Sequence record: MK599315.1 | Length of the DNA: 64,000 nucleotides | Reading direction: 5' to 3' (one strand) | Notes under the pieces: generated by a model | The model's input: the letters and a program-made list of their open reading frames with translations, nothing else | Databases searched by the model: none | What the model was told of the DNA's origin: nothing | Made by a program: the position numbers and the translations under genes | Shown here: piece by piece, positions 1-64,000 of the stretch | Layout: every line of letters starts with the position of its first letter | Position numbering within the stretch: the first letter of the stretch is position 1

Positions 1-1341
1 CGAACGACCAGAGATCATGCCAACCTGATATAGTTCAAATGCTTTTTGTCCAACAGGGTCTACCAGAGCATCACCACTATTAAAAGCAGGTACGACAGAT
101 TTAGTTACTGGAGCTGTCTCTACTTTGAGAGTTGGTGCTTTAGCGATCGGCGCCGTTTCGAGCGGATCTTTCTCGATGACGAGAGTAGTTTTCTCAAGCT
201 CGGATTCAGGCGGTGGATCATAAACAACTTCGAGCATCCCGAGATCGAGTAATGTGCTAACATTAGATCCAGTTGCATTGGAATCATCGATCGCATCAAT
301 GTCGTTAGCTTCTTCAGTTTCTTCAGCACGTTCTGTAACTTCTTCGACTTCTTCGTCGTCTGTGTCAACCTTATCTTCGGGTTCGATCAGGTCAGTGATC
401 TTTGGAGTTTCAGGTTCGACTTCCATTAGAGTGTCGTTACCATTATTGAACTCAACCAAAGTAGTCAACAGGCTGATAACTCGACGTTGCATTACATCCG
501 GTTTATAGAAAACTTCAAGACCGAGTTCATCCACAAAACTTTCAGTAGCTACTGTCTCTTGTTCCGCTATTACTTCTGGAGCATCACGCCATGCTTCAAG
601 TTGTCCAAGGTTAATAACAAAGAAGTTATTCTGGACACGAATCAGGAAGTTAATCTTTTCGTAAGCTTCTTTAGGTACGATCGACATATAAGACGAAGAT
701 CGATTATCACCAAGGAAACGATAAAGATCGAAAACGTTTAATACAGCGTTAGTACGGAATTTCTCAAGTAGTGCCTGAGTGGTACCGCGCTCTAACATCT
801 TAAATTCATTAAACGTTGGCATGGATTCTGGAATATGGAGTTCGATGAACTGATTCCAACCAAAGCGTTTATGTACATCGACAACACCTTTCCAGAAGGT
901 AGCGGTGTTGTTACTCCAGCGATACCAGTTAGATTTGAAATTAGCTTGGTACTTCCAGAGTGGGTTTAGCATGCTGTAGTTAAACACAGCAACGTTTTGA
1001 ATATTGAGTTTTACAGCCGCATCTTTACGCAGTGGTTTGAAGAAACGGTGTTGGCGACGGAAATCAGCTTCAAGGGTAGTCGGAATAAGAGAAGTACGCC
1101 GAGCGTTACCATCGAGTGTTTCTAGCTGTGTAATGTGTTCAATGAACACCTTTCCCTGCAACTTAGCAAAGAGGGGGTCCGATTGACTCGGACCCTTTAC
1201 AGCAGCGTTGTCATCAAGGAACTGATACACCACCTCTTGGGGTAGCTCTAGCTTCGTCAACGGGAACAGACGAGGACGCAGTAGTTCGCCTGAGTTTCGA
1301 AGACTGTAATTCTTCAGAAACTGATGAATTTTCAAACGCAT
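1..1341 (-). CDS. Virion RNA polymerase beta subunit, N-terminal half (phiKZ gp178-like); runs off the left window edge
   Basis: Not in the ORF track. Read manually: ATG at 1341, MRLKIHQFLKNYSLRNSGELLRPRLFPL..., 447 codons with no stop, including an acidic linker. It starts 2 bp after the beta' gene. The identity rests on synteny and recalled N-terminal similarity; the catalytic motifs lie outside the window. Confidence 0.65.
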   Translation of the reverse strand, partial: MRLKIHQFLKNYSLRNSGELLRPRLFPLTKLELPQEVVYQFLDDNAAVKGPSQSDPLFAKLQGKVFIEHITQLETLDGNARRTSLIPTTLEADFRRQHRFFKPLRKDAAVKLNIQNVAVFNYSMLNPLWKYQANFKSNWYRWSNNTATFWKGVVDVHKRFGWNQFIELHIPESMPTFNEFKMLERGTTQALLEKFRTNAVLNVFDLYRFLGDNRSSSYMSIVPKEAYEKINFLIRVQNNFFVINLGQLEAWRDAPEVIAEQETVATESFVDELGLEVFYKPDVMQRRVISLLTTLVEFNNGNDTLMEVEPETPKITDLIEPEDKVDTDDEEVEEVTERAEETEEANDIDAIDDSNATGSNVSTLLDLGMLEVVYDPPPESELEKTTLVIEKDPLETAPIAKAPTLKVETAPVTKSVVPAFNSGDALVDPVGQKAFELYQVGMISGRS

Positions 1342-1343
1342 GG

Positions 1344-2996
1344 TTAAATCCTACTTTTCGGTTCCCCAGTCATATACCGGAGAGTTAGATTAAGCGTGTG
1401 GATGTTGACACTGAATGCAAGACCACCACCAGCCTTGATATAAGCTAAACGAGATTTAAAGAATCGATCGGATTCTTCAATAGCCTCTTTAGAATACACG
1501 GCGTTGAATGACACAGTGTCACCGTCGAAGTCCGCACCAAGAGGAGCAAGTATAGACGGGGAAATAGACGTGGAGTCATGCCATTGCGCCGGTTCGTTAA
1601 TAGTGATGATTGGATATTCTAATGCGATCTCAGCATTAGTATCTCGTTCCCAGTCCCAACCAAGTGGGTAGCGCATCTCACCTTTAACAGTTGTCTTCAC
1701 GTACATCTTTACAGGAATAGAACTGTTATAGTTCTCAACAGGGTAACGAGTAACGAATGCGGAGTTTCTTTTCCACATAGGTAATCCGCTTAGGTAAATC
1801 AATTCAGCATAGGAAATAGGACGCACGAACTTCTTGTCGAGCTTCTTCGGCATTTCTTCAATATCCCTAAAGATCTTGAAGTTTTGCTTGTCATCTAGAT
1901 AGACTAACGCCAGATAATGACCAGCGATTTCAATCGCACGAGAACGTTTGTCGATGACTTTCAGTTCGCCAATAACACGTTCAAGACCCTCGGGTGTTCC
2001 CCACAAGTCCATCTCTTCGTTACTGATATTAACCCACTCTAGTTTCAGTGTTTTCTTATTGATAAGCTCAACGCGTGTGGAGAGGCTATCGAAAACTTGA
2101 CCAACAACACCATTACGCAAATGGTAAATAGTTTTTGGTTTAACAGAAACAGCTGCTTGATAAATACCGATTACAGCATCTTTAAACTTAGGACGGTTCG
2201 GTTGATCAAGATCCGCAGCATTAGTATCGAGCGAACTAATAACGTTACGAGTACCATTGAATACTCGACGGCTTGCCCATTTTTGCTGAATATAACCACC
2301 CTTACCTGACAACAGGTTTTCATAGTGGTTATAAATTGCAAGAGCGGTTAACTGCATCGAAGTGCGTTTACGATCATAAATACTCAGATCGTCATTAGGA
2401 CCGAAGTATTCAGGAACGCCATAAGACTGGTTGAGTAGGTATCGATAATGTTCGTTAACCTCATCCATCGATACACGTCCATCAACGTCAATCTCGGCCT
2501 CACGATATGCAGCTGGAATAACGAGCATATTTTTGAAGGTACAGTTTTTCATGTACTTCTTCATCAATTCTACTCGGACTCGACGAATAGATGATTTAGT
2601 TTCACCGAAATCGATCTTCTTCCAGTTATCAAAGAAAAAGGCGTAACCGGTTTTACCTTCGAGCTCGTTGGAACGTACGAAGTCTTTAGCAACTGGGTCA
2701 AATACAGCGAACGATTTACCAAGAATGATCTCTTCGTAGAATGCCTTTAACTTAATAAGGTTACGATAAATCACAGGGTGGATAATCTCAAGACCCATGT
2801 TGATATAACCGAATCGACCTTCACGTTCATTAGAACCTACTCGTCCGAAAATCTCTACGGAGAATAAACCCTTCTCATGAAAGTTACCACCGGTACCTTC
2901 GAAGATCTCGTGGCTAGTTACTTGTCCCAACATCGAAAGCTGTGCTTGGGTCGGAATCAAAAGATCAATGTTGAATGGGACTAGTGCCTTCTTCAT
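1344..2996 (-). CDS. Virion RNA polymerase beta' subunit, catalytic half (phiKZ gp180-like)
   Basis: Catalytic motif LGADFDGDTVS near the C-terminus; KGGYIQQKWASRRVFNGTRNVIS resembles the beta' clamp/switch region; Shine-Dalgarno (SD) GAGG upstream. Confidence 0.93.
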   Translation of the reverse strand: MKKALVPFNIDLLIPTQAQLSMLGQVTSHEIFEGTGGNFHEKGLFSVEIFGRVGSNEREGRFGYINMGLEIIHPVIYRNLIKLKAFYEEIILGKSFAVFDPVAKDFVRSNELEGKTGYAFFFDNWKKIDFGETKSSIRRVRVELMKKYMKNCTFKNMLVIPAAYREAEIDVDGRVSMDEVNEHYRYLLNQSYGVPEYFGPNDDLSIYDRKRTSMQLTALAIYNHYENLLSGKGGYIQQKWASRRVFNGTRNVISSLDTNAADLDQPNRPKFKDAVIGIYQAAVSVKPKTIYHLRNGVVGQVFDSLSTRVELINKKTLKLEWVNISNEEMDLWGTPEGLERVIGELKVIDKRSRAIEIAGHYLALVYLDDKQNFKIFRDIEEMPKKLDKKFVRPISYAELIYLSGLPMWKRNSAFVTRYPVENYNSSIPVKMYVKTTVKGEMRYPLGWDWERDTNAEIALEYPIITINEPAQWHDSTSISPSILAPLGADFDGDTVSFNAVYSKEAIEESDRFFKSRLAYIKAGGGLAFSVNIHTLNLTLRYMTGEPKSRI

Positions 2997-3063
2997 TTCA
3001 AATTTCCTCTTAGGGGTTACAAAAAGCTAAACGATATGATTGTTTATATCGATGGAGTTGACC

Positions 3064-5175
3064 ATGGCTACAAAAAAGACCAAGCTGCCAAAGCCTGCTG
3101 GGATGAATGCCCAGAACAGAATTGGTGTACTTGACCTTAATGAGCTGGACGACCTGTTTGATGATGTCGGTGAAACCACCAAACCTGGTGATCCAATAAC
3201 CGATTTCAAATCTGGTCTGAAAGAGGGCTTCCTCGGTGGATTGAAAACCAAAGACATCGTAAGGAATTTCTTACGTAGCGCAGCACCTGATGGTTTCGCG
3301 CGCCTTTTTGGTGCCTATGACGATGTGATGGCTTCAGTAACCGATATCAAAGATACGGTCGAGAGAGTCAATGCGTCCGACCTAGATTACCTTGGTCGTA
3401 AAGCACAGGATTATCTACCCCAGTTAAAAGATCGCATTCCAAATGCCTTATACGAGAATATTTCTGATACACTTACCAGAAAGGTTGAGCAGTATCAGTA
3501 CGAAGTGGATTCCCAAAGGGACCAAATCGCTATTCGTCGTCGCCGGCAAGAAAACGATGATGCAAATGTAATTAAAGCTGCACTAGATCAGAATACGTTA
3601 GTAAGTAGAGAAAACTTCCAACGTAGCGAACAGGGTGCAGTTGCCCGTGCTGCTGTTGAAAGAGCAGAACGTGGAATTCGTGATAAAGTAAGTGCAGGGC
3701 GCTTTGACTTTATGTCCCGCTCGATGGGGATGGCTGTAGATAGTCTGACACGTCTTGTAGGATATAACGAACAGGTTAATTATGGAATTCAACGTAAAGG
3801 TCTTGAACTTCAATTCCGTACCTACATGGGTATTCGGGATCTTGTTAAAGTACAAGAAGCTAACCTTGAATTGCAGAATAAGGCTTATGAAGCATTAGTT
3901 CGTAATACCGGGCTACCTGACTATAAGAAAGGTAATGTTGGTGATTTAACCAGCTTCGGTTCAGGGCGCGGTCGCGGTAATATGCTCGGACGCCTAGCTG
4001 GCGGAGCTGCACAAGGCCTTCATGGTTTCTTAGGTGGTTACGGTAATAAAGTAAACGAACGTGTCGCCAGTGGCCTAGGTGGACGTCTATCAGAGATCGT
4101 CGCTGGGTTACGTATGGGTGACATGGCTGGTTCATCCGTTTGGGATAACCGTTATAAGTTCGCTGGTCAAATCGCCGGTGAATACGGGGCAGATATCCTT
4201 AAGTCGTCTATTGTTCCATGGGCAGGTCGTAAAGTTCGTCCAACTATGGAAAAACTATCCAACCGTTTTGGTGGACGACATCATCAGGTTGGTTATGCCC
4301 TAGATAACGTTCCAGCATATTTGCAAGAGTTCGTTAATAACTATCAAAACACTTATGGTTTCCGTGGAGTTATCCGCGATGCTATTATGCCATTCGTTCC
4401 TCAGTATCACCTGAATGATCGTCTGGAAAACGGAAACTATCAAACAATTGATCAAGGCGCGGCCTTTAACCAATTGACACAGCGTAGTATCGTTGAAGTC
4501 ATCCCTGGTTACTTGTCTCGTCAGCTTCAAGAATTGCGAATGATTCGTACTGGTCGCGATGATATCGAGCGTGAAGTATTCGATATTACAACTGGTCGAT
4601 TCGAAGTTCAATCGCTGTCGGATGATCGTCTTCAGAAGAAGATTATTCCAGCAGCTGCGATTCGAAGTGCTAGTGGTGCTATTAACGACACATTGAATTT
4701 GATGGACGAAGAAGGTAAACTTTCTCCAGCTGCACGTAAGGCACTTGGGGAACGTATGCTTCGAGATGCATCTACTAACCGTAGATTCGATCCAGAAGCA
4801 TACCTTAAAGCTGGCGGTTATATGGATGGCTTAGATGCCACCACCACAGATGAAATTCAAAGGTTCTTCAAGAGTAAGTTCCAGTACGACGATAAAGGTA
4901 AAATGGCGGATAACGCTGATAACCATCGTCTACGTGATGAATACTCGCGTGCCTTCCTCGATATTCGTTCTGTAAGTCGTGACCCAGTTAAAGAAGTACA
5001 TCGTCTAATTAATGCCGGTCAAACCGAGCCTCTTCGGATGCTTGGCATTATCATTACTGAACAAGGTCAAGATAGAATAAACTATAACCGTATTTGGGAA
5101 ATCATGCGCTCCGGCGTGACTGATACAAACCCATGGTTAATGGTGACTATCAACCTGAAGCTTCTGGTGATATGA
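3064..5175 (+). CDS. Tail-associated/tape-measure-like protein, N-terminal part (phiKZ gp181-like); frameshifted relative to 5133..9833
   Basis: ATG 3064 with GGAG SD; helical, G/A-rich; overlaps the next ORF in the -1 frame. The joined length is 2256 aa, close to gp181 size. Confidence 0.75.
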   Translation: MATKKTKLPKPAGMNAQNRIGVLDLNELDDLFDDVGETTKPGDPITDFKSGLKEGFLGGLKTKDIVRNFLRSAAPDGFARLFGAYDDVMASVTDIKDTVERVNASDLDYLGRKAQDYLPQLKDRIPNALYENISDTLTRKVEQYQYEVDSQRDQIAIRRRRQENDDANVIKAALDQNTLVSRENFQRSEQGAVARAAVERAERGIRDKVSAGRFDFMSRSMGMAVDSLTRLVGYNEQVNYGIQRKGLELQFRTYMGIRDLVKVQEANLELQNKAYEALVRNTGLPDYKKGNVGDLTSFGSGRGRGNMLGRLAGGAAQGLHGFLGGYGNKVNERVASGLGGRLSEIVAGLRMGDMAGSSVWDNRYKFAGQIAGEYGADILKSSIVPWAGRKVRPTMEKLSNRFGGRHHQVGYALDNVPAYLQEFVNNYQNTYGFRGVIRDAIMPFVPQYHLNDRLENGNYQTIDQGAAFNQLTQRSIVEVIPGYLSRQLQELRMIRTGRDDIEREVFDITTGRFEVQSLSDDRLQKKIIPAAAIRSASGAINDTLNLMDEEGKLSPAARKALGERMLRDASTNRRFDPEAYLKAGGYMDGLDATTTDEIQRFFKSKFQYDDKGKMADNADNHRLRDEYSRAFLDIRSVSRDPVKEVHRLINAGQTEPLRMLGIIITEQGQDRINYNRIWEIMRSGVTDTNPWLMVTINLKLLVI

Positions 5176-8100
5176 ATGATAAGAACTTCTTTGGTCCTGC
5201 TTACCCAGGTGCAGCTAAAGCCAATGCGCTTAATGCAATGCACCGCTTCCGGAATAAGCATGCTCCACAGGAAGATCGAATCAAGAAAGAACTATCGCGC
5301 TATAGCCGTATTGCTCAAGGTAAATTCCAGTACTTGAACAATAAACACGGTGCCGGTATCCAAGACTTTGCTAACAACATGCGAAATGGCCAATTTGGTC
5401 CTTACGTAGCTGGTCTGCAAGGAGCTTGGAATAATGCGGGTATTATGAGTCAAGATCTCTATTCTAAGACACGTGCTAAGTTTGGAGAACACATGGATCA
5501 GTTCCAGAATGATCCAACCCAATATGCAATCGGTCAGAAAGATAAGATCATTGATGTGTTCACAAAGTTTAATCCAAATGAACCCATCATTAAAGGTATT
5601 GATTTTGTTCAAGGTAACCTTGTTGACTTTAATACCAAAAAGATTATCGAATCTGTACACGACATTACCGGTAAGGTTGTTTCTACAACTGGCATGACGG
5701 TTCTAACAGCATCTGAAGTTGCACAAGGTCTGTTTGATAAGAAAGGAATGCGTCTTGAATTACCTGCCTTCATGAGCAACGCAGCGGATAAAATCCGCGG
5801 TGCTTTAATGGGTGGACAAACGCCTCCTGCTCAACAGTTTGCTGAAGGTGAAAACGCACAGCAAAAACAAGCAGCTGAAGATGATAAGCACGACTGGTAT
5901 TTGGATGGTGAGCAAGAACCCACTATCTCTGCTCGTGGTCTAAAGAACGGTGAATACTTCAACGCAGATGGTGACCAGATTAATTCGATGCAAGACATCA
6001 AAGGTGATGTACTTGATAAGAATGGATCTATTATCGCAACTGCTAAGGAACTAGCTTCCGGTCTATGGTCGCGTGCTACTCGTAAACGTTGGCGTCTTAC
6101 CAAGACAGGTCGGCGTCTAGCAAATGTAGCGGGTTGGGGTGCCAAGTTCATGGCAACGAATACATCTACCTTAGCGTGGAACGCACTGAAGTTTGGTGCT
6201 AAGACAGCGATCGGTATGGGTTCGGCCCTATTCAACTTCGCGATTGAAACTCAGAACGCTTATTTACCTGGTGATGATGTACCTGTACTCGAACGAAGAC
6301 TAGTTAATGCTGGTAAGTACTTCGATGATAAAGGTCGCGTCATTGAAAACTTTGGTGATGTGTATGGCACGATCTTTAACGAGAGAGGCGAACCTGTAAT
6401 AGAACCATCTCTGTATAAAGACCTTAAGAACTACGACGGTACCAAACATATCTTAGCTAAGAATAAAGGTATCATCCGTAAGACTGTATGGCGTGGTATT
6501 CGCGCTGCTCGTTCGAAGTATATCGATGCTTCCATGAAGTACATGGGTTGGGCATTGAAGAAGACGGGTAAGTTCTATGGAGGTGCAGCTAAGAAAGTGT
6601 TAGGTGGTTTCGCTAAAGCGGGTGGTAACGTTCTTGGACGTATCTTTGAACGCGTACCATACGAAGACTTCGAAACAACTGATCAAGTACTATTGGGTCG
6701 CATTCTTGAAACTCTTCAAGCACAAGTTCCAGAAAAGCTCCGGGCTGGTAGTTGGCAGGATAAAGCAGAAAAGGCCAAAGAAGGCGCTGCTGGCTTGATG
6801 GATAAATTGAAGGGTAAGGGAGATGGCGATACTGGTAAAGCTGAAAATAAAGTCCTGAAGGGATTGTCAGATGGACTTAAAGGTATCTTCAGTAAACTTA
6901 CCGGTACAGAAGGTGAAGAAGGCTCTGGTGCGTTCGACGTGCTGATGGGCGGTGGTATGAAAGGTGGCGCTAAAGGTCGTTTAATGGGCCTTGCTAAACG
7001 CGCAGTTCCTTGGATACTTGGTGGTACAGCTGCCGCAGTGGGTACAGGTGCTATGGCTTATGGTTATAGCAAAGATGGAATGGATGCAAAGCAGACAGGT
7101 ATTCTGACTGCAATGAGTCTTAATCCACTTGGACAATTAACTGCTCGCTATATCCTGAAACCTATCTTTGGTCAGATGAACGATCAAAGAGCAGAGTTCC
7201 GCCGACTCAGAATGCTACAGTACGGTATTACCGATCACGATCAACAACAGAAAGTTTCTGCACTTGAAGATGCTTTTGATCGCGTAACCGAACGGACAGA
7301 AGAACCCGACTTTAATATCAGTGGAGTTGGTGGTAAGGCTATTCTTGATATTCTTGGCATCGATGTTAAGAATGAAGTTCAAGTAATGCGTATGTCCCGC
7401 TGGTTGGAAATGCGTTTCCGTCCGGTCTTCTTGACTTGGGTTAAAGCACTAGCTAAACTCAAAAAGAATGAAGTCAAACTCGTTGACATTGATAGTAAGT
7501 TCCCTCAAGAATTGAAAGGACCATTAGTTAAAGCTGTTAAGATTTCTGTATCGGGTGATACACCAATGCAGTATCGTGTTGACCCATTCTCCGAAGAAGG
7601 CGAATTGGAAGACACTATCCCAGCAGCTGATCAACTTTGGAAAGCTCTATACGTTCGTTATAAAGCGGGCGAGAAGAAAGATGATACGGTACCTGCTACA
7701 GCGGCTAATACCGAAGTAGCTACCAAAGCTCAGGATATCGCCAAGAAAGCGGCAGATACAGCAACTGGTAAAACTGCACCGAGTCCAATGGATCCTACTA
7801 AGTCAGCAATGCCCTTGGCTGCTGCTAAGAAGGCTTTCCCTGGTCTGGGTGGTTCAACAGGTGCTCCAATCGTTGCGACTTCGGCAGCTACTACTAAGCT
7901 AACTGCACTCCAATCCATCCGGATGCGTGCCTACGGTTTGGAAGTACTGAGTTTCTACAACGTCTATCCTCTTCTCAATGCTGAAGCAATGGTATTCGAT
8001 GGTCTATCTATTCAGGGCGGTGTTCCTGAATTCCGTGGTGACCTAGAATCGATCATGCAGGAAACAGCACCGTTATTTGGTAAAGATATCGTTGGTAACG

Positions 8101-9833
8101 ATGAGGATCGTTCTGCCTATTACGATTGGTTCGTTGGTCGTTTCATGCCTGTTGCTCGTGCTTACTACGGTGCAATGCGTAATTCGACTCAAGGAACAAC
8201 CATTGCGAACATGGAATCTAAACTCAAACCCAGTGATGCTGTTATTGTGGGTAATGCCGTATTGGGCGTCACTAATTGGGACGGCTCTAGTGTATGGCAG
8301 GTTGATTCTATCTTCCCGATTAAGGGTAGCAAAGACGATCTCAAGAAAATGGCTGAAGCTGATTTGGAACAATTGAAGAAAGATGCAAGCAAAGACATCA
8401 TGTCTACGCCGACTCAATCTGCGGGTGACCAAGCAGCTGGAACACAAAACGCAGCCGCTGGTGGTAGCTTTGCCGAGAGGGCAATGGCTTCTATCTCGAA
8501 TACTTGGGAGTCTGCTAAAGAAACAGTAAGTAACGCATGGAGTAATACCAAGGCAGCTGGCGCTAAAGCAATGGATTATGTATCCGACGCTGCGGCGAAC
8601 ACACAGTACAAACTTGGTATGGCTGGCGAGGTATCTGCAACAGGTCGTACATACGGAACCCTGACAAAGGGTAACGGTGGAGCTTGGGAACAGATTCCAT
8701 ATCCGAAAGCCAATAAGTCTCGTCAAGCAGCTGCTGAAACATTCCAAGCAGTTGCAGCGATGGTCGGTATTCCAGTAGAACTTCTGTTCATCTTCGCATC
8801 GCTTGAGTCTGGTTTTGATTACACCGTCAAAGCTAAGACATCGTCTGCAACCGGATGGTTCCAGTTTATTAATAGTACCTGGGACGCAATGTTGGCGAAA
8901 CATGGCTCCAAGTTCGGTATTCCTCCAGACGACGCCCAACGTAGTTTACGTGTTGATCCTCGGATCAACGCCTTAATGGGTGCATGCTTCCTTAAAGATA
9001 ACTACACCTACCTTAAAGATGCATTAGGACGCGATCCAACAGACGTAGATCTTTACATCGCTCACTTCATGGGACCAGGTGGTGCACGTAAGTTCTTGAC
9101 TCGTAATCAGGATACCATCGGCGCATCGGTCTTCCCTGAAGCAGCATCTGCTAACCGACCGATCTTCTACAAGAAAGGTGGACAACCTCGTACTCTCGGG
9201 GAAATCTATCAAATGTTCGAAGAGAAGATTGCAAAGCATCGTGGTGGAGCTGAAGGTAGTTCTGTAGCTACACAGGAAGCGGGTAAAACCATGACTCCGG
9301 AAGAGGCGACAGAAGAACAAGCCAAGGCTAATGCTAAGGCGTCTGCTGCCGAACTTTGGAATACTGATGATAGTAACAATGCTGGTAATGCAGCGGTTGC
9401 TCGTGAAGAAGCATACAGTGCCACTGGTACTGCTGCCCAAACACCGGTACTTCCTGGTATTACTCCAATGAACCCCGTGGGTGGAACAACTACTAGCGGA
9501 ACTAATCCATCTGCTGATAGTGGCGGTAATGTTATCCAAGCCCAACAAGAAGCAGCTCTTCAAGCAGCACAGCAACAGAACTCGACTCGTCAAGCTGAAG
9601 TACGTCGTAATAACGAGAAGGCTCAACAGATCGATGATATCCAAGCTGAGCAGCTTAAGACGCTAATTGAGATGCGTGATCATCTCAAGCGTTTGGTACA
9701 ACTGAACGAACAAAAGGACAGTAGTATCAAAGAAGCTTCGAAAACCCAAGCCGGAGGAAATAATAGTATGACCTCCACGTTAATGAGAACGACCGCGGCT
9801 CAAAATCGCCCGTCACCCCTCTCGTTAACTTAA
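5133..9833 (+). CDS. gp181-like tail protein, C-terminal part with SLT lytic transglycosylase domain
   Basis: Catalytic [21 protein letters not shown] and [12 protein letters not shown] motifs of the lysozyme-like SLT fold; position next to vRNAP genes. Confidence 0.88.
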
Positions 9834-9840
9834 TCAATGG

Positions 9841-9867
9841 AGCCTCCCTTCGGGGAGGCTTTATTTT
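9841..9867 (+). terminator. Intrinsic terminator
   Basis: AGCCTCCC-TTCG-GGGAGGCT-TTATTTT. Confidence 0.8.
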
Positions 9868-9888
9868 CCGCTAAGAAGGGAAATCAAA

Positions 9889-11865
9889 ATGGCAACAGAT
9901 GTTAAGCCCATTTGGTTGCGCCAAGCTTTCTTATTACCTATTAATGACAATAAGAACTCGTATGGTTCTCAGACCAAACGGCGTTACGCTAACTCGGCTG
10001 CTTTCAAATTTACAAATACGTCGTTGGGTGGTAGTTTCGCTATTAACCCTCTCCCACAATACACACGCTATGCTGATATCCGTCAGCCTGGTCGTGGTCG
10101 TACCTATGAAGATCGTTTCTTAGGTATGGGTCGTTACTATTCGGAAGCACATGACGATACTAAACAAGAAGTACACATGTCGTTTGGTGTTCCACGTTAT
10201 TCGAGTTGGACCTCGTTCTTCACGAACTTCTATGATCGTTCAGCTGCTGGTTTAGCTAATACCGGCGTTACATCCGATCTTTGGTACAACCTTGGTAACG
10301 TAACAGGTTATTTCATCACCCTGCCCCTTCAACCATTTATTCTTGGGGTAACTGGCGTATCTCGTGTTATTAGCTTCTTGACTAAATCGCAGCCTTCTAA
10401 GTGGTTCTATTTTAAACCAACTATGCACGCATACTGGTCGTCTGTGAATACATTGGCTAACGAGTTCGCCATCGCCCTGGGTATGGTTCCTCGTATTCTA
10501 GATGATTCTCAGCGGCCATTAGAAGACCCAGGCCACCGGGTAGGGTTAGATGACGTTAAGCGAATGCATGAAATCTTCCCAGGTTTCTTCCGTCCAGATG
10601 GCGGTGTCGATGTAATGTCTTTGGCTGGCCGTACGCAGCGCATGTCAGACCAAGCTCAAAAATCAATGCGAGCAATGGCTGAGAAAGCACGTACCTTAGC
10701 AGAACTCCGGGCAGGTATCGAATCTGAAATGGCTAAAGCTGTAACAGACCCTAAACCTGGAGCAGATGCGCGTGATTATTTCTTGAAGTATTTAGAAGCA
10801 GATAAGAAACCATCCGAGAAGAATGGTGTTATCGATACTGAAAGTTTTAGCAGCTGGGGCGAGTTGAAGAACGTGTACGACTTCGTTGTAGGTGCACAGC
10901 GGGATGGTTCTCAGTTCGTTACATTCCGTGTCGACTATAATGGCGAAGTATCCGAATCCTTTACTAACACTACACGTGATGTGGGTGTTGTACAAACCTT
11001 GAATACGAAAGTAGGTGAGGGTCGCGCAGCATCGTTTGACTTCATGGGTGGTAATATCACTGAAGGTGTTGGTGCTGTTACGGATATGCTTAAAGGATTT
11101 ATTTCAGGAGCACTAGACTCTGTTAACTTATCCGGTCTTGAGACTTTGGCTGGCGCAGCTTTCGTTGATGCACCTGAGTACTGGGAATCGGCAATGGCGT
11201 CCTTGCCATCTGCTTCGTATACTGTTCAATTGATCTCTCCTTATGGAAATAAAATATCCAGGTTCATGAACATATACGTACCACTAGCCATGATTCTCCC
11301 AATGGGATTACCAAGGTCAGCTGGTCGAAGTGCTTACACCTCTCCGTTCATCTGTCAGATTTTCCATAAAGGTCGAGTACAGAGACAATTGGGGATCGTG
11401 GATAGCATTCAAATCCGTCGTGGTGTCGGTAACGTTGGTTGGAACGCAGAACACGAAATGCTTGGTTGCGAAGTAACCTTTAGTGTTAAAGACCTATCTA
11501 AGTTAATGCATATCCCACTGAAGGCTGGCTTCGCTAGTCCAAGTTGGTTGGGTACTGCTGGTCGTGCTATTTCTGCTACAGCTGGTGAAGCCGTTGCTGG
11601 CGATGGTGGTATTGCTACTGCGCTTGCTCTTACTGACGGAGCGGTGTGGGATGAACAAAGTCTGTTCCAAGATTACGTGTCGACTCTAACATCGCAATCG
11701 TGGGCAGATTTCTATTACGCTGGTAAACGTTTGAATCTTAACCTGACTCGTGCAGTTCAAAGTTTCAAGTCCTGGCGTAGTCCTTCGAACCTAATGTCTT
11801 GGGTTCTCGATGGTGAGGTCGCCCGTACGGTCTCTGCCTTCGCTCAAACTTCTGATCGCTTTTAA
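9889..11865 (+). CDS. Virion structural protein, probable baseplate/hub (phiKZ gp182-like)
   Basis: 658 aa ORF with SD, directly after the gp181-like gene; C-terminal beta-rich segment ([10 protein letters not shown]...[11 protein letters not shown]). Call is mainly by synteny. Confidence 0.6.
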
Positions 11866-11881
11866 TACAGGAAACGCAATA

Positions 11882-12352
11882 ATGTCTATCATTCGCAAAA
11901 TCGCTCTGAAACTCCTTGGTGTTGAATCCGTACTGGAACTGGCCCGTTCTGAAATTAAAGGTAATGACCTGGCTCAGCTCGCATCGACTCTTCCGGTTGA
12001 TACTCTGACCAATCTGTTGGTTGGTAAGTCCGGCGTTCGTAACTTCGCCGAACTGGCTACCGGTTATCTGGAAGCTGAACAGTATCGTGGACAGAACCTG
12101 GAAGCTGAACTGCGTAAACTAGTTCGTAAATACACCGCTGGTGCACGCATCAATGCGTCCATTGAAAATATCGCAGTCAATGCCCTGATTGGTGGTGTGG
12201 CTGAAGTTGAAAACAGTAAGGAACGCAATATTCTGAAGCGTAAGGCCGCTGCCATGGCGACTATTCGTGCACAGATGCCGGGTATCGCTAAAGCTGACGG
12301 TAACTACGCTGTAGAACTGCTTCTGCAAATTGTTAAAGTCCGCTACTCTTAA
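11882..12352 (+). CDS. Hypothetical helical protein
   Basis: ATG 11882 with AGGA SD; highly expressed codon style. Confidence 0.7.
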   Translation: MSIIRKIALKLLGVESVLELARSEIKGNDLAQLASTLPVDTLTNLLVGKSGVRNFAELATGYLEAEQYRGQNLEAELRKLVRKYTAGARINASIENIAVNALIGGVAEVENSKERNILKRKAAAMATIRAQMPGIAKADGNYAVELLLQIVKVRYS

Positions 12353-12361
12353 GGTGAACTG

Positions 12362-12943
12362 ATGAAAGGTCTGGACTGGGCTCTCAGCGTAGAGAGTCAA
12401 GATGGTGTCGCCCAACAGGTAGACGCTAGTAACGTTGAATCCGAAACCGAGGTTAAAGATCTCGATCAAGGTAATCTGGATGTGGATAATGCTAACGCTG
12501 AATCCCAACCGGATGATGTTAAGGCTAGTACCACTGTAGACATCTCTGTTGAACAACTGGAAGATGGTCAGGTGTCTGGTAGTTCTGGTGGTAAGACGAT
12601 CGATGCTTACGGCGTTGATGAACTGTCCGGCGCACCGAAGCGTATTGTAATCTCTGGTTTTGATGCTTCTACTAACAAAGCTGCTGAACCCGGTGATAAC
12701 AAACTGGAACTGGTTATTCTACTTCAAAATGGAGTAATCCCAGAAGTTGGTATTAATGGGGTAACCGTAGAAGATCTACTGACAGCTTCGATCATTGTAT
12801 TCGAAGGTTTCCAATCGGGTAAGTTTGCCTGTGAAGAAAATGCCAAAGCATTGTTCCACATGAACGCTGCACGTGAACTGATTCGTGCTCGACTGGAGCG
12901 TCGTCAAGCACAAGGCACTGAAGGTACCTACGAGGGTAACTAA
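12362..12943 (+). CDS. tad1: Tad1-family cyclic-nucleotide/gcADPR sponge domain with an acidic N-terminal extension
   Basis: Residues ~120-193 (LQNGVIPEVGINGVTVEDLL...FQSGKFACEENAKALFHMNAA...R..RR...GTEGT) match the recalled Tad1 pattern FQxG...GV...DLL...FQxGxFxxxENAxALxH...R..R...GT. Confidence 0.8.
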   Translation: MKGLDWALSVESQDGVAQQVDASNVESETEVKDLDQGNLDVDNANAESQPDDVKASTTVDISVEQLEDGQVSGSSGGKTIDAYGVDELSGAPKRIVISGFDASTNKAAEPGDNKLELVILLQNGVIPEVGINGVTVEDLLTASIIVFEGFQSGKFACEENAKALFHMNAARELIRARLERRQAQGTEGTYEGN

Positions 12944-12950
12944 TATAAAT

Positions 12951-12973
12951 GCCTCCCTTCGGGGAGGCTTTAT
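12951..12973 (+). terminator. Intrinsic terminator
   Basis: GCCTCCC-TTCG-GGGAGGC-TTTAT. Confidence 0.8.
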
Positions 12974-12981
12974 GTTCCATT

Positions 12982-13006
12982 AAAAAATATTTCAAATCTA
13001 TATCAC
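12982..13006 (+). promoter_or_regulatory. phiKZ-type early promoter
   Basis: AAAAAATATTTCAAATCTATATCAC, one mismatch to TATATTAC; sits just after a terminator. Confidence 0.65.
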
Positions 13007-13114
13007 AGGTATGCACTAGAGATTAACATCTTGAGGGCATTACCATGTAACAGCTAACACAATATCCATTCGCGAGAATGACAAGTTAATTCCTTTAATT
13101 GAAGGTAGTAAAAA

Positions 13115-13609
13115 ATGAAAGAACAAAACATCGACCACAATAAACCTTATACTTACGTGGTCAGTGATTCCGAAGGCAACATGCGTGTACTGACTACTCT
13201 CGGTGACGAGCTACAAGTGCAGATCGACTATGCCGTGGGCACGGGAGGCAAAGCCAAAGTAGAACACATTGAAGAAGGTATTCGTGGCCTGTGCCATTCG
13301 TCTACCTCCACTCGTCTGCTCCGTGCAACTGTTCCAGGTTTCTACAAGATGCTTGAAGGCATCATGGGTAAGATCGGTCGTGCAATGGCCGAACCCGAGA
13401 ACTGGACAACTGGTAACAATGGTCGTCTGGCCTTCCATATCGAGACTCTGTTCGGAGCCGATAAGAAGTTCTGGCCGTTGATCACCCAAAGCGTTTACGA
13501 ACGTCTGCAATATGACGGTTACGTCAGCGTGGATGTACAGGTAGCGGAAGACGAAGAACAACCTATCAAGTTGGTCACTCGCTTTGGTATTCCTGCTCGC
13601 ATGGTCTAA
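13115..13609 (+). CDS. Hypothetical protein (early operon)
   Basis: ORF with GAAGG SD downstream of an early-promoter motif. Confidence 0.75.
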   Translation: MKEQNIDHNKPYTYVVSDSEGNMRVLTTLGDELQVQIDYAVGTGGKAKVEHIEEGIRGLCHSSTSTRLLRATVPGFYKMLEGIMGKIGRAMAEPENWTTGNNGRLAFHIETLFGADKKFWPLITQSVYERLQYDGYVSVDVQVAEDEEQPIKLVTRFGIPARMV

Positions 13610-13618
13610 GGAATCGTT

Positions 13619-13819
13619 ATGGCTCTCTCTGATTGCTCCTGTTGTTGGGAAACTCCATGTCATGCTGGTGGAGCGAAGTTCGATGAGTCGGATATGCGCA
13701 TGATGCCACTACCGCGACTTGGAGAGCTGGTTGCAATGTCCAGGCGTATCTTCGATGAGCGTAATACAATGGCTTCTCTTACAGCCTCTCATGATCGTAA
13801 GGAACTTACGGTAGAGTAG
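13619..13819 (+). CDS. Small hypothetical protein
   Basis: AGGA SD; fills the gap in the operon. Confidence 0.5.
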   Translation: MALSDCSCCWETPCHAGGAKFDESDMRMMPLPRLGELVAMSRRIFDERNTMASLTASHDRKELTVE

Positions 13820-13878
13820 GTTGTATTTGAACCATCCCTCAAAATAAACACATCAAACTTTCACAAGGAAATACTCAC

Positions 13879-14298
13879 ATGTCTAAAGATCTGAAGAGCT
13901 TTGCATTCATCGAAGAACACAAACTTCGCGAGAAGGTTATTCTTGGTGAAGCCAATACTTTCGACATCCCGAACGACCTCTATGAATCGGTAGTTCTGGG
14001 TGGAGCTGGTATCAGCCTTGAGCAACTGAAGAAGAAAGAACGACTGGAAGGTGAACTCCTGGCAGGCGTTACTCTTGTTGCTGGTGAACAAGCTGCAACT
14101 CGCATGAAAGAAAATCCGGATCTTTCTGAGATCGGCTTTAACTACAACATGGGTACCACTAACTCTCAGGTTGCTGGTATCTTCAGTCGCGATGGTAAGG
14201 ACCACAGTGTTGTTACTGTATCGACCAAGACCAACTCCGCTGAAATGAAGCGTGTCTGTGCACACATCAATCAGCTATTCGAAGAAGTAAATACCTGA
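13879..14298 (+). CDS. Hypothetical protein
   Basis: AAGGA SD, strong codon bias, followed by a hairpin. Confidence 0.8.
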   Translation: MSKDLKSFAFIEEHKLREKVILGEANTFDIPNDLYESVVLGGAGISLEQLKKKERLEGELLAGVTLVAGEQAATRMKENPDLSEIGFNYNMGTTNSQVAGIFSRDGKDHSVVTVSTKTNSAEMKRVCAHINQLFEEVNT

Positions 14299-14302
14299 TC
14301 AA

Positions 14303-14324
14303 ATGGGGCTCTACGGAGCCCCAT
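14303..14324 (+). terminator. Hairpin / terminator
   Basis: ATGGGGCTC-TACG-GAGCCCCAT. Confidence 0.65.
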
Positions 14325-14362
14325 TCCATCTGATTAATTTTTATGTAAATACAGGAAACAAA

Positions 14363-15421
14363 ATGACCAAATCTGCTAGCCGCAATTTCATCGTATTGGA
14401 AGGCCCCGAGTTCTCCGGTAAATCCACTCTGCACCGTGCACTGATCGCACGACTTGAAGCCGAAGGTATCGCGCACGTAGCTCTCCGTGAGCCTGGTGGT
14501 ACTGAAATGGCTGAAGAGATTCGATCGGTTCTACTGAAACATCGTGAAGAAAAAGTTGATCCAGTTTCAGATATTTTCCTGCACATGGCATATCGCCGGC
14601 AGAACATTCAGAATATCGTCAAACCGGCACTGAGTGACGGTAAGTGGGTTGTATCTGATCGCTTTGTTTTCTCTACTTGGTGCCTGAACGTAGCTCCTTA
14701 CCTCGATACCAATCCCAATCTGGCAGATCTGTTCATGGGTGTAATGCCGCACGTTATTGGTGATGGTGTTCCTGAGCCGCTGTGCTTCTATCTGGAAACT
14801 CCTGAAGAAGTTCGGAAAGAACGGATGGTAAATAGCGGTCGTGATCTGGATCGTTACGAAGTTGACGAAGTTTACCAAACTCGTGTTAACAACGCATATG
14901 CCCAGATTAAGTTTAGTCCTTCGACTAAAGTAATTGACGGCACTGCTCCCATTGATGAACAAGTTCAGTTCATCATTGAAACTATTCAAGCCCACGAAGC
15001 TCTGCGAGCTAAAGATGAGCTTGAAGAGAAAACCGAGAACAGCGGTCATCTTCCTCCGGAAACTGTACCTGGTGAAGAGAACGATGGCGATGTACCGCAG
15101 TCTCCTGTTGAAGAAGCACCTGTTGAACCAGTTGCCTTTGATCTGGAAGTGGCACTGGAGCAATACGCTGAAACCCAAATCATCAAAGAGGTGATCTTGG
15201 GTCGTGAAGAACTCCTGCCGTATTACAAAGATCTGGCCAAGAAGATCGTACGTAAAATCTTTGAAAAGACCAATGACGAGACTATCTTCCATCCGGCACG
15301 TGTTGGTGAGTTGAACCGTGAAATCCACTCGCTGTTCCACTTCCATGAACGTCTGCAAGACTGGAAAGATCTGATCAACAAAGACGAGCCGGTTGAACCT
15401 GAAACCGCTGTAGCAGAATAA
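14363..15421 (+). CDS. tmk: Thymidylate kinase with a long C-terminal extension
   Basis: P-loop EGPEFSGKST, LREPGGT and SDRF motifs; ATG 14363 with AGGA SD. Confidence 0.92.
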   Translation: MTKSASRNFIVLEGPEFSGKSTLHRALIARLEAEGIAHVALREPGGTEMAEEIRSVLLKHREEKVDPVSDIFLHMAYRRQNIQNIVKPALSDGKWVVSDRFVFSTWCLNVAPYLDTNPNLADLFMGVMPHVIGDGVPEPLCFYLETPEEVRKERMVNSGRDLDRYEVDEVYQTRVNNAYAQIKFSPSTKVIDGTAPIDEQVQFIIETIQAHEALRAKDELEEKTENSGHLPPETVPGEENDGDVPQSPVEEAPVEPVAFDLEVALEQYAETQIIKEVILGREELLPYYKDLAKKIVRKIFEKTNDETIFHPARVGELNREIHSLFHFHERLQDWKDLINKDEPVEPETAVAE

Positions 15422-15428
15422 AGGAAAC

Positions 15429-15662
15429 ATGATGTCTGAGACTCTCTCTGTGAAACGTTACATCCAAGCATCGGAAATCGACGATACTCTGTCCGACTAT
15501 ATCGGTCGTACATTCATCGTTAAACGCAACGGTATTACTACCGCTGTCACGTTGGATAAAGTTAAAACCAACAAGATCTATCTGAAACGCATGGGTGACC
15601 GTCAAGATGGTTTCTCCCTACCTCGTGCTGAGTTCGGTAAATATTACCAACTCGCTCCTTAA
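15429..15662 (+). CDS. Small hypothetical protein (SH3-like size and composition)
   Basis: AAGGA SD; followed by a terminator. Confidence 0.7.
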   Translation: MMSETLSVKRYIQASEIDDTLSDYIGRTFIVKRNGITTAVTLDKVKTNKIYLKRMGDRQDGFSLPRAEFGKYYQLAP

Positions 15663-15675
15663 GTTGTAAACACGG

Positions 15676-15700
15676 GAGGCTCCTTCGGGGGCCTCTTTAT
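15676..15700 (+). terminator. Intrinsic terminator
   Basis: GAGGCTCC-TTCG-GGGGCCTC-TTTAT. Confidence 0.75.
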
Positions 15701-15721
15701 GTTACCAAGAGGAAACTTCAA

Positions 15722-16441
15722 ATGCGCTTTACCAAGGTTATCATCCTTTTTCTAATGTCTTTTGTCGGCACTGTGTTTGGCCAAGAAATAAAAGATCCAC
15801 TGATATATGCACAAACACCTTTGTTCTTTTCTACCTTTACTCCAAAGGTTGCTCCCTGTTTCTTTAATAACGAGTCACGACATGGTGTATGCGGATGGAA
15901 AACATGGCCAGATGAAATCACAGTAGCTGTTACACGTCGTTCTAAACCTACTGAGATTTACAGCTATGTAACTAACGGCAATGTAGAAGTAGTATGTATT
16001 AATGAATATTGCCATGATGCATATGGACAACTCGTAGGTGTTGTACGCGGTCATATCGGTACCACCTATTGGGAACTTCCACGTGGTTATTATTTGACCA
16101 TGGTTAATAACTCATTTACTGCTATTAAGTTTGGAAATGGGTCATTGAAACATGAGTTCCCTATTCGTGATCTCTTACCTTCCAAATACAACGATAAGAA
16201 AGCTGATGGTGAAACACTAGATCTACGTTTTACTGAAGCACTTTACAATGTGTATTGTAATGTAGAGATGGAGCGTTGTAACTATCTTGGGAAAGAGTGG
16301 ACTCTACTAGAGCTGGCTCAATTGGTTCCCTTTGTTAAGACTGCAACATGTGACGAGTATCTTTGTTACATCGATAACCGTAAATCTCAAGTAGCTGGTA
16401 TCAACCCCGCGCGACGTGATATTTACGATGGCATCAAATAA
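15722..16441 (+). CDS. Exported/periplasmic protein
   Basis: Signal-peptide-like N-terminus MRFTKVIILFLMSFVGTVFG; several Cys pairs. Confidence 0.65.
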   Translation: MRFTKVIILFLMSFVGTVFGQEIKDPLIYAQTPLFFSTFTPKVAPCFFNNESRHGVCGWKTWPDEITVAVTRRSKPTEIYSYVTNGNVEVVCINEYCHDAYGQLVGVVRGHIGTTYWELPRGYYLTMVNNSFTAIKFGNGSLKHEFPIRDLLPSKYNDKKADGETLDLRFTEALYNVYCNVEMERCNYLGKEWTLLELAQLVPFVKTATCDEYLCYIDNRKSQVAGINPARRDIYDGIK

Positions 16442-16450
16442 CAATATAAA

Positions 16451-16472
16451 TGGAGTCCCCAAGGGGACTCCA
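16451..16472 (+). terminator. Hairpin / terminator
   Basis: TGGAGTCCCC-AA-GGGGACTCCA followed by a T-rich tract. Confidence 0.65.
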
Positions 16473-16529
16473 ATACCTTCTTTCTTTTTTTTGCTCTCAA
16501 TCCTATAATCCAGCATTCGAGATACGATC

Positions 16530-17012
16530 ATGGTTAAAGTAGTAGTCATCAAGGGTAGTCCCAAATTTGGGAAAATTGAACTATCTGAAAAGTATTACGC
16601 TGAGGTTACTTCTTTCCTGAAGGATCTCGGTTGTGAAGTTATTGTCCGCGATGTTAGTGAAATGTACGCATGGGAAGCTGATGCTAAACTATACGTAGCA
16701 CACGGTCGCGCTTGTAGATTAGCAGCTGAACATAATGCTACTGCATCCGATGTACCATTCTTAGAATTCGGTAGCTTAAATGGAATTATCCATCCGATTG
16801 ATAAAGCTTGGCAAGAGGGTTCTCGTCAAGGTCTTCCACCAGATGAACATTTTGAATTTATTCCAGAACAGAAGGAAGTGCTCGGTCGTTTGGTACATGA
16901 CTTAATGGCACCTACTCCAACTATTTCTGGTATACAAACATTGCGTAATCTGGAAGTACGTCGACAAGGGAGACGTCAGAATATCTCTGGTTTTAATGTT
17001 CGTCGCAGTTAA
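16530..17012 (+). CDS. Hypothetical alpha/beta protein
   Basis: ORF between two non-coding gaps; alpha/beta pattern. Confidence 0.65.
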   Translation: MVKVVVIKGSPKFGKIELSEKYYAEVTSFLKDLGCEVIVRDVSEMYAWEADAKLYVAHGRACRLAAEHNATASDVPFLEFGSLNGIIHPIDKAWQEGSRQGLPPDEHFEFIPEQKEVLGRLVHDLMAPTPTISGIQTLRNLEVRRQGRRQNISGFNVRRS

Positions 17013-17079
17013 ATACTTAAGTTGTAACCATATGTAGCAAAGACTACAAAGCCTCATACCCACCGCCCGGAACATCACC

Positions 17080-17442
17080 ATGGAAATATTCTCCCTTATC
17101 GAACTTCTCTTCGTATTACTCGTCGGTCATGCTGTTTGCGATTACGCGCTACAGAATGATTTTATGGCCGCTGCAAAGAACCATACTACTGAACTAGGTA
17201 AGACCTATTGGCCCTACGTTCTTCCAGCACATGGTCTTATCCATGGAGGTTGGGTATACGTAGTAACGGGTAGTTTTGTTCTAGGGGCGGCTGAAACAAT
17301 TATCCATTGCATCACAGATTATCTGAAATGTGATGGTAAAATTGGATTCCATACTGACCAATGGATTCATATTGGGTGTAAGGTACTTTGGGTAATTCTA
17401 CTAGCATATCAGTTTGACTTCCTGCAACAACTCCCTGTATAA
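17080..17442 (+). CDS. DUF3307-family membrane protein
   Basis: GHAVCDYALQ, HGLIHG, HCITDYLK and DQWIH motifs in hydrophobic helices. Confidence 0.85.
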   Translation: MEIFSLIELLFVLLVGHAVCDYALQNDFMAAAKNHTTELGKTYWPYVLPAHGLIHGGWVYVVTGSFVLGAAETIIHCITDYLKCDGKIGFHTDQWIHIGCKVLWVILLAYQFDFLQQLPV

Positions 17443-17448
17443 ACGCAT

Positions 17449-17472
17449 AGCTCGCCTTAGGGCGGGCTTTAT
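17449..17472 (+). terminator. Intrinsic terminator
   Basis: AGCTCGCC-TTAG-GGCGGGCT-TTAT. Confidence 0.7.
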
Positions 17473-17546
17473 GCCTTATCTGATGAAAGTATAAGGATAT
17501 ATATTTTCGTGTTGTGGAAGAGACCGTGGCCCTATAGGAGGGGAAG

Positions 17547-18035
17547 ATGGTTATTAGTCAGAATACTGCTACTGAGATTGACTCTCAAGTTGCCAAAGGT
17601 TTATCTATTGGGTATTTCGGTAAAGGAGATGATCTATCTCAGATCCCTCGTATGATCGGTGACTGGAATATCAGAACAGTAGAGGAACAGAGGTCACCCG
17701 GAACAGGGTATATTGTGGCGGTTCCATCGAATACACGCACTCGACTTATTTATGCTGCTGGTCGAATAGCGTGGTTAGTAGCTTTAGGTTACTCTGAGCA
17801 AACAGCTCATGTTTATCTTAAAGCTAGTTCTACCGTTGCAAAACGTTGGGATCATGAGGTGGCACAGTTTGTACTAACTAACTACGGAATTGATACATTT
17901 ATTCTAGAGCAAGCTTTATCCGATGATAATCCAAAGAAATATCTAGAGGCACAAGGATATTATTCCAGGGTATCTCGTGGTAAGATAATTGCTAGTTGTC
18001 AGATTCTTCGTAATATCCGTGGTCTATCAAAATAA
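17547..18035 (+). CDS. Hypothetical protein
   Basis: GGAGG SD; followed by a terminator. Confidence 0.75.
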   Translation: MVISQNTATEIDSQVAKGLSIGYFGKGDDLSQIPRMIGDWNIRTVEEQRSPGTGYIVAVPSNTRTRLIYAAGRIAWLVALGYSEQTAHVYLKASSTVAKRWDHEVAQFVLTNYGIDTFILEQALSDDNPKKYLEAQGYYSRVSRGKIIASCQILRNIRGLSK

Positions 18036-18037
18036 CT

Positions 18038-18060
18038 GGAGCCTTCGGGCTCCTTTTATT
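18038..18060 (+). terminator. Intrinsic terminator
   Basis: GGAGCC-TTCG-GGCTCC-TTTTATT. Confidence 0.75.
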
Positions 18061-18111
18061 TCGTGTAGTCCCTTATTCTTATGACTTCCTTATCGTAAAG
18101 GTTCACTCCCT

Positions 18112-18543
18112 ATGAGATTCTTTTGTGACGCTGAATTTGATGTACCAACTGATAGTTTAATTTCTCTTGCTATTGTTTCCGAAGATGGTAACAGAGAGTT
18201 CTATGAAGTACTCGAACATAAGCATATTCAAGACGACTGGGTAAAGGCTAACGTCATTCCTATTCTTCAGAAAGATCCTATTTCGTTTGAAGAATTCCAG
18301 ATCCGCCTTGAGAAATTTGTATCACAATTTGCTGGCATGAATATAATCGTTAACCACCCCAACGATGTTATTTATTTTAACAAAGCCCTATTAGGGGAGA
18401 AGGGGAAGTGGATTATGATTCAACCATTGACTTTTGATATCGATGATCGTCTCAGTGGTAAAGGATCTAAACTTTTGCATAATGCGCTATTCGATGCCAG
18501 GGCGACACGCGAGGACTGGTTTAAAAAGAATGGCTATACATGA
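18112..18543 (+). CDS. DEDDh 3'-5' exo(ribo)nuclease (Rv2179c-like)
   Basis: FCDAEF (DxE), NHPNDV and HNALFDA motifs. Confidence 0.8.
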   Translation: MRFFCDAEFDVPTDSLISLAIVSEDGNREFYEVLEHKHIQDDWVKANVIPILQKDPISFEEFQIRLEKFVSQFAGMNIIVNHPNDVIYFNKALLGEKGKWIMIQPLTFDIDDRLSGKGSKLLHNALFDARATREDWFKKNGYT

Positions 18544-18564
18544 AACCATTTTGGATAAATAGAA

Positions 18565-19236
18565 ATGACAACCGTACTTGAACAGATGACAGGTAAACCC
18601 GGTCGTAAATGCCGAGGCGAATCTCTTTTACGTCTTCTGATCTCCACGAGTTATCCACAGACAATTCTGTCGGATCTAACATTTGCTTTTACTAAGCACT
18701 CTGGAACAGATGACGAAGAGTCGCTTGAAAAACTTGCAGTACTAATGCGAAATATCGAAAAAGAATTTGATATGTTCGACTTCATCCGCTGTATTGAAAT
18801 TAGACGAGATGGCGATGTCATTAACATCATTGTTAAACGTCTTGATTTCGATCCAACAATGCGGGCACTGAATGACAGTGTTGATACGCATGAACACATG
18901 GCAAGCTCTTGTGTGACTCTATCTAATGCAGATGATCGCATCGAAGATGTTGAACAACTAGCAGTTAAACTCCTAGAAGTTTTCTACCGTTCTCAAGTTA
19001 AGGTTAAACGCGGTACTGAGATTGCAACGACTACATGGAAATGTCGTTATCGTGAATCTGACCGTCGTAAATCGAAAGCTGAGCAAACTGCTATCGATAC
19101 TAACCTTGACTTTGAAGGTGTAGTAGAAACAATCACTGCTTCGCTCTGTAAGCGCCGTTTCCACCTAGTCCTTACACAGAATGCCTTTCTGCTTCTGGAT
19201 CAACGTAAGCGCGTCTGGGGCGTTAGCAAGGGCTGA
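18565..19236 (+). CDS. Hypothetical protein
   Basis: 223 aa ORF ending at a convergent terminator. Confidence 0.75.
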   Translation: MTTVLEQMTGKPGRKCRGESLLRLLISTSYPQTILSDLTFAFTKHSGTDDEESLEKLAVLMRNIEKEFDMFDFIRCIEIRRDGDVINIIVKRLDFDPTMRALNDSVDTHEHMASSCVTLSNADDRIEDVEQLAVKLLEVFYRSQVKVKRGTEIATTTWKCRYRESDRRKSKAEQTAIDTNLDFEGVVETITASLCKRRFHLVLTQNAFLLLDQRKRVWGVSKG

Positions 19237-19239
19237 CAA

Positions 19240-19270
19240 CATAAAGCCTCCCCGAAGGGAGGCTATTATG
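19240..19270. terminator. Bidirectional terminator between convergent operons
   Basis: CATAA-AGCCTCCC-CGAA-GGGAGGCT-ATTATG. Confidence 0.8.
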
Positions 19271-19273
19271 CCG

Positions 19274-22200
19274 TTATTGCACAGGTACCGGAGTTCCATT
19301 AACTGGAATTCTCCAAGCTTGCGTTGGGTCCTCAAAACTTCTGATTACCCGTGGTGCACCGTAAATCGTTTTAGGTGTTGTATTCTGCATTAGTACCCAA
19401 CCGGTACCATTCCAAGAATAAACTTTATTGGAACCCATATCGCAAACAATGTTGCGTGGAAGTCCAGTATAAACGATGTCTTTGAAATACGATTGCGGTT
19501 GCGAGAAGGCCATGTAACCGTATTTCTTAGGACCTTTAAACTTAGCCAATAGTGGATCACTGTTCAGGTCAACCGTCATGGACAGAGTTGGATCATATTC
19601 GGTCGTTCCCCATTTGGAGATACTGATGTTAAATATATCACCAGTCCTAATAACCTTAACTCGTTTGAAAGCACCGTTCCAACCTTGATTAGAGTAATCG
19701 CCAGTATTAACAGAAATGATATTCTGTCTGGTACCCATACTCAAATCGTAGATGATGTTCTGTGCTTCATTACCTCGTCCATTTCCATTCGAGTTACTAC
19801 GAGACAATGCGAGTGTCAAATGATGGCTTTGATCGCCCTCTTTAACAAACGCCAGAACCACACCCAAGAAGTCGTCGTCACCATTGTTAGATTGACATGT
19901 AACTTCAAGTGTGTATTGTTCTGGTTCTTCATCTGAAAGGAAACCAGTAATGGAACTTGTATTGTCAGGCATTACAGCAGCTTTGATCGTATCGTCCCAA
20001 TACCAACGACCCGCTGGATGAGGGGTAGTCCCATCGGAAAGGAACGGTGGGATACCTTGACCTTTAGCAAAATATTCATCAGCATAGAAACGATCCCATG
20101 TATCGAAGATTTGCTTAGGTGTCGGTGGAGATAGTCGAGCTAGAGCTGCACTTGTGTCAGCAGCGGTTTTATAGGCAAATGCTTGCCCTTCGTTACGAGG
20201 AAGCTCACCAGCAAAGTAACTAATGATATTTTTGAAGTGATCAGCTACACTCTGCGTTATCGCAGTAAGGTTGTACACAGGTCGAACAACTTGGATCTCT
20301 TCAATAATTCTCCGTGGAACTTGGATATGAGAGATCGAGTAGATTGGCTCAGTGGTAGTACCACCCGTCTTATATCGCGGCATTAACGGAAGTGTATTCT
20401 CGGCACGACCATATTTACCAGCGATCGGAGGTTGATACCGAGTCACAGGAAGAGTTGCTTCATAAGTGAATGGTTGAGTGATACGTACCTTAATGAGATC
20501 CGCGTTGTTAACGTAGATACCATCAACAGGATAGATAGTTTGATGACTTCCGGTTGCCGGATCGTAAACAGCAGTACCCACTTTAATATCTCTAAATGGA
20601 TCTACTTTAGTTATGTCTACACGGAATATATCCGCTATCATGGAGCCAACACTTGTGCCATCCAATTCAACTACGATATCAGCGATATCAGAAATGTCAT
20701 TGAGTAGTTGTGTAATTTCAACTCCCTTGTTATCTCGGAATATAACGTACTTACCTGCTCCGATCAAGTAGACAAACGTCATTGGAACGACGTCGCCGTT
20801 AGTAAGCTTCAGCAAGAAGTTAACAGTATGTTTTCCAGGGTTGAGGGTCAGTGTTACTGGATCCTTCTTTTGGAAAACAACTTCTTTAACGACTACACTC
20901 GATTCACTGCCGCCGGCTACGATAAAATCGCCATCGGTTAGATCATTATAAAGGACATGATCCCCATAAGTCGATCGTATAAATCCAACATTTACATTTG
21001 ATCTGTTGACAGAACCACTGAAATACGCGTTGAAGTTTACAGCAAGTTGGTTAGCAGTAACAAAGAAACAGTTAGATGCAGTTGGAACCGGATACGCTTC
21101 TTCGATGCTGTTAATAACTGGACCATGGTCGGTAAATATGAAAATGCCATTACCAGCTTTCCGATATGTAAGAATATCCTGAATCGCAGTTTGCGTAACT
21201 TACCGTTAACTGATTGATTCGGATCACTTAAAGAACCAACAAATACCAACCCTGCGTAATTGTTTAATTCCGTTAAGGTTGGATTTAAATGGGTTCCATC
21301 ATAATCGGTCTGATCCTTCAATGTACATGTAAAACCGCCGGCCCCTGCAACCTTAGTAATGTATTCATTGAACGCGGTCTTCAGTGCATAGCTACCAGTA
21401 GTTGCATCACCTAGGACAAGAATGTTTTTATTACCACTAGCAACTTTTGCAGGGTTAGCAATAAAGTCAAGACAGTTCTTAAAATAGGTCTGACTAGAGT
21501 TTAGGTTTTTACCTGGACCAAGATAACGTTTACGGGTAACAGTCCAACTACCTATCCAATCATGCGGTGTTGTTGGATTAACTACAAGATTATCTGTCAT
21601 GACATCAAAAGCAACAGTTGTTCCGTTAAGGACCCGTGCATTTCTCAGCTGACCACGATACTCTCTTGCAAGGATAGGATCTGCATCGTTCTCGAATGCT
21701 ACAGTCCAAGTCGATAATCTCTTACCAACAATGGCTTCTAATGGGACTGTACGTGTTACCCATTTGTTTTTCCATTCTGGCCTGTCTCTGCACATAACTG
21801 GATGTGTTGCAGTAGCGGGGTTATCATTGTCTTTGATTACAGGACTGTAGTCCCTAAATCTAACAGGGTTATTACCAGTTTCATCATAAACGGTACAGTC
21901 TAAACCAAAATATGCATCATCGAACACATAGTGGTCATAAACAAGAACATCTCCACTTTTAACAATGTAAGTCTTATTGTTAATTACTTCATAGTAGCAA
22001 AGGTCTAGACCGTTTGCATCAGGTTGTAGTCTAGCTGAGAAATCTAGAACACCCTGAGTCATGGAAATGTTTGCTGCCTGTGGATTCATGAACTTCGGAA
22101 AACCACCATCGTAAACAACGTTACCGTTACCATCTTGGGTAACGGCAATGAATGGAGTAGGCGGGCTTAAAGAATCGTAAGCGATATACTCAGAAACGAC

Positions 22201-22323
22201 TGGCGGTAAACCATTAACAGAATACGCGACACCATTAGTAGCGACATTAGAATCAAATGTCCATTTTACAACCTGGGTACTAGGATAGGCCCCAGGTTGT
22301 TTGTCAGGGTTAGCATATGCCAT
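19274..22323 (-). CDS. Tail fibre / receptor-binding-like virion protein (~1016 aa), interrupted by a -1 frameshift near 21195
   Basis: The frame of ORF 19274..20815 stays open without a start codon up to 21199 (QTAIQDILTYRKAGNGIFIFTDHG...), where ORF 21037..22323 shifts out. N-terminal DGGFPKF motif; C-terminal ConA-like lectin with DDDFLGVV. Confidence 0.7.
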
Positions 22324-22335
22324 TTCAGGCTCCTA

Positions 22336-22722
22336 TTAAGGTACGATTTTTTTATGGGGTGCTCTGACAATGACAATGTATGCAACAGTGGCAGACGACG
22401 GGTTAGCAATAACTAACGTACCATCGTCTTTAATACCCCAGGTTAATACAGCAGAAGCGTCAATGTAACAACCTTCGGTGAGAGAACCACTTACAGTATC
22501 TCTAATCTTTACTTCTACAGAAGCTGCACGGGGTACCTCTGAACCAGCTGGAATCAAAGGAACAAGATCATACGTCTTAGTTCCGCCTGCCGGTACCGTT
22601 GTACTCTCGTAGATGATGGCTGCTGCACCACCTCCACCAGAACCGCCGCCAGCGATTAGTTCTTCGATCTTAAGTAGATAACGGTTGATGGCCGCAATCA
22701 TACCTTTATTTGTATCACTCAT
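22336..22722 (-). CDS. Small virion/tail-associated protein
   Basis: ATG 22722 with GGAG SD; GGGSGGGG linker followed by a beta-rich domain. Confidence 0.65.
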   Translation of the reverse strand: MSDTNKGMIAAINRYLLKIEELIAGGGSGGGGAAAIIYESTTVPAGGTKTYDLVPLIPAGSEVPRAASVEVKIRDTVSGSLTEGCYIDASAVLTWGIKDDGTLVIANPSSATVAYIVIVRAPHKKIVP

Positions 22723-22734
22723 TGTAGACTCCAA

Positions 22735-25700
22735 TCACCGCAAATATGCGGGAACATTAGATTTGGGTTTAAGGGGTATCTCGAAATCAACTGCCGGAAT
22801 CTCGATGTCGAATTTTTCGAATGCTTTCTGAAGAACGTTGTGTATTACTTTGTTCTCATCGAACTCTGTTTCATCACCATGATCTTCCATTGCTTCTCCA
22901 ATTTCAAATGGAGATTTGATACCCATAATCGCTTCTACCTGATCTTGACTCCATTTAAGAATATCAGCCGATCGGGTAGAGATATTTGGGATATCTCCAG
23001 TATCGAGAGAACACTGGTAAACGACAACTTGAGAATCTTGACCTAAACGATAAGCACGAGATATAGCCTGTTCTAGAATATAAGCTCTGAATGGACTATT
23101 CAATAGAATCAGAGTATCTGCCATTGTCAGGCGAACAGCTGTCGATAGAGAAGCATATGTAGCATTGAGTGGATTTAGTTCCTTACTCGAATCGAAACGT
23201 TTAACGATTTCAGCCAGTTCATTAGTAGTCTTCCCATAAACGGCCAGTGGTTTCATACCTAGCTTAACGCAATGTGTATCCGCAGCTTCTACTGCTTCAA
23301 CAAAGCTAGTAAACATAATCGTCTTCTTGTGAGTGGATTCTGTAATACCGACCCAGTCAACATACGGGACCATTGCCACATGACATTCAATACGTTTACC
23401 ACCTAACACACGACCAAGACATTCACCTTGAATCTTGAGGTTAGTATATTTGATAACCGATTTAATATCCCTGAACTCATGGATGAACTGCTTTGGAAGG
23501 GAAGGACCAAATACTAATTTTTCATATTGGTTCGTTGCTTTGATTTCCTCTCCTGCAAAGCGTGGATCAGGGATCTGTTGAACATACTTGACCAGATCCA
23601 AGTACTCTTTGAAGGCTCTTTCTTGTGCAGCTGTTTTGAGGGTTTTTCGATGGAGTCCACAGAACTCTGCCCAGCGTTTATCATCTTCAGGTCTCCGCTT
23701 CTTGTAGTAAGCCCAGCGTTCTTGAATAAATGCTTCCATAACCTTTCTAATAGCCGGAAGGGTGAAGTCATCACCATTCGGAATTTTAATTGGATAAGGA
23801 CGCATGATCGGGGGCTCTAGGTCGAGTTCTTGTTTCTCTACCTTGTAGGATACGAGACCTAATCGATGTCTGATTATATCGAGTCCTTTAGATGCTTCTT
23901 TACCATACATCTTCTTGAAGCGTTCTTCTACCTGCGGAGTGAATAGAGGATCTACTATTCGCAGTAAGTTAATCAGTTCAACACCCAATGCTTTTACAGG
24001 CGTGCCCGAAGCTAAAAGATTATTACGAGAACCGACCATCTTTACAATGAGTTGATAAAGTTTAGTCCGTGTAGAGTTAGGGTCATTCATGTTGTGCGAT
24101 TCATCTAGAATCGTCACAGTACGTTTGCTACCAACTATATTACGGTTTCTAAGAAGTTCTACTACCTTATCCATTGCATCGTAATGACAGACGATCCAAC
24201 GCTGTCCTTTGTAGGGCATATTAGGTTCGAACGTATGCCAAACTGTTTGCGGCTTATGGAACATCTCTTTCAGGGAATCTAACCAGACTAGATCCAAAGC
24301 ATTCTTAGGACACATTACAACAATGAGTTCAGCATCAAGCATCTCGGCAATAGCTGAAGTAAGATATGTGTTATGTGTCACGACGAAATCATCGGTCACG
24401 TAAAGGTGATCGGGATGTTCAACCTGAATACATTGACACTCCACTCGATCCGACAGGTTAACATGTTTCACCTGTAAACGAAGATTATCCGCGTATTGGT
24501 TATTGTCGTTGCATCGAGCTATTTTGCGATCAAGGCGGAAAAGTGCACTGGGGGTATCAAACCGGACAGCTACCCGATAAGACATGTTACCGTACTTCTT
24601 GACGCCGTTGTACGTGAATGTAGGCTCTTTGAACGCCAGTTTGGCAATTCCACCCAGGGAACGAACTAGGTACTGGAACTGCTTGGCTAACATGTAGCTG
24701 CAACTGGTGAAACTTAGGTTGCTATTCTCGTCAACTGTACCATCCGTGTCCATAAGACCTTGTACAAGAGCCAATCGCTGGGCAGTAGAACCGAATAGGT
24801 ATTCTTGCGGAATGAATTTAGAAAGGGAATTCGTTCCTAGCAAATTCATATCTCGAAGAGCACTGATATACGGGTTACGCTCACCTTTCTTGTTGATGAC
24901 CCCCATGGTAATGCGTCACGGGCGATAAGATTGAGGTTATCCGGGAGAGCTTTACTGAACGTATCGAATAGTTGAGGGTCACCACTGGTAATGGTCACAC
25001 AACTCGAACTGATCCCGCCATCGCCAAGAATAACCCCGAGGTTATACGGATCGATCGGTAGATCGACATCCATACCTTCTTCGGACTTACAGAGTTGAAC
25101 GTAAAGTCGATTCCGGTATGATTTCATAGACATGTAACCGAACAGGGTGGTGGTGTTGATTACTCGCCAACCATCACTACCGTCCCTCGTCCAATTATAG
25201 CAATAGACTCGCCATAGGTGCTCATCACATGCTTCGGTCGTGCGACCGTCTTTGAATGTAACCGTAAAAGTTTGTTTCTTTCCTTGTGGGTAAACGCCGG
25301 TGACCTTAGTCGGGGTACCGTCCCAAGCAGTGACCATGTCACCAACTTGAATATCACCCATACGTTTCCAGCCACCAGGAATTTTAACCATGGCGTTTAG
25401 TGGTTGTGCCTTACCCGTACCGGCGGCCGCGGCAATTAAGTCACCATTTAGATTGTATTGATCTAGCCGATATGTGTAGTTCTTGAAATACTCTAATTGA
25501 TACGGTTTTGGATCAAATTTTAATCGAGACAGATTAGCTAGATTAAGTCGCCCTTGTACTGATTTCTCATCAATGGCTTTAGTAGAGGCAAGCCAAGTAT
25601 TCTGTAAAAGCGCATCTTTAATAGCAGCGATCATTTTTACAGAGGTGTATCGAGAACGGTAATAGACAATGTTTTCCAACATGTACATTACTTCAGGTGC

Positions 25701-25889
25701 AAAGAACTTATAGAAGCTTAATGAGTTCCGACCAATGTTGTTGAACAAGTTGGTTGTAATCTTGGAAGTCTTCCAATGCTTACTGATATCTCGGACTATG
25801 TCGAAGCCACGAATACCAGAGATGATAATCTCCGTTTCAGTTTCTTTGACTGTCAAGCCGCCAAATATCGAACGGAATGAGTCTAACAT
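22735..25889 (-). CDS. SNF2/SF2 helicase (phiKZ gp203-like) containing an intein; -1 frameshift inside the intein near 24910
   Basis: Walker A AAAAGTGK|T is split by the intein; Walker B ILDESHN, motif III ASGTP, motif VI EQAISRAYRLGQ. The precursor would be 1051 aa and the spliced protein 704 aa if one base is restored. Confidence 0.88.
24370..25409 (-). mobile_element. Class 3 intein with LAGLIDADG homing endonuclease
   Basis: Starts AQPL (Ala1); block B CDEHLW, block F CQCIQV, block G VVTHN/T; endonuclease blocks LGVILGDGG and VQGLMDTDG. The span is 1040 nt, one base short of 347 codons. Confidence 0.9.
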
Positions 25890-25970
25890 GTGGGTTTATC
25901 CTTAAGGGGTAAATTCATAGAATTGGCCTACGTGTAAGATTTAGAAAAAGATTACTAAAACAGTAATGAT

Positions 25971-26096
25971 ATAGTCAAGGCAGTCGCGCATAGCGCTGCA
26001 CTTTAAGGGGGTGATCCAGCCGATTCTTTAACTTGATACGTTAAAGTATTTGCGGGAGCAAAGACGAGTATCTAACTACGGTGCCTTGACGACTAT
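25971..26096 (+). ncRNA. Candidate structured non-coding RNA
   Basis: Closing stem ATAGTC-AAGGCA / TGCCTT-GAC-GACTAT; internal hairpins CTTTAAC/GTTAAAG and TTTGC-GGGA-GCAAA; no ORF; upstream AAAGATTAC motif and downstream terminator. Confidence 0.4.
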
Positions 26097-26120
26097 GTTT
26101 GGACTCTCTAATCTAAACAG

Positions 26121-26153
26121 ACATATCGCCCGGCTCAATGCCGGGCTTTATGT
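26121..26153. terminator. Bidirectional terminator
   Basis: ACATATC-GCCCGGC-TCAAT-GCCGGGC-TTTATGT. Confidence 0.7.
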
Positions 26154-26157
26154 TGTC

Positions 26158-27111
26158 TCATCGAATCAAACGTAAAGCTGGATTGAATCCACGGCTACTA
26201 CCATAAGCTGTAAAAGCATTGTCAAGCTGGTGAGCGATAGATGTGCTAAATCCACGTTGGATACAACGGTTATCTTCAGTAACAGCTTTATAGAAAATAT
26301 TCAAGCCATTACCTGGAGCTATAGACGATGGTAACTGATTACCATAACGACTGCGTTGATAACCAGAATACAACTGTCCAGTTGGGTTTACTGCTGTATT
26401 GAATAGACGTTCGAAGGTATCTAAAGCTAGATCATTCATCACATGGAGACTTACCATCGCATCAGTAGCATTGGTGTATACTACCTTATCACCATGTGGG
26501 ATACATCCAACAGCAAAACTATTACCATTCCTAGAATAGATCTTACCCTGCATTACAGCTGGATTAGTAAGAGATGATGGCAAAGTACCAACACCATCTT
26601 CTACCGTATCAAGGAGAACACCTGCCCTATAAACATCCATGAATGACATTCCAGAATATGGAACTCTGTTCGGGATGTAATACGTTACACCTTTGAACTG
26701 TATTTTCCATGCTTCTGTTGGTTGATCAACAGTATTCGTGAAGTTAGATGGTAAAGCCAAATTTGTTTTAAAATCCGCTACCTCAAAAACATCTTCGATT
26801 GGACATGTTCCGAAGTAACCAATCCACCAGTCACCGAATACGGGAGTTTCGGGACCAGGTCCTTTATTAGTGTAATCAATAATGCAAATAGCTTTTACAT
26901 CACTCAATACGAAAGAACCTGTATTGTCCGTACCAATAACAAGATAGAAATAAGGTGTATCTTTCAAAGCGGTATCGTCTACAAATTCTCGATCAGTAAC
27001 ATCCAGCTGCTTAAAAACAGCTGGAAGATTATTCACATCAAATGGTTCTGTAGAACGATAAGCTTTTAAGTCAACAATATCACCTGTAACCGAAAAGCCT
27101 ACTTTAATCAT
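26158..27111 (-). CDS. Virion structural protein, paralogue 4 of a tandem family (phiKZ gp131-like tail family)
   Basis: N-terminal FN3-like segment; GPGP..GYFG, WKI, SFMDVYRAG and terminal FNPALRL motifs. Confidence 0.7.
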   Translation of the reverse strand: MIKVGFSVTGDIVDLKAYRSTEPFDVNNLPAVFKQLDVTDREFVDDTALKDTPYFYLVIGTDNTGSFVLSDVKAICIIDYTNKGPGPETPVFGDWWIGYFGTCPIEDVFEVADFKTNLALPSNFTNTVDQPTEAWKIQFKGVTYYIPNRVPYSGMSFMDVYRAGVLLDTVEDGVGTLPSSLTNPAVMQGKIYSRNGNSFAVGCIPHGDKVVYTNATDAMVSLHVMNDLALDTFERLFNTAVNPTGQLYSGYQRSRYGNQLPSSIAPGNGLNIFYKAVTEDNRCIQRGFSTSIAHQLDNAFTAYGSSRGFNPALRLIR

Positions 27112-27119
27112 CGAATCAC

Positions 27120-28070
27120 CTATAGCTCTAGTTCTAGAATTGGCATGAATGCAGCCGCGCTATTTACCAGAGTATTGGAAACGTTTATAAGCGCTGCACC
27201 TCTGACCAATATAGACTGGGTTTCACCTACGAATGTACGCGTCATGAAGATACCCGAACCAGGTGCGCCACCCGTCATTACAACGTTCGTTGAAGTCGAG
27301 TTAACGCGTGTTTTAAGGTTAGGCTTATTGATGTTAGATGCATATGCAATTAGACGATCCCATGTGAGGCCAAGTAGATCATTAAACTGATCATAGACAG
27401 CCTGTCCAGCAGCTATACTTGCGAGTGATCGTTCACCAGCAAATGTAGGCAGGCCAACTCTGTAACTATGATTCTTAATAATGACAGTCTTACCTTGTTC
27501 GGTTGGCGTACCAACTACAGTCTTAACAGGAGCAGGAAGATCATCCCAATGATCTCCAGGTGTTGACCAAGCACAACCCGCATTATAGACATCGGCCCAA
27601 CGTAGGTTATAAGCCACGTAGCGAATTGGCAGCATGAAAATGCGCCCATCTACAACGAACTTATGCCAAATGAAATCCGTTACAGGTGGAATTCTAATAT
27701 CAGTCAAAAGACTGAGTCCACAAAGATCTGTTATTTCACCAGGTAATACAAAATCTGGAACCTCACCAAAATAACCTAATTCATAGTCTCCAGAACGAAG
27801 GGTATTTGGTCCGAAACCAGTGTAAGGCATGTTAGCAAGTGCAACCACTTTGGAATAGGTTACATCACCATTCTCAAAATTAGAACCGATGCAGTAATAG
27901 TAGACTTTATTTCTAATAGCTGTTGTATCATCGTACTCTTTGATGTTTCCTTGCACATTAACTAATACACTAGGTAATGTCGATTCATCGAATTTTGTTT
28001 CAGATCGAAAAATATCAAATGTGACTGCTTCTCGATCATTGGTCAAACCCCATTGTACTTTAATACCCAT
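27120..28070 (-). CDS. Virion structural protein, paralogue 3
   Basis: IKVQW..FDIFRS..YYY FN3-like segment; GFGP..GYFG, WHKF, WADVYNAG, FMPILEL. Confidence 0.7.
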   Translation of the reverse strand: MGIKVQWGLTNDREAVTFDIFRSETKFDESTLPSVLVNVQGNIKEYDDTTAIRNKVYYYCIGSNFENGDVTYSKVVALANMPYTGFGPNTLRSGDYELGYFGEVPDFVLPGEITDLCGLSLLTDIRIPPVTDFIWHKFVVDGRIFMLPIRYVAYNLRWADVYNAGCAWSTPGDHWDDLPAPVKTVVGTPTEQGKTVIIKNHSYRVGLPTFAGERSLASIAAGQAVYDQFNDLLGLTWDRLIAYASNINKPNLKTRVNSTSTNVVMTGGAPGSGIFMTRTFVGETQSILVRGAALINVSNTLVNSAAAFMPILELEL

Positions 28071-28072
28071 GA

Positions 28073-29059
28073 TTACACCTCAAAGTCAACGAAGTTACCA
28101 GGGATAAGTTCCAGTACAGGGAACCAAATGTTTGAACTTGAGGTTCTACCTGTATGTTGAGGTACAAAAGCCGAAGCTTTCGTTGCACTCGTATTTCGCG
28201 AAATATATGCAGAAGCTGGAGTGGTTGGAGTATCTCGTGTTAGAATAGCTTTACTATTAACACGTGTAGCCTCATTATCACCGGTTACGTTAACTCGTTC
28301 CAATGTTTTATTAGCATAGAACTGACTAGTCATACCGGCTAAAAATAACTCGACGGTACCATTACTGAGAGATGGGTCAGAATTACCTAATGCAGTCGCT
28401 GCGGATGACGATAGATCACTAACAGAATTAGGATCATCGTGATCAACTAGAACGGAAGGCAAAGATACTTCAAATTCAGATAGAGCAAAATTGATTCGCT
28501 TGCCCTGAGGAACAGGAGTAGTAACACCGGGGACAGCGGATGGTACTGCGTTCTTACTGTATACTAGACCCGCATTATAGAGGTCCATCCAGTACAGAGT
28601 ACCAGTTGCGATGGAATATTCAGGTACATAGAAAGTCCGTCCTTTCCATGCGAATTTATGCCAACGTTGACCAGCATTATTAGCTGCGTTCCAGGACAAA
28701 CCACAACGAGCGATTAGTTCACTGTCCGAAATAAATTCAACAGTGGGAAGAGAACCGTAGTAACCATAATTGATGTTACCTGCAACCAAGCGCTGTGGAC
28801 CAGGTCCAGTGAAAGGTACCGCATGGAACTGGAATACACGAGATTTAGCTACATCCCCATCTTTCGATGATTCAAACATGTAGTAGTAAATAAGTCCATA
28901 TGTAAGCCCTTCGTCAGCATAACCATCAACGTCACCATTGACTTCTGCTATTGGTGTACCAGGGTTGTTTCTATCAATCATTGTTGCTGATCGATAAATT
29001 TTAATACTTACGGACGCGTCGTTTGGGTTTACCCAACGTAGATTGATTGTAAATGCCAT
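28073..29059 (-). CDS. Virion structural protein, paralogue 2
   Basis: INLRW..IKIYRS..YYY; GPGP..GYYG, WHKF, WMDLYNAG, WFPVLEL. Confidence 0.7.
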   Translation of the reverse strand: MAFTINLRWVNPNDASVSIKIYRSATMIDRNNPGTPIAEVNGDVDGYADEGLTYGLIYYYMFESSKDGDVAKSRVFQFHAVPFTGPGPQRLVAGNINYGYYGSLPTVEFISDSELIARCGLSWNAANNAGQRWHKFAWKGRTFYVPEYSIATGTLYWMDLYNAGLVYSKNAVPSAVPGVTTPVPQGKRINFALSEFEVSLPSVLVDHDDPNSVSDLSSSAATALGNSDPSLSNGTVELFLAGMTSQFYANKTLERVNVTGDNEATRVNSKAILTRDTPTTPASAYISRNTSATKASAFVPQHTGRTSSSNIWFPVLELIPGNFVDFEV

Positions 29060-29071
29060 GTTAAATCATCC

Positions 29072-30022
29072 TCATGTGAAACTAAAGCTATTAATTCTAA
29101 CTTCAGCTGTTTTATCTATCTTTCGCGATATACTGTTCAAGTCGATAAGCGTTTCATCTTGTGGGGCATTGCTAATATAAGCAATACTTACAGGAGTTGG
29201 TAGTGAAGTAAGCTGAATAATAGGTTGAATTCCACCAGAGCTGATTTCTGTATTAGTTATAATACTAGCTTCGGCTAAATTACTGTAAGCATTAATAGTC
29301 GTTTCTATTGGTACTAGGTGATATTCATCTTTAGGAATCAGCTCTAATACCGGACGCCAAATACCATTATTCGTTGGGGCATTATTATTTACAGACGTGA
29401 TACTTGTGTTGTAAAACTGATACATTGGGCGCTGGGCTGTATTCAATGCCTTTGTCCATGTACCGTTACCAAGACCGATAACACTTGTGGGTCTATTGTC
29501 CCAAGACCCATTAGTCACTCGTGTAAATACCTGACCAAGTTCACTTGTTGGGTCTTCATTATTAGTTGGAGTGAATGGGTTCTCAGTTAGATGACCCATA
29601 CGGATTCTAAACTGCCAGCTCCCTTCATCGTCAGTAAAATGATAGAACTTATCTTGAACGGTATTATATCCACTTGGAATATTTTGACCAATCGTGTTGT
29701 CTCCAAATACAAGGCCTTTGTCGTAAAGAACCTTCCATGAGACGTTGGTCATGTAGATAGATAAAGGTGCAAAACAAACCTTACCCATCCAGAAATATTT
29801 AACCCATTGTTGATTAGCGAATGAACCTACAATAGAGTTGGTATAGTCGGCTATATCTGCCTGTTCGATAAACCGTTCACGAAAATAAATATCTTTCGAA
29901 TCGACTAGACCGAAATACCCAAGTGTCTCATTACCCTTTATTAGGAATTTACTTCCTGGTCCAGAAAATGGATACTCTATAGCTTGCTTCTTTTGACTCA
30001 ATGATAACAGCACTTCAAACAT
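29072..30022 (-). CDS. Virion structural protein, paralogue 1 (no FN3-like domain, has a C-terminal extension)
   Basis: GPGS..GYFG, WVKY, SWKVLYDKG, WRPVLEL. Confidence 0.7.
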   Translation of the reverse strand: MFEVLLSLSQKKQAIEYPFSGPGSKFLIKGNETLGYFGLVDSKDIYFRERFIEQADIADYTNSIVGSFANQQWVKYFWMGKVCFAPLSIYMTNVSWKVLYDKGLVFGDNTIGQNIPSGYNTVQDKFYHFTDDEGSWQFRIRMGHLTENPFTPTNNEDPTSELGQVFTRVTNGSWDNRPTSVIGLGNGTWTKALNTAQRPMYQFYNTSITSVNNNAPTNNGIWRPVLELIPKDEYHLVPIETTINAYSNLAEASIITNTEISSGGIQPIIQLTSLPTPVSIAYISNAPQDETLIDLNSISRKIDKTAEVRINSFSFT

Positions 30023-30066
30023 ATTAGCACCTTTGCTGTTAAGGAAGAACTATAGGATTGCCTAAT

Positions 30067-30091
30067 AAAAATTATCTTACATCTATATTAC
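30067..30091 (+). promoter_or_regulatory. phiKZ-type early promoter
   Basis: AAAAATTATCTTACATCTATATTAC at the divergent start of a plus-strand operon. Confidence 0.75.
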
Positions 30092-30127
30092 CTAAGAGAA
30101 CATCTTTTCAAAGAAAGGAGAATACCG

Positions 30128-30424
30128 ATGAATATTGCTGAAAAAGTAAATGAGCTTATTAAGGAACTAGACAATAACAAATTTTATCTCATTCAGTTCA
30201 ACCAACGAGTTGATGGAGAGTGCCAACATTTCTATCTTTGTGATGATCTGGCAGGAGCGAGGCTCGACCGAGACCATCGGAAAGCAACTCTATTTAACCC
30301 GGTAAAAGATGATATTAGTCTCTTCATTAACCTTGGATACTGTTTAGTAACGACTCGTACACATCAGAGTCTTATTAAGTCAGCCAATATGGATTACCCA
30401 GCCTGGTTGGTGATTGGGACATAG
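30128..30424 (+). CDS. Hypothetical protein (first gene of an early operon)
   Basis: AAGGAG SD downstream of a TATATTAC promoter. Confidence 0.75.
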   Translation: MNIAEKVNELIKELDNNKFYLIQFNQRVDGECQHFYLCDDLAGARLDRDHRKATLFNPVKDDISLFINLGYCLVTTRTHQSLIKSANMDYPAWLVIGT

Positions 30425-30438
30425 AGCTAGCTCCCTGT

Positions 30439-30909
30439 ATGGTCGAATATGATAATTCGCTCCGTTTAGGTTTCACCGTTAGTAAAGAGGGAGATGTTCA
30501 AGCCGGTTATGTTTTCCCACCCGTTCATGTGACGGAAGAGAAACCTATAATCGTTCATGATAAGGAATCCATGGATTCCGTCGTTGTAGAACAGCTTAAT
30601 GCTCGTGTGACTCCAGATTTCTTTGATGGATTCGATATTCTGTCTGTCCAAGATATCTTAACCTTGCTGCGTACTTTCAAATGGCAGAATGCTGATAAGG
30701 TTAAATGTGCTGGCCAACATGCAGTTCGACAAAAGAAAGATATGTTGATTTACGAATTCGGTATCAACGGAGTTATCCATATTGATATCTTGAATGAACT
30801 ATACAGCGTTCTGAAAGAACAAGGTTGGACTGGTGCGTCTACTGCTGTATCTGGTATGGCCTCTGGTTCTTGGACTCGTCTCATGTTACATCGAAAGGTA
30901 GCTGTATGA
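30439..30909 (+). CDS. Hypothetical protein
   Basis: Operon-packed ORF; ATGA overlap with the next gene. Confidence 0.7.
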   Translation: MVEYDNSLRLGFTVSKEGDVQAGYVFPPVHVTEEKPIIVHDKESMDSVVVEQLNARVTPDFFDGFDILSVQDILTLLRTFKWQNADKVKCAGQHAVRQKKDMLIYEFGINGVIHIDILNELYSVLKEQGWTGASTAVSGMASGSWTRLMLHRKVAV

Positions 30910-31322
30910 GGAGAGTAAAATTCTATTCACGGTTAGCTGCACAGGCATTGACTGACGAAAGCTACATTATTTCTATTCGCTGTCCCGAACAAGACGTAAA
31001 ATTTGTACGCGAACACAAAGCTGTATTGGTTCTTGTTTTCGATGATGTCGAAGATTACGTCGATAACCGCTATCAGATGTTCGATTACGTGCATGCTGAT
31101 AAGATTCTTACATTCATCGATAAGATTCCGGATGGCGAAACGTTAATCGTTCACTGCGAGGCTGGCGTATCACGTAGTGCAGCTGTGGCTAAGTTTCTTC
31201 AGGGCATTGGCTGGGAAATCAAGAAAGATCGTTTTTGTAATGGTAAATTAGACATGGCTAATGGTCGAGTCTACGGTATGCTTCGTACTGTACATTATAG
31301 CCGTTCCAAAAATGAAGCTTAA
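30906..31322 (+). CDS. Protein-tyrosine/dual-specificity phosphatase-like protein
   Basis: CX5R loop VHCEAGVSRSAAVA; ATG 30906. Confidence 0.85.
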   Translation: MRRVKFYSRLAAQALTDESYIISIRCPEQDVKFVREHKAVLVLVFDDVEDYVDNRYQMFDYVHADKILTFIDKIPDGETLIVHCEAGVSRSAAVAKFLQGIGWEIKKDRFCNGKLDMANGRVYGMLRTVHYSRSKNEA

Positions 31323-31351
31323 CGATATGTCTATTCAAAAGAAGGTGTAAC

Positions 31352-31711
31352 ATGGCATTCCCAACATTTGATGAACTTGTCGATATTATCAAAGCTGATG
31401 ATGTTGACTCCGCAGCAGTCGTAGCTGCATTAGAAGCCGACATGGCAGATGCTGATAAAGTTAAAGCTGGTCATCGCCTGGTCAATGGAACTAGTACTTT
31501 TCAGTTCCACGTCCTTGGTCACATTACTGATTCCGACGTAATCACCAAACTTATTAAAGATCTGGGTGAAGCTGGTTTCATTATTAAAGACCTCAGTAGT
31601 ATTACTGGTCGCATGCCACCTAATAGCCAGGACCGAATCTTCAATGTTGAAGGTGAAGGTAATTCCTCTACAAAGTGGTCTCGTCTAGTAGTCGCTAAGA
31701 AACCTGACTAA
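31352..31711 (+). CDS. Hypothetical protein
   Basis: AAGG SD; followed by a terminator. Confidence 0.75.
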   Translation: MAFPTFDELVDIIKADDVDSAAVVAALEADMADADKVKAGHRLVNGTSTFQFHVLGHITDSDVITKLIKDLGEAGFIIKDLSSITGRMPPNSQDRIFNVEGEGNSSTKWSRLVVAKKPD

Positions 31712-31717
31712 CATACT

Positions 31718-31738
31718 GCTCCCTTCGGGGAGCTTTAT
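31718..31738 (+). terminator. Intrinsic terminator
   Basis: GCTCCC-TTCG-GGGAGC-TTTAT. Confidence 0.75.
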
Positions 31739-31765
31739 GCCATCTCTCATTAAAAGGAAAATCAA

Positions 31766-32866
31766 ATGTCTTATCGTGGCCCTAAACTTAATCCTAACCA
31801 GCAATATTGGATTGAGCGTTATACTCATCTGTGCATGAAGGCAATCCAGGCAGGTAACCGTTACAGCGCTTACCATTTCACTCTTAACGAACAAGGTCTG
31901 GAATCAGCCAGTGAGAAACTTCGCATCTATTACACGTTCGGTGTAGATCGTGAAGTGTACATCAAAGAACGCATACGGGAGATTAAGGACAAAGTCATCG
32001 CCAAGTTCAATCTCCATGCATTTGGTATCAGTGGTGGTTGGGCGTTGTTGGACGACGAAGGTATTCTCGGTTTCCTTATCGAGGGTATGGAGGAAGCGAC
32101 CTGCCATGGTTTCTCTATCTACTCTACTGAAGACTTCTCTACCAAGTTTAAAGAGATGTTCGAATCGGTATTCGATCAGACCAAACCGCCAAGCATCAAG
32201 CGTATCCGGTTGAATCGCCAGAAAGACGAACTCTATGCATGGAGTGAAGTAATCGCTACTCGTGATTACAACGAGAAGCTGATGGATATGTATCCGTTCC
32301 TGGATCGTTCTCCGGCTGAAACCTGGGCTGAGTTTGCAGCATCTGAGGCCAACGTACTTCTGTTGATTGGTCCGCCTGGTACTGGTAAGTCGAACTTCAT
32401 CAACGAGATGGTCCGTGCTCGTGGTTATGAAGATCGCAACGTCTATCTGGCTGACCAAGACTCCGTACTGAGTCATGGTGATCTCACCAACTTTATTCGT
32501 GGTGTCGAGGATAACTCGCTGATCATTACTGAAGACTCTGATAAGATGGTTGCCAAGCGTGAGGATGGTAACAGTAATATGGCAGGTCTGCTGAATGCGA
32601 CTGCTGGTCTTGTGTCTACCAAAACCAAGATCATCATCTCTACTAACCTCCCAACTCTTCGTGATGTTGACGAGGCTCTGGTTCGTCCTGGACGTGCTTT
32701 CGATATCCTCACCTTTAAGACCCTTACGGCTGAACAAGCGAACGATGCTCGTATTGCTAACGGTCTTGAGCCTGTGGATTTCGTTGGTAATAACTTCACT
32801 CTGGCTGAAGCATTGAACACTGATGCAGCTAGTTCTCCCCGTAAAGCAAACCGTATTGGTTTCTAA
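31766..32866 (+). CDS. AAA+ ATPase
   Basis: Walker A GPPGTGKS, Walker B IITEDSD, second region of homology LVRPGRAFD. Confidence 0.9.
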   Translation: MSYRGPKLNPNQQYWIERYTHLCMKAIQAGNRYSAYHFTLNEQGLESASEKLRIYYTFGVDREVYIKERIREIKDKVIAKFNLHAFGISGGWALLDDEGILGFLIEGMEEATCHGFSIYSTEDFSTKFKEMFESVFDQTKPPSIKRIRLNRQKDELYAWSEVIATRDYNEKLMDMYPFLDRSPAETWAEFAASEANVLLLIGPPGTGKSNFINEMVRARGYEDRNVYLADQDSVLSHGDLTNFIRGVEDNSLIITEDSDKMVAKREDGNSNMAGLLNATAGLVSTKTKIIISTNLPTLRDVDEALVRPGRAFDILTFKTLTAEQANDARIANGLEPVDFVGNNFTLAEALNTDAASSPRKANRIGF

Positions 32867-32875
32867 GGTAAAAGA

Positions 32876-33340
32876 ATGGCACATTCAGAAGCGTTTGAAG
32901 ACGCTTGGGATCAAGTGAAAGCAGCGGTAAGTACTGTCCCTATCGAACATCGAATAAAGATCATTGAAGCAGCTGTACGCAAGCATAAAGAAACTCTCCG
33001 TGAACGCTGCTGGATTGAGAACGACGAAGATGGTTTCACTGGATGGCGTTGGGATAAGTACAACAAGACTCGTTACATCGTCTGTGCAGCTAACCGTTAC
33101 AAAGACTACATTGTAACGGGTTCTCGCCATTACTGTGTATCCATGAATGCGCAGATCGATCTTATCGGTATGGACGCACTCAGGGCATATGCAGCCGATG
33201 ACTATGAGCAAGGCTTCATTGATCAATACGGTGTCTTCTGGTCTCGAAGTGATGCACTGGAACACGTGAAGAAAACTGGCCAATTGCGTTACCCTGAACA
33301 TTGCACATGCGATGAGCTTTTTTCGGAAGGTTTGTACTAA
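32876..33340 (+). CDS. Conserved phage hypothetical protein
   Basis: CAANR..GSRH and EQGFIDQYGVF..R..A motifs, recalled from many phage proteins. Confidence 0.7.
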   Translation: MAHSEAFEDAWDQVKAAVSTVPIEHRIKIIEAAVRKHKETLRERCWIENDEDGFTGWRWDKYNKTRYIVCAANRYKDYIVTGSRHYCVSMNAQIDLIGMDALRAYAADDYEQGFIDQYGVFWSRSDALEHVKKTGQLRYPEHCTCDELFSEGLY

Positions 33341-33654
33341 TGCTCGTTGAAACTATCGACCTTATAGAAATCGTAAAGTCTTCTAATAAGAAAACCGTTG
33401 AATTGCATGATGCAATCGTAGGAGTACTGCGTGATCTACTCTATGAAACCTCTAGCCTTAGAACTCGACTTAGATGCCAGTCAAAGAGAGAGGCTCCTTG
33501 GGTTCGTAAATACATTGCTAAGCGTACTACATACAGACATCGACCTTTCCATTTGTCTGTACAGAGGGAAAACGGAATTACAATTAGAGGCAGTTCGTAC
33601 CAACGTCGCTACATTGAAGGAACACTTCCGTTCCGCACTAGAAGGGGCTACTAA
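33340..33654 (+). CDS. Basic hypothetical protein
   Basis: TAATG stop/start overlap at both ends. Confidence 0.65.
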   Translation: MLVETIDLIEIVKSSNKKTVELHDAIVGVLRDLLYETSSLRTRLRCQSKREAPWVRKYIAKRTTYRHRPFHLSVQRENGITIRGSSYQRRYIEGTLPFRTRRGY

Positions 33655-34076
33655 TGTCGAAAAAGAAACAACGTCAACTCGTTACTGTCACCCTCAATGG
33701 CTTGGGTATTGAGCTTAAAGATGTAGAGCTCAAAAACATTGGTCGTGGTAAAGGTGACATGTTTGTCCATCTGGAAGAACGTAACGATCGCTGGTCAATC
33801 ATTCACACTGATAGCCCCGTATTGAATGAAATGGGTGATGAACTCACAATTGAATTCAAGCGTGGTGGTGACTTCCTTTTCCTGGAAGCTATTAATCCAG
33901 CTGGACAGGGTTATGGTTTCGCTATTTCAAAAGCGGCTAAAATCGTTTCTGCTGGGGCACCTAAGTTCTTGCATATTGATCAGCTGCCAGACGGATTCGA
34001 ATACCGTATGAACTGGAGCGGGAATTTCTTTGATGAATCTCGCTGCATTCAATCGATCGTAATTAAAAAGCAATGA
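33654..34076 (+). CDS. Hypothetical protein with an internal two-fold repeat
   Basis: Two similar ~45 aa segments (KNIGRGKGDMFVHLEE.. and KIVSAGAPKFLHIDQ..). Confidence 0.7.
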   Translation: MSKKKQRQLVTVTLNGLGIELKDVELKNIGRGKGDMFVHLEERNDRWSIIHTDSPVLNEMGDELTIEFKRGGDFLFLEAINPAGQGYGFAISKAAKIVSAGAPKFLHIDQLPDGFEYRMNWSGNFFDESRCIQSIVIKKQ

Positions 34077-34147
34077 GGTCCTAACATGCCTATCTACAAC
34101 CAAGTGTTTCCTGGCTTTATTAACATAGAGCCAAAGGAGGCACTCTC

Positions 34148-34309
34148 ATGTCGCGTAGCAATCATTCCAAACACCAGCAGTCCAAAGAGTTCTGGAGCCG
34201 TCGTCCAATGCGCTATTTCACTTCCTGCAAATGGGCTAAAGTGAAATGCCATCGGATCGAACGAGCACAAGCCCGTGATCTGGTTAGGAAAGAAGTGGAC
34301 AAGCTGTAA
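34148..34309 (+). CDS. Small basic protein (53 aa)
   Basis: Read manually: MSRSNHSKHQQSKEFWSRRP...; GGAGG SD; ends at a terminator. Confidence 0.6.
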   Translation: MSRSNHSKHQQSKEFWSRRPMRYFTSCKWAKVKCHRIERAQARDLVRKEVDKL

Positions 34310-34313
34310 CTAG

Positions 34314-34340
34314 AAAAGGGAGCTTCGGCTCCCCTTTTTA
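34314..34340 (+). terminator. Intrinsic terminator
   Basis: AAAAGGGAGC-TTCG-GCTCCCCTTTTT. Confidence 0.75.
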
Positions 34341-34359
34341 TTTCTTTTTGGAAATAGCG

Positions 34360-35097
34360 ATGAACCCATTGATCTTATTCTCGGGTGGATTAGATTCCAC
34401 TTACATGCTTCAGCAGTATCTTCAAAAAGGTTCGGTGGATGTCATGTACATCAATGCTGGTCAAGACGAAGAAAAGATGAAGTTAGAACTCAGGCAACGA
34501 CAAGTAATCCTTGAAAAGTTTTCTGAGTTCTACCCTTACAAAGTACAAGCGCAATATGAACGTCTGAAAAGTACCCAGTTACAAGGTGATAATACCAAAT
34601 GGTCACAAGTTGCACCGTGGTTATTTGGGGCGCTGGCTATAGCTGATTCGGCTCGACATAGCAAGTTGATGATAGGGTATGTCAGTGATGATGGTGCCTA
34701 CTTCGGATCACATCTACGGTACATCGAAGACGCTTGGTATAATCTGCAAAAGGTATCTTGCGTTAATGATCCTATTCCAATTGAGTTCCCTTTACTCGGC
34801 ATGACGAAGGTCGATATTCTTCGTGATCTAGATAAGAGAGTACTGAACGACATTTGGATATGTGAGACACCTACTAATGAAAAACATTGTGGCAAATGTA
34901 AGCCGTGTGTAACCATGACTCGTGTTCTTAGCGATTACAAAATTCGACATAAGGAAACTGTATTTGCTACAGCTCGCAGAGCACTGATTCCACATAAGTT
35001 TCCAGTGGATAGATACCCAGGTCCGATGGATAAAGATCACAACCATTATGTCTTTAACATGGCTGGCCCAGATTACTACAAAATCCCGAGGCATTGA
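34360..35097 (+). CDS. QueC-like PP-loop ATPase
   Basis: LFSGGLDSTY PP-loop; Zn motif C-x8-CGKCKPC. Confidence 0.8.
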   Translation: MNPLILFSGGLDSTYMLQQYLQKGSVDVMYINAGQDEEKMKLELRQRQVILEKFSEFYPYKVQAQYERLKSTQLQGDNTKWSQVAPWLFGALAIADSARHSKLMIGYVSDDGAYFGSHLRYIEDAWYNLQKVSCVNDPIPIEFPLLGMTKVDILRDLDKRVLNDIWICETPTNEKHCGKCKPCVTMTRVLSDYKIRHKETVFATARRALIPHKFPVDRYPGPMDKDHNHYVFNMAGPDYYKIPRH

Positions 35098-35098
35098 A

Positions 35099-35574
35099 AT
35101 GACAGACAAGAACAAAGACGAATCCATTATTGTACTTAGTACGAATGCATTCGAAGACTGATGGCGTATGCGAGGATCGGCTGTGAAGAAACTGGTTGCC
35201 CTGAGAAAGCAAACTCTCTGCACAAGCATGCACGTAAGCGCAACACTTGGCTGCGTGATAAACACATGCAGGAGACTCAAGAAGCTCGTCGCAACTATGC
35301 TAACCTGAAACAACAGGGCAAGCAGTTCGTTGGTGCTCATGGTGGCACTACTGTTTACATGCATTATGACGAGTTCGTCGTTATCCCGGTTAAGGTACTT
35401 TCTGTCTATCTTCCTAACCGAATTAAGATCCGTGTCAAAGAACATGGTTTCAATGGTCGTGAGCAATTGGTTGATCTGAACCAATTGACTATCACCAAAC
35501 CGGCAGACACATGGACACCGATGGAACTTGCTCGGCTTCAATGGGATTCATCGAAGAGTCGTTATCGTGGCTAG
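35099..35574 (+). CDS. Hypothetical protein, paralogue of 36761..37339; probable -1 frameshift near 35155
   Basis: ATG 35099 follows the QueC stop; adding one A gives MTDKNKDESIIVLSTNAFERLMAYA joined to ORF 35161. Confidence 0.6.
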
Positions 35575-35581
35575 GGGATAC

Positions 35582-36220
35582 ATGGCAATCGTAGGTTCTC
35601 GTAACGTACCTGAATGGATCCTTGAAGTAATGATCCGCCTTGGTCGTACGCTCACGGACTACGGTTGGGCTATTAGCTCTGGCGACGCCTATGATTCTGA
35701 TCGGGCTGGCTGGTATGGTGCAAAGCAGTCGCGTAAGTATGGTGAGGTAGGTGCTAGGATCTATCTCGCTAGTGGTACAGGTAGAAGCTTCTATCGCATT
35801 CGCGATAATGCTTTCTTTATGGATGCGTCCCAGTTCACTGATACATGGGCTACAGCTGAAAGTATGGCTGCTTGTGCTCGTGGTAGTTTTGGTGGGTTGA
35901 ACGATTACGGTAAAGCTCTCCATACTCGAAACGTCTTCCAGATCCATGGTCATACTCTCGACGAGTTGGTCACTGGTATCTTCTATTATGCCGTCCCTAA
36001 GGGGAAGCGTGAGAATGAAGTGGTAGGTGGTGGTACTAACACAGCAGTTCGCTTAAGTGTTAATGCTGGTGTTCCTATCCGTAAGAACCTGTACTACGAT
36101 GATGACTTAAAATGGGTCATCAGGTTCCTAGATAAATACGAGCTTGATTATCCATACGAGCCGATTGACTGGACAGCTATCCATCATCCACAAGACCCGA
36201 GGATACTTGATTTTGAATAA
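35582..36220 (+). CDS. SLOG (DprA/Smf-LOG) family Rossmann-fold protein
   Basis: AIVGSRNVP, ISSGDAYDSD and GGGTNTAV motifs; AGGGGA SD. Confidence 0.8.
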   Translation: MAIVGSRNVPEWILEVMIRLGRTLTDYGWAISSGDAYDSDRAGWYGAKQSRKYGEVGARIYLASGTGRSFYRIRDNAFFMDASQFTDTWATAESMAACARGSFGGLNDYGKALHTRNVFQIHGHTLDELVTGIFYYAVPKGKRENEVVGGGTNTAVRLSVNAGVPIRKNLYYDDDLKWVIRFLDKYELDYPYEPIDWTAIHHPQDPRILDFE

Positions 36221-36605
36221 ACAAATAAAAGGCGTCATATTCAAGAATTCCCCTATTGATCCGATTGAGTTCGGCAAACAACTCAAACGGAACACAGGGG
36301 AAACATACAAACTGGAAAAAATCAAAGGTACTCTGAATTCAGCTAATGCGTCAGTTCAATGGCATCATGTTCATCAACGTCCATTGGATGAACAGATGAT
36401 TCTGGCTAATATTGAATTGACTATAATTGAAGAAATCTTACTGGGTAACGATGTAGAGGGTATGTATGAACGTTTGTTGCAACAAGCTATTTCGCTCGAT
36501 GGGTCGGAACCGAAGAGCACTGTTTGTGGATGCTTCTCTTGTAGAAACGTTATCTTCGGAAAAAGAGCTCCCACCTATCAATTGGAGAAAAGCCGTGACG
36601 ATTAA
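36213..36605 (+). CDS. Hypothetical protein
   Basis: TTG start with GAGGA SD. Confidence 0.6.
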   Translation: MNKQIKGVIFKNSPIDPIEFGKQLKRNTGETYKLEKIKGTLNSANASVQWHHVHQRPLDEQMILANIELTIIEEILLGNDVEGMYERLLQQAISLDGSEPKSTVCGCFSCRNVIFGKRAPTYQLEKSRDD

Positions 36606-36774
36606 AGCATCTGAGGATTGGGTTCGTCGGAAACTCAAACTGTCAATGAAAGGAGATGAAAATCCAATCATTGAACTCGCCGAGAAATATGAATTCCGTA
36701 AAGCAGAGTTTAATCCGGACCACCTCAAGAAACATTACTTTACCACTAACGGAGATTCCCATGCAGCGCAATAA
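36595..36774 (+). CDS. Small hypothetical protein
   Basis: GTG start with GGAG SD. Confidence 0.55.
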   Translation: MTIKASEDWVRRKLKLSMKGDENPIIELAEKYEFRKAEFNPDHLKKHYFTTNGDSHAAQ

Positions 36775-37339
36775 TGATCCGCAACAAGTTATCATGTCCA
36801 TCGAAGCATACAACAATCTTGTTGCAATGGCCGACTCCTCGCCGCGCTATAGCACCAAACTGATTCGACGACATGTTCGAAAGATGAATCCTTTCCTACA
36901 ACCGGCACATCAGAAAGCGGTTAGAGAAGCGGAGATTATTCGCACGAAACGTATTAGGGAAGCACGAGCTTTCTTTGAAGCTAATCATGGTAAGACATTA
37001 TACGCTGAAGTGGACTTGGGTAGTCTTAAGCAAGGTGATGATCCCGTTTACTTCCCGTGCGTATCGGAACGTATTGACACCAACCGTCAGCTCATCCGTA
37101 TCCACCATGTTCTTGAAACTGGTAAGGCTATTCGCACCCGTAAAGTAACTGCCAATAGTCTGACTACTGTTCTCCCGGAAGGTTATATTCAAGGCGTCAT
37201 GCAGTTCCGTGAATACATGGTAAAAGAGAATGGTCCGTATGACCTGCGTAAACAAGAGCAAGATCGTGAAGCTGCTCTGAAGCAATATGTCGCAACTCTG
37301 ACCGATAAATCAGACGAAGAGACTCTGGTAGAGCGTTGA
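36761..37339 (+). CDS. Hypothetical protein
   Basis: ATG 36761 with GGAG SD. Confidence 0.75.
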   Translation: MQRNNDPQQVIMSIEAYNNLVAMADSSPRYSTKLIRRHVRKMNPFLQPAHQKAVREAEIIRTKRIREARAFFEANHGKTLYAEVDLGSLKQGDDPVYFPCVSERIDTNRQLIRIHHVLETGKAIRTRKVTANSLTTVLPEGYIQGVMQFREYMVKENGPYDLRKQEQDREAALKQYVATLTDKSDEETLVER

Positions 37340-37387
37340 TTTACTGACCATGTTAATAGTGTACGTCTCCAACAGGTAAATTAAAAA

Positions 37388-38032
37388 ATGACAGTTCTCT
37401 CTGATAAAACAATTCGTGAATACTGCGAAGGCACAATGGTCGGTGCACATGGTCCAATGATAGAACCATTTCACGGTTCGTCAGTGAAAGAAGATAGTCA
37501 TGGAAAGCGTATCGCTTCCTATGGTCTGTCCTCTGGGGGTTATGATCTTCGAGCTGGTACTGAGTTTAAAGTATTCAAGCCTCTACCTAAGTTCACTCTT
37601 TGGCAACGTTTCAAAGCCTGGGTAACAGGTAAAGAACTTGAACACCCTGTACTGGATTACAAGAATATCAGCGCTGATCTGTTTGATACAGTCTACGGTG
37701 ATAAAGTTGTAGTTCCCCCAGGTGGTTTCCTTCTGACTCATTCGAAAGAGTATGTTCGAATGCCTCGGAATGTAATCGCAATGTGTATTGGTAAATCTAC
37801 CATCGCGCGAGCTGGTTGGAACTGTCTGTGTACTCCGATCGAACCAGGTTGGGAAGGACATATCACGTTCGAGTTCCAGAACACTACTAATCGCCCTAAC
37901 GTGTTCTATGCACATGAAGGTGTTTTGCAACTGGTGTTCCATGATCTCGATCAAGATTGTGAAACTTCCTATGCAGATCGTGGTGGTAAATACATGAAAC
38001 AGGCAGATAAGGTTATTCTGCCTCGGGTATAA
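37388..38032 (+). CDS. dcd: dCTP deaminase
   Basis: SYGLSSGGYDLR, GKSTIARAG, TPIEPGWEGHITFE and YADRGGKY motifs. Confidence 0.95.
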   Translation: MTVLSDKTIREYCEGTMVGAHGPMIEPFHGSSVKEDSHGKRIASYGLSSGGYDLRAGTEFKVFKPLPKFTLWQRFKAWVTGKELEHPVLDYKNISADLFDTVYGDKVVVPPGGFLLTHSKEYVRMPRNVIAMCIGKSTIARAGWNCLCTPIEPGWEGHITFEFQNTTNRPNVFYAHEGVLQLVFHDLDQDCETSYADRGGKYMKQADKVILPRV

Positions 38033-38121
38033 TTTATTAAGGTGGTTTGGTTTACATTTAAGCCTTTTTAAAGGCTATATTACAAATGTGAACTACAAAC
38101 CACCAATAGGAGAATACAAGC

Positions 38122-38589
38122 ATGGCACGCGTTAAATTCAACTCGCTTAAAGACCTTATTGCTGCTCAAGGTCCTATTGCTACTGTACCGGCACCCAAGA
38201 AAGAAAAGAAGAAGGCAGAGCCTGTAGCTGCACCTAAAACTGCTCTTCCGATGCCTACAGTACCTAAGCGAGTGAAGAACAAGAAGAAAGATCCGGTACA
38301 TCGTCCTGCACCTGAAAAGGAAATTCGCTACGCCCAAGTAACGGATTTCCGCGTTAAACCCGAGGGGCAGAAAGAGGTCTCCAAGCCGGACCAATCTGGT
38401 TTGTCTGAACTGGGTCACTTTAAAAATAAACTTGATTGTCTCGGTCTTGAACTGTTTGGTTGTGAAGTTCGCAAGAAGAAAGAATTCGCTGATGAGTTCT
38501 TTAATGATGCAACTGAGACACCGACTCAACGGGCAATGATCAAAGAGTTCCAAGATCTCTATGATTCTAAGTTCCGTGTAAAGGTTTAA
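38122..38589 (+). CDS. Lys/Pro-rich hypothetical protein
   Basis: AGGAG SD; low-complexity basic N-terminal half; followed by a terminator. Confidence 0.75.
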   Translation: MARVKFNSLKDLIAAQGPIATVPAPKKEKKKAEPVAAPKTALPMPTVPKRVKNKKKDPVHRPAPEKEIRYAQVTDFRVKPEGQKEVSKPDQSGLSELGHFKNKLDCLGLELFGCEVRKKKEFADEFFNDATETPTQRAMIKEFQDLYDSKFRVKV

Positions 38590-38596
38590 AACATAG

Positions 38597-38640
38597 TGCT
38601 CCTACCTTCGGGTAGGAGCATTTGCTTTCTTTTTATTTTT
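38597..38640 (+). terminator. Intrinsic terminator
   Basis: TGCTCCTACC-TTCG-GGTAGGAGCA followed by a T tract. Confidence 0.8.
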
Positions 38641-38657
38641 TCTCAGATCTACATTAT
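38631..38657 (+). promoter_or_regulatory. Early promoter variant
   Basis: ..TCTCAGATCTACATTAT after a terminator. Confidence 0.55.
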
Positions 38658-38686
38658 CAAAATGTATAACTATCGGAGATTTGTTC

Positions 38687-41276
<2,590 letters not shown>

Positions 41277-41294
41277 TTATCCTAGGAGATTACA

Positions 41295-41546
41295 ATGTTC
41301 GCGTCTATCAAAGAATGGTTCCGTAACCATGTTCGTACTATCCGGATTGCCAAGCTGGAAGAAAAACACCGTAAAGATGTTAAGGCTTTCCTTGACAAGA
41401 TCGATAAATGGGGTCTGACTGTACGTAAAGGTCGTGTAGTTGGGAATGCTAAAGATATCAGCATTTCTAATGACGCCCGTGTAGAACTTGAGGTTGAATA
41501 TAAGACCATCGTATGGGAACATCAGCAAGCGTTGAAAGCGCTGTAA
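41295..41546 (+). CDS. Small hypothetical protein
   Basis: AGGAG SD. Confidence 0.7.
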   Translation: MFASIKEWFRNHVRTIRIAKLEEKHRKDVKAFLDKIDKWGLTVRKGRVVGNAKDISISNDARVELEVEYKTIVWEHQQALKAL

Positions 41547-41582
41547 GTTCCCCTTCCATTAGGGTCGGTCGAGGTCTCAATA

Positions 41583-41792
41583 ATGAAAAAGCTGCGATTG
41601 GTTAAAGTAATAGCTAAACGGGTACTCTGGGTATTGGCTTTCATTACCCGAGTCCAGATAGTTGACCCCATCGTGAAAGCAAAAGCCCGGCGTGCTGGAT
41701 TCTATAGTAACCCTGTAGATCGTTCGTTGGAATGGAAACTTGCAGATGCGAACTTCCATGCTGACTACAACCTTGCACGTGCAGTTAAATAA
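41583..41792 (+). CDS. Small hypothetical protein
   Basis: GAGG SD; followed by a terminator. Confidence 0.6.
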   Translation: MKKLRLVKVIAKRVLWVLAFITRVQIVDPIVKAKARRAGFYSNPVDRSLEWKLADANFHADYNLARAVK

Positions 41793-41794
41793 AA

Positions 41795-41822
41795 ATAGCC
41801 TGTCCATCGGGACAGGCTATAT
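41795..41822 (+). terminator. Intrinsic terminator
   Basis: ATAGCCTGTCC..GGACAGGCTAT. Confidence 0.7.
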
Positions 41823-41836
41823 TCCGTGAGGTCCTG

Positions 41837-42325
41837 ATGATTGGATTATTTAAGATGTGGCGGGGTTTCCGTCAAGTGCATTCACTACATCGTGAAGGTA
41901 CACAAGCGATGTGGTTTAGACTACAAAGACTTGATCCTAAGCGGAAGTTGTTCAACCCTAATAAAATGAAAGAGTCTATTGCTCTGATTGACTTCTTGAC
42001 TAATGTTAGTATTGGACTAGGTGATGAATTCACATGTTTCCTAATCGAGTCAATTGGAGATAATCGTAACTGCGACATTATTGCAAGAGAGCTCCGCGAA
42101 TGGCATCGTAATACCGATGTATTGGCGAAGATTTTCTCGTTAGCCTATACGCAAGAAAATGCCGCAGCTCAAAGATATGCAATACTCTTAGCTAAAGAAC
42201 TCTCGTCTTTTATGCCGGAAAATGTGTACCTATGGTATAGTCGAGTACGTTTTGCAGTTAGGAAACAATTGCATGAACTCGATAAGGGTAGACCAGAACC
42301 GTCACCCTGGGAAGCAAATTTGTAA
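41837..42325 (+). CDS. Hypothetical helical protein
   Basis: GAGG SD. Confidence 0.7.
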   Translation: MIGLFKMWRGFRQVHSLHREGTQAMWFRLQRLDPKRKLFNPNKMKESIALIDFLTNVSIGLGDEFTCFLIESIGDNRNCDIIARELREWHRNTDVLAKIFSLAYTQENAAAQRYAILLAKELSSFMPENVYLWYSRVRFAVRKQLHELDKGRPEPSPWEANL

Positions 42326-42411
42326 GCAACACCCTCAAACCGAAATGGCATATTACTCCTTCCGGATAGGATGGGGTAATATGTTGTCTATGCTATTTAA
42401 AGGAAATAGGA

Positions 42412-42804
42412 ATGTACGATCATAAAGAAGCTATGGTCAATATGCATCAACGGATAGCTCTGCACAATGACTATTACATGGATGTCATTGTAGAAGGGAT
42501 GAAGGTCATTGATGAGAACGGGGTAATCAAAACTATTCCTTTCTCTCGTAAACTAAAGCCACGTCGAAGCAGTATCTTCCTAAAGAAACGAATTGGGAAG
42601 AAACGTCATAAAAAGGAACAAGACCAAAATGACATCCTTAAATGGATCTATGATCTCAGGATGTATCTGGTCGAAGCAAATGGCGAAGATGAACGTGTAA
42701 TCATTGACCAATTCAAAAACAAAATGAAGAGTGCCAACAACATGTACTTTAAGGCGCCGTTAACGAATCATTACGTCGGTGTAGCGATGGGTGACACACT
42801 GTGA
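42412..42804 (+). CDS. Hypothetical basic protein
   Basis: AAGGA SD. Confidence 0.7.
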   Translation: MYDHKEAMVNMHQRIALHNDYYMDVIVEGMKVIDENGVIKTIPFSRKLKPRRSSIFLKKRIGKKRHKKEQDQNDILKWIYDLRMYLVEANGEDERVIIDQFKNKMKSANNMYFKAPLTNHYVGVAMGDTL

Positions 42805-42948
42805 GAGACATTCTTATTGTCGAATCAGGTAATCCAGGGCGCGCCTCAGCACTTACTCTAATTGGCTCCATGGTTTTTAAAGACACCACCATACAAAAAT
42901 AATCCCAGCTTGAGCTGGGTACTATAATGAACTATCGAGGACTCAGCT

Positions 42949-43299
42949 ATGCAAACACACATCGATTTATTTACGGTTTACAGAGGGAAGTTGAACTCCC
43001 TGTTTACAGAAGAATTGGATCTCACTCTACAACAGGCAATAACACGAGTAGAGATCCTCTCCGATAATAAAGTTACAGACGAGTTTAACTGGTCTATCAG
43101 TCGGTCAAAAAATATAGATGGTTTGGTTGACACTATCTTTATTGTTCCGCGTGATCAACAAGGTATTGTCGTTGCTTATATCGAACTTCAGTATGGTTCA
43201 AACCATTTTGAAACCTTTGTAAGTCCAAGTTATCGAACACGGTTTATTTCCGTAACATTCGATTTGGAGGTTGATAATGGAACTAACTATACCGCTTAG
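42949..43299 (+). CDS. Hypothetical protein
   Basis: GAGGA SD. Confidence 0.7.
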   Translation: MQTHIDLFTVYRGKLNSLFTEELDLTLQQAITRVEILSDNKVTDEFNWSISRSKNIDGLVDTIFIVPRDQQGIVVAYIELQYGSNHFETFVSPSYRTRFISVTFDLEVDNGTNYTA

Positions 43300-43609
43300 T
43301 TTAGACAATAACTTCGAGCATGTTATTTTTAAATATGGCGATCTAACAGACTGTATATCGATACTAGACCGTAAAGGTAGGGTTGACAATACCTATTCCA
43401 TTACAGTCGAGTTGGATGACTTGTTCGATGATGAATGGTTAGTTACAATTCAGGCTAAACCGAACTGCCGTCGCTTCCTAAAGTTCAAACGGTATTGGTT
43501 TAGATACAACTCAGCAACAGGTCGTTTTGCTGGCGATCCATTCTTCATTGCCGGGTTAAGAAAACGTTTTATTCATATCAAAACACCATCTGGCATATCG
43601 CTTCCCTAA
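43277..43609 (+). CDS. Hypothetical protein
   Basis: GGAGG SD; followed by a terminator. Confidence 0.7.
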   Translation: MELTIPLSLDNNFEHVIFKYGDLTDCISILDRKGRVDNTYSITVELDDLFDDEWLVTIQAKPNCRRFLKFKRYWFRYNSATGRFAGDPFFIAGLRKRFIHIKTPSGISLP

Positions 43610-43622
43610 GGGGAGGCTTTAT
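43600..43622 (+). terminator. Intrinsic terminator
   Basis: GCTTCCC-TAAG-GGGAGGC-TTTAT. Confidence 0.7.
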
Positions 43623-43675
43623 GCCTTTTTTTATTTTCCTAACCAATCCTGTAGATTATTACAATCTGAGGATAT

Positions 43676-44071
43676 ATGAGTACTCGATTAAACTCCGTGT
43701 TTGTTGATCTTGAATACTATTTCCGTGGAACCTATTCTGAGCGCTTTAAATCACTTCGTAAGAATGGTATTGAAGCATTAGAATTCGCAGACGTAGATAT
43801 TGAAAGTATTATCAACGGTGATACACAAAAAGATGCAGACACACTAAAGTTTTATAAAGAAACTTGGTTAGAAAAACCAAGACATGTCTGTTTCACCATC
43901 TTCGAAAAACAAAGAAACCGTGTCTTAGTCGAGCTGCATGTTGAACTCGATAAGAAACGTATATATTGGAAGAAACCTATTACGCGTTGGAACATGCCTA
44001 ATTTTAAGCTACGTCTTAAGATAGTACAGGATACATCTAAACGTAATTGGTCGGGATCGGAGCAATTATAA
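43676..44071 (+). CDS. Hypothetical protein
   Basis: GAGGA SD. Confidence 0.7.
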   Translation: MSTRLNSVFVDLEYYFRGTYSERFKSLRKNGIEALEFADVDIESIINGDTQKDADTLKFYKETWLEKPRHVCFTIFEKQRNRVLVELHVELDKKRIYWKKPITRWNMPNFKLRLKIVQDTSKRNWSGSEQL

Positions 44072-44496
44072 TGTCGGCACAACGTGTTATTATACCAATG
44101 TACCACGGGGTAAAAGGGGACTTGAAGCAGTTCTTCTATTCACGTGATGGTAACTTAAAATTAACTGAAGTGTTTTGGCTAGTGCCAGTAGCTGTCTTCA
44201 CTCCAGATGGATTAAACGTTTTCGAATTCAAGACAATACCTACAACTGCTCGATACGAAAACAATCTTACGTTCGAGGTTTGGGATAAGCTTCGTAATAG
44301 TACGCCTAAACTTGTAGCTACTGTAAAAATCGACACCATTGCAGATACTTATGTTGTTGAAGTTTCTGAGCGATATATGAAAAACCGTTTCACGATGGAA
44401 TTCAATTTAATTATCGCAAATCGAGAACCTGATCCAGCTTTGCTGTATCGGAACAATACCCATCATGGCGACATTCACTATAAAGGTAAACTTTAA
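44071..44496 (+). CDS. Hypothetical protein
   Basis: TAATG overlap with the previous gene. Confidence 0.7.
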   Translation: MSAQRVIIPMYHGVKGDLKQFFYSRDGNLKLTEVFWLVPVAVFTPDGLNVFEFKTIPTTARYENNLTFEVWDKLRNSTPKLVATVKIDTIADTYVVEVSERYMKNRFTMEFNLIIANREPDPALLYRNNTHHGDIHYKGKL

Positions 44497-44660
44497 TGGG
44501 TGATAAGAGTGAACGTATAGCTCTACTAGAGCAGCGTTTAGACGATATGGCGATCCAGTTTGAATCTATAGTAAAAATGCTAAGTGAATCAAGACGGATC
44601 ATCGAACGCCAGCAGACAGCATTGGCTAGTTTGCAACGTAAAGTTAGTCGCAAGTCCTAG
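44496..44660 (+). CDS. Small coiled-coil protein (54 aa)
   Basis: Read manually: MGDKSERIALLEQRLDDMAIQF...; TAATG overlap. Confidence 0.55.
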   Translation: MGDKSERIALLEQRLDDMAIQFESIVKMLSESRRIIERQQTALASLQRKVSRKS

Positions 44661-44668
44661 GAGAGCAT

Positions 44669-45169
44669 ATGTCCGTAAACATTCATCAATTCTCGCACGG
44701 CCTATCGTTCTGCACTGCTGTTATTCAGTATCACAAACTCGTGACATTCATACAACAGCATACAGAATCTAATTCACTCTCCATCGAGAAAGGGTCAAGT
44801 CTATATACGCAGTTTATTGAATGGTTCAATAATAACTGCGAGTGGATTCCATCAACTGCAAAGTCGGATCCAGAACTAATTCGTTTTATGGTATCCGCCG
44901 ATGTTTCTGGTTATGATGACCCTAGATCCATTGTTTACGAAACAACAAGTCAACTCTATGGAATAAATGGTAGGGGCCTTCTGACTGAACATGCTATAAA
45001 TTCAATGGTTGAGAACGTTAAAGAATATTTCGAGAGTAACAACTCTAATGTCATATTTGGAGACGAGAATACATTCATTGAACTTATTACAGATGGGACA
45101 CCCAATGGAACTAAGATGTATTCCATTGTCTTCATCGACGTTAATGAGGCTACCCCAAAGAAAGAATAA
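44669..45169 (+). CDS. Hypothetical protein
   Basis: GGAG SD. Confidence 0.7.
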   Translation: MSVNIHQFSHGLSFCTAVIQYHKLVTFIQQHTESNSLSIEKGSSLYTQFIEWFNNNCEWIPSTAKSDPELIRFMVSADVSGYDDPRSIVYETTSQLYGINGRGLLTEHAINSMVENVKEYFESNNSNVIFGDENTFIELITDGTPNGTKMYSIVFIDVNEATPKKE

Positions 45170-45221
45170 GATACGCTGTAGTGTATTATATTCTGACCTA
45201 ACAACCAAAGGTACCAACGTG

Positions 45222-45587
45222 ATGCAATGTTTTACACACGTAATGCGGCTAATGGTTGTAGCTGGAATCTTAATGGTTCCACTGCAAGCTGAAGCTACAG
45301 AGGTGCGTGTCGATGAGGTTTATTGTGAAGCACTAGCACTAGCTGCTCATGCTACAGCAGAAGCCCGCGGCCGTTCTGAACCCATTGCAAAATGGAAACA
45401 GAACCTCCTTGCCCTAAAGGGATACGGTGTGAAGGACAAAGATAACGTTCTTTACAAAATCCTGCCCAAAGCTATTCAAGACGTCCGTGGTATATACGAC
45501 GCTAAGGATAGTCCGCAAGACGCATACATGGCATCGTTTGATTCATGCATGTCTGAAGATTACGGCAAAATGGTCGTGATTAGGTAA
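45222..45587 (+). CDS. Exported protein
   Basis: Signal-peptide-like MRLMVVAGILMVPLQAEA; two Cys. Confidence 0.6.
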   Translation: MQCFTHVMRLMVVAGILMVPLQAEATEVRVDEVYCEALALAAHATAEARGRSEPIAKWKQNLLALKGYGVKDKDNVLYKILPKAIQDVRGIYDAKDSPQDAYMASFDSCMSEDYGKMVVIR

Positions 45588-45598
45588 TGGTACATTTG

Positions 45599-45636
45599 GC
45601 CCTCCCTTCGGGGAGGGCTATATGTCGTTTTTTATT
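45599..45636 (+). terminator. Intrinsic terminator
   Basis: GCCCTCCC-TTCG-GGGAGGGC followed by a T tract. Confidence 0.75.
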
Positions 45637-45647
45637 TTACTTACGCT

Positions 45648-45672
45648 AAAAAATATCTCAGATCTACATCAT
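45648..45672 (+). promoter_or_regulatory. Early promoter variant
   Basis: AAAAAATATCTCAGATCTACATCAT after a terminator. Confidence 0.6.
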
Positions 45673-45709
45673 GTGTTTGATCCCCCTACACACCCAACGA
45701 GGAAAATCA

Positions 45710-46225
45710 ATGTCTTTTATATCTGCGGAATCTTTCACTAATTGGAAGTTCTATAAGGAACTGAGAAAACAGCATCGCGAACATTTACAACTGTGTCGAC
45801 ACCGAGCAATTTTGTTCTTTGGTGATGTAATAGGTAGACCCAGGTTGCATATTGATGGTATTTTATTCAAAGATCTATTTGTCATTCCAGATGTCTTCGT
45901 TGTAAGTGGTGGTGACGAGGATTCATTCGATCATCGACTGGAAGAACTGGACAAAGAAATATGTGTGATCATGAACAATGTCTTCGTACAGCTTGAAGCG
46001 GAAGCTATCAACGATTACTACAAAAGTTCTTCACGAGGTGTTACTATTCGTTCTAATGGAGAAACTCCAGTAAAAGACGATGTTGTTATTGGTGAAGGGA
46101 AAATTTATATCTGTGATGGCAATGGCAATCTAAACTTACTTTCGAACGAACCTGGTGTAGTCTATGCGTCGACAACTCCATGGTATCTTAAGCCATGGAA
46201 TTTCATAAAGAACATGTTCCGTTGA
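45710..46225 (+). CDS. Hypothetical protein (first gene of an early operon)
   Basis: GAGGA SD downstream of an early-promoter motif. Confidence 0.7.
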   Translation: MSFISAESFTNWKFYKELRKQHREHLQLCRHRAILFFGDVIGRPRLHIDGILFKDLFVIPDVFVVSGGDEDSFDHRLEELDKEICVIMNNVFVQLEAEAINDYYKSSSRGVTIRSNGETPVKDDVVIGEGKIYICDGNGNLNLLSNEPGVVYASTTPWYLKPWNFIKNMFR

Positions 46226-46232
46226 GGTAATC

Positions 46233-46664
46233 ATGTATCCATTCCAGAAACCCAATGAGCTGCAACCACGTCATGAACTTGATGGTGATGTTATTACCAA
46301 TCGTTGGGTTCCGGGTGTAGCACCGCGTACTTTAAAAGAACTCAAAGAAGTGCATGCTAACCTTCCCAAAGGTGATCTTAGTGCTCTCGATGAATTCAGC
46401 CGATCGGTTAGTCAATCCATCGATGCTTATCTCATTGAAGATAGCGATGAGTCTAATACAGCTGTAAAGAAAATAATCTCGGAATCCAAGACATGGAACA
46501 TTAGTGTCTATACGGGTACCCAGATCCATCACATAATCACGGCCAATCCCAAAATGGCAAATGGTCCTGAAGATGTAGGTTACTTCAAGAAATACCGTGA
46601 TCACATGTCTTCTCTCAATAAAGAAAAGAAACTGATCACTTCTATCACTGAACGATTCCTTTAA
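46233..46664 (+). CDS. Hypothetical protein
   Basis: GAGG SD. Confidence 0.7.
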   Translation: MYPFQKPNELQPRHELDGDVITNRWVPGVAPRTLKELKEVHANLPKGDLSALDEFSRSVSQSIDAYLIEDSDESNTAVKKIISESKTWNISVYTGTQIHHIITANPKMANGPEDVGYFKKYRDHMSSLNKEKKLITSITERFL

Positions 46665-46678
46665 TCTGGAGACTCAAA

Positions 46679-47476
46679 ATGATCAAACTCACTTCCGCAC
46701 TGAATCAAAAACTGGTTGAAGCATACTACAACTGGAATGCTGATAACAACATGTACCGCTTCGACTGTGTTATCGACGTAGGTTATCTGGCAGAACCGCT
46801 TCGTAAAATCATGATGCGTTCGAAAGATTTCAATGCCGCTAATGGTACCATCGTTCTCAATCTGTCGGTAAATGCGTGCCGTCACATCGATTATTCGGGT
46901 GATTGCTTCTATGGTGAGATTGCTTTCTCGGGTATGCCTACCCGTCTGCATCTGCCGTGGCATTCTTTCATTGGTGTTAATGTACAGATCTCCGAGAATG
47001 CAAGTGTATTCTCTCCGTTCCCTAATGTCGATCGGATTTTGTTTGATGCCGATAATCCGACGTATGTTCATCCCTTCCGCGATATTGCTAATGGTGCGCC
47101 TGGTACCGTCAGCATTGATATCGTAGATGTAATGGCATGGCTGGCAGAGAAGGGAATCACCGATGTTCCCGTAGAGAAAGCGCTTGAACATGTACAGCAC
47201 ATGGTTAGCAACGATGACGATTTGTTCTCTCAGTTCTTGTCCTATGTTTCCGAACGTGCAAATACTCGGAAACTAAAAGAACTGGAAGAAGCTGAAGATT
47301 TCATTGCTAATCAACCTGGTGTGGAGGTTAGTCCGATCAAGAAATCCCCCGAACTGAAGGTTGTTGATAAACCTCTTCTCGACTTTGGCGATCTTCCCGG
47401 TGCACCAGTTAATGTTGCTCCATCCCGTTATAAAGGCAAGCCGAAGCTTACCGTAATTAAAGGAGGTAAAAAGTAA
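46679..47476 (+). CDS. sspB: SspB-like ClpXP adaptor (stringent starvation protein B)
   Basis: NGTIVLNLSVNAC..IAFSGMPTRLHLPW matches the SspB core; C-terminal KPKLTVIK resembles the ClpX-binding XB tail. Confidence 0.8.
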   Translation: MIKLTSALNQKLVEAYYNWNADNNMYRFDCVIDVGYLAEPLRKIMMRSKDFNAANGTIVLNLSVNACRHIDYSGDCFYGEIAFSGMPTRLHLPWHSFIGVNVQISENASVFSPFPNVDRILFDADNPTYVHPFRDIANGAPGTVSIDIVDVMAWLAEKGITDVPVEKALEHVQHMVSNDDDLFSQFLSYVSERANTRKLKELEEAEDFIANQPGVEVSPIKKSPELKVVDKPLLDFGDLPGAPVNVAPSRYKGKPKLTVIKGGKK

Positions 47477-47724
47477 TGTCTCTTGCAGGAGCTATTCTCA
47501 TTAGCACTACTATTGTCTCTGGTATTTATGCTGGTGGTTCTTCTGAAACCACCACTAAGATGGAAAGCATTGACTCCTGTTGGAAAGCTGTAGGTGCTAT
47601 TCAAGATACAACAGCAGCGAATGGAACTAAAGTTAAAGTCGTTCGTACTCAGGCCGGTGTGGTTCTGGAATACGAATTCGATAATAAAAACATTCGTCGC
47701 GAAATGTCATGCGTTTCAATGTAA
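47476..47724 (+). CDS. Small membrane-anchored/periplasmic protein
   Basis: Hydrophobic N-terminus; two Cys. Confidence 0.6.
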   Translation: MSLAGAILISTTIVSGIYAGGSSETTTKMESIDSCWKAVGAIQDTTAANGTKVKVVRTQAGVVLEYEFDNKNIRREMSCVSM

Positions 47725-47757
47725 TATTATGTAGTTGATCGTAAAGGTCAGCGCACC

Positions 47758-47790
47758 GGGGCTCCTTCGGGAGCTCCATCTATTTTCTTT
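47758..47790 (+). terminator. Intrinsic terminator
   Basis: GGGGCTCC-TTCG-GGAGCTCC followed by a T tract. Confidence 0.7.
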
Positions 47791-47808
47791 TTGTCGTGAG
47801 GTATAGAA

Positions 47809-48564
47809 ATGACATCTCCATTCGTAATGTCCCGTATCCATAAAGAGATCGCTGATGGTCTTTCTCTTGGTACTGTAGATATCGGACGCAAACCACTGGA
47901 GTTCGTATTTTGCACCCCCAGTTATGAAGAGTTTCAAGAACTCGTAGCTATCTCTGATTTTGTCAAGCAACTTGGACATGACCTTAAAGTGTTTCATGGT
48001 ACGCTTGATGCACTCGGAGACCACGCGGACGAGTTTGACTACTACATGACCGCGGGTAACTCATACGGGCATATGACCGGTGGATATGATGGTGCCCTAG
48101 CTGCCCGTTTTGTTAACATGCAGAAAAATGTGGTTCACGATATCAATCGTTTCCACAATGGTGAGTTAAACGTAGGTTCCTGTGCTTGCGTTCAATTCAC
48201 CAAACTTAATGGTATCACTGCAACACTCCTGTACACCCCTACGATGCGTGTTCCTCGCAGGCTACCCAAAGGTTCGGATGTTCCGTATCTAGCCTCTAAG
48301 GCAGCCCTAGATGGCATTGCTGGGTGTGAATGGTACGGTAAACAAAAGAAAGATTCTTTCCGTGTCCTCGGTTGCCTGATGGGAACCGGCACTGGTGTTA
48401 TTCCAGCCCGAGTAGCTGTAACCCAATTTGCAATTGCGTTGTACAACTATACTTACCCGTCCAATGTAGAGAAGCTGTTTAAGGACGGTCAACGTACTGA
48501 CAACGCTATTCGTGAAACCTGGAAAGAAGAGGGCGGGTTCTGGAAACTTCGTCTTGAGGAATAA
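47809..48564 (+). CDS. Macrodomain protein (ADP-ribose binding/hydrolase)
   Basis: TAGNSYGHMTGGYDGAL, YTPTMRVP and LMGTGTG macrodomain loops. Confidence 0.85.
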   Translation: MTSPFVMSRIHKEIADGLSLGTVDIGRKPLEFVFCTPSYEEFQELVAISDFVKQLGHDLKVFHGTLDALGDHADEFDYYMTAGNSYGHMTGGYDGALAARFVNMQKNVVHDINRFHNGELNVGSCACVQFTKLNGITATLLYTPTMRVPRRLPKGSDVPYLASKAALDGIAGCEWYGKQKKDSFRVLGCLMGTGTGVIPARVAVTQFAIALYNYTYPSNVEKLFKDGQRTDNAIRETWKEEGGFWKLRLEE

Positions 48565-48566
48565 AC

Positions 48567-48791
48567 ATGGCATCCTTAATTAGCTATACCCCTGTTGAAC
48601 GCAAACGAGAATTCGATCTGAAGTACAAACACAATAATAACATCCACTTCGTTATCGACAACAGTCACACTGGTAATATGCCGGTCGTGGAATCAGTTGC
48701 AGATGGGTTTAAAGTCATCTGTACGGATTATCAGAATTTCAATATGCACCGCCGTGACGAAAGTCCATATTGGGATCATTCTACGAAGTAG
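48567..48791 (+). CDS. Small hypothetical protein
   Basis: GAGGA SD. Confidence 0.6.
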   Translation: MASLISYTPVERKREFDLKYKHNNNIHFVIDNSHTGNMPVVESVADGFKVICTDYQNFNMHRRDESPYWDHSTK

Positions 48792-48828
48792 CTGGTATCC
48801 CGAAATCCTACGACCCTGAGGAAAAGAA

Positions 48829-49137
48829 ATGATTAGTTACGTTGCTGAAAGCACCACTGAAGATTCGCTGGTTAAATACAAAGTCGACTTCGGTACTATT
48901 CCAACTCCCCGTAAACTGATTGCCATTAAGCAAAATGATGAAGTTTTCGAACTGGGTGAAATCAACACTGATGATAACACTTATCAGTATTACGATAAAC
49001 GTAATAACCTAGTCGTAGCTGTTGTCAAATATGACGAATTCAACAACAGTATTCGTCTTCTTACCGAACGTAAACACACTGAGAATTATGAATTCATATT
49101 CGGTTCTCACTCGGTGAAATTCAAAGGTGAAAAATGA
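48829..49137 (+). CDS. Hypothetical protein
   Basis: GAGGA SD. Confidence 0.7.
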   Translation: MISYVAESTTEDSLVKYKVDFGTIPTPRKLIAIKQNDEVFELGEINTDDNTYQYYDKRNNLVVAVVKYDEFNNSIRLLTERKHTENYEFIFGSHSVKFKGEK

Positions 49138-49538
49138 ACAATCAAACTGTAAACGCTTTACCTATTCCAACTACTAATGAAGTCAAATTTTTGTTGACTC
49201 CGTTCAACAATTATAAACTGACTGTACCGCCGTCTCGTGGTCACTACTTCATCGGGTTGACTGAAGTCACTGCTTACATTAACCCAGGTAACATGGGTAT
49301 CATCGTACCCAGTTGCGATCACCTGATGGGTATCTCTCGCACTAGCAATAGTTCAGGCGATTACACTGAAGTTCAATACATGGCAACTGATGAACTTGTT
49401 CCGAACGGTGCTCGCGTGTGGGTTGATGGCGGTAGTATCCATTATGAATCTGATGGTGATGACGCCCGTGCCGAATCTGGTATCATTCTCCAAGTAACTG
49501 CAAAGTTCCTAAAGGTAGTTGAAGATGACAATCTCTGA
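49134..49538 (+). CDS. Hypothetical beta-rich protein
   Basis: ATGA overlap with the previous gene. Confidence 0.65.
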   Translation: MNNQTVNALPIPTTNEVKFLLTPFNNYKLTVPPSRGHYFIGLTEVTAYINPGNMGIIVPSCDHLMGISRTSNSSGDYTEVQYMATDELVPNGARVWVDGGSIHYESDGDDARAESGIILQVTAKFLKVVEDDNL

Positions 49539-49863
49539 AATCGTAAGTCGTAATCTACTGCAATCCACTGGTGCTTGGGCAGTCGTCCATAACCGTGCTA
49601 CCATGGACTTCATTGCTATCGGTCATGACCGTAAGGTTATTAAAGGTATCAGTCTGGGTTATCCGGTGAATGTTGGTGATGTCGATTTCAGTCATGTCGT
49701 GGATGTCCCCATGACCTTCGAAATCAGTTATCAAAATGATCCACATCTGGGTCATCCTACTGGTAATATGGAAGCTCTTCTGAAAGCTATTGAAGAAACT
49801 ACCCATAAAACTCTAGGTCTTCCTAGCAAGTTGACCGTAGCTTCTAACGATGGAGGTGTTTAA
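49525..49863 (+). CDS. Hypothetical protein
   Basis: AAGG SD; stop overlaps the thyA start. Confidence 0.65.
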   Translation: MTISEIVSRNLLQSTGAWAVVHNRATMDFIAIGHDRKVIKGISLGYPVNVGDVDFSHVVDVPMTFEISYQNDPHLGHPTGNMEALLKAIEETTHKTLGLPSKLTVASNDGGV

Positions 49864-51293
49864 TGCATCAGTATCTACAACTACTTGAAGATACCCAGAA
49901 GTACGGTGTATTTAAAGGTGACCGTACTGGTACGGGTACTACCTCTTTGTTCGGTAGACAGTTCCGCTATGATCTTCGTAACGGTAACCTCCCTGTAGTG
50001 ACCACCAAGAAGATTCATCTTCCGTCGGTTGAAGAAGAACTCAACTGGATGAAGTCTGGTGACACTCGCCTTGAGTATCTCCTGAGCAAGAACGTCACCA
50101 TCTGGAACGAGTGGGTTAAGCCGGGTACTGAAGTATTCGAAAAGGTTTCTGATGATTGGCTGACTACAGCTGTTCAGAAGAAGTTCAAGAACATTCCGTT
50201 TGAGATGCATTTCAGCAATGAGATCGGTGATGTCGATTGGAAGTGGATTGATCCTGAACAGGACAAATCGGCACTACTGTTGATCAACCTGAAAGCCTGG
50301 GCTGATGTAAGTCGTTTCGGTCCTGGTCCCGATGCATTCGACTACTATGGCATGGCTCTACGCGTATATCGTATTGTCATTGGCGATGCGAAGATCGTGA
50401 TTAAAGACAACGATGGTCTGTTGGCTGCCTTCCGTTTGGTTGGTGGTGATCTTGGTCCGGTCTATGGTAAAACCTGGCGTGATATCGACGATGTTCGTAT
50501 AGTTCCTAAAGTAGACTGGGCTAATTACGAGAAACGCGGCTTTAAGTTCGTAGTTGACGTACCTGGTGTTGATTACACGAAAGATGAGTGTGTTATTCGC
50601 CGGCGTGTGGATCAGGTTCAAGAACTGCTTTACCAACTGGAAAACAATCCAGATAGTCGTCGACTGATTATCTGTGCCTGGGATCCACGTTTGGTCGAAG
50701 ATCAGGCACTCCCGCCATGCCATGCATTTATTCAGTTCTGGACCCGTGAACTTACCGTAGATGAACGAGTGCAAGCTCTAGACCAAACGCATTTCGAAGC
50801 TGATGCTTACCATGATCAGATTAGTGGTGAGACTACTCGTGGTCAACCTCCATTCGGTGGTGCTGAGCAGGTTAAAGCACTTCTGCGTATCTGTCGTGGT
50901 TATGAAAAGGCTACCGATGAAGCAGTGGTAGAATGGTTGGATCAACATGGTGCTCCGAAACGAGCTATCAGTTGTCAACTCTATCAAAGATCGGCGGACG
51001 AATTTTTGGGCGTGCCCTTTAACATCATGTTCTATTCGCTGATGACTCATCAGTTGGCGAACCAGTTTAACATGGTAGCAGAAGAGTTCATCTGGACTGG
51101 TGGTGACTGTCACATCTACAGTAACCATGAGGAACAGGTTACTCTGCAACGTTCGCGGAATACTTATCCTACTCCTACCATCCGCTTCAAGCCTGAGGCC
51201 AAAGGTAAACCTTTCCTTGATATCACTCGGGAAGATTACGAGATTCTGGATTATCAGTTCCATCCGCACATTGCTGGTAAAGTTGCTGTTTAA
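49863..51293 (+). CDS. thyA: Thymidylate synthase with large insertions
   Basis: DRTGTGT, LPVVTTKK, PDSRRLII, ALPPCH, QLYQRSADEFLGVPFNI and GDCHIY motifs. Confidence 0.96.
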   Translation: MHQYLQLLEDTQKYGVFKGDRTGTGTTSLFGRQFRYDLRNGNLPVVTTKKIHLPSVEEELNWMKSGDTRLEYLLSKNVTIWNEWVKPGTEVFEKVSDDWLTTAVQKKFKNIPFEMHFSNEIGDVDWKWIDPEQDKSALLLINLKAWADVSRFGPGPDAFDYYGMALRVYRIVIGDAKIVIKDNDGLLAAFRLVGGDLGPVYGKTWRDIDDVRIVPKVDWANYEKRGFKFVVDVPGVDYTKDECVIRRRVDQVQELLYQLENNPDSRRLIICAWDPRLVEDQALPPCHAFIQFWTRELTVDERVQALDQTHFEADAYHDQISGETTRGQPPFGGAEQVKALLRICRGYEKATDEAVVEWLDQHGAPKRAISCQLYQRSADEFLGVPFNIMFYSLMTHQLANQFNMVAEEFIWTGGDCHIYSNHEEQVTLQRSRNTYPTPTIRFKPEAKGKPFLDITREDYEILDYQFHPHIAGKVAV

Positions 51294-51300
51294 CATAAAC

Positions 51301-51325
51301 GCCTCCCTTCGGGGAGGCTTTATTT
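51301..51325 (+). terminator. Intrinsic terminator
   Basis: GCCTCCC-TTCG-GGGAGGC-TTTATTT. Confidence 0.8.
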
Positions 51326-51340
51326 CCTTTGGAGAAAATA

Positions 51341-51949
51341 ATGGACTTCATGCTGTTTGAAAAAGGTATTCCGTACCGCATCCATCAGTTCAAGCAACCT
51401 AATCCAGGAAAGAGCAATCTTTTCGTATGGACTCCTAAAGTAAAGGGAACTCCGTACGTCTACAAATGCTGTAAGCTTGTGGAATCCATTTACAGTATCA
51501 TCTTCAATATCGGTTGCACTGAGAATGATGGTGGTGCGCGTTACACCGAGAAAATGAAGAAGATCGATAAGGTCTGTAAGATCCTCGATATTCTGTTCGA
51601 GCAAGACCTACCCGATTACGGTAACCTTCTTCGTACGTTCTTCTCCATATCGGCTGTACAAGATATCTATCTGGTCACTGATCGTGGTGTTCGTCCGTGG
51701 AGCTCGATGATCCATTCCGAAGTGGGAGCCAAAGGTACCGTTGTTTTCTCCACAAAAGAAAACGCTGACATCATTACTTGCTTCAACAACATGGTTCACT
51801 TCGCTACTAAAGATGGCGAGATGTCTTATCAGGAAGCTTTGGATAAAACCTTAGCCACTTGTATCTTTGGTGAATACTACTACGCACAGACACCTACATG
51901 GTGGACCGACTCTGCACGTCAATACAACACGAAGGAATTTACACTGTGA
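51341..51949 (+). CDS. Hypothetical protein (paralogue of 38687..39241)
   Basis: GGAG SD; IYLVTDRG..STKENADIIT. Confidence 0.7.
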   Translation: MDFMLFEKGIPYRIHQFKQPNPGKSNLFVWTPKVKGTPYVYKCCKLVESIYSIIFNIGCTENDGGARYTEKMKKIDKVCKILDILFEQDLPDYGNLLRTFFSISAVQDIYLVTDRGVRPWSSMIHSEVGAKGTVVFSTKENADIITCFNNMVHFATKDGEMSYQEALDKTLATCIFGEYYYAQTPTWWTDSARQYNTKEFTL

Positions 51950-52353
51950 ACAAGATTGAACTCAAGCGTCAACTGGAACTGGTTGTTGAATTGATGGGCG
52001 TAGACCCTGACCCTCTTAAGATCGGTATTGCTGGTGATCGAGTTGATCCTGCTGTTCGCTGTGGTATCTTCAATGGGAAAGACCCAGGTAGCGAATTCAG
52101 TATCGGTCTTGGGGTCATCAGTCGTAAGCAATGGCTTGAGCTTACTGACGATGCACTCGTCCTCAACAAGCCTGACAAAGATCCTGTAGTCATCCCTTAT
52201 GACGCCATTTACGAATTGAACATTCCTCTGACGTATGGCGATCAAGTGGTTAAGGAAGGTTGGATGTATTACAACCTACTGGGAAATTCGATGTTCATGT
52301 ATTTGGACACGGGTAAAGAAGAGAAACTCAAACTTGAAAAGGTAGGTGAATGA
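51946..52353 (+). CDS. Hypothetical protein
   Basis: GTG start with AAGGA SD. Confidence 0.65.
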   Translation: MNKIELKRQLELVVELMGVDPDPLKIGIAGDRVDPAVRCGIFNGKDPGSEFSIGLGVISRKQWLELTDDALVLNKPDKDPVVIPYDAIYELNIPLTYGDQVVKEGWMYYNLLGNSMFMYLDTGKEEKLKLEKVGE

Positions 52354-53177
52354 TGGATCCACGTCACCCTGTTAGTGATGAGATGCGTGCAGTTATAGAC
52401 GCCGAGTTAACTCGTATCGAACAGAAGTATGGTGTAAAGATCATTTACGCCTGTGAGTCCGGTAGTCGTGGTTGGGGTTTCGCTTCTACTAATAGTGACT
52501 ACGATGTTCGCTTCATCTACGTTAACCATCCGAGTCATTATGTCCGGGTTGATAACGAAGGTCGTGACACCATCGAAGAGATGGTTTCCAAGGAACTCGA
52601 TCTGGCTGGTTGGAGTATCACCAAGACACTTCAACTGGCTTACAAGTCTAACCCGACTCTGTTGGAGTGGTTGAACTCCCCGATCGTTTACCGTAAGAAC
52701 GAATGGGATTACAAACTGATTCGTGATTACGCTATCAAGCACTTCATTCCCGAATCGAGCTTCATGCACTATATCTCCATGGCCAAGCAAACCAAGATGC
52801 GTTGGCTGTCGGATGAGAAAGTCCGCATGAAGAAATACTTCTATGCTCTCCGTCCACTGTTAGCAGCATTGTGGGTTGAGACTAGTCGTGAACATCCACC
52901 GATGGTATTCCATGAACTCCTACCGATTCTGTCTGATCCCACCTTGTACAAACGTATTCAGGAACTGGTCAACTGTAAGGTAGGTTCCACTGAACAAGAC
53001 TTGATCGATCGTTGCCCTGTATTGGACCGTTTCATCGATTTCCATTTGGCTAAAGAGAAACCCGACTTCGGTAAATACGAACGTCCGGATATCTTTAAGC
53101 TGAGTGAACTCGCGTGGCACTTCGTTGATCAATACAAGTTCGACACGTTCCAGCTTATCCATGAGAATCCTAAATGA
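52350..53177 (+). CDS. Pol-beta superfamily nucleotidyltransferase (RlaP/YcgL-like)
   Basis: CESGSRGWGFASTNSDYDVRFIY, KSNPTLLEWL and KKYFYALRPLL motifs. Confidence 0.88.
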   Translation: MMDPRHPVSDEMRAVIDAELTRIEQKYGVKIIYACESGSRGWGFASTNSDYDVRFIYVNHPSHYVRVDNEGRDTIEEMVSKELDLAGWSITKTLQLAYKSNPTLLEWLNSPIVYRKNEWDYKLIRDYAIKHFIPESSFMHYISMAKQTKMRWLSDEKVRMKKYFYALRPLLAALWVETSREHPPMVFHELLPILSDPTLYKRIQELVNCKVGSTEQDLIDRCPVLDRFIDFHLAKEKPDFGKYERPDIFKLSELAWHFVDQYKFDTFQLIHENPK

Positions 53178-53755
53178 GTATAACTCTGGAGGCAGCCGCA
53201 ATAAATGCAATGGCATCAAGGAATCCCTTGGGTTATGCAAACGCAATCGGCTGTACGATGACTATGAAACAAGAGCCGTATGTACCAATCTCCAAGTGGG
53301 TTAAACTGCGTTGTGTGGTGCTCTACCTAATCTGCTTAGCATTTATGGGTGGTGCAGTCTACAACTCATTCTTCTCTGACTACGTAACCAAACGTAAGAC
53401 CCAGGTTGTATTGACCTGGAAATGGGAAGAGACCCACAAATACAAACATGGGATCTACACAGAGCTAATGGGTCGTTGGGAAGGGAAGATGAAAGGTGTC
53501 CCCTTCGTATACGAAACTAAGCTAGGTGATTACACTTATCACCATGTCCCCGTTGGAACTGACTATCAACTCGACATAGCTCCACGAGATGTTGACGATG
53601 GTAACGACGCATGGGTGCTACTCAGTGCAGTGTGGATGGCTGTAGCGGCTATTCTCAGTTGGCCTGCAATATGGTTAAGTGTAAGACCATGGTTTGCTGA
53701 TATTGAAAGACGAAGGAAACATAAAGAGTTATCCATGGCCGTTGAATCGGACTGA
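53174..53755 (+). CDS. Membrane protein with two transmembrane segments
   Basis: Two hydrophobic helices flanking a beta-rich loop. Confidence 0.65.
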   Translation: MSITLEAAAINAMASRNPLGYANAIGCTMTMKQEPYVPISKWVKLRCVVLYLICLAFMGGAVYNSFFSDYVTKRKTQVVLTWKWEETHKYKHGIYTELMGRWEGKMKGVPFVYETKLGDYTYHHVPVGTDYQLDIAPRDVDDGNDAWVLLSAVWMAVAAILSWPAIWLSVRPWFADIERRRKHKELSMAVESD

Positions 53756-53894
53756 TGACAATTTACTCAAAAGTCTTATCTAATACGGATAGGCATGACA
53801 TTACTCTACCTATCCTTGGAATTCTGCGATCCCGACCTTGGCACAACGTTAAATCGTTGAATTCCTAAACCTTAAAACTCTCGGAGCGTCTACA

Positions 53895-55148
53895 ATGACT
53901 ACTCAAAAATACGTTATGCTGAACGAACAAAATGAATTCCCAATTAAAGCTTGGGTTAAAGGCGTCCCTGTTGAAGCTGATGCAAAACGTCAGCTGAAGA
54001 ACATCGCGGGACTCCCGTTCATTTACAAGCATTTGGCTGTAATGCCTGATGTCCACCTTGGTACCGGTGCAACCATCGGTTCCGTAATCGCTACGCGGGG
54101 TGCAATCATTCCGTCTGCGGTAGGGGTCGATATTGGGTGCGGGATTGCATGCCAGCTTACTGATCTGACAGCTAACGACATGACTCATGGTCTGCAACAT
54201 CTTCGTTATAAAATCGAATCCCGTATCCCCCATGGTCGTACTGACAATGGTGGCCCGAATGACCGTGGTGCATGGAGTGACTTCAACCTCGTTTACAAGA
54301 AACTCGAACCGGAGCTCCAAGCTCAGGTTAAGAAGCTTGAAGAGGAACTGAAGCTCATCGTGGCTAAACACCCGAAACTGGGTAAGGCTGCTAACCGTGC
54401 ATTCAACCATGCTGGTACCCTCGGCACTGGTAACCACTTCGTAGAGATCTGTCTGGATGAACAAGATCGAGTTTGGATCATGCTCCATTCGGGTTCGCGT
54501 GGGATCGGTAACGCAATCGGTCGGTACTTCATTGAGAAAGCAAAAGAGGAGATGCGGCTCTACCACATCAACCTGCCTGATCAGGACCTCGCTTATCTAC
54601 CGGAAGGTACCAAGTACTACAGCGACTACATCGAAGCTGTACATTGGGCTCAGCGTTATGCCACGCTCAACCGTACGATCATGATGCGCGCCACTATCGA
54701 GGCAGTTGCAGATTACATGGGTCGACCAATCAATACCAGCTTATCAGCTGTGCAATGTCACCATAACTACGTCTCCTTCGAGAACCACTTCGGTGCGAAA
54801 GTATCCGTAACTCGTAAAGGCGCAGTGCGTGCAGATGAGGGTATGCTGGGCGTTATTCCTGGATCGATGGGCGCGAAGAGCTTCATCGTGAAAGGTAAAG
54901 GGAACCGCGAGTCCTTCTGTTCGTGTTCGCACGGAGCAGGACGTGTCATGTCCCGAACCCAAGCCGCTAAGACTTTCACTCTTGCTGACCACGCTCGTGA
55001 TACTGCCGGTGTAGAATGCCGGAAAGACATTGACGTGATCGACGAGACTCCAAAGGCTTATAAGAACATTGAAGACGTAATGGCTGCTCAGGATGACCTC
55101 ATTGAGATCGTCCACACCCTGCGTCAGATTGTTTGCGTCAAGGGCTAA
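53895..55148 (+). CDS. rtcB: RtcB RNA ligase (2',3'-cyclic phosphate/5'-OH)
   Basis: MPDVH, VGVDIGCG, GTLGTGNHFVE, LHSGSRG, HHNY, RKGA, PGSMG, CSHGAGR and DETPKAYK motifs. Confidence 0.96.
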   Translation: MTTQKYVMLNEQNEFPIKAWVKGVPVEADAKRQLKNIAGLPFIYKHLAVMPDVHLGTGATIGSVIATRGAIIPSAVGVDIGCGIACQLTDLTANDMTHGLQHLRYKIESRIPHGRTDNGGPNDRGAWSDFNLVYKKLEPELQAQVKKLEEELKLIVAKHPKLGKAANRAFNHAGTLGTGNHFVEICLDEQDRVWIMLHSGSRGIGNAIGRYFIEKAKEEMRLYHINLPDQDLAYLPEGTKYYSDYIEAVHWAQRYATLNRTIMMRATIEAVADYMGRPINTSLSAVQCHHNYVSFENHFGAKVSVTRKGAVRADEGMLGVIPGSMGAKSFIVKGKGNRESFCSCSHGAGRVMSRTQAAKTFTLADHARDTAGVECRKDIDVIDETPKAYKNIEDVMAAQDDLIEIVHTLRQIVCVKG

Positions 55149-55155
55149 CCCGAAC

Positions 55156-55171
55156 GGGGACTTCGGTCCCC
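55156..55171 (+). terminator. Hairpin between rtcB and the PRS-like gene
   Basis: GGGGAC-TTCG-GTCCCC with a weak U tract. Confidence 0.55.
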
Positions 55172-55196
55172 AACTTCTTCCCTAAAGGAAAAATAA

Positions 55197-56084
55197 ATGA
55201 TTCGAATTACTCAGCTTCACGGTAACGGCTTGGCAGATCACTACGATTGTCAACCCTTTAAATTCCCTGGCGGTGAGATCGGTATCAAGATCCCTCTGAA
55301 AGATCTCAGAAAGAAAGGCGAACGATTCATAATCAATGCTTGGCTTCGTAATAGTGACGATATCATGGAACTGTTCCTGGTATTCGACGCTATTCGTCGC
55401 CAGCGTATTCGTCCTGAAATACACTTGGTTATTGGTTATCTGCCGTACGCACGACAAGATCGTGTTTGCGATGAAGGTGAACCTCTGTCGATTAGTGTGA
55501 TGACTGGTTTGATCAATGCATTGGACGCTACGTCTGTATGCCTGTACGATCCGCACAGTAATGTGTCGCTGCCACTCATCAACAATTGCCGCGAGATTAC
55601 CCAAGCAGATATCATCAAAAGCTGGGTGTGTGTCGAAGGACAACTTCTGGAAAATCCGAGTGACTGGTGGTTGGTTGCCCCTGATGAAGGTGCACGTAAA
55701 AAGACCGAAGCCATTGCGAAAGAGATCGGTGCTGCTGGCGTACTGTACGCTTGTAAGAACCGTGAACTGTCAACTGGTAAGATCACTCATACGTCTTTGT
55801 TGAATGCCCATGACGTTCCTCGATTGACAAAGCTGTTGGTTATCGATGACATCTGTGATGGTGGCCGCACGTTCATTGAACTTGCTAAGGTTATCCACGA
55901 GCAGTGCATCGTAGATCAATTGGGTCTGTTTGTAACCCATGGTATTTTCTCCAAGGGTTTCGATGAACTGAACGAATACTACGATTATATCCAGACCACT
56001 AACACCTATCATCCTAACGCTGTAAATGATTATCGGCATGATGGTGTACGTGACCCGAAATTCTTCTCTCATTCTGTTTTCTAA
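55197..56084 (+). CDS. PRPP-synthetase-like protein, probable Adps (ADPR pyrophosphokinase) of NARP1
   Basis: FKFPGGE, YLPYARQDR, DPHS, VAPDEGA and LLVIDDICDGGRTF motifs; immediately upstream of the NAMPT-like gene. Confidence 0.85.
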   Translation: MIRITQLHGNGLADHYDCQPFKFPGGEIGIKIPLKDLRKKGERFIINAWLRNSDDIMELFLVFDAIRRQRIRPEIHLVIGYLPYARQDRVCDEGEPLSISVMTGLINALDATSVCLYDPHSNVSLPLINNCREITQADIIKSWVCVEGQLLENPSDWWLVAPDEGARKKTEAIAKEIGAAGVLYACKNRELSTGKITHTSLLNAHDVPRLTKLLVIDDICDGGRTFIELAKVIHEQCIVDQLGLFVTHGIFSKGFDELNEYYDYIQTTNTYHPNAVNDYRHDGVRDPKFFSHSVF

Positions 56085-56100
56085 TCCGAGGATCAAAAAT

Positions 56101-57867
56101 ATGTCTAATGCTCTCTATGCAGTAACCGCAACTGACTGCTACAAGCCCGGCCATGGCGCTCTGTACCCGCAAGGTACCGAACGTAAGTATGCAAACTTCA
56201 CCCCACGTTCTGCTAAGCAGTTCCTGCGGTCGAAGTCTTGCTCTGCGTTCTACGACAACAAAGTCGTTAACTTCGGTCTGCAAGGTACCTGGCACGAACT
56301 GGTAGAACTGTGGGATCGTACCTTCTTCAATCTGCCTCGTGAAATCGCTGTTAAACGCGCTGCACGTCGTTTCGACAACATGTGCGGTAAAGGCGTTATC
56401 AAACACGAGTGTCTGTACAAGCTGCATGCTCTGGGTTACCTGCCTCTGACTGTGCTGGCTATTGACGAAGGCGAACGTGTAGATGTTGGCGTACCTACCT
56501 TTGTGGTTTACAACAGCCTGGATGACGATGATCACTACTGGCTGGTGAACTACCTGGAAACCATCGTCAGTGCCTACAACTGGAAGATGATCTGCAACGC
56601 AACTATTGCAGCTGAGTATCAGCGTGTACTGAACCACTACGCTGATCGCACCTGCGATAACCGTGAGCACGTCAAGTTCCAGGCACACGACTTCAGCTTC
56701 CGTGGTATGAGTGGTCCTGAAGATGCAATGCGTTCTGGTACAGCTCACCTGACTAGCTTCGCTGGTACCGATACCATCCCGGCTCTCGATTACGCTGAGA
56801 TGTATTACGGTGCTAACAGTGATACTGAATTGTTGGGTGCATCAGTTACTGCAACTGAACACGCTGTCGCCACAACCAACATCCTGTACCGTCTGCAAAT
56901 GAAGATCAACTTCCTCCAAGAGGAAGGTACTGTGATCACTCCGGAGCTGCATGACCAACTGCGACTGGAAGCTGAACGTGACTATATCCTGGAGATCATT
57001 CTTCAGAAAGTCCCGGAAGGCATTATTTCGCTGGTCTGTGATTCCTTCGATTTCTGGGGTGTTATCTCTGATGTTCTCCCGAGCATCCGTGCAGAAATCG
57101 AAAGTCGTCTGAAGAACGAGCTGGGTCTGGCGAAAGTTGTTGTACGTCCTGACTCTGGTGATCCGGTTAAAGTCATCACTGGCTACATGGCTTATCCGAT
57201 TAAATTCGCTGATCGTGTTGATTTCGAGAAACACATTGCCGAATACGGTTCCATTGAGTACGCTGGTTACGAAGTTGTTAGCGTAGGTGGTAAGTACTAC
57301 GAGATCAACGACCTCGCTGTCAGTCTGTCTGACTTCCTCTCTGAGACTGAAATCCCTGAGGTGGAAGTACGTGGTGCAATTGAAGTCCTGTGGGACTCCT
57401 TCGGCGGCACTGAGAACAGTAAAGGCTTCAAGTGCCTGAACGAATACGTTGGCCTGATCTATGGTGACTCGATCACTGTAGACCGTACCGAGCAGATCAT
57501 GTCTCGCCTGGAACGTAAAGGCTTCGCTTCTAGCAACGTAGTTCTTGGTATCGGTAGCTTCACCTATCAGTACAACACTCGCGATACTTTCGGCATGGCT
57601 GTCAAAGCTACTGCTGTTCAGATCGAAGACGAGTTCGTTGAACTGTACAAAGATCCTAAAGCTGCTTCTTCCAAGAAGTCGGCTAAAGGTTTCCTGCGTG
57701 TGGTGAAAACCGAAGATGGTAAGTTCGTTCTGGAACAAGAAGCTGACCTTAGCTGGGCTGCTTTGGAAACCGAATCGGGTGAACTTAAACTGTTCTTCAA
57801 GAATGGTGAGTTCTACAAGCACGACACGATGGCTAAGATCCGGGAACGGATTGCGACCTCTCTGTAA
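56101..57867 (+). CDS. NAMPT-like phosphoribosyltransferase, probable Namat of NARP1
   Basis: TDCYK, HDFSFRG, GTDT, SVTATEH, SLVCDSFD, VVVRPDSGDP, LIYGDSI and KKSAKG motifs; ATG 56101 with GAGGA SD. Confidence 0.88.
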   Translation: MSNALYAVTATDCYKPGHGALYPQGTERKYANFTPRSAKQFLRSKSCSAFYDNKVVNFGLQGTWHELVELWDRTFFNLPREIAVKRAARRFDNMCGKGVIKHECLYKLHALGYLPLTVLAIDEGERVDVGVPTFVVYNSLDDDDHYWLVNYLETIVSAYNWKMICNATIAAEYQRVLNHYADRTCDNREHVKFQAHDFSFRGMSGPEDAMRSGTAHLTSFAGTDTIPALDYAEMYYGANSDTELLGASVTATEHAVATTNILYRLQMKINFLQEEGTVITPELHDQLRLEAERDYILEIILQKVPEGIISLVCDSFDFWGVISDVLPSIRAEIESRLKNELGLAKVVVRPDSGDPVKVITGYMAYPIKFADRVDFEKHIAEYGSIEYAGYEVVSVGGKYYEINDLAVSLSDFLSETEIPEVEVRGAIEVLWDSFGGTENSKGFKCLNEYVGLIYGDSITVDRTEQIMSRLERKGFASSNVVLGIGSFTYQYNTRDTFGMAVKATAVQIEDEFVELYKDPKAASSKKSAKGFLRVVKTEDGKFVLEQEADLSWAALETESGELKLFFKNGEFYKHDTMAKIRERIATSL

Positions 57868-57874
57868 TAGACAT

Positions 57875-57897
57875 GGGGAGCTTCGGCTCCCCTTTAT
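57875..57897 (+). terminator. Intrinsic terminator
   Basis: GGGGAGC-TTCG-GCTCCCC-TTTAT. Confidence 0.8.
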
Positions 57898-57902
57898 GTC
57901 AT

Positions 57903-57927
57903 AAAAAAGATTTCAAATCTATATTAC
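57903..57927 (+). promoter_or_regulatory. phiKZ-type early promoter
   Basis: AAAAAAGATTTCAAATCTATATTAC after a terminator. Confidence 0.75.
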
Positions 57928-57956
57928 TCTCTTGTATCCACAACGAGGTAACTGCA

Positions 57957-58355
57957 ATGTCGAATAAAGACCGTTTAGATGAAAAGAAAGAATGGCAAGA
58001 ATCGAACCCAGTTCTCAATGAGTTCTGCTGGGCTGTAAGTCGTACAATGGGCGACGTAGCACGTACCAGTGACGACCGTACTCCCATTGTCGATATCCCT
58101 GCTGGAAAGACCTATGAAATCACTACCAACCAGGAGAACGATATTTATAATGTCGGTCTTGAAACTGGTATGGTGAACTTCGTTGATCACCTACGCGAGA
58201 ATGGTTACAAGATCATCTCGCCGGTAAGTGGGCATCCTGTCCCATTTGAGCAAGCTGTAACCTTGGTAAATAGCACAGAGCAGGTCGTACAAGAACTACC
58301 TGGTAAGTCTTTCGTTGAAACCTTCTATGATTATAACTGGGGTGTGAATACATGA
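57957..58355 (+). CDS. Hypothetical protein (first gene of an early operon)
   Basis: GAGG SD downstream of a TATATTAC promoter. Confidence 0.7.
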   Translation: MSNKDRLDEKKEWQESNPVLNEFCWAVSRTMGDVARTSDDRTPIVDIPAGKTYEITTNQENDIYNVGLETGMVNFVDHLRENGYKIISPVSGHPVPFEQAVTLVNSTEQVVQELPGKSFVETFYDYNWGVNT

Positions 58356-58558
58356 TCGCAGCGCCGCCGGCACCGGGTAAAGTAACGATAGATGGTTTAC
58401 GTCGAACGTTGTCAGATCAGATTGAAGCTGAAATTTCATTGGCTTGTCGTGAAATTGAACTGACAGACATTCGTTATGTAGATCAAAAAGAAATACTCGA
58501 AATAGTGCGGCGGTTCCGTAATGACGTTCGCACAACCATCACTGATAAAGGTAAATAA
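58352..58558 (+). CDS. Small hypothetical protein
   Basis: ATGA overlap with the previous gene. Confidence 0.6.
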   Translation: MIAAPPAPGKVTIDGLRRTLSDQIEAEISLACREIELTDIRYVDQKEILEIVRRFRNDVRTTITDKGK

Positions 58559-58559
58559 A

Positions 58560-59915
58560 ATGACGATTGAAATGGATGAATTGAAACCGATCCGCGAAGG
58601 TTTTGGTGTAGTAGAAGAAACTCGTAAGCTTGCACGCATTGTTGAGATCGATGATGTTGTGAAACACCCTAATGCCGATGCTCTGGAATTGGCTATTGTT
58701 GGTGGTTGGCAACTTTGTGTAAAGATGGGCGAATATAAGAAAGGTGATCGCGCTATTTACTGCGAGATTGATTCTCTTCTTCCTCTGGATAACGTTAAGC
58801 TCTTCGGTTTTCTTGAGAGCCGTCGGTCCGACAATCGGCGTGTAGACGGTAAAAACTATCATCGTTTGAAAACTATCAAGCTTCGTAAAGAGCTCTCTCA
58901 AGGACTACTGGTTCCGATTCCCGATGAGTTCAAAGATGAACCCGTTGATACTAACCTGACCCTGAAGCTGGGTATCCTTAAGTACGAGTCTGCTCCTCCG
59001 ATGGTATCGAAGGCTCATGCGGCACGTAACGCTCCGTGGATCGTTAAACTTGGTGCCAAGCTGATTGGTAATCTGGGTGGCGCTCTGAAACCGTGGCCTG
59101 AGATGCTAACTAAGTCCGATCAAGACCGCATTCAGAATAAGACCGTTGCGTTTTATAACCTGAAAGAAGACGGTGATGACATGGAAGTTACCTATAAGCT
59201 GGATGGTAGCTCCATGACCGTATTCTGTGTCGATGACAAAGGTATTCGTACTGGCGTTTGTTCGCGGAACTACGAACTCGGAATGGGCGGTGAGAAGTGG
59301 GGATTCATCCAGCAGCTTCGGTATTGGGTTGGTAACTTCCTTATCCGTAACCGTAATCTGTTCCGTAAGAAGACCTGGGTTACTCCAGAAGGTAAACTTC
59401 GTAATGGTATTATTCTGCCCCTTTGGACGAAAGGTACCGCTATCGAAGACAATAACTTCGTACGTGTAACTAACCAACAACAGATCATCGAACGTCTTCT
59501 CAAGTTCCACAAGAACACCGGTCGCTTCATTTCTGTACAAGGGGAACTGATTGGACCATCTATTCAAGATAACTTTGAAGAAGTGGCTGATTACGATTAT
59601 TACATCTTCAACGTGTATGAGGATGGTAATCGTGAACTCCTGCCGGCCGAAGCACGAGCTGTTGTAAAAGACCTTGGTCTGAATTATGTTCCCGTGCTTG
59701 ACCCGTGCTGGAAACCTTCTAAGGAAATGTCTGTTAAAGATGTTCTCGCTATGGCTGAAGGTCCATCTGCATTTAAGAACAAGCGCGGATACCGGGAAGG
59801 TCTGGTATTTAAGTCCAACCAACGTGTACTATCTTGGAAGGCTATCAGTAACGCATATCTTCTCAAGAAAGCAAAAGAAGAAGAGAAAGCAGCTGCTAAA
59901 GAAGACGCTGTATAA
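58560..59915 (+). CDS. ATP-dependent RNA ligase, Rnl2/DRB0094-like, with an N-terminal tRNA-binding OB domain
   Basis: HPNADALE OB domain; TYKLDGSS, CSRN, QGELIG, FNV, EGLVFK and KAISNAYL motifs. Confidence 0.9.
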   Translation: MTIEMDELKPIREGFGVVEETRKLARIVEIDDVVKHPNADALELAIVGGWQLCVKMGEYKKGDRAIYCEIDSLLPLDNVKLFGFLESRRSDNRRVDGKNYHRLKTIKLRKELSQGLLVPIPDEFKDEPVDTNLTLKLGILKYESAPPMVSKAHAARNAPWIVKLGAKLIGNLGGALKPWPEMLTKSDQDRIQNKTVAFYNLKEDGDDMEVTYKLDGSSMTVFCVDDKGIRTGVCSRNYELGMGGEKWGFIQQLRYWVGNFLIRNRNLFRKKTWVTPEGKLRNGIILPLWTKGTAIEDNNFVRVTNQQQIIERLLKFHKNTGRFISVQGELIGPSIQDNFEEVADYDYYIFNVYEDGNRELLPAEARAVVKDLGLNYVPVLDPCWKPSKEMSVKDVLAMAEGPSAFKNKRGYREGLVFKSNQRVLSWKAISNAYLLKKAKEEEKAAAKEDAV

Positions 59916-59921
59916 CGACAT

Positions 59922-59955
59922 AAAAGGGGGTTAGAACCCCCTTTTTTTATTTTTT
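59922..59955 (+). terminator. Intrinsic terminator
   Basis: AAAAGGGGGTT-AGA-ACCCCCTTTT followed by a T tract. Confidence 0.75.
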
Positions 59956-59972
59956 GTCAAGAAGGTGAATAT

Positions 59973-60359
59973 ATGTCGCATGCTCTAAAGTACCTGACGC
60001 GTAATCTGGATAGTGAAGAACTATACCTGTTGTTGAACTGGAAAACCGATAAGGTTCTCTCACCTATTCTTCAAAAAGTCGGTATTCTATCCGAAGAAAT
60101 GGGTGAAGAGGGTCGTCGCGCTTACTACAAGTTTGACAATGCTATTTGGAAACTTTGTCGAATTATCCGGGCTGAATATAATCTCCCGGATTTTCAAGAA
60201 GACCTTATCAGCGTTGTTCGAAATTACTTCAAGTTTACTTGGCGCGATGATAAGTTCAATATTGTTATTTTCGAAGAACCTGGATATGCTCGTGTAGAGT
60301 ATAGTACTTCACTTGACGTAATGGACATCTTCCATGAAGGTAAACCTCGTCGGCTCTAA
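59973..60359 (+). CDS. Hypothetical protein
   Basis: AAGG SD. Confidence 0.7.
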   Translation: MSHALKYLTRNLDSEELYLLLNWKTDKVLSPILQKVGILSEEMGEEGRRAYYKFDNAIWKLCRIIRAEYNLPDFQEDLISVVRNYFKFTWRDDKFNIVIFEEPGYARVEYSTSLDVMDIFHEGKPRRL

Positions 60360-60615
60360 GAAAGCTATAACTGCACTGTTGTATAACAACAACGTGTATT
60401 CATTTGCTTTCTTTGCTGAGACAATCAGGAAAGCTATTGAAGCTTATGATCCCAATCAACGCTTTGTAATTAGCTATCGTCGTTATATGCCACTATGGCA
60501 GAAAATCCGGATGACGATATTCCGCCAATACTCGGATCAGATGTATGTCAATCAAATAAAGATCCAGCTTCAGACGGATAAAACCTGGGAAACTATTCTT
60601 GACGTAGAGGGATAA
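60334..60615 (+). CDS. Hypothetical protein
   Basis: Operon-packed ORF. Confidence 0.6.
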   Translation: MKVNLVGSKKAITALLYNNNVYSFAFFAETIRKAIEAYDPNQRFVISYRRYMPLWQKIRMTIFRQYSDQMYVNQIKIQLQTDKTWETILDVEG

Positions 60616-60617
60616 AC

Positions 60618-61067
60618 ATGTCAATATTTTACCGTTACGCTAGTCAACCTAAAACAGAAATTGTTTGGTGGAATCCCATTAGTTGGATTAAACGTGGTTG
60701 GCAAGAACTCACCACAGCTAATGCATCTGATGGACACACGTTCTTTACAGCGTTATATTTCTGTTCTCTCCTTCTGTCAATGTGGTTGATCCATATTCTA
60801 TTCGTGGGTTGGTTCCGTTGTCTGTTTATACCTCGGTGTTGGATTGGTCGAGTTGATCAACTGAAGGAAGGTTACATTGATGATTGGGGCACTTACACGA
60901 AAGAGGCTAGAGAATGTATTCTAGCTAATTCTGATAGCCCTCACGCAATTGTAAAAATCGTTGAACGAGTTAATCCAATCTTCATGGCAGATGAAGGTTT
61001 CTGTAGTATATACTCACCTAACTACAAATGGAAACGAAACTGGTGTGAACTTTTTTCTCGGAATTAG
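60618..61067 (+). CDS. Hypothetical protein with one transmembrane segment
   Basis: GAGGG SD; hydrophobic helix. Confidence 0.65.
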   Translation: MSIFYRYASQPKTEIVWWNPISWIKRGWQELTTANASDGHTFFTALYFCSLLLSMWLIHILFVGWFRCLFIPRCWIGRVDQLKEGYIDDWGTYTKEARECILANSDSPHAIVKIVERVNPIFMADEGFCSIYSPNYKWKRNWCELFSRN

Positions 61068-61113
61068 AAAATACCGAGTTAACTGATAATGTGTTATTAA
61101 CTATAAACAGGAA

Positions 61114-61677
61114 ATGAAAATGTCTCAAGAAATCGATTTGACTGTATCTCCGCTGGAACCTCGTAAAGAGACTCCCCTACAACCGACTGACGTTTTTGAC
61201 ATCGTCCGTAAGTGTGGTCTTACTGAAGACTTTAAACGTCTCTGCTATGAAGATGCCACTCCAGAAGAACTCGATTTTAATCCTGACGTAGTTACTGTCT
61301 ACCGTCATGATCTCGGATTGAAATTCCTTCGTGGTAAAAATCTGCCGACTACGCTGGAAGATCTGAAGGATCGAACTGAAGTTCTGTTTGAAACCATGAC
61401 TGCTGGTAAGATTGACTATAAAGCCGGTGAAATGATTGTTCTTTTCCCTCGCCCTGTTTATAGTGGTAGCGATCTTAAAAATAACATGGTCATTGCCATT
61501 GTTAAAGAAGACTTTAAGTTCGAATCGGACGTAGATCTTAACTGTGGTGGCGAAGAGAATTTCGAAATTGCGATGCGCCCCTATGTAGAAGGTGGACAAC
61601 TGGAACTGGTTACTAATCCTGGTCTTCGTGTGTATAGCGCGTATGAACGTTGGACTTTCCTGGAACGGTTTAAATGA
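61114..61677 (+). CDS. Hypothetical protein
   Basis: AGGA SD; strong codon bias. Confidence 0.75.
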   Translation: MKMSQEIDLTVSPLEPRKETPLQPTDVFDIVRKCGLTEDFKRLCYEDATPEELDFNPDVVTVYRHDLGLKFLRGKNLPTTLEDLKDRTEVLFETMTAGKIDYKAGEMIVLFPRPVYSGSDLKNNMVIAIVKEDFKFESDVDLNCGGEENFEIAMRPYVEGGQLELVTNPGLRVYSAYERWTFLERFK

Positions 61678-62243
61678 AAATTCTTGAACAACTGACACAA
61701 AAAGGTCTGCTTGACGAATTCATTTCTGAATTTTGTACGACCTCTGCTCTCGGTCCACAAGTTATTTCAGATCGTCTTCCCGATGCCAAGAAATGGTTGG
61801 AAAGTCATTCTATCACATTTGAGTCGAAGGGGAGCATCGAAAGAACCCCTCGGCTCATTGCAGAATCTGATTTCCGTATTGATCAATGGATGCGTGTTGT
61901 AAACAATAAGCTGGACTATCTTGAGACAGCTTATGATAAAGCAATTGAACAAGGGGTTAGTCTAAATAACAGCTTCTTCAATTACGATATCAGTGTCCTG
62001 TATACTCTTGATAAAAAGCGTCTAGATGCTTACCCAATAACTGTCGCTCGGGTTAGAGCCTTTGCAGAGAAGATCGGTGCGCAACCTTATCGTCTTCTTA
62101 ATGGCGATATTAATACGAGGATAGCTTATGAGGAAGAATACTACGCCGCGTACGTCAAGGAACCATATAAGGCGATCATGGGAAACCCCGACTACTACAA
62201 GGAAACCATCGACGCCGCGAATGAATGCTACGGACGTCCGTGA
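61674..62243 (+). CDS. Hypothetical protein
   Basis: ATGA overlap with the previous gene. Confidence 0.7.
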   Translation: MKILEQLTQKGLLDEFISEFCTTSALGPQVISDRLPDAKKWLESHSITFESKGSIERTPRLIAESDFRIDQWMRVVNNKLDYLETAYDKAIEQGVSLNNSFFNYDISVLYTLDKKRLDAYPITVARVRAFAEKIGAQPYRLLNGDINTRIAYEEEYYAAYVKEPYKAIMGNPDYYKETIDAANECYGRP

Positions 62244-62499
62244 TATTTATCGCGACATCGAATCGTTAGTTCCTGTCCCACCTCCATTGAAAGAACCAAT
62301 TCCAGTGAGTGTCGATCCAGTCTATTCGACGATAGACATAGATTGGAATGAGAAGAAATCTGGTGTCAAGTTTGTACCCAGAGAACGATTCAATCTGTTT
62401 GACGGTATATCGCCGTGGACATGGTTCTGCATCGCCTTTCTCTCTGGATGTTGGATTGGTATCGAAATCATTAGCGCTTACTTAACGAGGTCATTATGA
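62221..62499 (+). CDS. Small protein with a C-terminal transmembrane helix
   Basis: C-terminal hydrophobic segment; start uncertain. Confidence 0.5.
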   Translation: MNATDVRDIYRDIESLVPVPPPLKEPIPVSVDPVYSTIDIDWNEKKSGVKFVPRERFNLFDGISPWTWFCIAFLSGCWIGIEIISAYLTRSL

Positions 62500-62807
62500 G
62501 TCTGCTCCTTTCTGCTTGTCAACGACTGCATGCTATCGCCACTGTTGGTTTCCCCAACTATCTAAAAGATCGAGCTACTTTTGTTGGAGATAAGGAGTAT
62601 ATTCTCCAGGTAATTGCACATTTCGAAAAGTATCACTGGACCGAACAGTTGAGTGAAGCTATCAATGATTATGTACGCAGTCGTAAGAAAGCGCGTACAT
62701 GGACAGTCACCGTTGTACCTTCGATTCTTCAACCTGGTACAGCTCTGTTTAAGTTCAAAGGTGACGATGGTAGTACTCTTTCTATTCGCATTAGGAAAGC
62801 TCTATGA
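62496..62807 (+). CDS. Hypothetical protein
   Basis: GAGG SD. Confidence 0.7.
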   Translation: MSLLLSACQRLHAIATVGFPNYLKDRATFVGDKEYILQVIAHFEKYHWTEQLSEAINDYVRSRKKARTWTVTVVPSILQPGTALFKFKGDDGSTLSIRIRKAL

Positions 62808-62867
62808 GAGACGATTATGAAGGTTTCTGATTCTTGGGAAGACTACATCTTCTCTTAACGTCATATA

Positions 62868-62891
62868 AGCCCGGCGTTAGCTGGGCTTTAT
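62868..62891 (+). terminator. Intrinsic terminator
   Basis: AGCCCGGC-GTTA-GCTGGGCT-TTAT. Confidence 0.7.
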
Positions 62892-62909
62892 ATCGATTAG
62901 GGTATTCCG

Positions 62910-63377
62910 ATGTCAGCAAAAAATAAAATCAACATAGATCTATACGAAGTGTATCTCCGCTTCATTTATTTGAATCAGGCGATAAAACTTCCACGTACTG
63001 AATTCGAGCAATTCAAAAAAGAGTTTGTCAGAAAGGTACGCTATTTTTATAAAAACGTAACCAGAGCTCCTCTCATCTGGAACAATAGTCATTATCTCGT
63101 TCAACTTTACAGAGTAATGGTTGAAGAAGATAAAGAAGCTATTCAAAAAGAAATTCAAACCGAACTCGATTGGCTGTTCGATATTTGTCGTATTTGGATC
63201 GACTCTCCTAATTGGAATGGAGTCGGTGTAGATGAGTATGTTTACCGAACAGATCTATTCCATATCGAATCTTATTACAGATGGGTTTGGAATAGAAGGG
63301 CAGAAATTGTTTATCCTCCCTTCTCAGAAATCAAAGAAATCTACATCGCCATCGAAAAAGAACTTGAAGGAAAATAA
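62910..63377 (+). CDS. Hypothetical helical protein
   Basis: AGGG SD after a terminator. Confidence 0.7.
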   Translation: MSAKNKINIDLYEVYLRFIYLNQAIKLPRTEFEQFKKEFVRKVRYFYKNVTRAPLIWNNSHYLVQLYRVMVEEDKEAIQKEIQTELDWLFDICRIWIDSPNWNGVGVDEYVYRTDLFHIESYYRWVWNRRAEIVYPPFSEIKEIYIAIEKELEGK

Positions 63378-63378
63378 A

Positions 63379-63939
63379 ATGCAATCCAACAGTATCCGTA
63401 ATCAAATCCTCGTTATGACCGATGACCCTGCTACCAGCCTGGCTATTCGCAATGTGCTTTCTAATGGGTTGACATCTCTTGGTCTTAACCACGAAGTAAT
63501 GCACACCGGTCGTGAAGACTATGATAATCTTGATCCTGCTGTAATCTTGAGTAAGTTCAAAGAAGATGATTATCATCTAACTGTCAGTGAGCACGCTATT
63601 CATCCATGTGGCACTAAGGTGTCCCCACCTGTGAACAATGCGATCAACCCGCTCTGGAGTAAAGAACTCCGAATCTCCGTGCTGGGCGGTACCCATCGCG
63701 GTAAGTCGATCCTGTGTCAAGTGATTTACCACATTCTGGTACAACACCTGAAACTGATTGATGCTAACAAGTTCACTCTGCGTGATATCGACGGTCCTCG
63801 TTTCGCTTTCGAGAGTCCTCTTGATACAGAGCATTGGCCTGCGGCAGCTGAAGCTATTAGTCGTTGGGGTATCGATCTGCGTTCGGTGTTCCTGGAATCT
63901 ACCCAGAGTCTCGATCCGATCCTGCGTCGGTCCATCTGA
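63379..63939 (+). CDS. Hypothetical protein with a P-loop-like motif
   Basis: VLGGTHRGKS in the second half; AAGGA SD; followed by a terminator. Confidence 0.65.
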   Translation: MQSNSIRNQILVMTDDPATSLAIRNVLSNGLTSLGLNHEVMHTGREDYDNLDPAVILSKFKEDDYHLTVSEHAIHPCGTKVSPPVNNAINPLWSKELRISVLGGTHRGKSILCQVIYHILVQHLKLIDANKFTLRDIDGPRFAFESPLDTEHWPAAAEAISRWGIDLRSVFLESTQSLDPILRRSI

Positions 63940-63944
63940 ATCAC

Positions 63945-63980
63945 GGGGAGCTTCGACTCCCCTTGTTCTTTATTTTTTTG
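63945..63980 (+). terminator. Intrinsic terminator
   Basis: GGGGAG-CTTCGA-CTCCCC followed by a T tract. Confidence 0.7.
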
Positions 63981-64000
63981 TATTTAAACGTTTTAAAAAC

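Follow-up and report, generated by a model that had tools for sequence, protein, structure and literature searches.

PA1C, a Pseudomonas jumbo phage, carries a Tad1-family gene at positions 12362-12943 of the window, i.e., the whole stretch of 64,000 nucleotides from sequence record MK599315.1 analyzed here. The protein of 12362-12943 is QBX32373.1 (100% identity to MK599315.1), which carries the annotation 'hypothetical protein' in every database. The gene and the features around it are as follows.

3063-9833, plus strand: gp181-like large tail gene, a single CDS of 6771 nt in PS119XW, first of the structural run
9889-11865, plus strand: gp182 orthologue, 69% identical to phiKZ gp182 along its whole length
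11882-12352, plus strand: gp183-like gene, 31% identity to phiKZ gp183 (E 7e-7)
12351-12356, plus strand: Shine-Dalgarno-like AAGGTG, read from the sequence, 5 nt 5' of the ATG
12362-12943, plus strand: Tad1-family gene of PA1C, ATG start, 193 aa, stop codon included
12951-12968, plus strand: intrinsic-terminator-like hairpin found by scan, 7 pairs (6 of them G-C) and a tetraloop, then a T run
12979-13012, plus strand: AT-rich block with TATATCAC (12999-13006) toward its end, conserved in PA1C, phiKZ, and phiPA3

The initial annotation placed the gene at the end of the structural run gp181-gp182-gp183 and in front of a terminator, and both statements agree with what we found: orthologues of these genes were identified upstream in the gene order of phiKZ, and a GC-rich hairpin followed by a T run stands at 12951-12968. 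The phiKZ counterpart of the gp181-like gene is annotated as 'tail-associated endolysin'; the gene is split into two reading frames in PA1C versus one CDS in PS119XW. In PS119XW the gp182 orthologue bears the label 'virion structural protein', and the gp183-like gene, annotated in both PS119XW and PA1C, lies directly 5' of the Tad1-family gene in a common operon. AAGGTG shares bases with the stop codon that closes the gp183-like gene, which suggests translational coupling in the operon. The order gp181-182-183-184 ... thymidylate kinase is common to the PA1C-type phages (PS119XW), phiKZ, and phiPA3.

The hairpin begins 8 nt past the stop codon of the Tad1-family gene and is kept in phiKZ and phiPA3, in the latter with compensatory changes in the stem. 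From its sequence, the AT-rich block appears to be a phiKZ-type promoter-like element that may serve the downstream plus-strand genes from 13115. A 17-mer of the block occurs four times in the window, where 0.55 occurrences would be expected, and all four are on the plus strand. Promoter motifs of phiKZ and 201phi2-1 are tabulated in PMC7058600, and the octamer TATATCAC differs by one base from the phiKZ motif given there.

Tad1 domain and ligand pocket

Residues 78-190 of the protein are a Tad1 domain.

12593-12931, plus strand: folded Tad1 core, residues 78-190 (AlphaFold model)

With phmmer against PDB sequences, CmTad1 (8kbb_A) was matched at E 1e-7 and the CbTad1 chains 7uav, 8kbe, 8kbg, and 8kbh at E ~7e-3 to 9e-3; phiKZ gp184 (8y6v_I) was matched at E 2e-36. 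The AlphaFold core is built of strands 79-83, 94-98, and 116-121 and helices 136-152 and 158-184, with a block pLDDT of 86-95. The best 20 Foldseek matches of this model in the PDB are Tad1 without exception (E 6e-7 to 1e-5, probability 1.00, target TM 0.65-0.76), the next match following at E 0.33, and the BFVD matches are phiKZ-type gp184 and 'Acb2/Tad1 hairpin domain' proteins. A Tad1 pattern over residues ~78-193, which had been read from the letters of the sequence, is thus borne out by sequence and fold matches to solved Tad1 structures. At the level of single motifs, FQSGKFACEENAKALFH at 150-166 and the pattern R..RR...GTEGT at 177-189 occur as they had been quoted; SGA..I.I is also there, but its spacing had been given wrongly, the true form being SGA, three residues, and then I.I.

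The profile databases were less informative. Homologues bear the precomputed domain PF24729 (Acb2/Tad1 hairpin domain), and our Pfam-A scan of the protein, its C-terminal domain, and four relatives returned no meaningful family; the scanned Pfam-A set evidently does not contain that model, so we do not count the null result as evidence. PADLOC gave no match with the protein, as expected for an anti-defense gene, and the three PHROGs families matched are all of unknown function. A nitrosocyanin match (NCBIfam) was discarded as spurious, with 22.8 bits versus a cut-off of 142.85.

The solved structures of CbTad1 (7UAV, 7UAW, 8SMD) and CmTad1 (8KBB-8KBD) have the same fold as the PA1C protein, i.e., an N-terminal antiparallel sheet and two C-terminal helices, and the same gcADPR/cyclic-dinucleotide pocket and lid motif. 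They differ from it in sequence (~26% identity) and in the 75-residue N-terminal extension, which only the PA1C protein has. Acb2, a small phage cyclic-nucleotide sponge, has a related helical hairpin (PF24729); it was not among the matches of the sequence or fold searches with the PA1C protein.

Mutation of F82, N92, R109, or R113 of CbTad1 disrupts the binding of gcADPR and 2',3'-cGAMP. In the HMMER alignment these residues correspond to F150, N160, R177, and R181 of the PA1C protein, and among 199 relatives the four positions hold F/Y in 193, N in 199, R in 196, and R in 195; the C-terminal lid motif G-T-E-G-T is conserved in the family. We infer from this pocket a ligand specificity for gcADPR. 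The second ligand site of the solved Tad1 proteins is altered. The trinucleotide-site/hexamer residues R90/T97 of CbTad1 and R88/T95 of CmTad1 are E158 and F165 in the PA1C protein, and the remaining CmTad1 hexamer-interface positions are not retained either. Arginine occupies the first trinucleotide position in 15 of the 199 relatives, and the pair Arg plus Thr/Ser occurs in nine of the 199; the site is thus present only in some Tad1 proteins, and its loss narrows the predicted ligands rather than speaking against family membership. The cyclic trinucleotides of CBASS, which had been put forward as possible ligands, are less likely in view of these two replacements, and cyclic-trinucleotide binding by the PA1C protein is predicted to be absent or weak. 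Binding of cyclic trinucleotides as a hexamer is reported for Acb2 (Li et al. preprint) and is seemingly the feature that the PA1C protein has lost. A phiKZ nlp1 mutant with gp184 intact is sensitive to CBASS that signals through cA3, a defect that the cA3 sponge Acb2 relieves; this phenotype fits the loss of the trinucleotide site and lends it indirect support.

N-terminal region and comparison with phiKZ gp184

The remainder of the protein lies in front of the Tad1 domain, and the protein can be divided as follows.

12362-12394, plus strand: residues 1-11, N-terminal motif delimited by conservation (W6, S-V-E to E11)
12395-12553, plus strand: residues 12-64, acidic linker predicted to be disordered (pLDDT <50), with the predicted maturation site S-V-E (62-64) at its end
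12554-12940, plus strand: residues 65-193, predicted to be the mature product (129 aa, similar in length to free-standing Tad1 proteins)

The extension was initially annotated as acidic and of low complexity, with S-V-E at 9-11 and 62-64; A-A-E was given in addition at 107-109 of the protein. All three tripeptides stand at these positions, and residues 1-75 have a net charge of -15, 24% D+E, no Arg, and disorder in the AlphaFold prediction (pLDDT <50). Please note that [S/A/G]-x-E tripeptides occur six times in the protein versus 5.2 +/- 1.9 in shuffled sequences, i.e., at the level of chance, so the count was rejected as evidence for processing and positional conservation alone was used. In 40 of the 40 homologues that have the region, residues 9-11 read [S/G]-[L/I/V/Q]-E; W6 is found in 43 of 44, and the mean pairwise identity of residues 1-15 among homologues is 0.62. 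An [S/A/G]-x-E occurs near both position 11 and position 64 in all 39 full-length PA1C-type homologues (39/39), and E64, invariant in alignment A1, is aligned with E108 in the G-H-E site of phiKZ gp184. Residues 1-11 may act in head targeting and contain the first protease site, with cleavage there presumed. The PA1C genome encodes an orthologue of the head protease gp175 (59% identity). A-A-E at 107-109 falls within the confidently folded domain (AlphaFold) and hence unlikely to be a cleavage site. When the ORF starts of the window were scanned for an N-terminal W...[S/A/G]-x-E, no gene besides the Tad1-family gene had it, so a signal common to its neighbors could not be shown.

phiKZ gp184 is the syntenic orthologue of the PA1C protein, both genes closing the gp181-184 run, and a terminator and a promoter-like block follow it downstream as in PA1C. 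Its Tad1 domain is 55% identical to PA1C residues 77-193, and the two proteins share an N-terminal W...S-[L/V]-E-S peptide and an S/G-x-E at the boundary before the domain. In contrast, their lengths differ (193 residues in PA1C and 230 in phiKZ): a segment of ~45 residues (phiKZ gp184 ~55-105, predicted helix and beta-hairpins) is absent from PA1C-type proteins, in whose alignment this region is a gap, and the PA1C extension before the domain has a different sequence, more acidic and disordered than that of gp184. This missing segment matters since chain I of 8Y6V (phiKZ gp184) is a beta-rich segment lodged at the inner face of the capsid wall between the hexamer and gp86 (PMC11297242), and its 34 modelled residues (8y6v_I) are the only resolved part of gp184 in the phiKZ capsid. 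The chain matched the phiKZ-type model, for which the 96%-identical cluster representative of gp184 (P0195) was used, over 33 columns with 97% identity and an rmsd of 1.5 A, and it found no match in the PA1C model. Judging by the single mismatch, the 34-residue piece would begin between gp184 residues 55 and 75, and the resolved fragment appears to end just before the G-H-E site. With the capsid-bound segment missing in PA1C-type proteins, one known means of head retention is gone, and it is orthology and the conserved motifs from which packaging of the PA1C protein is argued.

Published status of gp184

The initial annotation had suggested that the sponge is packaged, matured, and injected, and it left open whether this had already been reported for the phiKZ orthologue. 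It has, for gp184 itself. The capsid paper PMC11297242 counts phiKZ gp184 among the minor capsid proteins and places it in the inner vertex-binding complex, and according to the same paper gp175 cleavage sites in gp184 had been verified earlier. Injection was observed when FLAG-tagged phiKZ virions infected translation-blocked cells, and gp184 was also found as an interactor of inner-body proteins (PMC10449902). Both bioRxiv 10.1101/2025.11.23.690004 and the review PMC13282480, the latter with reference to Li et al., Nature 635:719, 2024, call it Tad1 and describe it as injected, and AntiDefenseFinder also calls Tad1 in phiKZ (PMC11724313). The gcADPR binding and relief of Thoeris are attributed to the phiKZ orthologue by these citing papers (bioRxiv 10.1101/2025.11.23.690004; PMC13282480); phiKZ is not mentioned in the 2023 preprint of Li et al. 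The concept of a packaged sponge is therefore sound and is already known from phiKZ, so that it is not new, and the PA1C gene, to which it is extended by orthology and motifs, mainly carries the principle to a second lineage, i.e., Pawinskivirus, phiPA3, and relatives, which are nucleus-forming jumbo phages. We found no proteomic record for PA1C-type phages. The label 'putative structural protein' on Tad1-like genes of Bacillus phages was set aside as packaging evidence; in Bc431v3, where it was examined, the label had been given by similarity, and recombination and sigma-factor genes surround the gene.

As to the dose, phiKZ has five vertex-binding complexes per vertex (PMC11297242); if one gp184 is assumed in each, there would be ~60 copies per head, which is small for a stoichiometric sponge and counts against the reading as a packaged sponge.

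Proposed course and alternative readings

In our judgment, the gene, the PA1C orthologue of gp184/Tad1, probably encodes the precursor of a cyclic-nucleotide sponge with an N-terminal delivery region, and the following course is proposed. The gene would be transcribed with the structural genes of the gp181-184 run as one unit ending at the hairpin at 12951, and the precursor would enter the prohead through the conserved N-terminal peptide and the acidic linker. A gp175-type head protease would cut it after E64, and possibly after E11 too, so that the freed 129-residue Tad1 domain would stay in the capsid and be ejected with the DNA into the next host. There it would sequester gcADPR of Thoeris, possibly also some cyclic dinucleotides, in the pocket of F150, N160, R177, and R181 with the C-terminal G-T-E-G-T lid, probably as a dimer-based oligomer. 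As an outcome, a ThsA-type effector would be held off before phage gene expression. For PA1C, we infer the late expression, the packaging, the positions of cleavage, and the injection.

Such a course has a counterpart in phage T4. IPI* is a late anti-defense protein with a short N-terminal targeting peptide that the prohead protease removes at x-E; it travels inside the head, enters the host together with the DNA, and so acts ahead of phage gene expression, blocking a modification-dependent restriction enzyme. The delivery logic is alike, whereas the protein, its target, and the protease family member differ, and no homology is claimed. Signal sponges are stoichiometric and are needed when the alarm molecule is made, and ready-made delivery with the DNA solves this problem of timing.

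That 12362-12943 is a chance open reading frame or a mis-called gene without a product has next to no probability. Nothing beyond the low-complexity look of residues 1-75 suggests it, and the conservation of the product, whose homologues reach down to E 1e-116, with 1870 family representatives at E <=0.001, refutes it; the confident AlphaFold fold and the Shine-Dalgarno sequence upstream and terminator downstream of the gene point the same way. The more serious question is what a real Tad1 does here. It could be a working Tad1 that is made late or continuously and stays in the cytoplasm, unpackaged, its acidic extension serving solubility, regulation, or partner binding and not being a propeptide. 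This would agree with the missing capsid-bound segment of gp184 and with the observation that N-terminal extensions of at least 50 aa, of many unrelated kinds, are found in 55 of 150 Tad1-like representatives, so that an extension alone is no sign of packaging. We nevertheless consider it unlikely, given that the W...S/G-x-E peptide is common to the packaged phiKZ protein and conserved across genera, the E64 site is aligned with the gp184 site adjoining the capsid-bound fragment, and the structural operon closes with this gene in all three genera. The interaction of gp184 with inner-body proteins (PMC10449902) also bears on this point, since it indicates that the capsid wall may not be the sole route into the head.

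A purely architectural reading, in which the fold derives from Tad1 but now serves as a minor part of the capsid or inner body and the sponge role has been lost, seems to us quite improbable. It draws on the first description of gp184, which presented it only as a structural part of the vertex-binding complex (PMC11297242), and on the loss of the residues that form the trinucleotide site and the hexamer contacts in solved Tad1 proteins. The capsid-wall part of gp184 (34 residues, 8y6v_I), however, falls outside the Tad1 domain, and within the family there is hardly any variation at the four pocket residues or in the C-terminal lid, which is hard to account for without ligand binding. Moreover, orf184 of phiKZ tolerates transposon insertions (bioRxiv 10.1101/2025.11.23.690004), i.e., gp184 is dispensable for building the head. 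We return to the delivered sponge as the preferred reading, to which the comparison of the two lineages adds two points. Most of the family does without the wall-anchoring segment, which splits the role of 'minor capsid protein' from that of 'cargo'. A branch with the gcADPR/dinucleotide pocket and without the trinucleotide site predicts protection against Thoeris and none against cA3-signalling CBASS, and the anchor and pocket points together are useful for annotating the anti-defense content of Pseudomonas phages.

A further step, which we put forward tentatively and regard as rather doubtful, is that the W-x2-[S/G]-[L/I/V]-E peptide and the acidic linker may form a portable signal for head targeting and release that is sufficient by itself, with the Tad1 proteins of the PA1C/phiPA3 type being free cargo that has no wall anchor. 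If this is true, more of the N-terminally extended Tad1 proteins (37% of representatives) could be delivered by virions, and the pre-loading of sponges would be widespread among phages rather than peculiar to phiKZ.

Gene neighborhood and Tad1 domain

Over positions 11000-14000, the window matches Pseudomonas phage PA1C (MK599315.1, 304.7 kb; record base 186001 is window base 1) at 100% identity, and PS119XW (genus Pawinskivirus) and phiLBG22 at 99.8%. The gene concerned is:

12362-12943, + strand, Tad1-type gene, ATG start, 193 residues

Its ribosome-binding site AAGGTG overlaps the stop codon of the preceding gene, and its product is labeled "hypothetical protein" in the PA1C and PS119XW annotations. 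The order gp181-like, gp182, gp183, gp184, small genes, and thymidylate kinase is common to PA1C/PS119XW, phiKZ, and phiPA3, with identities to phiKZ of 69% (gp182), 31% (gp183), and 55% (gp184, over the Tad1 domain). In phiPA3, two small genes (215 and 216, locus L003 2136-3001) lie between the gp182 and gp184 orthologues, whereas phiKZ and PA1C have one (gp183-like), so gene content immediately before the Tad1 gene varies among genera. The large gp181-like tail gene (window 3063-9833) is a single 6771-nt CDS in PS119XW; in PA1C it is split into two overlapping frames, with each of the two CDSs labeled "tail fiber protein", and this one frameshift relative to its close relative may reflect either a genuine break or an error in sequencing. 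The ORF at 1344-2996 (- strand), which the PA1C annotation gives as a putative RNA polymerase beta subunit, is apparently the counterpart of phiKZ gp180 (structural head protein in the phiKZ annotation); it and the gp181-184 run are transcribed in divergent directions, as in phiKZ.

The initial annotation had read the ORF product as Tad1-like, and this observation is confirmed: every motif that it quoted was found at its residues in the translation, and the likeness was upheld by sequence and structure searches. phmmer against all PDB chain sequences matched seven sequences and no others, all of them from phiKZ gp184 (8y6v_I, E 2e-36, residues 75-193), CmTad1 (8kbb, E 1e-7), and CbTad1 (7uav, 8kbe, 8kbg, and 8kbh, E about 7e-3 to 9e-3). 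In an AlphaFold2 model based on 45 homologues, confidence is high over residues 78-190, with these predicted elements of the Tad1 domain:

Residues 79-83, 94-98, and 116-121, strands
Residues 136-152 and 158-184, helices

When the model was searched against the PDB with Foldseek, ranks 1-20 were Tad1 structures only (E 6e-7 to 1e-5, probability 1.00, target TM 0.65-0.76), and rank 21 had an E of 0.33. The BFVD matches were the ORF protein itself, a phiKZ-type 230-aa protein, and "Acb2/Tad1 hairpin domain-containing" proteins. A scan with our local Pfam copy did not return PF24729 (Acb2/Tad1 hairpin domain, a name taken from a preprint), though homologues of the ORF carry it as a precomputed tag. 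The C-terminal two thirds of the product are a Tad1 domain, and the protein is almost certainly a Tad1-family orthologue of gp184.

With HMMER, 1870 relatives at E <= 0.001 were found in a full scan of 1.84 billion representatives. Of the best 150, 121 carry the Tad1 domain at their very C-terminal end, in keeping with a free C-terminal lid, and 55 have N-terminal extensions of at least 50 aa, which reach 474 aa and are of many unrelated kinds; such an extension alone is therefore no proof of packaging. Four larger homologues (P0074, P0093, P0086, and P0060, within 346-591 aa), with the Tad1 domain C-terminal, share a similar "VPVYR"-like motif in the first 25 residues, which suggests recurrent fusion of the domain to a larger module. 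In non-jumbo myoviruses (Bastillevirinae, Klebsiella phage Eowyn), several short Tad1-like proteins are annotated "structural protein"; for orf166 of Bacillus phage Bc431v3 (locus L004, 2366-2746) this label is by similarity only, and its neighbors are recombination and sigma-factor genes.

N-terminal region and proposed delivery

It had been proposed that this sponge is packaged, matured by the head protease, and injected. Our analysis supports that interpretation, and the literature on phiKZ gp184 already contains it. In the phiKZ capsid, gp184 fills the space left between gp86 and hexamer subunit d, and its cleavage sites for the head protease gp175 had been verified earlier (PMC11297242); it was identified as interacting with the inner body, and infection of gentamicin-treated cells with FLAG-tagged virions confirmed that it is injected (PMC10449902). 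It has been named Tad1 and found non-essential by transposon sequencing (bioRxiv 10.1101/2025.11.23.690004), Tad1 is the sole known anti-defence gene of phiKZ according to AntiDefenseFinder (PMC11724313), and a 2026 review describes Tad1 as a blocker of CBASS and Thoeris that phiKZ injects (PMC13282480). phiKZ does not appear in the 2023 preprint of Li et al. Given the published injection, cleavage, and naming, the hypothesis is not new for the orthologue; the PA1C protein is a variant of gp184 in its delivery region, with a narrower predicted ligand range.

Residues 1-75 are acidic (net charge -15, no Arg) and predicted disordered in the AlphaFold2 model. Across 39 full-length PA1C-type homologues, i.e., proteins like the ORF product, mean pairwise identity is 0.62 for residues 1-15, 0.51 for residues 16-61, and 0.71 for the domain; at the level of sequence, residues 1-75 are constrained despite their predicted disorder. 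The number of S/A/G-x-E tripeptides in the product (6 observed, 5.2 by chance) is uninformative, but the position of the motif does matter. Residues 9-11 are [S/G]-[L/I/V/Q]-E in 40 of 40 homologues having that region, and phiKZ gp184 likewise has this first motif; W6 is kept in 43/44, E64 is invariant across an alignment of 17 sequences, and all 39 homologues (39/39) have an S/A/G-x-E motif near positions 11 and 64. The A-A-E at 107-109, which had also been pointed out, was rejected as a cleavage site, since it lies within the fold and is not credible.

In the phiKZ-type proteins (gp184 and the homologues P0195, P0196, P0049, P0052, and P0041), the acidic region is separated from the Tad1 domain by about 45 additional residues, which align with a gap in PA1C-type proteins. 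This segment was examined in a model of P0195, which is 96% identical to gp184 (nine differing positions); it is predicted to form a helix (51-59) and short strands (65-67, 82-85, 88-92, and 98-100), with a block pLDDT of 70-87. In Foldseek against the PDB, the P0195 model matched 8y6v_I, a chain with only 34 modeled residues, over 33 aligned columns (97% identity, rmsd 1.5 Å); this chain is not among the PDB matches listed for the ORF-product model. Because a single difference falls within these 33-34 residues, and the stretch is beta-rich and confidently predicted, its start should lie between residues 55 and 75. We therefore infer that the capsid-bound piece of gp184 lies within residues about 55-108, directly before G-H-E (106-108), which aligns with S-V-E (62-64) of the ORF product. 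This placement fits the report that one end of the resolved portion is near a known cleavage site (PMC11297242), and would also be consistent with release of the Tad1 domain. Since this anchor is missing in PA1C-type proteins, any packaging would have to rely on inner-body partners or on the N-terminal peptide together with the acidic linker. The protease does have a gene in PA1C:

Record 179442-180275 (outside the window), gp175 protease orthologue, 59% identity

We consider it likely, overall, that the PA1C protein would be made late and packaged in the head, cleaved near E64 and then injected, its Tad1 domain acting as a gcADPR sponge.

Predicted ligand pocket

CbTad1 binds gcADPR and 2',3'-cGAMP through F82, N92, R109, and R113, and cyclic trinucleotides, as well as the hexamer, are held by R90 and T97 (CmTad1 R88 and T95) (Li et al. 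preprint). Offsets between chain index and author numbering were verified on residues named in the paper (CbTad1 R57 and L119; CmTad1 C87, M92, W103, and K106). In the phmmer alignments all four pocket residues are kept, as F150, N160, R177, and R181, and both trinucleotide-site residues are replaced, by E158 and F165. Among 199 relatives, position 160 is N in all 199, position 177 is R in 196, position 181 is R in 195, and position 150 is F or Y in 193; R at 158 occurs in only 15, and together with T/S at 165 in nine. The remaining CmTad1 hexamer-interface positions (K96, Q98, E99, M102, W103, and K106) are likewise not kept. These residues point to a gcADPR sponge that may also bind dinucleotides; cA3 binding is probably absent, and the oligomeric state may differ. 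The predicted lack of cA3 binding agrees, indirectly, with the phiKZ nlp1 mutant, which is sensitive to cA3-signaling CBASS with gp184 still present; Acb2, a cA3 sponge, rescues this mutant.

Transcription signals after the gene

A terminator followed by a promoter had been noted downstream of the gene, and both signals are borne out at the sequence level:

12951-12968, + strand, terminator-like hairpin, following the stop codon of the Tad1-type ORF
12999-13006 (TATATCAC), + strand, end of an AT-rich block, after the hairpin and T run
12990-13006, 30075-30091, 38067-38083, and 57911-57927, + strand, copies of a promoter-like 17-mer ending TATAT[C/T]AC

The hairpin, T run, and AT-rich block are conserved in PA1C, phiKZ, and phiPA3, where the flanking DNA has otherwise diverged, and the phiPA3 stem has compensatory changes. 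The phiKZ promoter motif has been tabulated as TATATTAC, along with a longer 201phi2-1 consensus (PMC7058600); the latter matches the AT-rich block. Four copies of the 17-mer are present in the window, all on the + strand, against 0.55 expected, and the copy at 57911 is identical to that after the Tad1-type gene. The four copies look like phiKZ-type promoters and could serve to map transcription units in the window. Two of the four were examined: the copy at 30075 is intergenic and precedes a + strand gene by about 40 nt, and the one at 57911 falls within a listed + strand ORF, about 40 nt past its start.

What the first reader, a model, noticed from the sequence alone, without database searches (positions are those of the whole stretch)
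25947..26153. Structured intergenic RNA candidate, antisense to the late block, with its own promoter-like motif and terminator
Seen: a 268 bp gap with no ORF. Long-range pairing 25971-25982 with 26082-26096 encloses several hairpins: GCAG..GCGC/GCGC-TGC (25980-25999), CTTTAAC/GTTAAAG (26026-26046) and TTTGC-GGGA-GCAAA, a GNRA loop (26049-26062). Another hairpin lies at about 26097-26119, then a terminator. AAAGATTAC at 25947-25955 matches the recalled phiKZ middle-promoter consensus AAanntTAC. It is not a tRNA. Inference: a ~125-180 nt phage sRNA or multi-branch RNA of unknown class. The minus-strand orientation is not excluded.
Basis: partly seen in the sequence, partly recalled or inferred. 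Interest (0 to 1): 0.65.

Follow-up and report, generated by a model that had tools for sequence, protein, structure and literature searches.

The report
Jumbo-phage RNA complementary to 16S tail
The gap holds a real small structured RNA gene found in phiKZ-like Pseudomonas phages, and its most conserved stretch is the mirror image of the free 3' end of the host's 16S ribosomal RNA, so it probably docks on the small ribosomal subunit.

Summary
Window 25890-26157 is an ORF-free gap. It holds a + strand gene for a non-coding RNA of about 150-180 nt.

- **Promoter and ends:** there is a phiKZ middle-promoter motif at 25947-25955. The 5' end is inferred near 25973, carried over from the phiKZ orthologue. 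An intrinsic terminator lies at 26128-26149.
- **Fold:** a three-way junction (P1, P2, GNRA-capped P3). Across 25 relatives, 92% of cells pair and all 30 pairs show compensatory change.
- **Distribution:** one copy per genome in ten named Pseudomonas jumbo phages of the phiKZ-like group (Chimalliviridae, my attribution). It was not found in 18 other jumbo phages.
- **Expression:** in phiKZ, Nanopore cDNA contigs pile up on exactly this element. Cap-side adapter ends fall at the A of TATAG.
the junction strand 26004-26022 is the reverse complement of the last 19 nt of Pseudomonas 16S rRNA, with one G.U. 16S positions 1528-1540 are pairable in all 25 relatives. The few variants are pair-preserving.

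It matches no Rfam family, and I found no paper on it.

Best reading (about 0.55): it docks on the 30S anti-Shine-Dalgarno tail as a non-translated super-Shine-Dalgarno decoy. Binding is inferred, not shown.

This scan reached the same reading earlier on other DNA (s1-156085).

The parts
25947..25955 (+). phiKZ-type middle-promoter motif AAAGATTAC (consensus AAanTTACc)
   Evidence: Conserved as AAAnnnTAC in all family-A relatives. It is centred 22-23 nt upstream of the mapped start, as published for phiKZ middle promoters (about -24; PMC4666361).
25970..25974 (+). TATAG start-site element; inferred 5' end of the RNA at about 25973 (+/-2)
   Evidence: TATAG is invariant in family A; families B and C have TATGT. 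In phiKZ, three Nanopore cDNA records end at the A of TATAG with the strand-switch adapter attached (L193:2175 = AF399011 212853).
25971..25982 (+). P1, 5' strand (AUAGUC + AAGGCA)
   Evidence: Pairs with 26082-26096. All 12 pairs show double-sided changes in 25 relatives; 88-90% of cells are paired.
25983..25999 (+). P2 hairpin
   Evidence: Covariation, helices 3-4. An example is GCAGU-UUCG-ACUGC in L151 against GUACU-UUCG-AGUAC in L167.
26004..26022 (+). Junction strand UAAGGGGGUGAUCCAGCCG: complement of 16S rRNA 1524-1542 (anti-Shine-Dalgarno tail plus the base of helix 45)
   Evidence: Compared with a real Pseudomonas 16S 3' end: 19 of 19 positions pairable, with one G.U at 26009. Predicted duplex is -38.2 kcal/mol, the strongest site in the 64-kb window; the next best is -28.1. 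Positions facing 16S 1528-1540 are pairable in 25 of 25 relatives.
26035..26072 (+). P3 domain: P3a (26035-39 with 26068-72) enclosing P3b (26046-26065) capped by the GNRA loop GGGA
   Evidence: P3a cells are 99% paired, with compensatory GAUAC/GUAUC to GGGGU/ACCCC. All P3b pairs covary, and the GNRA loop is kept in families A, B and C.
26073..26096 (+). Junction CUAACUACGG plus P1 3' strand UGCCUUGACGACUAU; also partly complementary to 16S about 1493-1513
   Evidence: CUAACUACG is invariant in family A. This 3' segment's best site in the whole 16S lies 43-50 nt from the 16S 3' end for the window, Temi, PhiPA3, phiKZ, 201phi2-1, L194 and four of the five distinct family-B sequences. It is not the best site for L160, L187, L192, family C, Psa21 or Phabio.
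26097..26118 (+). P4 hairpin (GUUUGGA...UCUAAAC)
   Evidence: Predicted. Relatives have a hairpin at the same place with a different stem sequence. In phiKZ the Nanopore 3' end lies just after it.
26128..26149 (+). Intrinsic terminator: GCCCGGC-ucaau-GCCGGGC followed by UUU(AUG)
   Evidence: A GC hairpin plus TTTATG sits at the same position in all relatives, with different stem sequences. The phiKZ Illumina contig ends at the equivalent point.

Best explanation
This is a stand-alone gene for a structured non-coding RNA of about 150-180 nt. It is transcribed on the + strand from a phiKZ-type middle promoter, by a phage-encoded RNA polymerase, and it ends at its own intrinsic terminator.

The RNA folds into a three-way junction:
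- P1 is the closing stem.
- P2 is a small hairpin.
- P3 is a long arm capped by a GNRA tetraloop.
- P4 and the terminator hairpin follow.

The strand joining P2 to P3 carries AAGGGGGUGAUCCAGCC. This is a 13-19-nt complement of the free 3' tail of host 16S rRNA, that is, the anti-Shine-Dalgarno sequence and the nucleotides next to it.

The most likely mechanism is that the RNA base-pairs with that tail on 30S subunits as a non-translated 'super Shine-Dalgarno'. The predicted duplex is several-fold stronger than any Shine-Dalgarno of the phage's own mRNAs. The RNA would occupy the mRNA-docking site, and so sequester or reprogram a share of host small subunits from mid-infection on.

Shown here: the gene, its conservation, its fold, transcription of the orthologue, and the complementarity with its pattern of variation.

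Inferred: binding to 30S in vivo, and what follows from it (inhibition, tethering or protection).
For: - **Conservation in changing contexts.** The DNA is conserved across several named genera of Pseudomonas jumbo phages while the gene context differs. There is one copy per genome.
- **Fold.** In 25 sequences 92.0% of cells pair and 30 of 30 pairs change on both sides. 0 of 500 shuffles reach this, and slid controls give 27-41%.
- **Homology beyond the training set.** Family B was not used to train model R2, yet it scores 46-50 bits.
- **Expression in phiKZ.** Adapter-tagged 5' ends lie at TATAG, a poly(A)-side end lies 150 nt downstream, and a separate 210-nt Illumina contig covers the element.
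- **Promoter.** It fits the published middle-promoter motif and spacing.
- **Complementarity.** The comparison uses a 16S end read from Pseudomonas genomes. It is -38.2 kcal/mol and unique in the window. Window ORFs have ordinary Shine-Dalgarno sites (median -4.9, best -13.2).
- **Pattern of variation.** 16S 1528-1540 is pairable in 25 of 25 relatives. Nearly all variation at positions facing 1541, 1537 and 1526 is A<->G, G<->A or C<->U, which keeps a pair with the fixed U, U and G of the rRNA (one exception each at 1541 and 1526). Pairing drops sharply outside 1525-1541: 6 of 25 at 1524 and 12 of 25 at 1542.
- **No other target found.** There is no reverse-strand copy of the motif in the phage genomes. 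The phiKZ genome holds no site better than -24 kcal/mol. Five Pseudomonas genomes hold no conserved perfect target; the recurring near-match is the 16S gene itself.
- **Not coding.** Stops occur in all frames, and no start codon is conserved downstream.
- **Precedent.** rreB, a 165-nt RNA with a 17-nt Shine-Dalgarno, co-sediments with 30S (PMC5711450).
Against: - No binding data exist. I could not read Grad-seq profiles for this locus.
- Single-sequence thermodynamic folding gives the motif only about 0.45 mean unpaired probability against 0.39 for the rest of the RNA. Accessibility is therefore not demonstrated.
- 17 of the 25 sequences were collected with a pattern that required the motif, so part of the invariance is by construction. 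The clean evidence comes from 10 sequences: 5 found by blastn and 5 by covariance model.
- Pairing with 1525-1529 would require opening the base of helix 45. Phabio and DT01 have lost part of that stretch.
- The phage's own genes use ordinary Shine-Dalgarno sites. A global block would hurt the phage too, so the consequence of docking is unclear.
- The RNA was not found in EL, OBP or any non-Pseudomonas jumbo phage tested. Co-variation with a different host 16S tail could therefore not be tested.
Confidence: 0.55

Rival explanations
1. The RNA docks on the 16S tail as above, but its purpose is not competition with mRNAs. It would act as a shield, tether or guide. As a shield it would protect the 16S 3' end from nucleases. 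As a tether it would anchor a phage factor bound to P3, or hold 30S subunits at a site in the cell. As a guide it would form, with its second complementary segment, a long duplex that invades helix 45 and marks the tail for cleavage.
For: The complementarity runs 5 nt into helix 45 (16S 1525-1529, paired in 23-25 of 25). That is more than a Shine-Dalgarno decoy needs. In the window, Temi, phiKZ, PhiPA3, 201phi2-1, L194 and most of family B, the P1 3' strand's best site in the whole 16S is the opposite strand of the same helix (about 1493-1513, -21 to -29 kcal/mol). The conserved GNRA-capped P3 arm has no assigned role. The phage itself depends on Shine-Dalgarno-led initiation.
Against: The second-site complementarity is not the top site in L160, L187, L188, L192, family C, Psa21 or Phabio. 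It coincides with P1, which is needed for the RNA's own fold. No partner protein or nuclease is identified.
Confidence: 0.2
2. It is a structured phage sRNA whose function has nothing to do with 16S rRNA. The G-rich junction strand would be conserved for tertiary structure or for binding a protein, for instance an RNA chaperone or a phage nuclear-shell or export factor. The match to the rRNA tail would be incidental or an evolutionary relic.
For: The motif is not clearly accessible in thermodynamic predictions. The P1 5' strand also resembles the sense 16S sequence CAAGGUAG, which could mean descent from captured rDNA rather than present function. The RNA is absent from many jumbo phages that face the same ribosome problem.
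Against: A 13-17-nt exact complement of one particular host RNA end is very unlikely by chance. It is the only block of the RNA that does not vary, and its rare substitutions all keep pairing with the rRNA. A relic would decay. GGA-in-loop motifs of the RsmA type are not conserved: the P3b loops are GGGA, GUGA, GAGA and GCGA.
Confidence: 0.12
3. It is a cis-acting 5' leader or attenuator of the downstream gene, the kind of '5'UTR-derived ncRNA by premature termination' reported for phiKZ. Read-through of its terminator would control gp204-like genes.
For: In phiKZ, 201phi2-1 and PhiPA3 the next gene lies on the same strand. A paper lists 17 such 5'UTR candidates in phiKZ (PMC10914365). Its table is not held, so I could not see whether this locus is one of them.
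Against: The downstream gene differs in every genus: gp204, gp305, the helicase. In this window and PA1C the next genes (26158-30022) are all on the opposite strand, so there is nothing to lead into. The element keeps its own promoter and terminator wherever it sits.
Confidence: 0.06
4. It is a tiny mRNA of the rreB type. The long Shine-Dalgarno would drive or throttle translation of a very short peptide.
For: rreB and rreR have the same kind of 16-17-nt Shine-Dalgarno and a similar overall length.
Against: No AUG, GUG or UUG lies at a workable distance after the motif in all members. The only shared GUG lies inside the motif itself. The frames that follow end after 4-10 codons with unrelated sequences. 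Substitutions follow helices, not codons.
Confidence: 0.03

Closest known systems
rreB / rreR small mRNAs of alpha-proteobacteria (Hahn et al. 2016, PMC5711450)
   Same: A short transcript (165 nt) carries a 16-17-nt complement of the 16S 3' end. For rreB this was shown to hold the RNA on 30S subunits and to impede translation rather than favour it.
   Different: rreB is a chromosomal bacterial gene that encodes a 14-aa peptide with a GTG start. The phage RNA has no conserved ORF, a covarying three-way-junction fold with the motif in the junction, no sequence similarity to rreB, and is virus-encoded.
Ordinary and extended Shine-Dalgarno sites of mRNAs
   Same: The same base-pairing partner (16S 1530-1541) and the same core GGAGG/GGGGG.
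   Different: Window ORFs have duplexes of about -5 kcal/mol, -13 at best. The RNA reaches -21 against the 13-nt tail and -38 against 20 nt. No start codon follows. The complementarity runs into helix 45.
Published phiKZ-group small RNAs: PHIKZ298 3'UTR and p40 5'UTR (PMC8545117), the sRNA upstream of gp182 / 201phi2-1 sRNA005 (PMC11512511), and the PHIKZ221 and PHIKZ302 5'UTR RNAs (PMC10914365)
   Same: Abundant short phage transcripts in the same phages. Some are conserved between genera, and all are of unknown function.
   Different: They lie at other loci. None is reported to be complementary to 16S rRNA: '16S' occurs 0 times in the main text of PMC10914365, and once in PMC11512511 for host taxonomy only.
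Viral RNA elements that pair with small-subunit rRNA in eukaryotes, such as IRES-18S contacts (recalled from my own knowledge, not tested here)
   Same: A virus uses direct RNA-rRNA base pairing to engage the small ribosomal subunit.
   Different: Those are cis elements of viral mRNAs that promote their own translation. This one is a separate non-coding RNA in a bacteriophage.

Membership tests
Any Rfam 15 family | Covariance-model match at or near the gathering score | tested here: not met
   cmscan of window 25000-27000, both strands, E up to 10. The only hit is an unrelated weak match at 25550-25651 (Ysr100, 18.6 bits against a gathering score of 47). Nothing lies on 25947-26153.
tRNA / tmRNA | Cloverleaf or tmRNA architecture | tested here: not met
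   ARAGORN finds 0 genes in the whole window.
rreB/rreR-type extended-Shine-Dalgarno small mRNA | At least 16 nt of complementarity to the 16S 3' end | tested here: met
   19 nt in the window. 13-19 nt across the 25 relatives.
rreB/rreR-type extended-Shine-Dalgarno small mRNA | Conserved small ORF with a start codon downstream of the Shine-Dalgarno | tested here: not met
   No conserved start codon. Frames end after 4-10 unrelated codons. Variation follows helices.
rreB/rreR-type extended-Shine-Dalgarno small mRNA | Co-sedimentation with 30S subunits | not testable with these tools
   This needs gradient fractionation or the published Grad-seq profiles. Only contigs of RNA runs could be laid.
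phiKZ middle-promoter transcription unit | Motif AAanTTACc centred about -24 from the start site | tested here: met
   AAAGATTAC lies at 25947-25955. The start maps to the A of TATAG in phiKZ, which gives a centre of -22/-23. The motif definition is from PMC4666361. Timing of expression was not tested.
Intrinsic (Rho-independent) terminator | GC-rich hairpin followed by a U tract, at the RNA 3' end | tested here: met
   It lies at 26128-26149. Stem sequences differ between relatives while the pairing and TTTATG are kept. The phiKZ Illumina contig ends there. One Nanopore record ends earlier, after P4.
Cis-regulatory 5' leader of a fixed downstream gene | The same downstream gene, on the same strand, in all members | tested here: not met
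   The downstream gene is gp204 in phiKZ, gp305 in 201phi2-1 and the helicase in PhiPA3. In this window and PA1C it is a convergent virion gene.

The most novel reading that the evidence does not exclude
Nucleus-forming Pseudomonas jumbo phages encode a dedicated antisense RNA against the ribosome itself. The structured RNA would clamp the 3' end of 16S rRNA, covering the anti-Shine-Dalgarno tail and, in many members, both strands of the base of helix 45. From mid-infection on it would take over, silence or mark host 30S subunits. This would be the first virus-encoded trans-acting RNA known to target bacterial rRNA. It would add a new layer of translational takeover beside the phage's ribosome-binding proteins.
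Probability: 0.45. Interest if true: 0.9.

Novelty: new variant of a known kind. Interest (0 to 1): 0.8.

Why it matters
Phage takeover of host translation is known almost only through proteins. Here a conserved and expressed RNA, in the best-studied jumbo phages (phiKZ, PhiPA3, 201phi2-1), carries a sequence that can hardly have any partner other than the ribosome's mRNA-docking tail.

If it binds, it gives a directly testable handle on how nucleus-forming phages control ribosomes in the cytoplasm. These phages separate transcription from translation.

It would also be a natural example of an anti-anti-Shine-Dalgarno inhibitor, and a compact RNA scaffold that could be reused to target 30S subunits. 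It adds a well-supported new family to the very short list of phage non-coding RNAs with a mechanistic hypothesis.

Tried and rejected
- **Rfam:** no family matches.
- **tRNA/tmRNA:** none.
- **Minus-strand RNA:** it folds nearly as well. It is rejected because the adapter and poly(A) ends in phiKZ, the promoter and the terminator all point to the + strand.
- **Published phiKZ and 201phi2-1 sRNAs:** these are other loci. PHIKZ_p58 = gp204.1, so 'p40' lies elsewhere.
- **'Family D':** 24 small viral contigs carry a perfect AAGGAGGTGATCCAGCC. The motif lies inside a conserved 62-aa ORF (..QGGDPA..) with synonymous third-position changes, so this is a coding coincidence and not an RNA of this kind. 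It has no Rfam match.
- **Second-site 'clamp' on 16S about 1493-1513:** real in the window, phiKZ, PhiPA3, L194 and most of family B, but not conserved across the family. I kept it only as a sub-hypothesis.
- **Co-variation of the motif with a different host 16S tail:** not testable. No member was found in phages of Erwinia, Klebsiella, Serratia, E. coli, Vibrio, Aeromonas, Ralstonia, Burkholderia or Xanthomonas.
- **E. coli phage Goslar:** it has an intergenic AGGAGGTGATCC with a similar surrounding. One such hit is within chance expectation, the model does not match, and there are no relatives to compare.
- **Another target for the G-variant motif:**
  - the phage genomes hold no reverse-strand copy;
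  - the window and the whole phiKZ genome hold nothing stronger than about -24 kcal/mol;
  - five Pseudomonas genomes hold only the 16S genes as a recurring near-match.
- **RsmA-type sponge:** GGA in loops is not conserved.
- **Accessibility:** the partition-function test was neutral.
- **Supplementary tables:** those of PMC10914365 and PMC11512511 are not held. I cannot say whether the transcript is already listed there.

Full report
**1. The observation.** Window 25890-26157 is a 268-bp gap between two minus-strand ORFs (24846-25889 and 26158-27111). No ORF of 40 aa or more crosses 25906-26049 on either strand. The window is 100% identical here to Pseudomonas phages PA1C, PS119XW, BRkr and HHBS36_1. 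In PA1C, PS119XW and BRkr the gap carries no annotation; HHBS36_1 lists a hypothetical protein under the match. ARAGORN finds no tRNA and Rfam 15 has no match on the element.

**2. Conservation.** The core (about 25970-26096) is conserved at the DNA level in HPP-Temi (90%), PhiPA3 (81%), phiKZ (70%) and 201phi2-1 (72%). These are phages whose helicase proteins are only 51-58% identical to phiKZ gp203. The gene context changes while the element stays the same:
- in phiKZ it lies between the helicase (divergent) and gp204;
- in 201phi2-1 it lies between gp304 and gp305;
- in PhiPA3 it lies upstream of the helicase on the same strand;
- in this window a convergent virion gene follows it.

So it is an autonomous module, not a leader of one particular gene.

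The one block that does not vary is TTTAAGGGGGTGATCCAGCC. I fetched real 16S rRNA 3' ends from Pseudomonas genomes...GTAGCCGTAGGGGAACCTGCGGCTGGATCACCTCCTTA. Window 26004-26022 (TAAGGGGGTGATCCAGCCG) is the reverse complement of the last 19 nt. The single difference is a G at 26009 instead of A, which gives a G.U pair with U1537 (E. coli numbering, recalled).

The predicted duplex with the last 20 nt is -38.2 kcal/mol. It is the strongest site in the whole 64-kb window on either strand; the next best is -28.1. Against the 13-nt free tail alone it is -21.1. The Shine-Dalgarno regions of 59 window ORFs have a median of -4.9 and a best of -13.2.

**4. The family.** A scan of viral contigs for AAGGRGGTGATCCARCC, and a second scan for the phiKZ variant of the motif, gave more phiKZ-like members and two further groups from jumbo-phage contigs.
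- More phiKZ-like members: L126 (= PhiPA3), L160, L187, L188, L192, L194.
- Family B: 238-243-kb contigs. Their DNA polymerase is nearest to Xoo-sp14 and Noxifer, at 46-48% identity.
- Family C: contigs of 73-250 kb plus one short fragment; the three searched (172-250 kb) have gp203-like helicases at 36-45% identity, related to phage pPa_SNUABM_DT01.

All share one plan: a TATAG or TATGT start element, closing stem P1, small hairpin P2, the motif as a joining strand, a long arm P3 capped by a GNRA loop, the P1 3' strand, and a GC hairpin plus TTTATG.

I built covariance model R1 from three close sequences with a hand-drawn structure. It found the rest of family A and family C over its full length. 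Model R2 (families A and C) then found family B at 46-50 bits, although B was not in its training set.

Scans of 23 more named jumbo-phage genomes found one copy each in Phabio, Psa21, Viktualia, Noxifer and DT01. They found none in:
- EL and OBP (Pseudomonas phages);
- RTH11 and Xoo-sp14 (Xanthomonas);
- RP12 (Ralstonia) and FLC9 (Burkholderia);
- the Erwinia, Klebsiella, Serratia, Vibrio and Aeromonas phages tested, or E. coli phage Goslar.

These results are. phiKZ, PA1C, PhiPA3 and 201phi2-1 each have one copy. All named hosts are Pseudomonas.

**5. Structure.** On the model-based alignment of 25 sequences:
- 92.0% of 684 cells form standard pairs;
- all 30 pairs show changes on both sides (196 cells);
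- no shuffle of 500 reaches any of the measures;
- sliding the partners by 1-3 columns drops pairing to 27-41% (14-sequence version).

The alignment is fitted to the model, which favours the structure. Even so, the contrast with the slid controls is large, and the compensatory changes are plain in the raw sequences. P3a is GAUAC/GUAUC in the window, GGGGU/ACCCC in phiKZ and GGUAC/GUACC in L187. P2 is GCAGU/ACUGC in L151 and GUACU/AGUAC in L167.

**6. Expression and ends.** phiKZ's copy is 100% identical to locus L193 (phage PA7) over 388 nt. I laid four RNA runs on L193:1750-2550.
- A Nanopore cDNA run has its contigs stacked only on 2026-2175.
- Three of its records end at 2175 followed by the reverse complement of the Nanopore strand-switch primer (my identification of the adapter). 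Single records end at 2169 and 2135.
- One record begins at 2026 preceded by a T run, which is the poly(A) side.

That places the RNA on the strand equivalent to the window's + strand. The 5' end is at the A of TATAG (AF399011 212853) and a 3' end lies 150 nt downstream, just after P4.

An Illumina run has a separate 210-nt contig (212830-213039) that runs through the terminator. These are contigs, so they show presence and ends, not abundance.

Transferred to the window, the start is about 25973, the ends are about 26120 and about 26150, and the length is about 150-180 nt.

The motif AAAGATTAC (25947-55) fits the published phiKZ middle-promoter element AAanTTACc, centred about -24. Families B and C carry TATG, the late-promoter start motif (PMC4666361).

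**7. How the motif varies.** Across the 25 sequences, the positions facing 16S 1528-1540 are pairable in 25 of 25.
- The position facing U1541 is A (19), G (5) or C (1).
- The position facing U1537 is G (22) or A (3: Psa21, Phabio, Noxifer).
- The position facing G1526 is C (19), U (5) or A (1).

Nearly all changes are transitions that keep a pair with a fixed partner. Pairing is 23-25 of 25 for 1525-1527, and falls to 6 of 25 at 1524 and 12 of 25 at 1542. This is the signature of a strand selected to pair with an invariant external target.

One caveat applies. 17 of the 25 sequences were collected with a pattern that required the motif. The ten found without it are the window, Temi, PhiPA3, phiKZ and 201phi2-1 (by blastn) and Phabio, Psa21, DT01, Viktualia and Noxifer (by model). 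These ten show the same picture, and all the variation comes from them or from the phiKZ-type scan.

**8. Other targets.**
- The motif has no reverse-strand copy in the phage genomes.
- The best other complementary sites in the window and in all of phiKZ are no better than about -24 kcal/mol and look random.
- In five Pseudomonas genomes, the perfect complement of the G-variant occurs once in one genome. The recurring one-mismatch hit is the set of 16S genes.

**9. A second complementary segment.** The junction plus P1 3' strand (26077-26096) resembles the reverse complement of 16S about 1493-1513, which is the other strand of the base of helix 45. For the window, Temi, PhiPA3, phiKZ, 201phi2-1, L194 and four of the five distinct family-B sequences, this is the best site in the entire 16S (-21 to -29 kcal/mol). 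For L160, L187, L188, L192, family C, DT01, Psa21 and Phabio it is not. Because it coincides with P1, I treat it as a possible clamp in some members or a trace of origin, not as a defining feature.

**10. Interpretation.** The RNA is real, non-coding, autonomous and transcribed. Its invariant strand is best explained by pairing with the 16S 3' tail on 30S subunits.

The nearest precedent is rreB, a 165-nt bacterial RNA whose 17-nt Shine-Dalgarno holds it on 30S and hinders its own translation (PMC5711450). The phage RNA lacks the ORF that defines that family.

What docking achieves is open: competition with mRNAs, tethering, shielding, or marking the tail. The phage's own genes use ordinary Shine-Dalgarno sites, which argues against a crude global block. 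Thermodynamic folding does not show the motif to be clearly exposed.

I found no paper that describes this RNA or any phage RNA complementary to the 16S tail. The transcript may sit among the 17 unnamed phiKZ '5'UTR ncRNA candidates' of PMC10914365, whose table is not held.

After I had formed this reading, the scan's own notes showed that another agent reached the same conclusion on another piece of DNA (s1-156085). The notes also mention a second phiKZ sRNA with C-rich, anti-Shine-Dalgarno-like loops (s1-158278, s1-158496).

Noticed in passing
L135:1177-1365 (+) and about 250 nt downstream; the same in 23 other IMG/VR loci (L128, L130, L131, L137 ...): A conserved 62-aa ORF in small viral contigs contains a perfect 17-nt complement of the 16S tail (AAGGAGGTGATCCAGCC, read as ..QGGDPA..). 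Three covarying hairpins and a terminator follow it. The motif looks like a coding coincidence. The structured 3' region is unexplained and has no Rfam match.
   Followed up: partly
L222:801-1013 (-) = Escherichia phage Goslar NC_048170 87200-87412, between gp077 and gp076: This intergenic stretch has AGGAGGTGATCC (12 nt complementary to E. coli 16S 1529-1540). A 7-bp hairpin precedes it, and about 110 nt later come a GC hairpin and CTTTATGCCG, the same tail as the terminators of the Pseudomonas family. It could be an analogue in an E. coli nucleus-forming phage. One such hit is within chance, model R2 does not match, and no relatives exist to compare.
   Followed up: partly
L193:2220-2400 (+) = phiKZ, 5' part of the gp203 helicase transcript: The Nanopore cDNA contigs show an adapter-tagged start at 2220, 41 nt upstream of the helicase ATG and divergent from the sRNA start. 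A poly(A)-side end lies at 2400. This gives a 181-nt species that may be a prematurely ended or processed 5' fragment of the helicase mRNA.
   Followed up: no
window 22735-25889 (-) against L002 (PhiPA3): The helicase gene is on the opposite strand relative to the sRNA gene in PA1C and this window, and on the same strand in PhiPA3. The sRNA keeps its place next to the helicase 5' end, so there has been a local inversion between close relatives. The helicase here is interrupted (two overlapping ORFs, two tblastn pieces), which agrees with the intein noted earlier.
   Followed up: partly
L143:10477-10493 (+) and 2440-2456 (-), IMG/VR contig of 92.8 kb: Two inverted copies of the last 20 nt or so of E. 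coli 16S plus the start of the spacer (cttctttaaggtAAGGAGGTGATCCAACCg) lie 8 kb apart in a 'viral' contig. These look like host rrn-end fragments flanking something.
   Followed up: no
phiKZ genome (L237-L250); notes s1-158278 / s1-158496: The scan's notes describe a second conserved phiKZ sRNA of about 141 nt with C-rich loops that resemble the anti-Shine-Dalgarno sequence. A G5 run (this RNA) and C-rich loops (that RNA) could in principle pair. My genome-wide duplex scan found no phage site stronger than about -24 kcal/mol, and a 6-7-nt loop contact would not stand out in such a scan.
   Followed up: partly

Follow-up and report, generated by a model that had tools for sequence, protein, structure and literature searches.

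A putative NARP1 operon (adps-namat) for NAD+ reconstitution in the phiKZ-like jumbo phage PA1C

The analysed stretch of DNA (64,000 nucleotides, in the following the window) matches MK599315.1 with 100% identity and belongs to Pseudomonas phage PA1C, a phiKZ-like jumbo phage of 305 kb. It contains two co-oriented genes, putatively encoding a PRPP-synthetase-like and a Nampt-like enzyme, which are separated by a gap of 16 nt and share one downstream terminator. The following features lie at the locus:

55156..55171, + strand: GC-rich hairpin with a UUCG tetraloop (GGGGAC-TTCG-GTCCCC) in the interval between RtcB and adps, from the sequence
55186..55189, + strand: Shine-Dalgarno-like AGGA, 7 nt 5' of the Adps start codon
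55197..56084, + strand: adps, putative ADP-ribose pyrophosphokinase (PRPP-synthetase-like), 295 aa, QBX32438.1
56088..56091, + strand: Shine-Dalgarno-like GAGG in the 16-nt gap, 9 nt 5' of the Namat start codon
56101..57867, + strand: namat, putative nicotinamide ADP-ribose transferase (Nampt-like), 588 aa, QBX32439.1
57875..57897, + strand: intrinsic-terminator-like hairpin GGGGAGC-TTCG-GCTCCCC (57875-57892), then TTTAT

The close, co-oriented arrangement claimed in the original prediction was borne out by the ORF coordinates, with the TAA stop codon of adps at 56082-56084 and the ATG of namat at 56101. This ATG was chosen on the support of homologues; the mechanically called ORF begins at 56026. 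The terminator noted after the gene pair is the UUCG hairpin at 57875-57892, directly 3' of which the sequence reads TTTATGTCAT. Since a T-run is absent from the hairpin at 55156..55171, this element may act as a leaky terminator, or it may serve to stabilise or process the RNA. Purifying selection acts strongly on both genes, with dN/dS values of about 0.06 (Adps 0.055, Namat 0.069, each in comparison to PS119XW).

In profile searches, the product of the first gene matched Pribosyltran_N and phrog_619. With TIGR01251 it reached 106.2 bits (cut-off 113), compared to 98-139 bits for validated Adps proteins and 423 bits for E. coli Prs, and with phrog_619 it reached 270 bits (validated Adps 248-333; E. 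coli Prs 193). Furthermore, it failed all Prs equivalog models (41-92 bits vs cut-offs of 296-536), and Bas63 Adps was matched in BLAST with 138 bits as against 62 bits for E. coli Prs. The protein thus appears to belong to the Adps clade, apart from the cellular Prs enzymes, a placement based on scores and motifs. Two elements of the predicted active site are located as follows:

55755..55757, + strand: codon of Adps Lys187, in a predicted beta-hairpin (residues 181-202; alignment, AF2 model)
55845..55874, + strand: PP loop / donor-site motif DDICDGGRTF of Adps, residues 217-226, including the lid Phe226

The catalytic lysine of Adps, K185 in the Vibrio phage ICP1 and K162 in SpβL1, lies on a beta-hairpin (PMC13586617). 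It aligns with Lys187 of PA1C Adps, where a beta-hairpin is predicted at E181-189 / E196-202. For the ICP1 enzyme, apo, substrate and product structures are available (PMC13586617), and its residues F18, R87, H121, D161, K185, D212, D213, D216 and F221 are all conserved in PA1C, with the lid Phe226 corresponding to F221. Among 119 homologues K187, R86, H120, D163, D217, D218 and D221 of PA1C Adps are each invariant. Thus, the catalytic lysine, the acceptor residues, the lid phenylalanine and the beta-hairpin are common to the ICP1 and PA1C proteins. In addition, both are devoid of the C-terminal alpha11-alpha12 helices of Prs, as seen for PA1C in the alignment, which stops short of a 22-residue segment of E. 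coli Prs, and likewise in the AF2 model (pLDDT 91), which has no helix beyond residue 259. Differences are found at ICP1 Phe92 and Phe223, which are not kept in PA1C (Cys91 and Glu228), and within the PP loop, which reads CDGAAS in ICP1 and CDGGRT in PA1C. The complete loop motif DDICDGGRTF is the same in PA1C and Bas63 Adps, whereas SpβL1 Adps (27-31% identity to PA1C Adps, according to the alignment used) has DDLSSFGGTF and E. coli Prs has DDMIDTGGTL.

The product of the second gene matched NAPRTase, NAMPT_N and phrog_448. It had been proposed that HMMs could separate both enzymes from Prs and NadV; this was successful for Adps and Prs by means of TIGR01251 and phrog_619, but NCBIfam NF006629 and phrog_448 gave like scores for Namat and true Nampt, and these generic models were rejected as discriminators of the two. 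The closest sequence in the PDB is the Namat of the Bacillus phage SpβL1 (9w5x/9w5w, 343 bits; human NAMPT about 159 bits). For the AF2 model (pLDDT 92.6) the top Foldseek match was 'Crystal structure of Namat' with a TM of 0.93. Three regions of the protein are of particular importance:

56881..56988, + strand: Namat insertion 1, about residues 261-296 (HMMER, alignments, AF2 model)
57184..57357, + strand: Namat insertion 2, about residues 362-419 (HMMER, alignments, AF2 model)
57553..57585, + strand: selectivity-clamp helix (SCH) motif GSFTYQYNTRD of Namat, residues 485-495 (alignment)

The SCH of Namat enzymes has the signature G-S-aromatic-Φ-aromatic-Φ-aromatic-Φ-T-R-D, with adenine stacking at positions 3 and 7 (PMC12774641). 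The PA1C motif equals residues 390-400 of SpβL1 Namat letter for letter (PMC12774641), and Phe487 and Tyr491 are its predicted adenine-stacking aromatics. Both are missing in the counterparts of H. ducreyi NadV (GAQTYQRNTRD) and of a Nampt from a T4-like Klebsiella phage (GGGLLQEVTRD), which served as control and whose flanking 4 kb on each side contain no Adps. Aeromonas phage CC2 was rejected as a NARP2-type control; a PRS-like gene lies seven genes upstream, and the clamp is a variant of its own, so that this phage offers no clean Nampt control.

Beside the clamp, the catalytic core is retained. According to the alignment, D12, Y14, F198, R201, D224, H254, R349, D351, G455-D456, G485-S486, R494 and D495 of PA1C Namat correspond to D13, Y15, F189, R192, D215, the catalytic His, R306, D308, G360-D361, G390-S391, R399 and D400 of SpβL1. 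All residues of SpβL1 which contact NAM/NMN are kept, including the catalytic His254 and Arg349 (= R306), and the contacts to NAM, NMN and the AMP phosphate are common to both proteins except for Ala362, which is replaced by Ser in PA1C. For the clamp loop (SCL, beta1-beta2 loop) of Namat the rule holds that the third residue is Arg, Lys or Tyr and that, with Lys or Tyr in this place, the stacking falls to the fourth. In PA1C this loop comprises S37-A38-K39-Q40-F41 and is, judged from the sequence only, 9 residues longer than that of SpβL1, which uses Arg40. Lys39 is among the allowed third residues, and the fourth, Gln40, is non-aromatic; in Bas63 the third residue is also Lys, but the fourth is Trp43, an aromatic residue that takes over the stacking. 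Phe41 is nearly invariant across the close homologues of PA1C Namat.

The two extra insertions mentioned in the original prediction are real, as the HMMER match of PA1C Namat splits into three stretches (8-260, 297-361 and 420-584). They are defined relative to SpβL1 Namat, a short form of 491 aa with neither insertion, and to human NAMPT. Insertion 1 extends the helix of the catalytic His254 to a predicted helical hairpin (H254-274 / H281-303), and a shorter version occurs in Bas63 Namat. Insertion 2 is predicted to form a small, ordered alpha/beta mini-domain; it lies at a site where length varies strongly within the family (a length hot-spot), and its sequence is under weaker constraint than the core. 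An ESM Atlas feature search with insertion 2 alone yielded only NAPRTase fragments with scores ≤0.75. However, the insertions are no peculiarity of PA1C, as they occur at the same sites in Bas63 Namat and in nearly all close homologues.

Escherichia phage Bas63 (JohannRWettstein) provides a validated counterpart of this long form. Its NARP1 genes bas63_0079/0080 have the same adps-then-namat order, and its Namat (593 aa) carries the insertions at the two PA1C sites, with spacers of 37 and 94 aa in comparison to 50 and 69 aa in PA1C for insertions 1 and 2, respectively. The identities to the PA1C proteins are 38% (Adps) and 42% (Namat). In contrast to the 305-kb phage PA1C, Bas63 is an 87-kb Felixounavirus, and its NARP1 was validated by deletion, whereas that of PA1C is putative.

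Long-form Namat proteins with 48-93% identity to that of PA1C, and with adps upstream, are also encoded by the PS119XW group, Psa21, D6, Phabio and Ralstonia phage RP12, and the linkage of adps and namat is kept in the jumbo phages Psa21, Phabio and RP12. RP12 and PA1C have the whole order RtcB-adps-namat-x-RNA ligase in common. The PA1C-like Pseudomonas phages show the arrangement RlaP / RtcB - adps - namat - RNA ligase, whereas no RlaP is visible in the block of RP12. In Phabio, three small ORFs separate adps from namat, and in Psa21 the adjacent RtcB is missing. A search for RNA-seq support in PA1C yielded only runs with 5-8% of the sampled words, which represent relatives or fragments.

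No NMNAT had been seen in the window, and this was confirmed by phmmer searches with E. coli NadD and NadR as single-sequence queries against all six-frame ORFs (best E value 0.28). The set comprised 2,950 ORFs from PA1C 186-284 kb and from HPP-Temi; the remainder of the PA1C genome was covered via this 98%-identical phage (1-299 kb). An Nmnat gene elsewhere, which would mean NARP2, was likewise not found in the PA1C genome, partly through HPP-Temi as a proxy, and no Nmnat is annotated (PHROG-style) in HPP-Temi bases 1-299,000. As for NARP3 (PnuC and NadR), phmmer gave no NadR match, and no such annotation was present. The predicted NAD+-dependent DNA ligase of the phage was verified as LigA-type:

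39234..41276, + strand: NAD+-dependent DNA ligase, LigA type (PF01653 228 bits, PF03120, HHH, BRCT)

This ligase is a direct consumer of NAD+.

Taken together, the adjacency of the genes, the SCH motif, both catalytic cores, the C-terminal truncation of Adps and the missing phage NMNAT argue for the earlier interpretation that the gene pair is a NARP1 operon, which we consider very probable (roughly 0.87). Osterman et al. define NARP1 operationally by Adps and Namat homologues that are close together in one phage genome, and this is the arrangement of the co-oriented PA1C genes with their 16-nt gap. By homology to the enzymes of SpβL1, Bas63, FADO and ICP1, Adps would move the beta,gamma-pyrophosphate from ATP onto the terminal ribose of ADP-ribose, yielding ADPR-PP and AMP, and Namat would couple nicotinamide with ADPR-PP to NAD+ and pyrophosphate. 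Both products of NADase effectors (TIR, SIR2, SEFIR and similar) would thereby be turned into NAD+ again, which would keep, among other things, the NAD+-dependent DNA ligase of the phage supplied, so that infection could go on.

The assumption that the presence of this pathway in PA1C might be undescribed did not hold. Both genes are contained in Supplementary Tables 1 and 2 of Osterman et al.: MK599315_00291, the Adps of PA1C (Table S1), is classed as an Adps homologue and bears a 'Yes' in the final column, and MK599315_00292 is classed as an 'Adps-associated' Namat. NARP1 in PA1C is therefore already known by computation. The pathway itself has been well described since its discovery (Osterman et al. 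2024), and because the pathway, the structures and the assignment of the PA1C pair are published, the discovery value of the present analysis is small.

The most serious rival of NARP1 is ordinary nicotinamide salvage, in which a PRPP synthetase and a Nampt/NadV would form NMN and an adenylyltransferase of the host would complete NAD+ in a NARP2-like manner. The GenBank and PHROG names of both genes say so, NF006629 and phrog_448 do not distinguish Namat from true Nampt, and H. ducreyi NadV (316 bits) is nearly as similar to PA1C Namat as SpβL1 Namat is (343 bits). Indeed, NadV and the Nampt of NARP2 (Nampt and Nmnat, as in Vibrio phage KVP40) share the Nampt fold and the nicotinamide-coupling chemistry with PA1C Namat. 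It is also likely that PA1C Namat possesses some ordinary salvage activity in addition, because Namat enzymes retain PRPP-dependent NMN synthesis in vitro (PMC12774641). However, PA1C differs from NARP2 and NadV by the adjacent Adps, by the clamp aromatics Phe487 and Tyr491, which NadV and the Adps-free phage Nampt lack, and by the lack of a detectable Nmnat, a gene which 94% of the phages with a KVP40-type Nampt also have (Osterman et al.). Moreover, the first gene product stays below the TIGR01251 cut-off and every Prs equivalog and has no C-terminal module of Prs, and salvage as the actual role of the pair is thus regarded as improbable.

Still less probable is a function in nucleotide supply, where the PRS-like enzyme would raise the PRPP level for nucleotide synthesis and would have only a loose connection with the Nampt-like gene. 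The pair does lie in a backbone region with genes for ThyX (about 49863-51293), dCTP deaminase and thymidylate kinase, but it is specifically to the Namat partner that the gene is tied, by the short gap of 16 nt and by a linkage conserved across four jumbo-phage genera. According to Osterman et al., Namat adjoins 97% of the Adps-clade proteins and almost never a bacterial prs, and natural Adps-Namat fusion proteins are known (phrog_12872). It would be similarly surprising if PA1C possessed an extended NARP1 (NARP1-AP or RyDEP-assisted), in which ADPR-1''-phosphate or cyclic ADPR signals would enter the pathway through a neighbouring small gene. Such systems are recognised by a Macro-domain ADPR-1P phosphatase or a RyR-domain glycosidase at most two genes from the operon. 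A Macro-domain phosphatase occurs in about 15% of NARP1 operons, and unannotated small ORFs do flank the PA1C pair (53174-53755, 57954-58355 and 58352-58558). Nevertheless, Pfam and PHROG hmmscan, less sensitive than the HHpred used in the published screen, revealed no Macro, RyR or other domain in these ORFs, and the idea was therefore dropped.

NARP1 helps phages to outlast NAD+-destroying defences such as Thoeris, DSR1/2, SIR2-HerA, SEFIR, short Argonautes and Kongming. The 98%-identical relative of PA1C encodes a nuclear shell. A nuclear shell can guard phage DNA against DNA-targeting defences, but by reasoning it should give no protection from NAD+ starvation of the whole cell, and PA1C itself relies on an NAD+-dependent ligase.

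It is conceivable, though unlikely, that the insertions mark a functionally distinct 'long-form' Namat, or that RlaP/RtcB-adps-namat-RNA ligase represents a co-regulated 'damage repair' island. In the former case, the insertions could dock Adps for channelling of ADPR-PP, or they could regulate or localise Namat in a nucleus-forming phage. In the latter, the island would reverse two damages of abortive infection, the cleavage of tRNA and that of NAD+.

For phage therapy against P. aeruginosa, the occurrence of NARP1 in the PA1C/PS119XW group and not in phiKZ helps to predict which host defences can be beaten; phiKZ has no adps or namat at the syntenic site, and AntiDefenseFinder detected only Tad1 in this phage.

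The window corresponds to bases 186,001-250,000 of Pseudomonas phage PA1C (MK599315.1, 304,671 bp). The two genes form one region of 2,671 bases, which matched this record by 100%. The pair was also found in seven further records of close relatives (identity 97.9-89.1%; PS119XW is counted twice, as GenBank and RefSeq copies), among them HPP-Temi, phiHQ, PS119XW, BRkr and phiLBG22; the PS119XW group is placed by NCBI in the genus Pawinskivirus. HPP-Temi, which is near-identical to PA1C, possesses genes for a nuclear shell protein and the tubulin PhuZ, and the record notes of PA1C name homologues of phiKZ, PhiPA3 and 201phi2-1. Therefore, PA1C is a phiKZ-like jumbo phage, and it presumably forms a nucleus. 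The pair and its surroundings comprise the following features:

52350-53177, RlaP nucleotidyltransferase (PF10127, 298 bits)
53895-55148, RtcB (430 bits)
55156-55171, six-pair hairpin similar to that 3' of namat, without T-run, between RtcB and adps
55197-56084, + strand, adps, 295 aa, AGGA 7 nt 5' of the ATG
56101-57867, + strand, namat, 588 aa, GAGG 9 nt 5' of the ATG
57875-57897, seven-pair GC hairpin with UUCG loop, then TTTAT, 3' of namat
58560-59915, RNA ligase (PHA02142 OB domain and RNA_ligase)

As originally seen, the genes are adjacent and co-oriented, with 16 nt between the adps stop codon (56082-56084) and the namat start codon (56101), and are followed by a probable terminator. 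The mechanical ORF of namat opens earlier, with an ATG at 56026 within adps; the start at 56101 is favoured by alignment with the Namats of Bas63 and SpβL1 (MTK..LYAVPA) and is also annotated in GenBank. GC-rich hairpins with a UUCG tetraloop occur at 11 sites in the window, mostly at gene ends (e.g. 9841-9860, 12951-12968, 51301-51318, 55156-55171 and 57875-57892). Most of them precede TTTAT(G), a frequent form being GCCTCCC-TTCG-GGGAGGC, and they are probably the standard terminators of PA1C.

Gene 2 very probably encodes Namat. It matched NAPRTase and, weakly, NAMPT_N in Pfam, and strongly NF006629 of NCBIfam and phrog_448. Such generic models are blind to the difference between Namat and Nampt, as the Nampt of a T4-like Klebsiella phage, a control whose flanks are free of Adps for 4 kb in both directions, scored like validated Namats. 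In the SpβL1 enzyme, the catalytic core of Nampt is kept and an added 'selectivity clamp' holds the adenine of ADPR-PP; the clamp helix (SCH) carries the signature GS-X-Φ-X-Φ-X-Φ-TRD, with X being aromatic, and the variable clamp loop (SCL) gives one more stacking residue (PMC12774641). Residues 485-495 of PA1C Namat are GSFTYQYNTRD, identical to residues 390-400 of SpβL1, whereas the non-Namats show GGGLLQEVTRD (Klebsiella phage Nampt) and GAQTYQRNTRD (H. ducreyi NadV, 9KE8) at this site. All core contacts are kept (D12, Y14, F198, S199, R201, D224, A251, R349, D351, the catalytic H254, G455-D456, G485-S486 and R494-D495). The putative SCL reads S-A-K-Q-F and exceeds that of SpβL1 by nine residues, its third residue (Lys) being allowed and its fourth being Gln versus Trp in Bas63. 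Among PDB sequences, SpβL1 Namat was the best match (343 bits), followed by HdNadV (316) and human NAMPT (~159). The AlphaFold2 (AF2) model (pLDDT 92.6, pTM 0.91) had 'Crystal structure of Namat' as its closest structure (TM 0.93, normalised to target).

Gene 1 very probably encodes Adps. In ICP1 Adps, the catalytic Lys185 is located on a beta-hairpin, the acceptor residues are common to Prs, the PP loop is repurposed, and a Phe lid is present, while the C-terminal alpha11-alpha12 module of Prs is lost (PMC13586617). An alignment of 124 sequences gave F23, R86, H120, D163, K187, D217, D218, D221 and F226 as the PA1C equivalents, and PA1C Adps stops short of the C-terminal helices of Prs. The PP loop DDICDGGRTF is common to PA1C and Bas63, versus DDMIDTGGTL in E. 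coli Prs. F92 and F223 of ICP1 are replaced by C91 and E228 and are also unconserved in Bas63 and SpβL1. The AF2 model (pLDDT 91) places the hairpin at residues 181-189 / 196-202 and lacks helices beyond residue 259. With TIGR01251 (cut-off 113 bits), PA1C scored 106, Bas63 138, SpβL1 106, ICP1-like 98 and E. coli Prs 423; with phrog_619, PA1C scored 270, validated Adps 248-333 and E. coli Prs 193. BLAST scores to PA1C Adps were 138 (Bas63), 136 (ICP1-like), 79 (SpβL1) and 62 bits (E. coli Prs). Judged by these profile and pairwise scores, gene 1 groups with validated Adps. Profile HMMs, a check proposed originally, set Adps apart from Prs but did not distinguish Namat and Nampt.

The two halves of phrog_12872 (547 positions) match Adps (14-232; 55197-56081) and Namat (262-538; 56101-57864), which indicates that some phages naturally carry Adps-Namat fusions, a Rosetta-stone link of both enzymes.

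The two extra insertions noticed before are real in comparison to SpβL1 Namat and NAMPT (residues ~261-296 and ~362-419), but they are not special to PA1C, as the 593-aa Namat of Bas63, whose operon was validated by deletion, has both at the same sites. In the 120 best homologues, the median length of the His254-Pro305 spacer is 50 residues (SpβL1 22, Bas63 37), and the Pro355-Gly425 spacer has 18-147 residues (SpβL1 17, PA1C 69, Bas63 94). The insertions are a trait of a large 'long-form' Namat subfamily; they are not discussed in the Namat structural paper (PMC12774641). In the AF2 model, the first is a helical hairpin prolonging the helix that begins at the catalytic His, and the second is an ordered alpha/beta mini-domain. 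They comprise 16% of the residues and 45% of the amino acid differences between the Namats of PA1C and PS119XW, which means weaker constraint than on the core. Between these two phages, Adps had a dN/dS of 0.055 and Namat one of 0.069. About 15 metagenomic long-form Namats of 630-690 aa carry a segment of 111-147 residues at the insertion-2 hot-spot. Three others (P0129, P0186 and P0212) have about 890-900 aa, with extra sequence away from this hot-spot, one local alignment covering only ~60% of the query.

By homology, Adps would convert ADPR and ATP to ADPR-PP and AMP, and Namat would then form NAD+ and PPi from ADPR-PP and nicotinamide. As originally seen for the window, no NMNAT emerged: phmmer searches with E. 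coli NadD and NadR gave a best E of 0.28 against all 2,950 six-frame ORFs (≥50 aa) of HPP-Temi and of two parts of PA1C, the window and 235-284 kb. Among the PHROG-style annotated products of HPP-Temi (bases 1-299,000), NMNAT, NadR, PnuC, Nudix and Macro proteins were all absent, and the sole 'nucleotidyltransferase' was the RlaP homologue. Osterman et al. report a KVP40 Nmnat search of the PA1C genome, with the Nampt-like PA1C protein tagged 'Adps-associated', and found NARP1 and NARP2 together in no phage. Taken together, the SCH motif, the core contacts, the Adps residues and scores and the negative NMNAT searches argue at the sequence level for the predicted NARP1. The NAD+-dependent DNA ligase is likewise confirmed as LigA-type (39234-41276).

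NARP1 was described in 2024, its enzyme structures are solved, and tools detect it routinely. The supposition that the pair might be undescribed in PA1C did not hold. Osterman et al. list both proteins, sequences included, in their supplementary tables, MK599315_00291 as Adps homologue (last column 'Yes') and MK599315_00292 as 'Adps-associated'; therefore, the assignment is already published, by computation only. Added here are the residue-level confirmation against newer structural criteria, the insertions as a subfamily trait, and the record of the RNA-repair neighbourhood.

The pair is surrounded by RNA-repair genes (RlaP, RtcB and RNA ligase). The closest Namats elsewhere belong to the jumbo phages RVTF4, D6 and Psa21 (60%), Viktualia (50%), and Phabio and Ralstonia RP12/RP31 (48-49%), followed by those of the 93-kb Pakpunaviruses (44-46%). 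In Psa21, Phabio and RP12, adps lies 5' of namat, with three small ORFs intervening in Phabio. RP12 shows the order RtcB-adps-namat-x-ligase, as in PA1C. In contrast, phiKZ keeps the backbone (ThyX, 236, RlaP = 237, ... HD hydrolase 246), but RtcB, adps, namat and ligase are all absent from the syntenic site; Tad1 is the sole AntiDefenseFinder report for phiKZ (PMC11724313). Thus, the block is an accessory module that some lineages of phiKZ-like phages carry, and it may represent a 'damage repair' unit.

The ORFs adjoining the operon (53174-53755, 57954-58355 and 58352-58558) showed no Pfam or PHROG match. Since these scans of the small flanking ORFs revealed no Macro or RyR domains, there is no support for NARP1-AP or RyDEP, the extended forms of the pathway. 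A 193-aa protein among the three has hydrophobic stretches and a membrane-associated look, and 3' of namat the HPP-Temi annotation differs, with one 555-nt CDS. The RtcB CDS of PS119XW (locus L021:1249-3453) has 2,205 nt and that of PA1C 1,254 nt, suggestive of an intein or some other insertion in PS119XW. In the ICP1-like Vibrio phage JSF13 (locus L003:2971-4464), namat is interrupted by an in-frame stop codon close to the 5' end (...PEVTHV*SNFTNRHGK...) and annotated as two CDS; either the sequence contains an error or NARP1 is disrupted in this isolate. Close Adps homologues (43-46% identity, ~276 aa) occur on cyanobacterial chromosomes, e.g. P0023 and P0079 of Geminocystis, and other matches on megabase contigs, in agreement with reports of bacterial NARP1 copies with a putative housekeeping role. 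Further genes of the window encode a QueC-like 7-cyano-7-deazaguanine synthase (34360-35097), which may be tied to nucleotide or DNA modification, and a dCTP deaminase (37388-38032).
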